A DNA stretch of 23,504 nt from a candidate division WOR-3 bacterium (GTDB taxonomy: Bacteria; Hydrothermota; Hydrothermia; Hydrothermales; Hydrothermaceae): NCBI GenBank assembly GCA_039803745.1, contig JBDRZD010000008.1:1-23504 (forward strand). Direction: 5' to 3'. Numbering within the stretch: position 1 is the first letter of the stretch; every line of letters begins with the position of its first letter. The translations under genes and the position numbers were made by a program. Shown in pieces: positions 1 through 23,504 of this stretch. The notes below the pieces were generated by a model, which was not told the DNA's origin, did not search any database, and was given only the letters and a program-made list of their open reading frames with translations.

Positions 1-45
1 CTCTTAAATACTTTTTGAAAAATTGTATATAAATCGTATATGCAC

Positions 46-73
46 TTGACTTTTTTAAAAAATCTTTTATAAT
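46..73 (+). promoter_or_regulatory. Putative sigma70 promoter for the first gene
   Basis: TTGACT (46-51), 16-bp spacer, TATAAT (68-73); an ATG follows at 86. Confidence 0.5.
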
Positions 74-85
74 TTTATTTTAAAA

Positions 86-704
86 ATGATGTGGATCTTG
101 ATAGGTGGGAGATGTCCTACAGAAGAAGAGAAAAAATTTAAAAGGAATCCAAATCTTGAACTTTTCCTTTCACAAGAAGAAAGAAGTTATTTTTCACCTG
201 TTTTTTTCTCCGGATGGAGAAAAAGTGTATTGTATAATGAGGAGGTGGTTTTCTTATCATATTAAAAGTCTATTAGTTTCTATTTCTACAGATGATAAAA
301 AAATAAATAAAATTGTTGAAGATAGTGTAGTAGTTTTTACTCTTAATCATAGAGGAGACGAAATTGCTTATGTAAAAGGTCTAATAGATTGCATGTGTGA
401 AGACCCCGGGTTTAGATTGAATGATGAAGATAAAATTATATTTATAAATACATTAACAGGAAATATAATTAAAGAATTTGATCCAGTTTGTCCTTTTGTA
501 TGGGACTTAGAATTTACTCATGATGATAATTTTTTAATATTTTTAGGTTATGGTGATACAGCATTAAGGGGTTTTTATCGTTTAAATTTAAAAACCTTAA
601 AAGAAACACTTTTATTCACTACTGAATGGTTATCAAATGAAGAGTGGTATATAGTTTGTGACCTTTATTTATTTAATTTAAAAGAAAATTGGATTTTATG
701 TTAA
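86..704 (+). pseudogene. TolB/PD40-like beta-propeller protein, apparently frameshifted at a T7 run (ORF track gives 105..704)
   Basis: The frame from ATG 86 reads MMWILIGGRC...RSYFSPVF. Removing one T from the 201-207 run joins it to SPDGEKVY of the 105..704 frame and restores a PD40-type SPVFSPDG motif. Later propeller-like blades are present (LNHRGDEIAY, WDLEFTHDDNFLIF). Confidence 0.55.
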
Positions 705-1195
705 GTTTTACTTATGCTTCAAAAATAAATAATTTTTTCAAGTATGGTGGTAGTTTCAAATCAATTTACTACTTGCTTTTGCCTTTGATTGAGCCCCTCC
801 TCTTGCCTTCTAAATATTTTCCCCAAATATTATGGGCAAGTGACATTGGAGTGTTAACTCCTATTTCTAAAACTTTAAATCTTAGATTAAGCATTCTTAA
901 TTTCCCTTTTAGAATTTATAATATAGACAAATCTTTTGAGGTTAGAGGAGGGATAAATAAAAAATTTAATTTTTGTCCCCATTATATTTTTGAAATTTTT
1001 GGAGAAGTGATTAAACCACGAGATAGTGATTTTTCAGAAATAGGGAATCTTGCAGGTTTTGGAATTTTTTATAAAGGTTTATTTTACATGAAGGCTATAT
1101 ATATAGAAAGTCAAAAAAATTTGGATTTTCAAAATTTTGGGTTAGAGATTGGAATTAAACATAACTTTATTCAACTAAAAGGGAATGAAAATTAA
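689..1195 (+). CDS. Hypothetical outer-membrane beta-barrel protein (PorV/PorQ-like), probably N-terminally truncated
   Basis: Alternating beta-strand pattern (LSFTYASKI, YGGSFKSIY, ASDIGVL, LNLRLSILNF, FGLEIGIKHNF). TTG start, no signal peptide, in-frame stop at 674-676. Confidence 0.4.
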   Translation: MDFMLSFTYASKINNFFKYGGSFKSIYYLLLPLIEPLLLPSKYFPQILWASDIGVLTPISKTLNLRLSILNFPFRIYNIDKSFEVRGGINKKFNFCPHYIFEIFGEVIKPRDSDFSEIGNLAGFGIFYKGLFYMKAIYIESQKNLDFQNFGLEIGIKHNFIQLKGNEN

Positions 1196-1284
1196 AAATA
1201 AAGGGGCTAAGTTTTCTTCCACCTCGGGGGTGGAGATGATAAATTTTTTCAAATTCAGGCAATTGTTATAGAATATACATTTTT

Positions 1285-1314
1285 TTGAAATTTTTAACTT
1301 TTTATCTTTACACT
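1285..1314 (+). promoter_or_regulatory. Putative sigma70 promoter for the HAD hydrolase (near-leaderless)
   Basis: TTGAAA (1285-1290), 18 bp, TACACT (1309-1314); ATG 9 nt later with no SD. Confidence 0.35.
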
Positions 1315-1323
1315 TTAAAACTT

Positions 1324-2037
1324 ATGAAATTTAAACTATTCAGTTTTGATTACTGGGATACGATAGTTCCGATAGATGCTGAAAAGGTTGAAAATATGAG
1401 GAAAGAAAGGGCATTTTATCTTTCTAAAGTTTTTAAAGAATGGGGATATGAGATAAATTCTGATTTAATAAAGTATATATCCCATGAGATATGGGAAATT
1501 TACAAATCCTATGACGAGACAAAGGAGATAACATTAAAAAAGATAGTTTCTGATATACTCTTATCTTTAAAAATAGAGATTGATGATGAAAAGGTTGAAA
1601 AGGTTGTTAAAATTTATGAAGATTTTTTAATAAAGGCAGGATTTAATATTTCAGAAGGTATTGCTGATTTTTTAAAAAAGGCAAAGTCAAAAAATAAAAA
1701 AATAATAATTATCTCAAATACACCCGGTGCAAATGTTGAAAGGGAGATATTAAAGGAAAATAAAATTTTTGATTTTTTTGATGCTTTTTATTTTTCCTGT
1801 GAAGTTGGAATAAGGAAGCCACATCCAGAAATATTTGAAAGAGCAATTAATGACTTTAACATATTAAAAAGTGAGGTTGTCCATATAGGTGATAGACCAG
1901 AACTTGATATTGTTGGTGCAAAAAATGCAGGCATTTTCTCAATTTATTATAATCCAAAGGGATATAAATATCCGGATAATTTTCCAAAACCGGATTTTGA
2001 AATAAAGAATTTTGAGGAACTTGAAAGATTTCTATAG
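1324..2037 (+). CDS. HAD superfamily hydrolase, subfamily IA
   Basis: Motif I FDYWDT, motif II ISNT, motif III RKPHPEIF, motif IV IGDRPELDIVGAKNAG. ATG 1324 is preferred over TTG 1285 because motif I normally sits near the N-terminus. Confidence 0.9.
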   Translation: MKFKLFSFDYWDTIVPIDAEKVENMRKERAFYLSKVFKEWGYEINSDLIKYISHEIWEIYKSYDETKEITLKKIVSDILLSLKIEIDDEKVEKVVKIYEDFLIKAGFNISEGIADFLKKAKSKNKKIIIISNTPGANVEREILKENKIFDFFDAFYFSCEVGIRKPHPEIFERAINDFNILKSEVVHIGDRPELDIVGAKNAGIFSIYYNPKGYKYPDNFPKPDFEIKNFEELERFL

Positions 2038-2046
2038 GAGGTAAAT

Positions 2047-3066
2047 ATGTGTAAAAAAATTTTAATGTTTTCAGGTTTAATTTTTCTTTCATGCTCAAAA
2101 GAAATCATTTTTAAAGGCGAGGAAAGATATATATCAAATATAAGGCAACTTACCTTTGAAGGGGATAATGCAGAGGCATATTTTTCATGGGATGATAAAT
2201 ATTTGATATTTCAGAGCACAAGAGACGAGTTTAAATGTGACCAGATTTTTATTATGGATATAAAGGGCAAAAACTTAAAACTTGTTTCAACAGGGTTTGG
2301 AAGAACAACCTGTTCTTATTTTTTCCCTGATAACAAAAGAATAATATATTCATCAACACATCATATTTCAAAAGAATGTCCCGAAGTTCCAAAACTTAAT
2401 TTAAAAAGATATTACTGGACAATTTTTGATTATGATATATATCTTGCAACAAGAGAAGGGGAAATAATAGAAAGGCTTACAGATAATCCTGAATATGATG
2501 CAGAAGGTGTTATATCAAGGGATGGAAAAATTGTTTTTACTTCTTTTAGAGAAGGAGATATAGGTATATATATTTTAGATCCTTCAAATAAAGAAGTTAA
2601 AAAAGTTATAAATGAATTTGGTTATGAAGGAGGTCCCTGGTTTTCTCCTGATGGAAAGAAAATAGTTTTTAGAGCCTTTTATCCTGAAACAGAAGAGGAA
2701 AAAAGGGAATATATTGAACTTTTAGAAAAGAGGGTTGTTTCACCTCCCTGGATGGAAATATTTATAATTGATGTGGATGGTAAAAATTTAAGAAAAATAA
2801 CAAATTTTAAGAAAATATGCTTTGCACCCCAGTGGCATCCATCAGGAGAATATATAATATTTTCTGCAAATTTAGAATCACCAAGAAATTTTGATTTATA
2901 TATAATAAAACCTGATGGAACCGGCCTTGAAAGGATAACCTATTTTGAAGGATTTGATTCATTTCCAATGTTCTCTCATGATGGTAAAAAACTTGTTTTC
3001 TGTTCAAATAGAAAAGGTAAAACTCCTCACCAGACTAATGTTTTTATATGTGATTGGAAAAAGTGA
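2047..3066 (+). CDS. TolB-like PD40 beta-propeller lipoprotein
   Basis: Lipobox-like LIFLSC; repeated PD40 motifs (AEAYFSWD, GGPWFSPDGKKIVF, APQWHPSG, SFPMFSHDGKKLVFCSNR); SD AGGAGG upstream. Confidence 0.85.
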   Translation: MCKKILMFSGLIFLSCSKEIIFKGEERYISNIRQLTFEGDNAEAYFSWDDKYLIFQSTRDEFKCDQIFIMDIKGKNLKLVSTGFGRTTCSYFFPDNKRIIYSSTHHISKECPEVPKLNLKRYYWTIFDYDIYLATREGEIIERLTDNPEYDAEGVISRDGKIVFTSFREGDIGIYILDPSNKEVKKVINEFGYEGGPWFSPDGKKIVFRAFYPETEEEKREYIELLEKRVVSPPWMEIFIIDVDGKNLRKITNFKKICFAPQWHPSGEYIIFSANLESPRNFDLYIIKPDGTGLERITYFEGFDSFPMFSHDGKKLVFCSNRKGKTPHQTNVFICDWKK

Positions 3067-3071
3067 TTAAC

Positions 3072-5648
3072 TCATTTAATTATTATTAATTTAAATGTTC
3101 CTTCTTTTTTATCTTTTAACTTGAGAAAATAGATTCCTTCTTTTTCCCTTAATAAAATTTTTAAGACATCTTTATAAGGAATAATCCTTATCTCTCTTTT
3201 TCTTCCACATATATCTATTAGTCTTATTTTCTCAAAATTTGAATTTCTTTTTAAATGTATTACAGAATTTTCATTCAGTATATTTGGAAAAACAATTTTT
3301 TCTTCCCCGCGTGGTAAAGTTTTTTCCTTAACTTTTATCTCTATACCAAGCCATTCAAGACATTTTCTTATTATGTCATATCTTGAAGAATAAGACGGAT
3401 TATAAACATTTTTTACTGCTTCTAAACCGAAAGGAAAGTATATAATTTTATAACCAAAATTTATATCGTTATACCATATTCCAGCGCCTTTTATATTTAA
3501 TGTATCATAAGTTAAAAAAAGATGGGAATATGAATCATTTAATATTATGTCTTTTGAATTCTGATTATTTGCTGCACCAATTGTTGAAATCTTTTTAAAA
3601 TTTGAGCCAAGGCTATCTGAGTTGATTGGAAAAACAAGTGAACCTATATGGGTTGGAGCAACGAATATTGCATGTAAATAATTTGTATAAAAAGAAGTAT
3701 TTCCTATATCTTCTCCTATATTCTGTCCTGTTATGAGTAATTTTCCCCCTTCTTGAAGAAATAATTTTAAACTTTCCTGCTCATTGGTTGAAACAGTATT
3801 TATTTTACTATCACCTGTAAACCACAAAATTAATCTATTTTCAAATTCATTTATTTTGCTAAAATTAAAAATCCCGCTATCCCTTACCACCCATATACAG
3901 TATCTTAAATTTAGAGAATCAAGAACTTCTTTATAATATTCATTGTATTTACCCAAAGAGTCTCTATTTATAACAAGAAGCTGAGAAGGTGCTGTATTAA
4001 CATAGATGAATGTATCAGAATTTATTTCAATTGAATCAATCGTTATTTCAGGATATGGAATTTTCTGTAAAAATCTTAAAGTGTATGTTGATTCAGGAAT
4101 AAATGTAATAAAATATCCATTTGTATCACTCATTGTATATTTATAAAAATTACCATTTAAAAATCTTATTTCCAATTTTGTTTTAATTCCCTTTTGATTA
4201 ACACTATCTTTTATCCATCCCTGTAAAACTATATAAGGTTTTACTTCATATAAAAGTTTTGAAGTATCATTTGAGTTCCTCTCATCTAAAGAAAAGATTG
4301 TATATGCCTCAAAATTATAATTTCCGGGCGAGTTAGGAATCCAATCAGTTAAATATACTTCTTTTTCTTCTCCCATGGAAATAGAAAGAGTTGTGTCATA
4401 GGTGAATGGGGATTCAAGGTGAAGTATGAAATAATTTACTGATTGAAACCCATAATTTGGAATTCTTAAAATTAACGGAATCGTATCGTATGGAACACTG
4501 GGGAGATTCGGATTTGGGGATAAAAATTCTGCAACTCCAACATCATAATTCTTTATTGAATCCATTAAGTTTTCAAAACCCATAAATACCATATAAGAGG
4601 ATATCCAGGAATGGTCTCCTGTAGGAGGACCTCCTTTTGTTGGAGGAACGCCTCCATCATTATCTAAATCCTGAATGAGTAAGGTATCTGTTAATTCATG
4701 ATGAAACAAATCCCAATCAGGTTTCTGTGCAATTCTTGCTGATGCATCATAAGCCCTTGCATACCATATATTCCATGAATTATTCCATTCACCTGTTGGC
4801 TGATAATATTTCATCAAAGGAATATATGTATTTAACCAGTTATATCCTGATATACTATCATCTTTGAAAATAGAATTGCATAATCCCCATACAACTGTGC
4901 CACCTGACATAGCCCATACTTCATCATTTAATCTTGTATTTGGATCCTGTTCAACCCAATTTTTAACCCTTATAGCCATTTCAATTGCTGAATCCATAAG
5001 TGCAGAATCGTTCATACTTTTTGCATATAAATAAAGACAACCCGCGACAAAACTTTGAACTTTTGGATGAAGCCTTTTATAAAATGTGTCAATTCCGGTA
5101 AATGGAAGGTCATGGGTAAGAATGTATAATATACATGAATCTGCATACCATTTATAAGAGGTATCTTGGGTTACTTCTCTATATTTTTGCTCAGCAAAAA
5201 GACCCAATCCACAGTTCCATACTCTATAATAATCCGTTGTTCCTTCTTCTTTCCATGCAGGAAAATTTTTCACGTATATCCATGCCCTTCTTATATTTTT
5301 CTTATATATGGTATCACCTGTTAATTCCATATATCTTGACCATACCCATATCGCTTCCTGAGTGTTATCAGTTTCTATTATATTCATTGCATTTTCACCT
5401 TCAATCATCCCGCCAAAATTGGGAGAATTTGTATCAGAAACTTGGAGGGTTGTTAAAAAACTCGCTGTTTGAAAAAGTTCATGTATATAACTCCATGTCT
5501 TAAAGTTATGCTGGCCTCTTTTAATTTCCCATTGGAATACCGCTTTCCCCTTTAAGTCCTGTCCTGATTTTATAAAATCATATTCATCCCAGTAGGGAAG
5601 GGATAAAAGAATACCATTTAAAAGTAAAATCATTAATATTTTTTTCAT
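3072..5648 (-). CDS. Large secreted multidomain protein with a T9SS type A sorting-like C-terminal domain
   Basis: AAGGAGGG SD before ATG 5648 and signal peptide MKKILMILLLNGILLS. Then a helical, Trp-rich (alpha/alpha barrel-like) domain, a CARDB/Ig-like domain (DERNSNDT), a carboxypeptidase-regulatory-like domain (GWIKDS...SDTNGYF) and a GATase-like domain (LWFTG...FLQEGGKLLITGQNIG). The tail reads IDICGRK...GIYFLKL...FKLIIIK. Confidence 0.8.
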   Translation of the reverse strand: MKKILMILLLNGILLSLPYWDEYDFIKSGQDLKGKAVFQWEIKRGQHNFKTWSYIHELFQTASFLTTLQVSDTNSPNFGGMIEGENAMNIIETDNTQEAIWVWSRYMELTGDTIYKKNIRRAWIYVKNFPAWKEEGTTDYYRVWNCGLGLFAEQKYREVTQDTSYKWYADSCILYILTHDLPFTGIDTFYKRLHPKVQSFVAGCLYLYAKSMNDSALMDSAIEMAIRVKNWVEQDPNTRLNDEVWAMSGGTVVWGLCNSIFKDDSISGYNWLNTYIPLMKYYQPTGEWNNSWNIWYARAYDASARIAQKPDWDLFHHELTDTLLIQDLDNDGGVPPTKGGPPTGDHSWISSYMVFMGFENLMDSIKNYDVGVAEFLSPNPNLPSVPYDTIPLILRIPNYGFQSVNYFILHLESPFTYDTTLSISMGEEKEVYLTDWIPNSPGNYNFEAYTIFSLDERNSNDTSKLLYEVKPYIVLQGWIKDSVNQKGIKTKLEIRFLNGNFYKYTMSDTNGYFITFIPESTYTLRFLQKIPYPEITIDSIEINSDTFIYVNTAPSQLLVINRDSLGKYNEYYKEVLDSLNLRYCIWVVRDSGIFNFSKINEFENRLILWFTGDSKINTVSTNEQESLKLFLQEGGKLLITGQNIGEDIGNTSFYTNYLHAIFVAPTHIGSLVFPINSDSLGSNFKKISTIGAANNQNSKDIILNDSYSHLFLTYDTLNIKGAGIWYNDINFGYKIIYFPFGLEAVKNVYNPSYSSRYDIIRKCLEWLGIEIKVKEKTLPRGEEKIVFPNILNENSVIHLKRNSNFEKIRLIDICGRKREIRIIPYKDVLKILLREKEGIYFLKLKDKKEGTFKLIIIK

Positions 5649-5704
5649 TGAACCCTCCTTTAAATTTATAATATTAAGGATTTTAATTTTTAAAATCAAT
5701 TCAG

Positions 5705-5735
5705 TTGAAAATAATGCTTAATTTTCTTTAATATT
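5705..5735 (+). promoter_or_regulatory. Putative promoter of tRNA-Leu(GAG)
   Basis: TTGAAA, 18 bp, TAATAT; same layout as upstream of the second tRNA-Leu. Confidence 0.4.
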
Positions 5736-5748
5736 ATAACCTACTTCT

Positions 5749-5832
5749 GCCGGGGTGGCGGAATTGGCAGACGCACATGGTTGAGGGCCATGCGGGTTTA
5801 AGCCCGTGCGGGTTCAAATCCCGCCCCCGGCA
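5749..5832 (+). tRNA. trnL: tRNA-Leu(GAG)
   Basis: Acceptor stem GCCGGGG/CCCCGGC, anticodon arm CATGG-TTGAGGG-CCATG, long variable arm, T arm GCGGG-TTCAAAT-CCCGC, discriminator A; CCA not encoded. Confidence 0.97.
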
Positions 5833-6341
5833 CAAGAAAAATAGGATTTCAATTTTTTCAACGCTCTGAAGATTTTTATTTTAACAGTATTTTCTTGAAT
5901 TCCCATTATTTCTGAAATTTCTTTTATTTTAAAGTTTTCAATATATTTTAAAATTATAATTTCTCTATCTTCTTCTTTTAAATTTAAAAGAGCACTTTCA
6001 ATTTTCCCCTTTAATCTCATTCTTTCATAAATATCATTTTTATTTTCGTAAATTTCTTCAATAAAAGGCATTTCCTTTTTCTTTTTTCTCAAAAAATCAA
6101 TACAGCAGTTCCTTGCTATTTTAAAAATGAAAGCCCTTGCATTCCTTTTAAAATCTATATTGTTTATATTCTTAAAAATTTTTAAAAATGTATCCTGGAG
6201 TAAATCTTCCGCATCTTCTTTATTATAAACAATTCTATAAATATAATTATAAAGAGGAATCTTATATTCTCTTACAAAGATTCTTACAGCATTTTCATCT
6301 TTTTTTCTAAGTTTTTCAATATATTCCTCATTTAATTCCAT
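5814..6341 (-). CDS. ECF-type RNA polymerase sigma-70 factor (SigW/RpoE-like)
   Basis: Region 2 DAEDLLQDTFLKIF...FIFKIARNCCIDFLRK; region 4 HTH EISEIMGIQENTVKIKIFRALKKL; the ATG abuts the upstream stop codon. Confidence 0.93.
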   Translation of the reverse strand: MELNEEYIEKLRKKDENAVRIFVREYKIPLYNYIYRIVYNKEDAEDLLQDTFLKIFKNINNIDFKRNARAFIFKIARNCCIDFLRKKKKEMPFIEEIYENKNDIYERMRLKGKIESALLNLKEEDREIIILKYIENFKIKEISEIMGIQENTVKIKIFRALKKLKSYFSCAGGGI

Positions 6342-7280
6342 TCACAATTTTCTTGTTCCAAGTCTTGATAGTATAATGGAACCAAGGCCAAATGTGAAAT
6401 AAAGATATAATATAAAAAGGATTATCAAAGTAATAACAAAACCAAAAACCCCGAGTATTGTATTCCCTGTTTTAAGAAGATTTCCTAAAATTAAAATTAT
6501 AAAAAGAATTATACACCCTGTAAAGGAAAGAAAATAGGTTTGTGAAGGCAAAAAATCAGCATTTTTCTTAATCAATTTGCCTATGAATAAAGATGAGGGA
6601 GCAAGGGATATTAAAAGTGCAAGCACAAATGCTATAATAAAAAGAGGGATAAGGAGTATTCCTATAATACTTATTATTAAGAAAATCAAAGCAGGAAAAA
6701 AAAGTATTTCTACTAAAAATCCTGTAAGAAAACACATACCCATTCTTTTTTCAATAAACATTTCCATATTTTCAATACCCTGAGGAAATATAAGTGAAAT
6801 TAAAAGAATTATTAAAGAAAGAGAAGTTCCCCAGATAAAAATAAGAATAGGCATTATATATTTTTTTCCTTCTTTAATTTTTATTTTTTCTTCCTTAATT
6901 TCAGTTTTTGCTGGAACCTTACCTTTATGGGGGATGAGTTTGAAAAAGATATTTAATGGTCCAAGATAAATCTGTGAAATTTCCCCTTCAATTTCCACAT
7001 CTTTTTCTCTATTTATTTTTCCCCCAACAACTGCCAAACTTCCTCTTATATAAGAACCGGAATATAAATTTGCATTTCCACCAATAACTGCCACATTACC
7101 ATCAATTCTGCCATATAACTCAAGATCCCCATTTATTACTGCAACATCTCCTTTTACTTCTCCTTCAATTATAAGTGTTTCTCCTATAACATTTATATCC
7201 TCTTCAATTTTTTCATCCTTTCTTACATAAAAGGCATTTAAAAGAAATACTCCTATAATCAGGATTAAAAATTTTTTCAT
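6342..7280 (-). CDS. Membrane protein with an N-terminal bactofilin-like (polymer-forming) beta-helix and a C-terminal multi-TM domain
   Basis: Signal peptide; repeats GEVKGDVAVINGD / GRIDGNVAVIGGN / YIRGSLAVVGGK; several hydrophobic segments; SD AAGGAGG. Confidence 0.8.
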   Translation of the reverse strand: MKKFLILIIGVFLLNAFYVRKDEKIEEDINVIGETLIIEGEVKGDVAVINGDLELYGRIDGNVAVIGGNANLYSGSYIRGSLAVVGGKINREKDVEIEGEISQIYLGPLNIFFKLIPHKGKVPAKTEIKEEKIKIKEGKKYIMPILIFIWGTSLSLIILLISLIFPQGIENMEMFIEKRMGMCFLTGFLVEILFFPALIFLIISIIGILLIPLFIIAFVLALLISLAPSSLFIGKLIKKNADFLPSQTYFLSFTGCIILFIILILGNLLKTGNTILGVFGFVITLIILFILYLYFTFGLGSIILSRLGTRKL

Positions 7281-7762
7281 AATTTCACCTCCTTTAAAGC
7301 AAATTTTTTAAATAAATAAATTAAAATGAATAAAAGAATTGTATTGGTTATAATGAAGGTAAAAATGATCGGAGTAATTACATAAAATATTTTAAATTCA
7401 AAGATAGAAGAAAAAATTTTAAACAAAGATATTATTTTGGATAAAAATATGATAAAAGAAGGTAAAAATTTTTTAAAAGAATATAATAAAAATAAAGCCA
7501 CTAAAAAGATAAAAAGGGATAATGAAAAAGCGGAAACTCTTAAATAAATTGGTTCTTTTAAAATTAAATATATTATTTTTTCTTCAAAGTTTAAAGAAGG
7601 TTCAAATTTTTCAATTTTATTTATTTCATTTTTTAATTCAACTATATAATTATAAAAATCCCTGCAAGAATGGCATTTTTCAATATGAATTAGTATTTCT
7701 TCAGGAAGTTTTTCCCCTTCAAGAAGCTCGATTATTTTTTGTTCTATTATTTCACAATTCAT
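7277..7762 (-). CDS. Zinc-binding anti-sigma factor (ZAS/zf-HC2, RsiW-like), membrane-bound
   Basis: MNC...HIEKCHSC (C-Xn-HxxxCxxC), EPSLNFEEKI linker, 2-3 hydrophobic helices. Confidence 0.85.
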   Translation of the reverse strand: MNCEIIEQKIIELLEGEKLPEEILIHIEKCHSCRDFYNYIVELKNEINKIEKFEPSLNFEEKIIYLILKEPIYLRVSAFSLSLFIFLVALFLLYSFKKFLPSFIIFLSKIISLFKIFSSIFEFKIFYVITPIIFTFIITNTILLFILIYLFKKFALKEVKL

Positions 7763-7771
7763 TTAATATTA

Positions 7772-7800
7772 AATACGAAGAAAAAGATAAAAAAGTTTCA
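7772..7800 (-). promoter_or_regulatory. ECF (SigW/SigM-like) promoter for the anti-sigma operon
   Basis: The minus strand reads TGAAAC-N17-CGTA, ending 11 nt before ATG 7762; it resembles the B. subtilis SigW consensus TGAAAC-N16-CGTA. Confidence 0.7.
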
Positions 7801-7802
7801 AA

Positions 7803-7833
7803 TTGAAATAAAATTTTGTTATACTTTAATATT
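7803..7833 (+). promoter_or_regulatory. Putative promoter of tRNA-Leu(CAA)
   Basis: TTGAAA, 18 bp, TAATAT; also an extended -10 TGtTATACT at 7817-7825. Confidence 0.45.
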
Positions 7834-7850
7834 TAAATACTAAAACTTCT

Positions 7851-7936
7851 GCCGGGATGGCGGAATCAGGCAGACGCGGCGGATTCAAAATCCGCTGGGA
7901 GAAAATCCCATGGGGGTTCAAGTCCCCCTCCCGGCA
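7851..7936 (+). tRNA. trnL: tRNA-Leu(CAA)
   Basis: Acceptor stem GCCGGGA/TCCCGGC, anticodon arm GCGGA-TTCAAAA-TCCGC, variable arm TGGGA/TCCCA, T arm GGGGG-TTCAAGT-CCCCC, discriminator A; CCA not encoded. Confidence 0.97.
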
Positions 7937-7945
7937 TAAAAATTT

Positions 7946-8155
7946 ATGAGAGATAAAGTTACAATAAAAATTCCAAGACCCCTTTATAATAAATTAAAAA
8001 AAATTATTGAAGGAACAGGATTTTCAAGTGTTAATGAATTCATTGTTTATGTTTTAAGAGACCTTGTTTCAATAAAAGAGGAGAGTAAAGAAGAATTGAC
8101 AAAAGAGGAGATTCAAAAAATAAGAGAAAGACTTAAGAATTTAGGCTATCTATAA
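7946..8155 (+). CDS. CopG/ribbon-helix-helix transcriptional regulator with a C-terminal RLxxLGY motif
   Basis: Ribbon VTIKIP, helix LYNKLKKII, turn GFSSVNEFIVYVLR; acidic tail ending IRERLKNLGYL. Confidence 0.85.
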   Translation: MRDKVTIKIPRPLYNKLKKIIEGTGFSSVNEFIVYVLRDLVSIKEESKEELTKEEIQKIRERLKNLGYL

Positions 8156-8162
8156 TTATAAA

Positions 8163-8217
8163 AATTTGTTTAATTTGTTTGACATTTTGTACTCCAATTA
8201 GAGTATAATTAGAGTAT
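8163..8217 (+). promoter_or_regulatory. Promoter/operator region of the TauE gene
   Basis: TTGACA 8179-8184 and TATAAT 8204-8209 (19-bp spacer); near-palindrome TACTCCAATTAGAGTA 8190-8205; tandem AATTAGAGTAT x2 at 8196-8217; tandem AATTTGTTT x2 at 8163-8180. Confidence 0.55.
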
Positions 8218-8218
8218 T

Positions 8219-9025
8219 ATGAAAAATTTAATTTTGGTTTTTTGTTCGTTCCTTTTTGAGTTTATTGATAGTTCAATAGGAATGGGTTATGGAACTGAAT
8301 TAACTCCTCTTTTAATTCTTTTGGGTTTTCCTCCTTCAAAAGTTGTTCCTTGCGTTTTATTCTCAGAATTTATAACAGGAATTTTAGCAGGCATATTTCA
8401 TCATAAATTGGGTAATGTAAAGTTTGATTTTAGAAGGGATGAAAAGGTTTTAAAAAGGCTTTCGGGACTTGGTTATGTTCCAAAATCTTTTGATGCAAAG
8501 GTTAGTTATTTTCTTATAATTTTTGGAGTAATAGGAGCAATCTTTGCTTCTTTAATTTCAATAAAACTTCCAAAAAAATTCGTAACTTTTTATATTGCTT
8601 TTATGGTAACAGGAATAGGAATTTATATTCTTATAAATTTGAATAAAAAAATTGTTTTTAATTGGAGAACATTTTTATTCATTGCGCTTTTAAGTGGATT
8701 CAATAAAGGCATTTCAGCAGGTGGATATGGTCCGCTTGTTGCCGGAGGTCAGATTATTTCAGGTCGCTCTGCAAAAAGTTCAATAGGGACAACCTCCCTT
8801 GCAGAAGGAATCATATGTTTTATATCTATTTTAATTTATGTTTTTTTAGGGAAAGGTATAGATTTTAAAATAGGTATTCCCCTTCTTATAGGAAGTGTTC
8901 TATCTGTTCCTTTTTCAGCACTATTTGTTAAAAAAACACCTGAAAAAAATTTGAAAACTTTGATTGGAATAATCATTTTAATACTCGGAATTTCAAATAT
9001 TTTGAAGGTTTTTAATCTCTTTTAA
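8219..9025 (+). CDS. Sulfite exporter TauE/SafE (TSUP) family membrane transporter
   Basis: Two internal repeats with Gly motifs (FIDSSIGMGYGTELTPLL; GFNKGISAGGYGPLV), ~8 TM segments. Confidence 0.9.
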   Translation: MKNLILVFCSFLFEFIDSSIGMGYGTELTPLLILLGFPPSKVVPCVLFSEFITGILAGIFHHKLGNVKFDFRRDEKVLKRLSGLGYVPKSFDAKVSYFLIIFGVIGAIFASLISIKLPKKFVTFYIAFMVTGIGIYILINLNKKIVFNWRTFLFIALLSGFNKGISAGGYGPLVAGGQIISGRSAKSSIGTTSLAEGIICFISILIYVFLGKGIDFKIGIPLLIGSVLSVPFSALFVKKTPEKNLKTLIGIIILILGISNILKVFNLF

Positions 9026-9730
9026 AATTGGTATATTTTCAATTTTTTCGTCATCAAGGAATTCCCATAATATTCCCTTTGGTTTTTGGAGTTTAATTTC
9101 TATTTTATATAAATTAAAAGGTGTTATTATATAATCAACAGGTATATCATGTGGTAAAAATGGAATATCTTCATCTATTATTTGTAAAGGATGAACACTT
9201 GTAATTATCTTTGTATTTTCATCAATAAATCCAAAATTTCTTCCTATCGCATACTCTAAATCAGAATATCCTCCTCCCTTCCCGATTCTTTTTCCATTTA
9301 AATTTACTGCAACAGAACCTGCAATTATTAAATCTATTCTTTTAATTTCCTTTGGATGAACTTTTTCCCCAAGTTTAAATGCCCCTTTTATTGTTGAAGC
9401 AAATGATACATCTTTTATTTTTTCAGGATCAATTTTTATAAAACATTTTAATTCCCTTAATCTTGGAAAAGCCATATAAACTATTTTCCCTTCTTTTAAT
9501 GCCTTTTCCCTTATATGTTTTTGCGGCGAATCAGGATTTGATTTTATAAATTTTGCCTTTTTCCATTCAGGAACTTCTTCTAAGAATCTTATACATTTTT
9601 CAGCATCTTTAAAATTTGGTATTCTACCCCATGCACCCGGAAATACAGCAACATTTTTCTCTTCAAGAAGTTTCCATATCCTTTCCCTTATATTCTTCTT
9701 TTTTTCTCTTATTTTCTCTATTTCCTTCAT
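8993..9730 (-). CDS. 5-formyltetrahydrofolate cyclo-ligase family protein (MTHFSD-like subgroup)
   Basis: [19 protein letters not shown]...[23 protein letters not shown] motifs. Confidence 0.88.
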
Positions 9731-10413
9731 GCAATTGCAATTGTCAAAGCAAGTATTTTCATAACGCCCCTTTCCTTTAAAAGATTAGAAATCTCATTCA
9801 AAGTGGCTCCTGTTGTGACAACATCATCAAATATTATTACTTTCTTATCTTTAAAATCAATTTTTGTTTTAAAAACCCCTTTTATATTATTCATTCTTTC
9901 TTTTTCATCTTTAATCTTTGCCTGTGGCTTTGTGTATTTTATTCTGAAGATACCATCTTTTATATAAGGGATTTTAAGTCTTTCTGAAATTTCCCTGCAG
10001 AATATTTCATTCTGATCAAATCCCCTTTCTCTTTTCCTTGCAGGGTGAAGGGGAACCGAAAGAATAAGATCAAATTTTTCATCTATTTTTTCTATTCTCT
10101 CCTTTAAAAGAGGAATTAAAATTTTTGAAATTTTCTTTATCCTTTTATATTTATAATTATGGATTAAATCTAAAATTTTACCTCTATAATGGAATATGGA
10201 TATTATTTCGTCAAACTCAAATTTTTTTTCACATTTATGGTTGTATTTTTTTTCTTTTCCACATTTTCTACAAAAGGGTTCTTTTATAAGAGATCTCATT
10301 GTTTCTTCAAAACATTCATTACATATAATTTCATCTTTTTCAATTTCTTTTTCACATAAAGGACATAAATGAGGGAAGAAAAAATTAAAAATATTTTCTA
10401 AAATTCTTTTCAT
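9727..10413 (-). CDS. comF: ComF family competence protein (double zinc ribbon plus PRTase domain)
   Basis: CPLC/CNEC/CRKC zinc motifs, VPLHPARKRERGFDQ, PRPP-binding loop IFDDVVTTGAT. Confidence 0.92.
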   Translation of the reverse strand: MKRILENIFNFFFPHLCPLCEKEIEKDEIICNECFEETMRSLIKEPFCRKCGKEKKYNHKCEKKFEFDEIISIFHYRGKILDLIHNYKYKRIKKISKILIPLLKERIEKIDEKFDLILSVPLHPARKRERGFDQNEIFCREISERLKIPYIKDGIFRIKYTKPQAKIKDEKERMNNIKGVFKTKIDFKDKKVIIFDDVVTTGATLNEISNLLKERGVMKILALTIAIA

Positions 10414-10448
10414 CTTTTAATTATAATCCTTTATAATATTTTCTTCAA
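10409..10448. promoter_or_regulatory. Overlapping divergent promoters for comF and hutI
   Basis: Minus strand: TTGAAG (10448-10443), 17 bp, TATAAT (10425-10420), 6 nt, ATG. Plus strand: TTCATC (10409-10414), 17 bp, TATAAT (10432-10437). Confidence 0.55.
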
Positions 10449-10449
10449 A

Positions 10450-11637
10450 ATGAAGTTAATTCTTAAAAATGTAAGAAAAATTTATGTATGTGATGATGAA
10501 TTTAATATACTTGAAAATTCTTCAATTTATATTGAGAATGGGAAAATCAAAAAAATAGGAAAGATAAAGGAAGAGGAGGGGATAGAGGTTTTTGATGCAA
10601 GTGATTATATCTCTCTTCCCGGTTTTATTGATTCCCATACCCACTTGATATATGCAGGTGATAGATTGGAGGAATTTAAATTAAAACTCCAAGGGATTTC
10701 ATATCTTGAAATTCTTAAAAAAGGAGGCGGGATTCTTAAAACTGTGAATGATACGAAAATGGCAAGTGATGAGGAAATTGAAAATTTAATTCTTGAAAGA
10801 CTTAATATTTTAATAAAAGAAGGTACTACTACCTGTGAGATAAAAACAGGATATGGTCTTTCATTAAAGGATGAGGAAAGGCTTCTTAAAATTTTAAATA
10901 AAATTAAAGAAAAATCTATCCAAGATATTGTAATAACCTATATGGGGGCTCATGCTATTCCTAAAGGGTATTCAAAGAATAAATATGTTGAAGAGATAAT
11001 AAATGAAGGTATCCCAATGGCAAAGGAATATGCAGAATTCTGCGATGTTTTTTGTGAAAAAGGAGTTTTTACCTATTCTCAGAGTAAAAGAATATGTGAA
11101 AAAGCAAAGGAATTTGGGCTTTTGCCAAAAATCCATGCAGATGAAATTTCCGATTCAAAAGGTGCCTATCTTGCAGGTGAGATAGGTGCTGTTTCCTGTG
11201 AACATATGGTTCACTCAAGCATAAGAGGAATAAAAAAGATGAAAGAAAAAGATGTTATTGCAGTTCTATTACCTGCAACCTCTTTCTTTTTAAGAAAAAA
11301 ATTTGCTGATACAAAAAAGATAAAAAATGAAGGAGTAAAAATAGCAATTGCAACAGACCATAATCCGGGTACTTCTCCTTGTTTTTCCCTTTTAACTCCT
11401 GCAAAGTTAGCCCTTTTTATAATGAAAATGGAAATAAAGGATGTTATTCTTGGTATTACTTTAAATGCTGCGAGGGCAATAAAAAGAGAAAACATTTTGG
11501 GAAGCATAGAAGAAGGAAAACAGGCAGATATTATCCTTTTCAAAATTCCTGACATTCATTACCTTTTTTATAATTTTGATTATAATTTTAAAAAAGTTAT
11601 TATTAAAAAGGGAAAAATTATTTATAAGGATACTTGA
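10450..11637 (+). CDS. hutI: Imidazolonepropionase
   Basis: PGFIDSHTHLIYAGDR, GGGILKTV, EIKTGYGL, GAHAIP, DVFCEKG, KIHADE, ATDHNPGTS. Confidence 0.95.
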   Translation: MKLILKNVRKIYVCDDEFNILENSSIYIENGKIKKIGKIKEEEGIEVFDASDYISLPGFIDSHTHLIYAGDRLEEFKLKLQGISYLEILKKGGGILKTVNDTKMASDEEIENLILERLNILIKEGTTTCEIKTGYGLSLKDEERLLKILNKIKEKSIQDIVITYMGAHAIPKGYSKNKYVEEIINEGIPMAKEYAEFCDVFCEKGVFTYSQSKRICEKAKEFGLLPKIHADEISDSKGAYLAGEIGAVSCEHMVHSSIRGIKKMKEKDVIAVLLPATSFFLRKKFADTKKIKNEGVKIAIATDHNPGTSPCFSLLTPAKLALFIMKMEIKDVILGITLNAARAIKRENILGSIEEGKQADIILFKIPDIHYLFYNFDYNFKKVIIKKGKIIYKDT

Positions 11638-11662
11638 AGAATTTTAATTTTTTTGGTATAAT
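11634..11662 (+). promoter_or_regulatory. Sigma70 promoter for the TPR-ExeA-glycan operon
   Basis: TTGAAG, 17 bp, extended -10 TGgTATAAT; SD AGGAGG at 11695-11700. Confidence 0.65.
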
Positions 11663-11705
11663 AAAAATCTAAAAGTGAGAAAAAATTATGTAATAGGAGG
11701 TAAAA

Positions 11706-13091
11706 ATGGAAATAGAGATGTTTTTTAAAAATAAAATATATAAATTTCTAAGAGAGAGGGATTTTGAAAAGGCAAAGAATCTTCTTCAAAGGGAAATTGA
11801 GGAAGACCCTGAAAATCCTAATTTATACCAGCTTTTAGGTGATATATACCTCGAAACAGGTGAAGAGGAAAAAGCTCTTGAAAACTATAAAAAATCACTT
11901 AAAATCAGCAAGGATAAAAAAGAAGAAATTGAACTTTTACCTATTTTTTTAAAAATAAAAAAAATAGAAGGAGAAAACCTATCTGTAAATGTTCCAATTT
12001 GTGATATTTCTTTAAAATATGGACTTAAAGAGGAATTCAAAAATGTATTCATCAATTACTTTAAAGGGCTTTTGAATTCAAGAAAGAAGGAAGAGGGTAT
12101 CAAATTCATTGAAAGTCTGTTTAAAGAAGAAAGCATTAAGAATGAGTTTTTATTTTATTTTCTTTCAAACTTTGGAGAGGGAGAAGAAAATTTAAAAAAA
12201 GCCATTTCTGAATATGAAAAAAAAGGGGATAAAGAAAATGTTATTAATTTGAAAAGATTTTTTGGTGGAGGAGTTGATATCCAGAAACTTAAGGATATAA
12301 TCAAAATAGAAGGAATAGAAGAAAGAAAACTTGAACCAGAAGGAACCTTAGAACTTGCAGAACTTTTAGATAACATAGGTTCAAAGGAAGAAGCCTTAAA
12401 TGAGTATTTGAGCTCAATATATGGATTTTGTGTAGAAAGAAATGATTTTGAAAAATGCAAAGAAATTATTACTAAAATGAAAAATCTTGGTATCCCTGAT
12501 GAAAGAATAGAAAAAGTTGAGGAGTTTATAGAAAATCCACCAACAGTAAAGACAGAAATTAATTATGATGAAATTTTTTCTTCACTACAAAAAAGATTGG
12601 ATGAAATTGTTCAAGAAGATATTGAAAATTTGAAAAGAATAGGTGCAATTTTTTCCTCTTCTCTTTTGCACAATGAATCAATTCGCATTTTTGAAAGCAT
12701 TCTGAAAAAGAACATCTCTATTGATAAATTTATAGAATATTACCTTTATTCTCTTTATGAAACAGGAGAATATGAAAAAATTATTGAAATAGAAGCCCTT
12801 GATTTAGCAAGAGAGGATATTTTGAAATATTTCAAAGCGATTTCTTATGAAAAACTTGGTGATATAAATTCCGCTCTTGAAATTTTGAGTGGAATATATG
12901 AAAAAAATCCTGATTTCATGGATATAGAAGAAAGACTTAGAAAAATTAAGGGTGAAGAGGTTATAATGGTGCCAGAGGAAGAAGTAATTGAAGAAGCTGT
13001 TGAAGAAGTTGAGGTTATTCAGGAAATTTCCCAGGAAAGCCCTAAAGAAGAAAGAAAGGGATTTAATGAGAGAATTATAATTATTTATTAG
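11706..13091 (+). CDS. Tetratricopeptide repeat protein
   Basis: TPRs at the N-terminus (LYQLLGDIYLETGEEEKALENY) and C-terminus (YFKAISYEKLGDINSALEIL...NPDFMDIEERL); acidic tail. Confidence 0.85.
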   Translation: MEIEMFFKNKIYKFLRERDFEKAKNLLQREIEEDPENPNLYQLLGDIYLETGEEEKALENYKKSLKISKDKKEEIELLPIFLKIKKIEGENLSVNVPICDISLKYGLKEEFKNVFINYFKGLLNSRKKEEGIKFIESLFKEESIKNEFLFYFLSNFGEGEENLKKAISEYEKKGDKENVINLKRFFGGGVDIQKLKDIIKIEGIEERKLEPEGTLELAELLDNIGSKEEALNEYLSSIYGFCVERNDFEKCKEIITKMKNLGIPDERIEKVEEFIENPPTVKTEINYDEIFSSLQKRLDEIVQEDIENLKRIGAIFSSSLLHNESIRIFESILKKNISIDKFIEYYLYSLYETGEYEKIIEIEALDLAREDILKYFKAISYEKLGDINSALEILSGIYEKNPDFMDIEERLRKIKGEEVIMVPEEEVIEEAVEEVEVIQEISQESPKEERKGFNERIIIIY

Positions 13092-13101
13092 GAGGAAAAA
13101 G

Positions 13102-13911
13102 ATGAAAATATATGAATATTTTGGATTAAAGCAAGATCCTTTTTCTATGATTCCAGACCCTAAACTTTTCTATGAATCAAAACCACATTCAGAGGCTCTT
13201 TTAAGGGTTATTTTTTCAATTGAAAATAATAGAGGTGCTGTTGCAATTACAGGAGATGCTGGAACAGGGAAAAGCATACTTTTGAGAAAAATTCTCTTGA
13301 ATCTTTATGAAAATAAAAGTTATGAACCTCTCCTTATTATATGTGCCCATTCTGAATTCGATAGAAAATGGTTTTTGAAAAAATTGCTTAATTTTTATGG
13401 AATTGAAGGAAAAGAGAACGATATTTTTCCTCTTCTTGTTAAAAAAATTATGGAAAAATATGAGGAAAGAAACGAGAAGATGGTTCTTCTTATAGATGAA
13501 GCCGATAAAATAAAGAATAAAGAAGTGATGGAAGATTTAAGGAATTTATTAAACCTTGAAGCCGGGATAGAAAAGGTATTTCATCTCGTTCTTGTAGGCT
13601 CAAAAGACCTTGCCCAAAATTTAAAAACTTATACTCCTTTTTATCAGAGAATTGCAATATGGGCAGAATTAAGCGAAATCCCAAAAGATGAGATTGAAAA
13701 TTATATAAATTTTAGGATAGAAAAATGTGGCGGGGTAAAGGAGATTTTCACAAAAAAAGCGATAGAGAAAATTGCTCTATATTCTCGTGGTATCCCGAGG
13801 GTTATAAATATAATATGTGATTCTGCTCTTTTGGAGGCTTATCTTGAAAAGAAGGAAAAAGTAAACGAGGAGATAATAGAAAAGGTTGCTAATATGAGAG
13901 GAATTAAATGA
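13102..13911 (+). CDS. exeA: ExeA/GspA-family AAA+ ATPase
   Basis: YFGLKQDPFSMIPDPKLFY start, Walker A GDAGTGKS, Walker B LLIDEAD, GIPRVINIICDSALL; no TM or peptidoglycan-binding tail. Confidence 0.9.
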   Translation: MKIYEYFGLKQDPFSMIPDPKLFYESKPHSEALLRVIFSIENNRGAVAITGDAGTGKSILLRKILLNLYENKSYEPLLIICAHSEFDRKWFLKKLLNFYGIEGKENDIFPLLVKKIMEKYEERNEKMVLLIDEADKIKNKEVMEDLRNLLNLEAGIEKVFHLVLVGSKDLAQNLKTYTPFYQRIAIWAELSEIPKDEIENYINFRIEKCGGVKEIFTKKAIEKIALYSRGIPRVINIICDSALLEAYLEKKEKVNEEIIEKVANMRGIK

Positions 13912-15830
13912 GGGAAAGTAAAGAGATACTTGAAATAAAGAAAAAGGCAGCCGAGTATCAGGCACAGGGACTTTATAAGCAAGCTCTCCAAGAACTTCAG
14001 AAACTTTTAAATTATCCTGACGCAATTGACGAAAGTATTTATCAGAGGATAGGGGAATTACATAAAAAACTTGGGAACAAAAAGGAAGCTCTTGAATATT
14101 ATTTAAAAGCAATGGAAGGCTATAAAAAACATGATGCCCATTCTTATTTAATTCCCTTATATAAAAAAATACTTGAAATAGAACCAACAAAGAAAGAGCT
14201 TTTAATTGATCTTGCGGAGTCTTATTATCAAAGGGGCATGATAACAGAAGCGGCTAAAGTGCTTCATGAATATGCTGATTATGTATATCAAAAAGGCGAA
14301 GTTGACAGGGCTTTTGAGGTCTATAAAAAATTGATGCAAATAATTCCTGAAAATATTTTACTTAAAAAAGAAGTTGCTGAACTCTATCTCCTTCACAATC
14401 GCCCCAAAGAAGCATGGAAAATATATAGAGATATATTTGAGCATTATAAAAAAATTGGAAGAGAAGATAAGTTAATGGAAATAAGAGAAAAGATGGAGGA
14501 GATAGAGATAATTTTAGGTGAGGAAAAGATAGAGATTGAAGAAGTTCAAGAAATAGAGAAAGGAGAAAAAGAAGATCAAGAAGAAAAAGAATTTGTTTCA
14601 GTTGAAGATTTGCTAAAAGGAGAGAAAGTTGGATTTCGGGAATTCATTATAAAACCAAAAGAAGAATTAAAAGAAGAATTAAAAGAAGAAAAGGTTGAAG
14701 AAATACAAGAAATAAAAGAGGATATTCCCAAAGAAGAAATTCCTGTTGAAGAGTTTCCAAAGAAAGAAGTTTTGGAGAGAGAGAAAGAAGAAGTTGAACC
14801 GAAAATAAAACCAAAAGGATGGGAGCAGATAGTTGAAATGGGTGATGTATATTTAGAATTGGGAGAAAAAGATGAAGCTTTAAAGGACTATTATACCGCA
14901 GCTGAGGGGTATTATAAGGATCAAGATCTTATGAATGCAATTAGGGTGTATAAAAAGATTGCTGATCTTTTTCCTCTTGAACTCCAGGCAAGACAGAAAC
15001 TTGTTCAAATAGCACAACAGATGAAGGATAAAAACCTTTTAGTTGAATCACTACTTGAACTCGCAAATTGCCTCTATGAAAGAGGGGATAAGGAAAAGGC
15101 GAAGATGTGGTACTTTCAAATTTTGAAAAGGGCTGATCCTAATTGCAGAGAGGCAAGAGAAAGACTCATGGTACTTGCTCCTGATCTTTTAGAAAAATTG
15201 GAGAAGAAGGTTGAGACAGAAAAAGTAGTTATAGAAGAAAAGGAAGAAAAAAAAGAAGAAAAGGTGAAAGAGGAAATTATAGAGGAAGTCGAAATTGTTT
15301 CGGAAACTAATTTTATTGATCTTGGAGAAGAGATAAGAAAAGAGCTCGAAAAAGAAGAGAAAATTTCTATGAAAAAAGAGGAAAAAGAAATATTTGACCA
15401 TATAAAAGAATCTATATACACTCATGCAGAAAAGGTTGACCCAGTTTATGCATTAGAAGTGGGTATGGCAATGAAAGAGTTAGGTCTTTTTGATGAAGCA
15501 ATTAATAATTTAAAAAAAGCACTTGCAGGAGATGATAAGATAAAAAAAGAAGCATATTATTATCTTGGACAAATATTTGCTCAAATAAAAAGATATGATA
15601 TGGCAATAGAGAATTTATTGAATGCTTTGAATATCAAAACAGAAAATGAAGAAATAGAAAGGGCAGTATACTATGAACTTGGGAAAGCATATGAAGCAAT
15701 TGATAATTTTAGAGAAGCCATTAAATATTATAAAATTTTATACGAAAAAGATCCAACTTATAAGGAACTTAAAGAAAAAATAATTCAACTCGCAAGAAAA
15801 ATTAAACTTTCAGGGAAAGGAAATCAATGA
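13908..15830 (+). CDS. Multi-domain TPR protein with Glu/Lys-rich linkers (SgmX-like architecture)
   Basis: Three TPR blocks separated by EK-rich linkers; C-terminal block VGMAMKELGLFDEAI...YYELGKAYE...DPTYKELKEKI. Confidence 0.85.
   Translation: MRESKEILEIKKKAAEYQAQGLYKQALQELQKLLNYPDAIDESIYQRIGELHKKLGNKKEALEYYLKAMEGYKKHDAHSYLIPLYKKILEIEPTKKELLIDLAESYYQRGMITEAAKVLHEYADYVYQKGEVDRAFEVYKKLMQIIPENILLKKEVAELYLLHNRPKEAWKIYRDIFEHYKKIGREDKLMEIREKMEEIEIILGEEKIEIEEVQEIEKGEKEDQEEKEFVSVEDLLKGEKVGFREFIIKPKEELKEELKEEKVEEIQEIKEDIPKEEIPVEEFPKKEVLEREKEEVEPKIKPKGWEQIVEMGDVYLELGEKDEALKDYYTAAEGYYKDQDLMNAIRVYKKIADLFPLELQARQKLVQIAQQMKDKNLLVESLLELANCLYERGDKEKAKMWYFQILKRADPNCREARERLMVLAPDLLEKLEKKVETEKVVIEEKEEKKEEKVKEEIIEEVEIVSETNFIDLGEEIRKELEKEEKISMKKEEKEIFDHIKESIYTHAEKVDPVYALEVGMAMKELGLFDEAINNLKKALAGDDKIKKEAYYYLGQIFAQIKRYDMAIENLLNALNIKTENEEIERAVYYELGKAYEAIDNFREAIKYYKILYEKDPTYKELKEKIIQLARKIKLSGKGNQ
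14658..14690 (+). repeat. In-frame 12-bp tandem repeat (KEEL x2.75)
   Basis: AAAGAAGAATTA AAAGAAGAATTA AAAGAAGAA. Confidence 0.6.
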
Positions 15831-16639
15831 GAATAGATCTTCATCTTCATACAAGTGCATCAGATGGGGAGCTTTCTCCTTATGATTTGATTCTTTTATG
15901 TAAGAGAATTGGATTTGACATAATTGCAATTGCAGATCATGATACAATGAAAGGTTTTGAAGAAATAAAGGATATTAAAATAGGTATTGAGATAATCCCT
16001 GCCGTGGAATTATCAGTGAGAGAGGAAAATAAAGATATACATCTTTTGGGTTATTATGTGAATAATGAGGGCAGTCCTCTTTTTGATTATTTAAAAATAT
16101 TCAGGGAAGAAAGGATAAGAAGGATTTATAAAATAGTAGAAAATTTAAAAAAAATGGGAATAAAAATTGAAGCAGAGGAAATTTTTAAAGAAAGTAATAA
16201 TGCCCATGCAATAGGAAGACCACATGTTGCAAGGGTTCTTGTTAAAAAGGGATATGCAGAAAATATAGATGACGCCTTTGAGAAATACATAGGTTATTCA
16301 TCTCCTGCCTATGTTCCTAAATATAAAATTGGAGTAAAAGAAGGAATTGATATAATTATAAAAAGTAAAGGTATACCCATTCTTGCTCATCCCGGTCAAT
16401 ATTATGATTTAGAATATTTTTTATTTTTAAAAAATTACGGATTAAAAGGTATTGAGGTATGGCATCCTGATAATGAAAAATATTTAGAAGAACTTTTAGA
16501 ATTTGTTGAGAAAAATAAATTTTTAAAAACAGGTGGAAGTGATTTTCATGGATTTAACCACGATAGTAAAAAGGAAATAGGTAAGATTTTAATTCCTTAT
16601 GAGTCGGTTCTTGCTCTGAAAAAAGAAAGAACAAATTGA
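15827..16639 (+). CDS. PHP domain phosphoesterase (YciV/TrpH family)
   Basis: DLHLHTSASDG, ADHD, AVELS, HLLGY, GRPHVA, LAHP, GGSDFHG. Confidence 0.93.
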   Translation: MRIDLHLHTSASDGELSPYDLILLCKRIGFDIIAIADHDTMKGFEEIKDIKIGIEIIPAVELSVREENKDIHLLGYYVNNEGSPLFDYLKIFREERIRRIYKIVENLKKMGIKIEAEEIFKESNNAHAIGRPHVARVLVKKGYAENIDDAFEKYIGYSSPAYVPKYKIGVKEGIDIIIKSKGIPILAHPGQYYDLEYFLFLKNYGLKGIEVWHPDNEKYLEELLEFVEKNKFLKTGGSDFHGFNHDSKKEIGKILIPYESVLALKKERTN

Positions 16640-18057
16640 GGTATATAAAAAATTTATTTTTTTTAATAATTTCCTATTTTTTAAATCTTCTATTAAATTT
16701 TTTTATTCTCAAAATTCTTACCAATTCTTTAAATCCTGAAAAAGTAGGAGTCTATTTCACCTATTTAGGCGGTTCCCTTATATTTTCTCAAATTCTTATA
16801 ATGGGATTACCTTTTGTTTTTACAAGATTTATACCTTATTGGGAAGAAAAAAAAGAGAATGAAAAAATATTTTCTTTAATTAACTTTTTTATATTCTTTT
16901 ATTTTTCTATTTTGTTATTCTCCATTTTTATAATAAATTCTCTAAGATTTGGAACAAAGAATTTAGTGCTCCTTTCAGTTCTCACAACCTTTTTGTTATC
17001 TTTCCTTTCAATTCAAAACTCAATTTTTAATTCCTTTAGAAAGATGGAATACTCTTTTATTATTAATTTTTTATACCTTTTTTTATTTTCCCTTTCTATT
17101 TTTTTTATCCGTAAGAAATTAACAGTGGAAAAAATTTTTATTCTGCAATCTTCTTCTTTAATCATTACCATTTTTTTTGGTTTATTTTTATTTTTTCCGT
17201 TTAAAAAATTTAACCTTAAGAGATTTTTAAATGTTTTTGAAGAAATTAAGGGTTTTTGGAAAATTTCATTTTTACTTCATTTTTTGTCACCATTTTTTGA
17301 TTATATGGATAGAATCATAATCGCTCTTTTTTCAGGCTTTACAGATGTTTCCCTTTTTACTTCCATGAAAAAGATAATTCAACCTGTAAGACAGATTCTC
17401 AATTATCCAGAGGAGGCAATGGCTCCTGAGATATCCGCAAAGATACCAAATTTTGAGAAAGTTTTTATTCCTTTTAATATTTTAAGGAAAATGCTTTCCA
17501 TTTTCTCTTTACATTTTTTCTTCCTATTTATAATATTTGGCAGAGATATTATAATTTTGATAACTAATTCTTTTTATACAAAGGCTTATCCTGTTCTTTT
17601 AATTCTTTTATTCAGAATTTTTATAAATGCCCTTTATTCACCTTATCTTTTACTTTATAGATCTTATGGAAACATAACCCATTTCTTTTATTCTGATCTT
17701 CTTTGGGTTATTTCTTTTTTAATTTTTTCTTATCCTTTGATCAAATGTTTTGGTATTATTGGTATTTCTTTACTTTATGTTTTTTCCACTTCACTTGTTC
17801 TTTTTATAAATTACTTTTTATTTTTGCCAAAATATGAAAAAAAAATTAAAGATACTTTTTTAGAAGTATTCATTTCCTCTTTATCAACCATTTTATCCTT
17901 TACTTCATTAATCTTTTTCCTTTTCTATAAAAACACTTTTTTTTCAATTTTTCTATTTTATCTTTTATTTGTGCTCCTTTCCTTTATATTTAAACCCCTC
18001 AATAAATCAGAGGTTGAGTATATAAAAAATTATTTAGAAAAATGGAAAAGAAGATAA
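16636..18057 (+). CDS. Oligosaccharide flippase (Wzx/MOP superfamily)
   Basis: About 12-14 TM segments; LTNSLNPEKVGVY and MDRIIIALF motifs; TTG start overlapping the PHP stop. Confidence 0.8.
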   Translation: MRYIKNLFFLIISYFLNLLLNFFILKILTNSLNPEKVGVYFTYLGGSLIFSQILIMGLPFVFTRFIPYWEEKKENEKIFSLINFFIFFYFSILLFSIFIINSLRFGTKNLVLLSVLTTFLLSFLSIQNSIFNSFRKMEYSFIINFLYLFLFSLSIFFIRKKLTVEKIFILQSSSLIITIFFGLFLFFPFKKFNLKRFLNVFEEIKGFWKISFLLHFLSPFFDYMDRIIIALFSGFTDVSLFTSMKKIIQPVRQILNYPEEAMAPEISAKIPNFEKVFIPFNILRKMLSIFSLHFFFLFIIFGRDIIILITNSFYTKAYPVLLILLFRIFINALYSPYLLLYRSYGNITHFFYSDLLWVISFLIFSYPLIKCFGIIGISLLYVFSTSLVLFINYFLFLPKYEKKIKDTFLEVFISSLSTILSFTSLIFFLFYKNTFFSIFLFYLLFVLLSFIFKPLNKSEVEYIKNYLEKWKRR

Positions 18058-19196
18058 ATTTCTCTTTTTTCCTTTTCTTTTGTGCCTTGATTTTATTCTT
18101 AAAAAGTTTATTTTCAGGAATTTTTAATTTTGAAATGGGTGATTTGAAGTCTATATTTTTAACTTCAAAAGTTTTATTTTCTCCTTTTAAAAATGAACTC
18201 TGTAAAATTCCTGTTTCTTTTTCAGAGGAGTTTAAAAATTGGTTAAATTTTGAAGGATTTAAGCCTGATGAAATTTTTGATATACCGATAGTTTATCATC
18301 CCTTTGTTAATGTTCTTTTTTATCCTTTAATTTTTATTCCCTACAAATTTGTAATGTTTATTTTTACATTTTTATACATTTTCCTCCTTTTTAAAATTTT
18401 TAAAAAATACAATTTCAATTTAAATTTTGTATCCTTTTCATTGATCTATTTCCCTATAAGGGAGATATTTTTATCAGGTGCTTTTGATTTAATTTCAATT
18501 TTTATAATTACTCTTTTATTATCTTTTAAAGATGAAAAATTTAAGGGTTTCTTTATTGCTTTTGGACTTATTTTAAAACCCCAGTTTTTCTTCTTATTGC
18601 CTCTTTATTATTTAATCAAAAAAAGATTTAAAGTTTTAATTTTTGCCTCTCTATTTTATTTTATTTTTTCAATTTTCCCAATTTTAATTTTTGGTAAAAA
18701 TATATTAACTCTTTATATTCAAAATCTTTTATTTTATTCAAAAAATATAGTTCTCTCCTGTGAAAATATTTCCTTACAGTCCTTTTTAGCAAAAATTTTG
18801 AGCATTGCTCCTTTTGTAAGTTCCCATAAACTTTATTTACTTTCTGAAAAATTCATTATTTTTATAAGGATTCTGAGTTTATTTTTTTTAATAATAACAA
18901 TTTACTTATGGACAAAACAAAAAGAGGAATTCAAGAATATTTTTTTTGGAATATTTACGGGTTTTCTAATTTCTCCCCTTTTCTGGCTTCATTATTTAGC
19001 AATTACAATTATTCTCCTGCCTTTAATTTATGAAGAAGACATGATTTTCAAATTTCTTTTTATTTCAGGAATTTTTCTTACTGCTATTTCACCAAGACCA
19101 TTTTTTACCGATTTCATAAATTCCCTTTATCTATTTATTGGAATGATTTTAATTTATTTGAGTATAATTTATATAATGTTTAAAGATAAAAAATGA
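18042..19196 (+). CDS. Glycosyltransferase family 87 (DUF2029)-like, GT-C fold membrane glycosyltransferase
   Basis: Periplasmic-loop GD, YHPF (YPP-like), LILKPQ, ENISL, ISPLFWLHY (SPxxWxHY); multi-TM. Confidence 0.8.
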   Translation: MEKKINFSFFLFFCALILFLKSLFSGIFNFEMGDLKSIFLTSKVLFSPFKNELCKIPVSFSEEFKNWLNFEGFKPDEIFDIPIVYHPFVNVLFYPLIFIPYKFVMFIFTFLYIFLLFKIFKKYNFNLNFVSFSLIYFPIREIFLSGAFDLISIFIITLLLSFKDEKFKGFFIAFGLILKPQFFFLLPLYYLIKKRFKVLIFASLFYFIFSIFPILIFGKNILTLYIQNLLFYSKNIVLSCENISLQSFLAKILSIAPFVSSHKLYLLSEKFIIFIRILSLFFLIITIYLWTKQKEEFKNIFFGIFTGFLISPLFWLHYLAITIILLPLIYEEDMIFKFLFISGIFLTAISPRPFFTDFINSLYLFIGMILIYLSIIYIMFKDKK

Positions 19197-20311
19197 TAAT
19201 AATTTTAAGTCCCTGGGAATATGACTGGGATGAAAATGTTTTTGGTAGCCCAAACAATTATTATCTTTTAAAAGAATTTTTGAAAAATGATATAGAAGTT
19301 GAATGGGTTTATATTGGTGAAAAAGAATATGATAGTATAAAAAGGGTTAGATTTTTAAGAATTCCTGCTTATAAAATTAAAAGACCCGCTCGCTTTTATT
19401 ATAAAATTTTAAATCAAATTGTTTTTAATTTTTTAAAAAAATTGAAAAAAGATTATAAAATAATTATTGTTTTTTCAAGCAATTTATATGAGGCAGGATA
19501 CAGATTTGCAAAAGAAAGGAATATAAAACTTGTGAATAAACATTTTGGCATTCCCTTTAATCCCTATTTAAAAAATATGAATAAATTTTTGATAAGATGG
19601 AAATATCATATTTTTTTAAATTGTTTTAAGAAAAGGGCTGATTATTATGTTATGGAAGACGATGGTTCCGGGATAGAAAAATTAATTTCTTTTTTTAAAA
19701 TTCCCTCTGACAGGGTTTTAATAAATATTCAACCAAAACCAGATGAAATAATTTTTGATCCCATTTATAAAAAAGAAAATTTTATAAATGTTGGTTTTTG
19801 TGGAAGATTTGAAAAGGACAGAGGTTTTGATTATTTTTTAAAAATATGTGAGGGTATAAAAGATATGGATAGAATTCATTTAATAGTGGCAGGAAAAGGA
19901 AGTGGAGTTAAAAAATTGGAGAAGTTGAAGGAGAAGATGAGAGAAAAATTAACTTATATAGGTTCTCTTCCTTATTTTATGATGTATAAATTTTATTCAT
20001 CAATAGATATTCTTATAAATACAACTCCCCATGCAAATATTACAAGACCTGTAGTTGAAGCCTTTTCTTATGGTAAGCCTGTCCTTTCTTTTGATGTAAC
20101 ACCCTATACCATTATAAAAAATAGGGAAAATGGTTTTTTAATAAAGCCTTATAAAATTGAAGAATTTATAAATTGTATAAAAAATCTTGCTCAAAATAAA
20201 GATTTATTAAAAACTCTTTCTGAAAATGCTTTTAGAACTTCCTTAAAGATTCCAAAATTTTCTGAAAACATGAAAAAAGAGGTTGAATTTTATAAGAGTA
20301 TTTTATTATAA
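19193..20311 (+). CDS. Glycosyltransferase family 4 (GT-B)
   Basis: FCGRFEKDRG, IVAGKG, VVEAFSYGKPVL, IIKNRENGFLI. Confidence 0.88.
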   Translation: MIIILSPWEYDWDENVFGSPNNYYLLKEFLKNDIEVEWVYIGEKEYDSIKRVRFLRIPAYKIKRPARFYYKILNQIVFNFLKKLKKDYKIIIVFSSNLYEAGYRFAKERNIKLVNKHFGIPFNPYLKNMNKFLIRWKYHIFLNCFKKRADYYVMEDDGSGIEKLISFFKIPSDRVLINIQPKPDEIIFDPIYKKENFINVGFCGRFEKDRGFDYFLKICEGIKDMDRIHLIVAGKGSGVKKLEKLKEKMREKLTYIGSLPYFMMYKFYSSIDILINTTPHANITRPVVEAFSYGKPVLSFDVTPYTIIKNRENGFLIKPYKIEEFINCIKNLAQNKDLLKTLSENAFRTSLKIPKFSENMKKEVEFYKSILL

Positions 20312-20320
20312 TTTTTTAAA

Positions 20321-21232
20321 ATGGAAATAATACTTGAAGAAAACGAAGAAATAATTTCAAGTATAAAGGAGGAAAATTTTCTTTTTTGTAATTATATCTG
20401 GTATAAGACCATTAAAGAAGGAATAAGAGATTTTAAAATTGGTTTTATAAGAAATAAAAATATTATTATGCCATTTGGATATAAGAAAAAAGGAATTTTT
20501 TATTCCATTTATTTTTCACCTTATACTACACCGTATATTTTCAAATTAAAGTTTGATGTTGATTTTATTATAAAAAAATTAAAATTTGTTATTTTTATGG
20601 AAATCGTTGATTTCTGTAAAGTCTTGGAGGAAAATAGAAATTTAATAAGAATAAAAAATTTTTATCATAATATAAATTTAAAAAAGGAAATTTTTGAGAT
20701 TGAAAAAAATTATAAAAAATCTTTAAGAGAACAAATAAGGCAGGCAAAGAGAAAGGGGGTTTCCTTTAGAGAAATGGAAGAAAGGGATCTTTTTGATTTT
20801 TATAAAATATATGAAAAACTTATGAGAATTAAATACAAAAAATTTCCTTCCTTACCATTTTCTTTAATTTCAAGCATATATAAGAATTTATTTCCTGAAT
20901 GGGCAAATGGATTTGTTGCAGAAATAGACGGGAAAATTAAAAGTGCTGTTATATGTTTGCACCCTTATAAAAATTTTTCCCTTGCATTTATCCAGGGAAC
21001 AGATCCAGATTATTATTCTTATCGTGTATCATCCTTTATTTTCAGTGAAATTATAAAGTATTACAAACAAAAAAATTTTGAAAAATTTTCCTTTGGTTTA
21101 ACTCCTTCAGGAAGTTCCGGGACTTCATTTTTTAAAGAAAGCTTTGGATGTGAAAAAGAAGAAGTTTATATTTATAGGTTCATTAATCCTTTTTATAAAA
21201 TATACGAAAAAATCAGGAATTTGAAATTTTAA
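20321..21232 (+). CDS. FemAB/FemX-like GNAT-fold acyl/aminoacyl transferase
   Basis: KKSLREQIRQAKRKGV, FSFGLT...FFKESFG typical of the FemAB/Acetyltransf_6 group. Confidence 0.8.
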   Translation: MEIILEENEEIISSIKEENFLFCNYIWYKTIKEGIRDFKIGFIRNKNIIMPFGYKKKGIFYSIYFSPYTTPYIFKLKFDVDFIIKKLKFVIFMEIVDFCKVLEENRNLIRIKNFYHNINLKKEIFEIEKNYKKSLREQIRQAKRKGVSFREMEERDLFDFYKIYEKLMRIKYKKFPSLPFSLISSIYKNLFPEWANGFVAEIDGKIKSAVICLHPYKNFSLAFIQGTDPDYYSYRVSSFIFSEIIKYYKQKNFEKFSFGLTPSGSSGTSFFKESFGCEKEEVYIYRFINPFYKIYEKIRNLKF

Positions 21233-22241
21233 GCCAACTCTTAAATTTTTCTAATGCTTTTTTTGATAAAAGTGTTTCCTTGGCAAATTCGTAACCTTCT
21301 TTAAAGTCATTAACCCTGTTCATTACATAAAGGGCTGCACTTACATTTGCAAGAACAATCTTTATTGGTGGTGAATCAATTGGTATTTTGCATTCAAGAA
21401 TATCCAACATCATTTTCAGTGCATTTGTTTTTCCCTTAACCTTTATACTTTCAATATTCTTTTCCCTTTTAATTCCAAAATCTTCGGGATAAATTTCAAT
21501 TTCCTTTAATTTTTCATTTTCAATTAAAATTCCATAAGTTTTATCAAATATTGATATTTCATCAAGACCGTCATTGCTCATTAAAACAAGCGCCTTTTTT
21601 ATACCAATTTCCCTGATTGCCTCACTTACAGGTTTTAGAATTCTTTTTTCATTTACTCCCATAAGTCTATGGGTTATATTTACAGGATTTGCAAGTGCGC
21701 CAATTATATTAAAAGTTGTAATAACACCCAGTTGTGCTCTTATTTTTGCCACTCTTCTTGCCATTGGATGATATAAAGGAGCATATAAAAATCCTATTCC
21801 TTCTTCCTCAATTGATTTTTTAACTATTTCAAATGGTGTATTTAAATTATAACCTGCCTTTGAAAGCAAATCTGCACTTCCACATGTGCTCGTCATTTTC
21901 TTACTTGAATGTTTTGCTACACAAACCCCACATGCTGATAAAATAAAGGATGCTATTGTGCTTATATTAATTGTATTTGAATAATCTCCTCCTGTTCCGC
22001 ATATGTCAATTATTTCTTTATGATTTTTTATATCTAATTTTTTGGAATAATCTTTCATACATTTTGATAATGCGAAAAGTTCCTCGCTATTTTCTCCTTT
22101 CATCCTTAGAGCAATTAAAAATCCCGCAATCTGTGAAGATGGAGAATTTTTTGTTAAGAATTTCTCAAAGACTTCATAACATTCATTGTAATTTAAACTT
22201 TCATAGTTTAAAAGTTTTTTTAATATCTTTTGAACCTGCAA
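21213..22241 (-). CDS. trpD: Anthranilate phosphoribosyltransferase (divergent, orphan)
   Basis: QIAGFLIALRMKGE, DICGTGGD, NIST, GSADLL, FLYAPLYHP, FNIIGALANP, GLDEIS. Confidence 0.88.
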   Translation of the reverse strand: MQVQKILKKLLNYESLNYNECYEVFEKFLTKNSPSSQIAGFLIALRMKGENSEELFALSKCMKDYSKKLDIKNHKEIIDICGTGGDYSNTINISTIASFILSACGVCVAKHSSKKMTSTCGSADLLSKAGYNLNTPFEIVKKSIEEEGIGFLYAPLYHPMARRVAKIRAQLGVITTFNIIGALANPVNITHRLMGVNEKRILKPVSEAIREIGIKKALVLMSNDGLDEISIFDKTYGILIENEKLKEIEIYPEDFGIKREKNIESIKVKGKTNALKMMLDILECKIPIDSPPIKIVLANVSAALYVMNRVNDFKEGYEFAKETLLSKKALEKFKSWLKISNS

Positions 22242-22247
22242 TTTAAA

Positions 22248-22994
22248 TTATTCTTCCATAAATATATCTTTCAATTCTTCCTTTTCATATCCTTTTGGAA
22301 TTTGAATTAATGAAGGGGGTATTTCTCCTTTATTTATTGAAATTGCCTGGGTTCTATAAATCTCTTCCCCTTTTTCATCATAGGAAATTGATTTTAAAGT
22401 AAAGCCTTCTTCAATTTTTCCAATTATATTTGAAAATCCATATTTATCTTTTATTTTTTCAAATTTTTTGCTTATTTTTTCTGCATCCTCTTTACTTATT
22501 TCTGATGGAACAAATTTTAAGTCAGGTGAAATATAATTCTGTGATTTCATTTTTACAGGATACATTCCCCCTGTTTCTACTTCAACTTCATAAACCTCTG
22601 TATTATATCCCAGTATTTTTTCGCTTCTATCCAGTTTTTTTATATTTATTTTTGGTTGCATCATTTTCATCATCTCTTCCATCATTTTTCTTTGTTCAGG
22701 TGGAATCTCTTCCATTTTTTTCATCATTCTTGAGTGCATTCCTTCTATAAAAGAAATATACTCGTCAATAGTTCCTTCAGCATAGGATTTTTCATCATGG
22801 TCAATTATTCTTATGATTTCTTTTTTAAAGTCAAAAATGAATACATTTTCTTTTGTTTCAAAAACTATTATTCCTTTTGAAATATAAGTATTTGTTGTTT
22901 CTGGCTTTTCATTTTTTTCCTTTTCTTCAAATTTTATAATCCATCCTGCATGGATTATTCCTATTATGCCACATATCCATAAAAGTTTTTTCAT
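22248..22994 (-). CDS. Secreted DUF4412-like protein
   Basis: Signal peptide, IIDHDEKSY, Met-rich linker, EKILGYNTEVYEV, IPPSLIQIPKGY; SD AAGGAGG. Confidence 0.75.
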   Translation of the reverse strand: MKKLLWICGIIGIIHAGWIIKFEEKEKNEKPETTNTYISKGIIVFETKENVFIFDFKKEIIRIIDHDEKSYAEGTIDEYISFIEGMHSRMMKKMEEIPPEQRKMMEEMMKMMQPKINIKKLDRSEKILGYNTEVYEVEVETGGMYPVKMKSQNYISPDLKFVPSEISKEDAEKISKKFEKIKDKYGFSNIIGKIEEGFTLKSISYDEKGEEIYRTQAISINKGEIPPSLIQIPKGYEKEELKDIFMEE

Positions 22995-23009
22995 AAAACC
23001 TCCTTTTAT

Positions 23010-23038
23010 TTGACAATATTTTTATTTTATATTATACT
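23010..23038 (+). promoter_or_regulatory. Near-consensus sigma70 promoter for rpsE
   Basis: TTGACA (23010-23015), 17 bp, TATACT (23033-23038); SD AAGGAG at 23063-23068. Confidence 0.75.
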
Positions 23039-23072
23039 TAAAAACTTAATTTTAACTCAATTAAGGAGAAAA

Positions 23073-23504
23073 ATGTTAGAAGAAAGAGAGGAAAAAGTAT
23101 TTCCAATAGAAAATATAGTAACAATAAAAAGGGTTGTAAAAGTTGTTGCAGGTGGGAGGAAATTCAGGTTTTCTGCATGGGTTGTTGTGGGTGATGGAAA
23201 TGGAACTATCGGAGTGGGGCACGGAAAGGCTGCTGAAACACCTGATGCTATTGAAAAGGCTTTGAGAAGAGCAAGGAAAAATATTAAAAAAGTAATTGTT
23301 ATAAATAAAACAATTCCGCATCCTGTAATTGGAAAATGTGGTGCTTCAAAAGTTCTTTTAAAACCTGCTGCACCTGGTTCAGGGCTTATAGCATGTCAAC
23401 CTGTAAGAAGTGTATTAGAGGCTGCAGGTTATGAGAATGTTCTGACAAAATCTCTCGGCTCAAACAATGCAGTAAATCTAATGAAGGCAACTATGGATGC
23501 TTTA
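23073..23504 (+). CDS. rpsE: 30S ribosomal protein S5 (uS5), truncated by the window end; missed by the ORF track
   Basis: My translation: MLEEREEK...IKRVVKVVAGGRKFRFSAWVVVGDGNG...GKAAETPDAIEKA...LLKPAAPGSGLIA...LTKSLGSNNAVNLMKATMDAL. Confidence 0.97.
   Translation, partial: MLEEREEKVFPIENIVTIKRVVKVVAGGRKFRFSAWVVVGDGNGTIGVGHGKAAETPDAIEKALRRARKNIKKVIVINKTIPHPVIGKCGASKVLLKPAAPGSGLIACQPVRSVLEAAGYENVLTKSLGSNNAVNLMKATMDAL

Follow-up and report, generated by a model that had tools for sequence, protein, structure and literature searches.

On balance, we regard the RHH gene of this locus as encoding a repressor of the neighbouring TauE gene, whose product would import sulfate or a sulfate-like anion, and a short peptide found in both proteins, the LGY helix, would be used independently by each of its bearers. 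The two genes lie side by side in the 23,504-nucleotide stretch of DNA that was analysed (the window), with the following features:

7850..7937, + strand: tRNA-Leu(CAA), called by ARAGORN and matched by the Rfam tRNA model at 55.2 bits.
7946-8155, + strand: probable ribbon-helix-helix (RHH; CopG/Arc/MetJ-type) protein of 69 aa, the likely repressor of the TauE gene.
8096..8152, + strand: LGY helix of the RHH protein, residues 51-69, LTKEEIQKIRERLKNLGYL, its third helix.
8179..8209, + strand: promoter-like sequence before TauE, read from the sequence, with TTGACA (8179-8184) and TATAAT (8204-8209) separated by a spacer of 19 nt.
8187..8219, + strand: candidate operator of three tandem 11-bp units, TTGTACTCCAA, TTAGAGTATAA and TTAGAGTATTA.
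8219..9025, + strand: TauE/SafE (TSUP) permease of 268 aa (PF01925).
8426..8485, + strand: inserted loop of TauE, approximately residues 70-89, which holds KRLSGLGYVPKS, the probable internal LGY copy.

The RHH start codon lies 9 nt past the 3' end of the tRNA-Leu gene, an order of genes that recurs in a genome of the same genus (G003), and a promoter scan located sites resembling promoters at 7797-7832, 5' of the tRNA-Leu gene. The host genome (1.67 Mb) encodes Sat and APS kinase, with sat and cysC on a contig other than that of the RHH-TauE pair, and it carries one DASS and one TauE gene; SulP, CysT/W and an ordinary sulfotransferase (PF13469) were not found in it.

Membership of the 69-aa protein in the RHH fold is persuasive when the tests are combined, each of them falling short of its threshold when taken singly. 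The match to Pfam RHH_1 reached 20.1 bits (E 6.2e-4), slightly below the cut-off of 20.5, and the profile of the protein matched the N-terminal domain of NikR at E 0.018. The AF2 model has residues 1-10 extended, followed by helices at 11-21, 29-46 and 53-65, and a Foldseek search with this model returned Reg576, ParD, Arc, NikR, CopG and omega in its top rows, all at E>0.1, with no match at E<=0.001. Our searches recovered 947 homologues, several of which are labelled CopG family regulator by their source databases, that share 60-85% identity over more than 10 phyla; no NCBIfam model was found for the family, and we know of no effector for it. The third helix runs from a T-x-E-E N-cap to a C-terminal L-G-Y-L. 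L63, L66, G67 and Y68 are invariant in 25/25 aligned homologues, G-Y is present in 119 of the 120 homologues among the matches listed, and the tail R/K-L-x-x-[LI]-G-Y occurs in all 80 of the RHH genomic loci. No solved structure containing the tail turned up when the PDB was searched with sequence profiles of the RHH protein and of the tail.

The promoter-like sequence before TauE is a weak call and was missed by a consensus promoter scan that allowed spacers of 16-18 nt; comparable hexamers with spacers of 17-18 nt are present in related loci. The three 11-bp units of the candidate operator overlap the −10 hexamer, and the last base of the array is the A of the TauE ATG. When a weight matrix derived from other loci was scanned over the whole 1.67-Mb genome, its three best matches (23.6, 20.9 and 17.0 bits) fell at 8185-8216; the next match reached 15.6 bits, and all further matches, at or below that value, lie within ORFs, and no regulon beyond TauE emerged from the scan. 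An exact-repeat search found the tandem solely at this site, and Rfam found nothing in the RHH-TauE spacer.

The candidate operator also follows the regulator across genomes. It precedes TauE in 6/6 relatives with an RHH gene and in 0/2 without one, and in G003 it precedes TauE though the RHH gene is 2.4 kb away. In 79 other loci the operator 21-mer of the window shows roughly 15-fold enrichment close to RHH genes, and across phyla the TauE, Pst and Cys loci carry a conserved element built of 11-bp units immediately 5' of the transporter start codon. A degenerate two-unit pattern (up to 5 mismatches allowed) placed 80 of its 252 matches within 160 nt on the downstream side of RHH genes, a stretch that makes up 1.2% of the search space. 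In two genomes where a DASS gene follows an RHH protein of 58% identity (G031 and G035), the matrix gave no operator match exceeding 10 bits. The operator consensus is near-identical among the RHH paralogues at Pst, Cys and TauE genes, which poses a problem of cross-talk. As judged by sequence matches, then, a candidate operator lies close to the promoter it would regulate, as RHH regulators use, and the RHH protein appears to act through a DNA operator rather than by docking on the transporter.

The RHH proteins form a very conserved family that adjoins TauE, sulfate ABC, phosphate ABC and DASS genes. An oxyanion transporter gene was present within about 3-4 kb in 59 of the 80 RHH loci (PstC 18, loop-less TauE 18, CysT 11, DASS alone 7, loop-bearing TauE 5), and the remaining 21 had no transporter of the classes used, some being incomplete and some continuing with an APS kinase or AP-family gene; many of the loci come from related MAGs, so these counts are not independent. 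In a quick tree, the RHH subclades track the type of neighbouring transporter, with 24 label changes compared with 50.7 for shuffled labels. The loop-bearing form of TauE occurs within sulfate-activation operons, and in metagenome loci it lies between a tail-bearing RHH gene and a CysD-like gene or APS kinase. Among 41 relatives, 8 have a loop-bearing TauE and all 8 have a tail-bearing APS kinase. Of the loop-less TauE genes, 7/18 adjoin a tail-bearing DUF2061 gene. From this genomic context, the most likely role of TauE is the import of sulfate or of a near sulfur oxyanion; published accounts tie the TauE/SafE family to sulfite export and putative sulfate uptake (PMC8268124, PMC5840216).

The permease itself is a clear member of the TSUP family (PF01925, 96.7 bits against a cut-off of 32.6) and the single TauE-family locus of the host genome. 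Its AF2 model (mean pLDDT 85.7) has 11 helices, and the GMGYG and GGYGP motifs, the G-rich repeats of the family, are invariant. By Foldseek its nearest solved fold is BacA (5oon, E 8.6e-4, TM 0.57), and there were no TSUP members among the PDB matches. What sets this protein apart from the family is a conserved insertion of about 20 residues, outside the Pfam model, that contains the LGY motif; it follows the second long helix, and the AF2 model places the motif in the stretch separating helices 39-63 and 91-113. The Pfam match splits exactly there (8237-8425 and 8486-8995), and in 18 TauE genes that adjoin RHH genes in other phyla the loop is missing as an 18-residue gap. Conservation of the loop in close homologues, on which the earlier note had made its proposal depend, held in all 24 of those aligned: G85, Y86, P88 and S90 are invariant in these 24 sequences, and R80, L81 and L84 are kept in at least 90% of them. 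This probable copy differs from the C-terminal tails in being internal, in being followed by x-P-x-S and in being basic rather than acidic, with 9 K/R in region 59-95. Counted over strict loops, the side of the LGY loop carries nearly all K/R, but when the loops were widened by 5 residues the two sides were equal in the loop-less homologues (7.6 vs 7.4); the loop may lie on the cytoplasmic side, a placement on which the strict and widened counts disagree.

The starting point of this work was the earlier note's remark that the two proteins share a peptide, and we reproduced it at the same coordinates. The C-terminal peptide of the RHH protein, IQKIRERLKNLGYL (8111-8152), ends in RLKNLGYL, and the TauE peptide, DEKVLKRLSGLGYV (8438-8479, residues 74-87), has the core RLSGLGYV; over the 12 positions from the K onwards, six residues (K, R, L, L, G, Y) agree exactly and two more are conservative replacements. 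A proteome scan of the kind that the note had called for gave 3 occurrences of RL..LGY against 0.5 expected in 529,235 residues (host ORFs of at least 100 aa), a count reached by 3 of 200 residue shuffles; the RHH protein, at 69 aa outside that set, is a fourth case. We then compared profiles with hhalign. A profile of 17 tails, built without TauE, matched the TauE loop profile with 93.8% probability over 13 columns, the matching core of TauE being e-x-x-x-K-R-L-x-G-L-G-Y, and when 30 windows were slid along TauE the 4 containing the motif scored 60-94% and the other 26 at most 1.1%. By these alignments and counts, the motifs are near-invariant in both families and far above chance.

We defined the LGY helix as an S/T-x-E-E cap, an acidic turn, the core [IV]-x-x-[RK]-L-x-x-L-G-Y, a hydrophobic residue and 0-3 more residues; the RHH tail, LTKEEIQKIRERLKNLGYL, has every one of these elements. 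It is most likely a portable element of about 20 residues, carried in many phyla by proteins that take up or activate sulfate. We found it on RHH, APS kinase, AP-superfamily/sulfatase, DUF2061, CysA-like ATPase and CysD-like proteins and, as a probable internal copy, in TauE, and the RHH tail aligns with the tails of the APS kinase, AP-superfamily, sulfatase, DUF2061 and CysA-like members. The idea of a module shared by unrelated folds was borne out, with tails on at least six families, and so was the suspected link to sulfur, given the APS kinase, CysA-like, DUF2061 and CysD-like bearers and the place of the loop-bearing TauE in sulfate-activation operons. Within 4 kb of RHH genes we counted 17 other tailed proteins (8 DUF2061, 4 CysA-like, 2 APS kinase, 3 sulfatase), and in the host genome the tail is borne by the RHH protein, the APS kinase and a 519-aa PF01663 enzyme. 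A census of 1.84 billion representatives with the tail profile gave 145 matches at E<=1e-3, mostly short fragments without a Pfam match whose classes were partly assigned by eye, including APS kinase, AP-superfamily and DUF2061 proteins and many RHH-like C-termini; the highest-ranking matches come from repeat proteins (PG_binding_1, wHTH, HEAT) that align over many weak stretches, and 8-9 such rows were excluded by eye. The recurrence of RLxxLGY at the C-termini of sulfatase/AP-superfamily proteins, stated in the note, was confirmed in three settings: near RHH genes, in the host genome and in the census. A homologue search with the tail alignment gave 454 matches, of which the 120 listed are nearly all RHH-like proteins of 75-100 aa, together with 15 DUF2061 proteins. 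The RHH paralogues linked to Pst keep the tail, so the RHH tail is not bound to sulfur alone.

Taken together, these data suggest the following course of events. The RHH protein, probably as two or three adjacent dimers, would bind the three tandem units at 8187-8219 and switch off transcription of the permease gene; because the units span the −10 hexamer and the TauE start codon, binding would block transcription. We infer this DNA binding and repression from the operator and its distribution. TauE would import sulfate or a similar sulfur oxyanion and so supply ATP sulfurylase and APS kinase, whose genes lie in other parts of the genome. Each bearer would use its LGY helix alone, as a handle for a common partner or for association of like with like, and in the RHH protein it could provide dimer-dimer contacts on the operator; the RHH tail and the TauE loop would not form a private lock between regulator and transporter. 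Arc and Mnt bind as two dimers to half-sites about 11 bp apart, Mnt forms tetramers through a C-terminal helix, and MetJ reads tandem 8-bp boxes. The locus resembles Arc, Mnt, CopG and MetJ in the probable small RHH fold of its regulator and in the short tandem units, about one helical turn apart, over the promoter, and differs from them in a third helix that is common to pathway enzymes and transporters.

An extension of this scheme, which we hold to be improbable, makes the LGY helix a tag of the whole pathway. APS kinase and AP-fold enzymes would gather at the importer, on the loop of TauE or the tail of DUF2061 or CysA, through like-with-like or hub contacts that compete with the tail-tail contacts keeping RHH dimers together on the tandem operator; how fully the assembly is occupied would then determine how strongly the uptake gene is transcribed, and one 20-residue peptide would form the basis of a partner-switch circuit.

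The earlier note had proposed, as one of two options, that the transporter sequesters the repressor at the membrane, the other being that both bind a shared partner. Under sequestration, the TauE loop would bind or mimic the RHH tail, and the transporter would retain or release the repressor according to its transport state. This is the logic of MalK-MalT, PtsG-Mlc and PstSCAB-PhoU-PhoR, in which a transporter reports its state to a regulator by direct contact. The conservation of both motifs in adjacent genes is consistent with it, as is the plausibility of a protein signal for a 69-aa RHH protein without an obvious ligand pocket, and the basic loop would suit a cytoplasmic location, a side that the K/R counts leave ambiguous. 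The co-occurrence of loop and regulator expected by the note was found in part: a tail-bearing RHH neighbour is present at 28/44 loop-bearing and 4/24 loop-less TauE metagenome loci, which are not independent, but two genomes that are 93-95% complete (G001 and G004) retain the TauE loop without RHH or operator. Conversely, the RHH tail is unchanged at 18 loop-less TauE genes and at 18 Pst operons, with the LGY motif on the ABC proteins in 0/18 PstC-type loci, and APS kinases retain their tail in 5 genomes that yielded neither RHH nor TauE. Moreover, an invariant tail gives no specificity among paralogues. Since the RHH tail and the TauE loop each persist without the other, tail-to-loop sequestration is not supported, the comparative data speak against the LGY helix as the contact, and we consider this reading decidedly unlikely. 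A complex prediction with two RHH copies and TauE, run with alignments for both, scored 0.00 and is uninformative either way.

The likeness might also reflect no common function at all, L-x-x-L-G-Y being a favourable helix end that arose or was kept separately in an ordinary regulator-transporter unit; this account pictures the Gly as a cap and the aromatic residue as a staple on an amphipathic helix. L-x-x-L-G-Y does end helices in unrelated domains, so part of the likeness may be that of a generic helix cap. The tails show weak similarity to PG_binding_1/2, at its first helix, and to a wHTH family, at its end; the best census matches are repeat proteins of the PG_binding/wHTH families, a solved APS kinase (7yq0) has a native C-terminal helix with a weak match to the profile, and a 300-aa ORF on contig C21 likewise terminates in an I-G-Y-I-S motif. 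A helix end does not readily explain a full 20-residue pattern on at least six unrelated families with a common pathway and neighbourhood, nor a Tyr that is kept and not swapped for Phe in 119/120 RHH and about 117/120 TauE homologues among the matches listed. That the TauE motif is an indel and that loop-less TauE is often paired with a tail-bearing DUF2061 gene also count against it, and we judge it unlikely. Alternatively, the helix could be a chemical or allosteric handle built on the invariant Tyr and the Arg. In one variant the AP-superfamily enzymes that serve the pathway would use it as an acceptor or pseudo-substrate, for instance in Tyr O-sulfation; in another it would, together with its host domain, sense APS, PAPS or PAP and feed back on transporter, enzymes and repressor. 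The strict conservation of the Tyr and near-strict conservation of the Arg agree with such a role, and all sulfur-linked bearers handle sulfate, APS or PAPS. A lone helix is a poor ligand site, however, the Pst-linked RHH paralogues retain the tail, and the host genome yielded no PF13469 sulfotransferase. We consider a handle of this kind very unlikely.

The closest published arrangement is an archaeal sulfate-assimilation cluster (Pyrococcus yayanosii/Thermococcus onnurineus) whose first gene is a putative copG regulator, with genes for ATP sulfurylase and APS kinase behind it and a DUF81/TauE transporter gene alongside, according to the available part of the account (PMC8268124), which in that part mentions no shared motif, TauE loop or operator. 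Here, in contrast, the RHH-TauE genes are an isolated pair, and the genome is bacterial (WOR-3/Hydrothermales-like). Open-access text, searched by words, returned no account of the LGY motif and none that gives this RHH family a role in regulating transporters. New here are the probable internal LGY copy in TauE, inserted with respect to the Pfam model, the conserved RHH family at oxyanion transporters and the three-unit candidate operator at the promoter-like site of TauE.

If the LGY helix were only a helix cap, the locus would be an ordinary repressor-transporter pair. We know of essentially nothing on the regulation of sulfate uptake and activation beyond the proteobacterial CysB model, a gap that takes in the uncultured phyla met here (WOR-3, Aminicenantes, Zixibacteria, KSB1, Acetothermia and Thermotogota), and to our knowledge the substrates of TSUP permeases are poorly known. 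The locus offers a testable candidate regulator-operator pair for a TSUP permease, and its regulator belongs to one very conserved RHH family that is spread across sulfate, phosphate, DASS and TSUP transporter genes. Should the LGY helix be a docking tag, it would represent a new organising principle of a metabolic pathway and a handle for pull-downs.

The regulator and the permease follow a tRNA gene on the same strand:

7850-7937, +: tRNA-Leu(CAA)
7946-8155, +: RHH, 69 aa (Pfam RHH_1 20.1 bits, just below the cut-off of 20.5)
between 8155 and 8219: RHH-TauE spacer, 63 nt
8219-9025, +: TauE, 268 aa (Pfam TauE 96.7 bits, cut-off 32.6)

The RHH start codon falls 9 nt past the 3′ end of the tRNA gene (7850-7948). 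Because the sole promoter-like sites lie 5′ of the tRNA (7797-7832), with none between tRNA-Leu and RHH, the regulator may be co-transcribed with the tRNA. The arrangement is repeated in a genome of the same genus (G003); in another relative (G001) RHH is missing and two tRNA-Leu genes are followed directly by TauE. At its 3′ end (8993-9025) TauE shares 33 nt with the 3′ end of a 5-formyltetrahydrofolate cyclo-ligase gene that converges on it (8993-9730, −). Upstream of the tRNA, the minus strand holds three ORFs in one orientation (5814-7762; 175, 312 and 161 aa), which may be a unit of sigma/anti-sigma type. The 161-aa product combines a Cys/His-rich N-terminus with membrane helices, and Pfam gave no match for this protein or for the 312-aa one.

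Directly 5′ of the transporter ATG lie conserved 11-bp units (two-unit consensus AATTGTAGTACAATTGGAGTA), an element common to TauE, Pst and Cys genes. The window holds three:

8187-8197: operator-like unit 1, TTGTACTCCAA
8198-8208: operator-like unit 2, TTAGAGTATAA
8209-8219: operator-like unit 3, TTAGAGTATTA

Together they span a TATAAT (8204-8209), and their last base is the A of the TauE ATG. A TTGACA is located at 8179-8184, and the pair was not called by a consensus promoter scan because of its 19-nt spacer. When the whole genome was scanned with a matrix built from other loci, the window left out, the three top matches all fell at 8185-8216 (23.6, 20.9 and 17.0 bits), and the next best (15.6 bits) lay within an ORF. 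All six relatives with RHH have the element (20-27 bits) ahead of TauE, G003 included, although two ORFs there part RHH from TauE; none above 10 bits was found in the two relatives with TauE but without RHH (93% and 95% complete). In the 79 other loci, the window's 21-mer (≤5 mismatches) has 38 matches within 400 nt of RHH, spread over 30 of the loci, and 14 elsewhere, the RHH-near region being 14.9% of the search space. We infer from these matches and from the co-occurrence with RHH that the 11-bp element is a putative RHH operator. At the sequence level, regulator and units have the anatomy of an Arc/Mnt/CopG-type repressor with its tandem operator. In Aminicenantes-type loci a stretch GCTTCCTCCCTC...AAATT...TTTA... 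is conserved in the first ~100 nt past the RHH stop, ahead of operator and TauE (loci L007, L008, L012, L015, L025, L026 and L039); it may be an RNA element or the terminal part of an ORF on the minus strand.

Our searches found 947 proteins of the RHH family, and a scan with each species represented by one genome confirmed 546 relatives. This large family is strongly conserved, at 60-85% identity in WOR-3, Aminicenantes, Zixibacteria, KSB1, Acetothermia, Thermotogota, Chrysiogenota and others.

Oxyanion transporter genes neighbouring RHH at 80 loci
PstC, over the equivalog cut-off: 18
Loop-less TauE: 18, 3 of them also with DASS
CysT: 11
DASS alone: 7
Loop-bearing TauE: 5
None of PstC, TauE, CysT or DASS: 21, some ending at contig edges

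At some of the transporter-less loci an APS kinase or AP-family gene is next. RHH subclades track the neighbour type, with 24 label changes versus 50.7 in shuffles, on a quick tree in which kin share labels; the RHH proteins are therefore dedicated paralogues. Two RHH homologues of 58% identity (L088 and L089, in relatives G035 and G031) run into the beginning of a DASS (Na_sulph_symp) gene, where our matrix gave no operator match above 10 bits.

Regulator and permease also share a peptide. RHH ends in IQKIRERLKNLGYL, and TauE residues 74-87 are DEKVLKRLSGLGYV, placed between helices 39-63 and 91-113 in an AlphaFold model (mean pLDDT 85.7). Re-reading of the ORFs confirmed the positions and residue counts of both peptides, which the earlier note had described as sharing K[IV]xxRLxxLGY. 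RL..LGY occurs 3 times versus 0.5 expected in the 529,235 residues that the genome encodes in ORFs of 100 aa or more, a count attained in just 3 of 200 shuffles, and RHH, below that length, is a fourth case. When the 1.67-Mb assembly was scanned in six frames, the carriers were RHH, TauE, an ORF on contig C87 whose RLSLLGYY is probably a chance match, and an APS kinase on contig C9, which has the motif at its C-terminus. Relaxing the C-terminal pattern brings in a PF01663 (AP-superfamily) enzyme of 519 aa, encoded on contig C10 and ending ...KKHLKGLGYI. An alignment of 25 RHH homologues shows no change at L63, L66, G67 or Y68, the tail is retained at all 80 genomic loci, and G-Y is present in 119 of 120 RHH homologues among the matches listed, the one exception being an incomplete sequence. 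The loop proved to be conserved as well: across 24 TauE homologues (lowest identity 44%; one named as euryarchaeal), G85, Y86, P88 and S90 are invariant, and R80, L81 and L84 at least 90% conserved. A profile built on 17 tails, drawn from six families but not from TauE, matched the loop profile with 93.8% probability over 13 columns. When TauE was cut into 30 sliding windows, the 4 with the motif scored 60-94% and the remaining 26 ≤1.1%. The likeness between the two peptides is real and above chance.

Alignment of the tails revealed a common plan, namely an S/T-x-E-E cap, an acidic turn, [IV]-x-x-[RK/Q]-L-x-x-L-G-Y and a hydrophobic residue, often closed by one final acidic residue. At the 80 loci, 18 non-RHH ORFs lying no more than 4 kb from the RHH genes have an LGY-type end; the 17 clear ones are eight DUF2061 membrane proteins, four CysA-type ABC ATPases (TIGR00968 over cut-off), two APS kinases and three sulfatases. 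Searching 1.84 billion representatives with the tail profile returned 145 proteins at E≤1e-3, in which Pfam recognised APS_kinase (4), Phosphodiest, Sulfatase or SGSH_C (5), DUF2061 (2), RHH-type families (7) and repeat families (PG_binding_1, wHTH, HEAT and the like; about 8) whose matches we ascribe to a generic helix end. Most others, short or fragmentary and lacking a Pfam match, were classed by eye as RHH-like (60-90 aa) or as the terminal part of an APS kinase or AP-family enzyme. The occurrence of the tail on such unrelated families, sulfatase/AP-superfamily C-termini included, bears out the earlier note's view of the peptide as a portable module; its link to sulfur is likewise upheld by the tails of APS kinases, CysA-type and CysD-like proteins and by loop-bearing TauE in sulfate-activation loci. 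Word searches of the literature found no description of the motif. One 107-aa match to the tail profile (P0362) is an RHH protein with two tandem C-terminal LGY helices. Tail-bearing APS kinases (L099-L113 in relatives; 34318-34911 on contig C9) have two LGY-like helix ends each, the first being the enzyme's own last helix (e.g. ...LNFLENKGYI) and the second, after a short linker, an appended acidic tail (...RLEELGYI) that may derive from a duplicated copy of the native one.

Pfam aligns TauE in two parts, with the break exactly at residues 70-89. This segment is present at five loci and in the window, and an 18-residue alignment gap replaces it in the 18 TauE genes adjoining RHH genes in Aminicenantes-type genomes (about 240-313 bits on our TauE profile), so that the LGY copy reads as an insertion. 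A tail-bearing DUF2061 gene flanks 7 of these 18 loop-less genes, which looks like the same function in trans. A third loop form, of 46 residues and again with L-x-x-L-G-Y-[IV]-E, was found in metagenome loci. Many metagenome loci have two tail-bearing RHH-like genes, then a loop-bearing TauE and a 270-aa PAPS_reduct (CysD-like) gene ending ...MQKLRALGYM; at one locus (L164) a tail-bearing APS kinase lies downstream of the loop-bearing TauE. At another (L178:63-2105) the CysD-like gene adjoining TauE holds an intein (Intein_splicing, LAGLIDADG_3 and Hint_2 matches) and retains its LGY-type tail.

The nearest solved fold to TauE is BacA (5oon, TM 0.57). The genome (93.5% complete) encodes ATP sulfurylase and APS kinase, one DASS gene and this single TauE; no SulP, CysT/W or Sulfotransfer_3 gene was found in it. 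The ATP sulfurylase gene adjoins a second PF01663 gene, this one without a tail, and a GT2 glycosyltransferase gene (C63:654-3954, locus L122). Because of the two sulfate-activation enzymes, the lack of SulP and CysT/W matches and the operon contexts of homologues, TauE is most likely an importer of sulfate or a close sulfur oxyanion. PMC8268124 places a putative copG regulator at the head of the archaeal sulfate-assimilation cluster, with tauE adjoining; PMC5840216 presents TSUP proteins as putative sulfate transporters whose function could not then feasibly be predicted.

The earlier note had suggested that the transporter sequesters the repressor through the shared peptide, or that both bind a shared partner in a sulfur/sulfation pathway. 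Among metagenome loci that include 300 nt or more upstream of TauE, a tail-bearing RHH lies within 600 nt of 28 loop-bearing TauE genes (16 without) versus 4 loop-less ones (20 without). Co-occurrence of loop and RHH neighbour thus stands as a positive association (28/44 versus 4/24), but near-identical loci inflate the counts. The RHH tail is the same beside the 18 loop-less TauE genes and the 18 Pst operons, whose ABC proteins have L-x-x-[LIVM]-G-Y at 0 of 18 loci (4 of 11 for Cys-locus ABC proteins, several CysA genes being incomplete at the locus end), and two relatives, G001 and G004, retain the loop without RHH or operator; this distribution does not support sequestration. A tail-bearing APS kinase is present in 15 of 41 relatives, five of which (G008, G010, G016, G022 and G027) gave no RHH or TauE with our queries, and in 8 of 8 relatives with a loop-bearing TauE, so the loop follows the pathway better than it follows RHH.

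We lean slightly towards a reading in which the RHH repressor controls a TSUP sulfate-type importer via the tandem operator and both proteins carry the pathway's LGY helix. RHH is predicted to repress TauE by binding the operator, and the helix on both proteins would be a pathway-wide module that may bind a common partner. Pst-linked paralogues keep the tail too, the near-identical operators of the paralogues may allow cross-talk, and the tyrosine of the motif is never phenylalanine.
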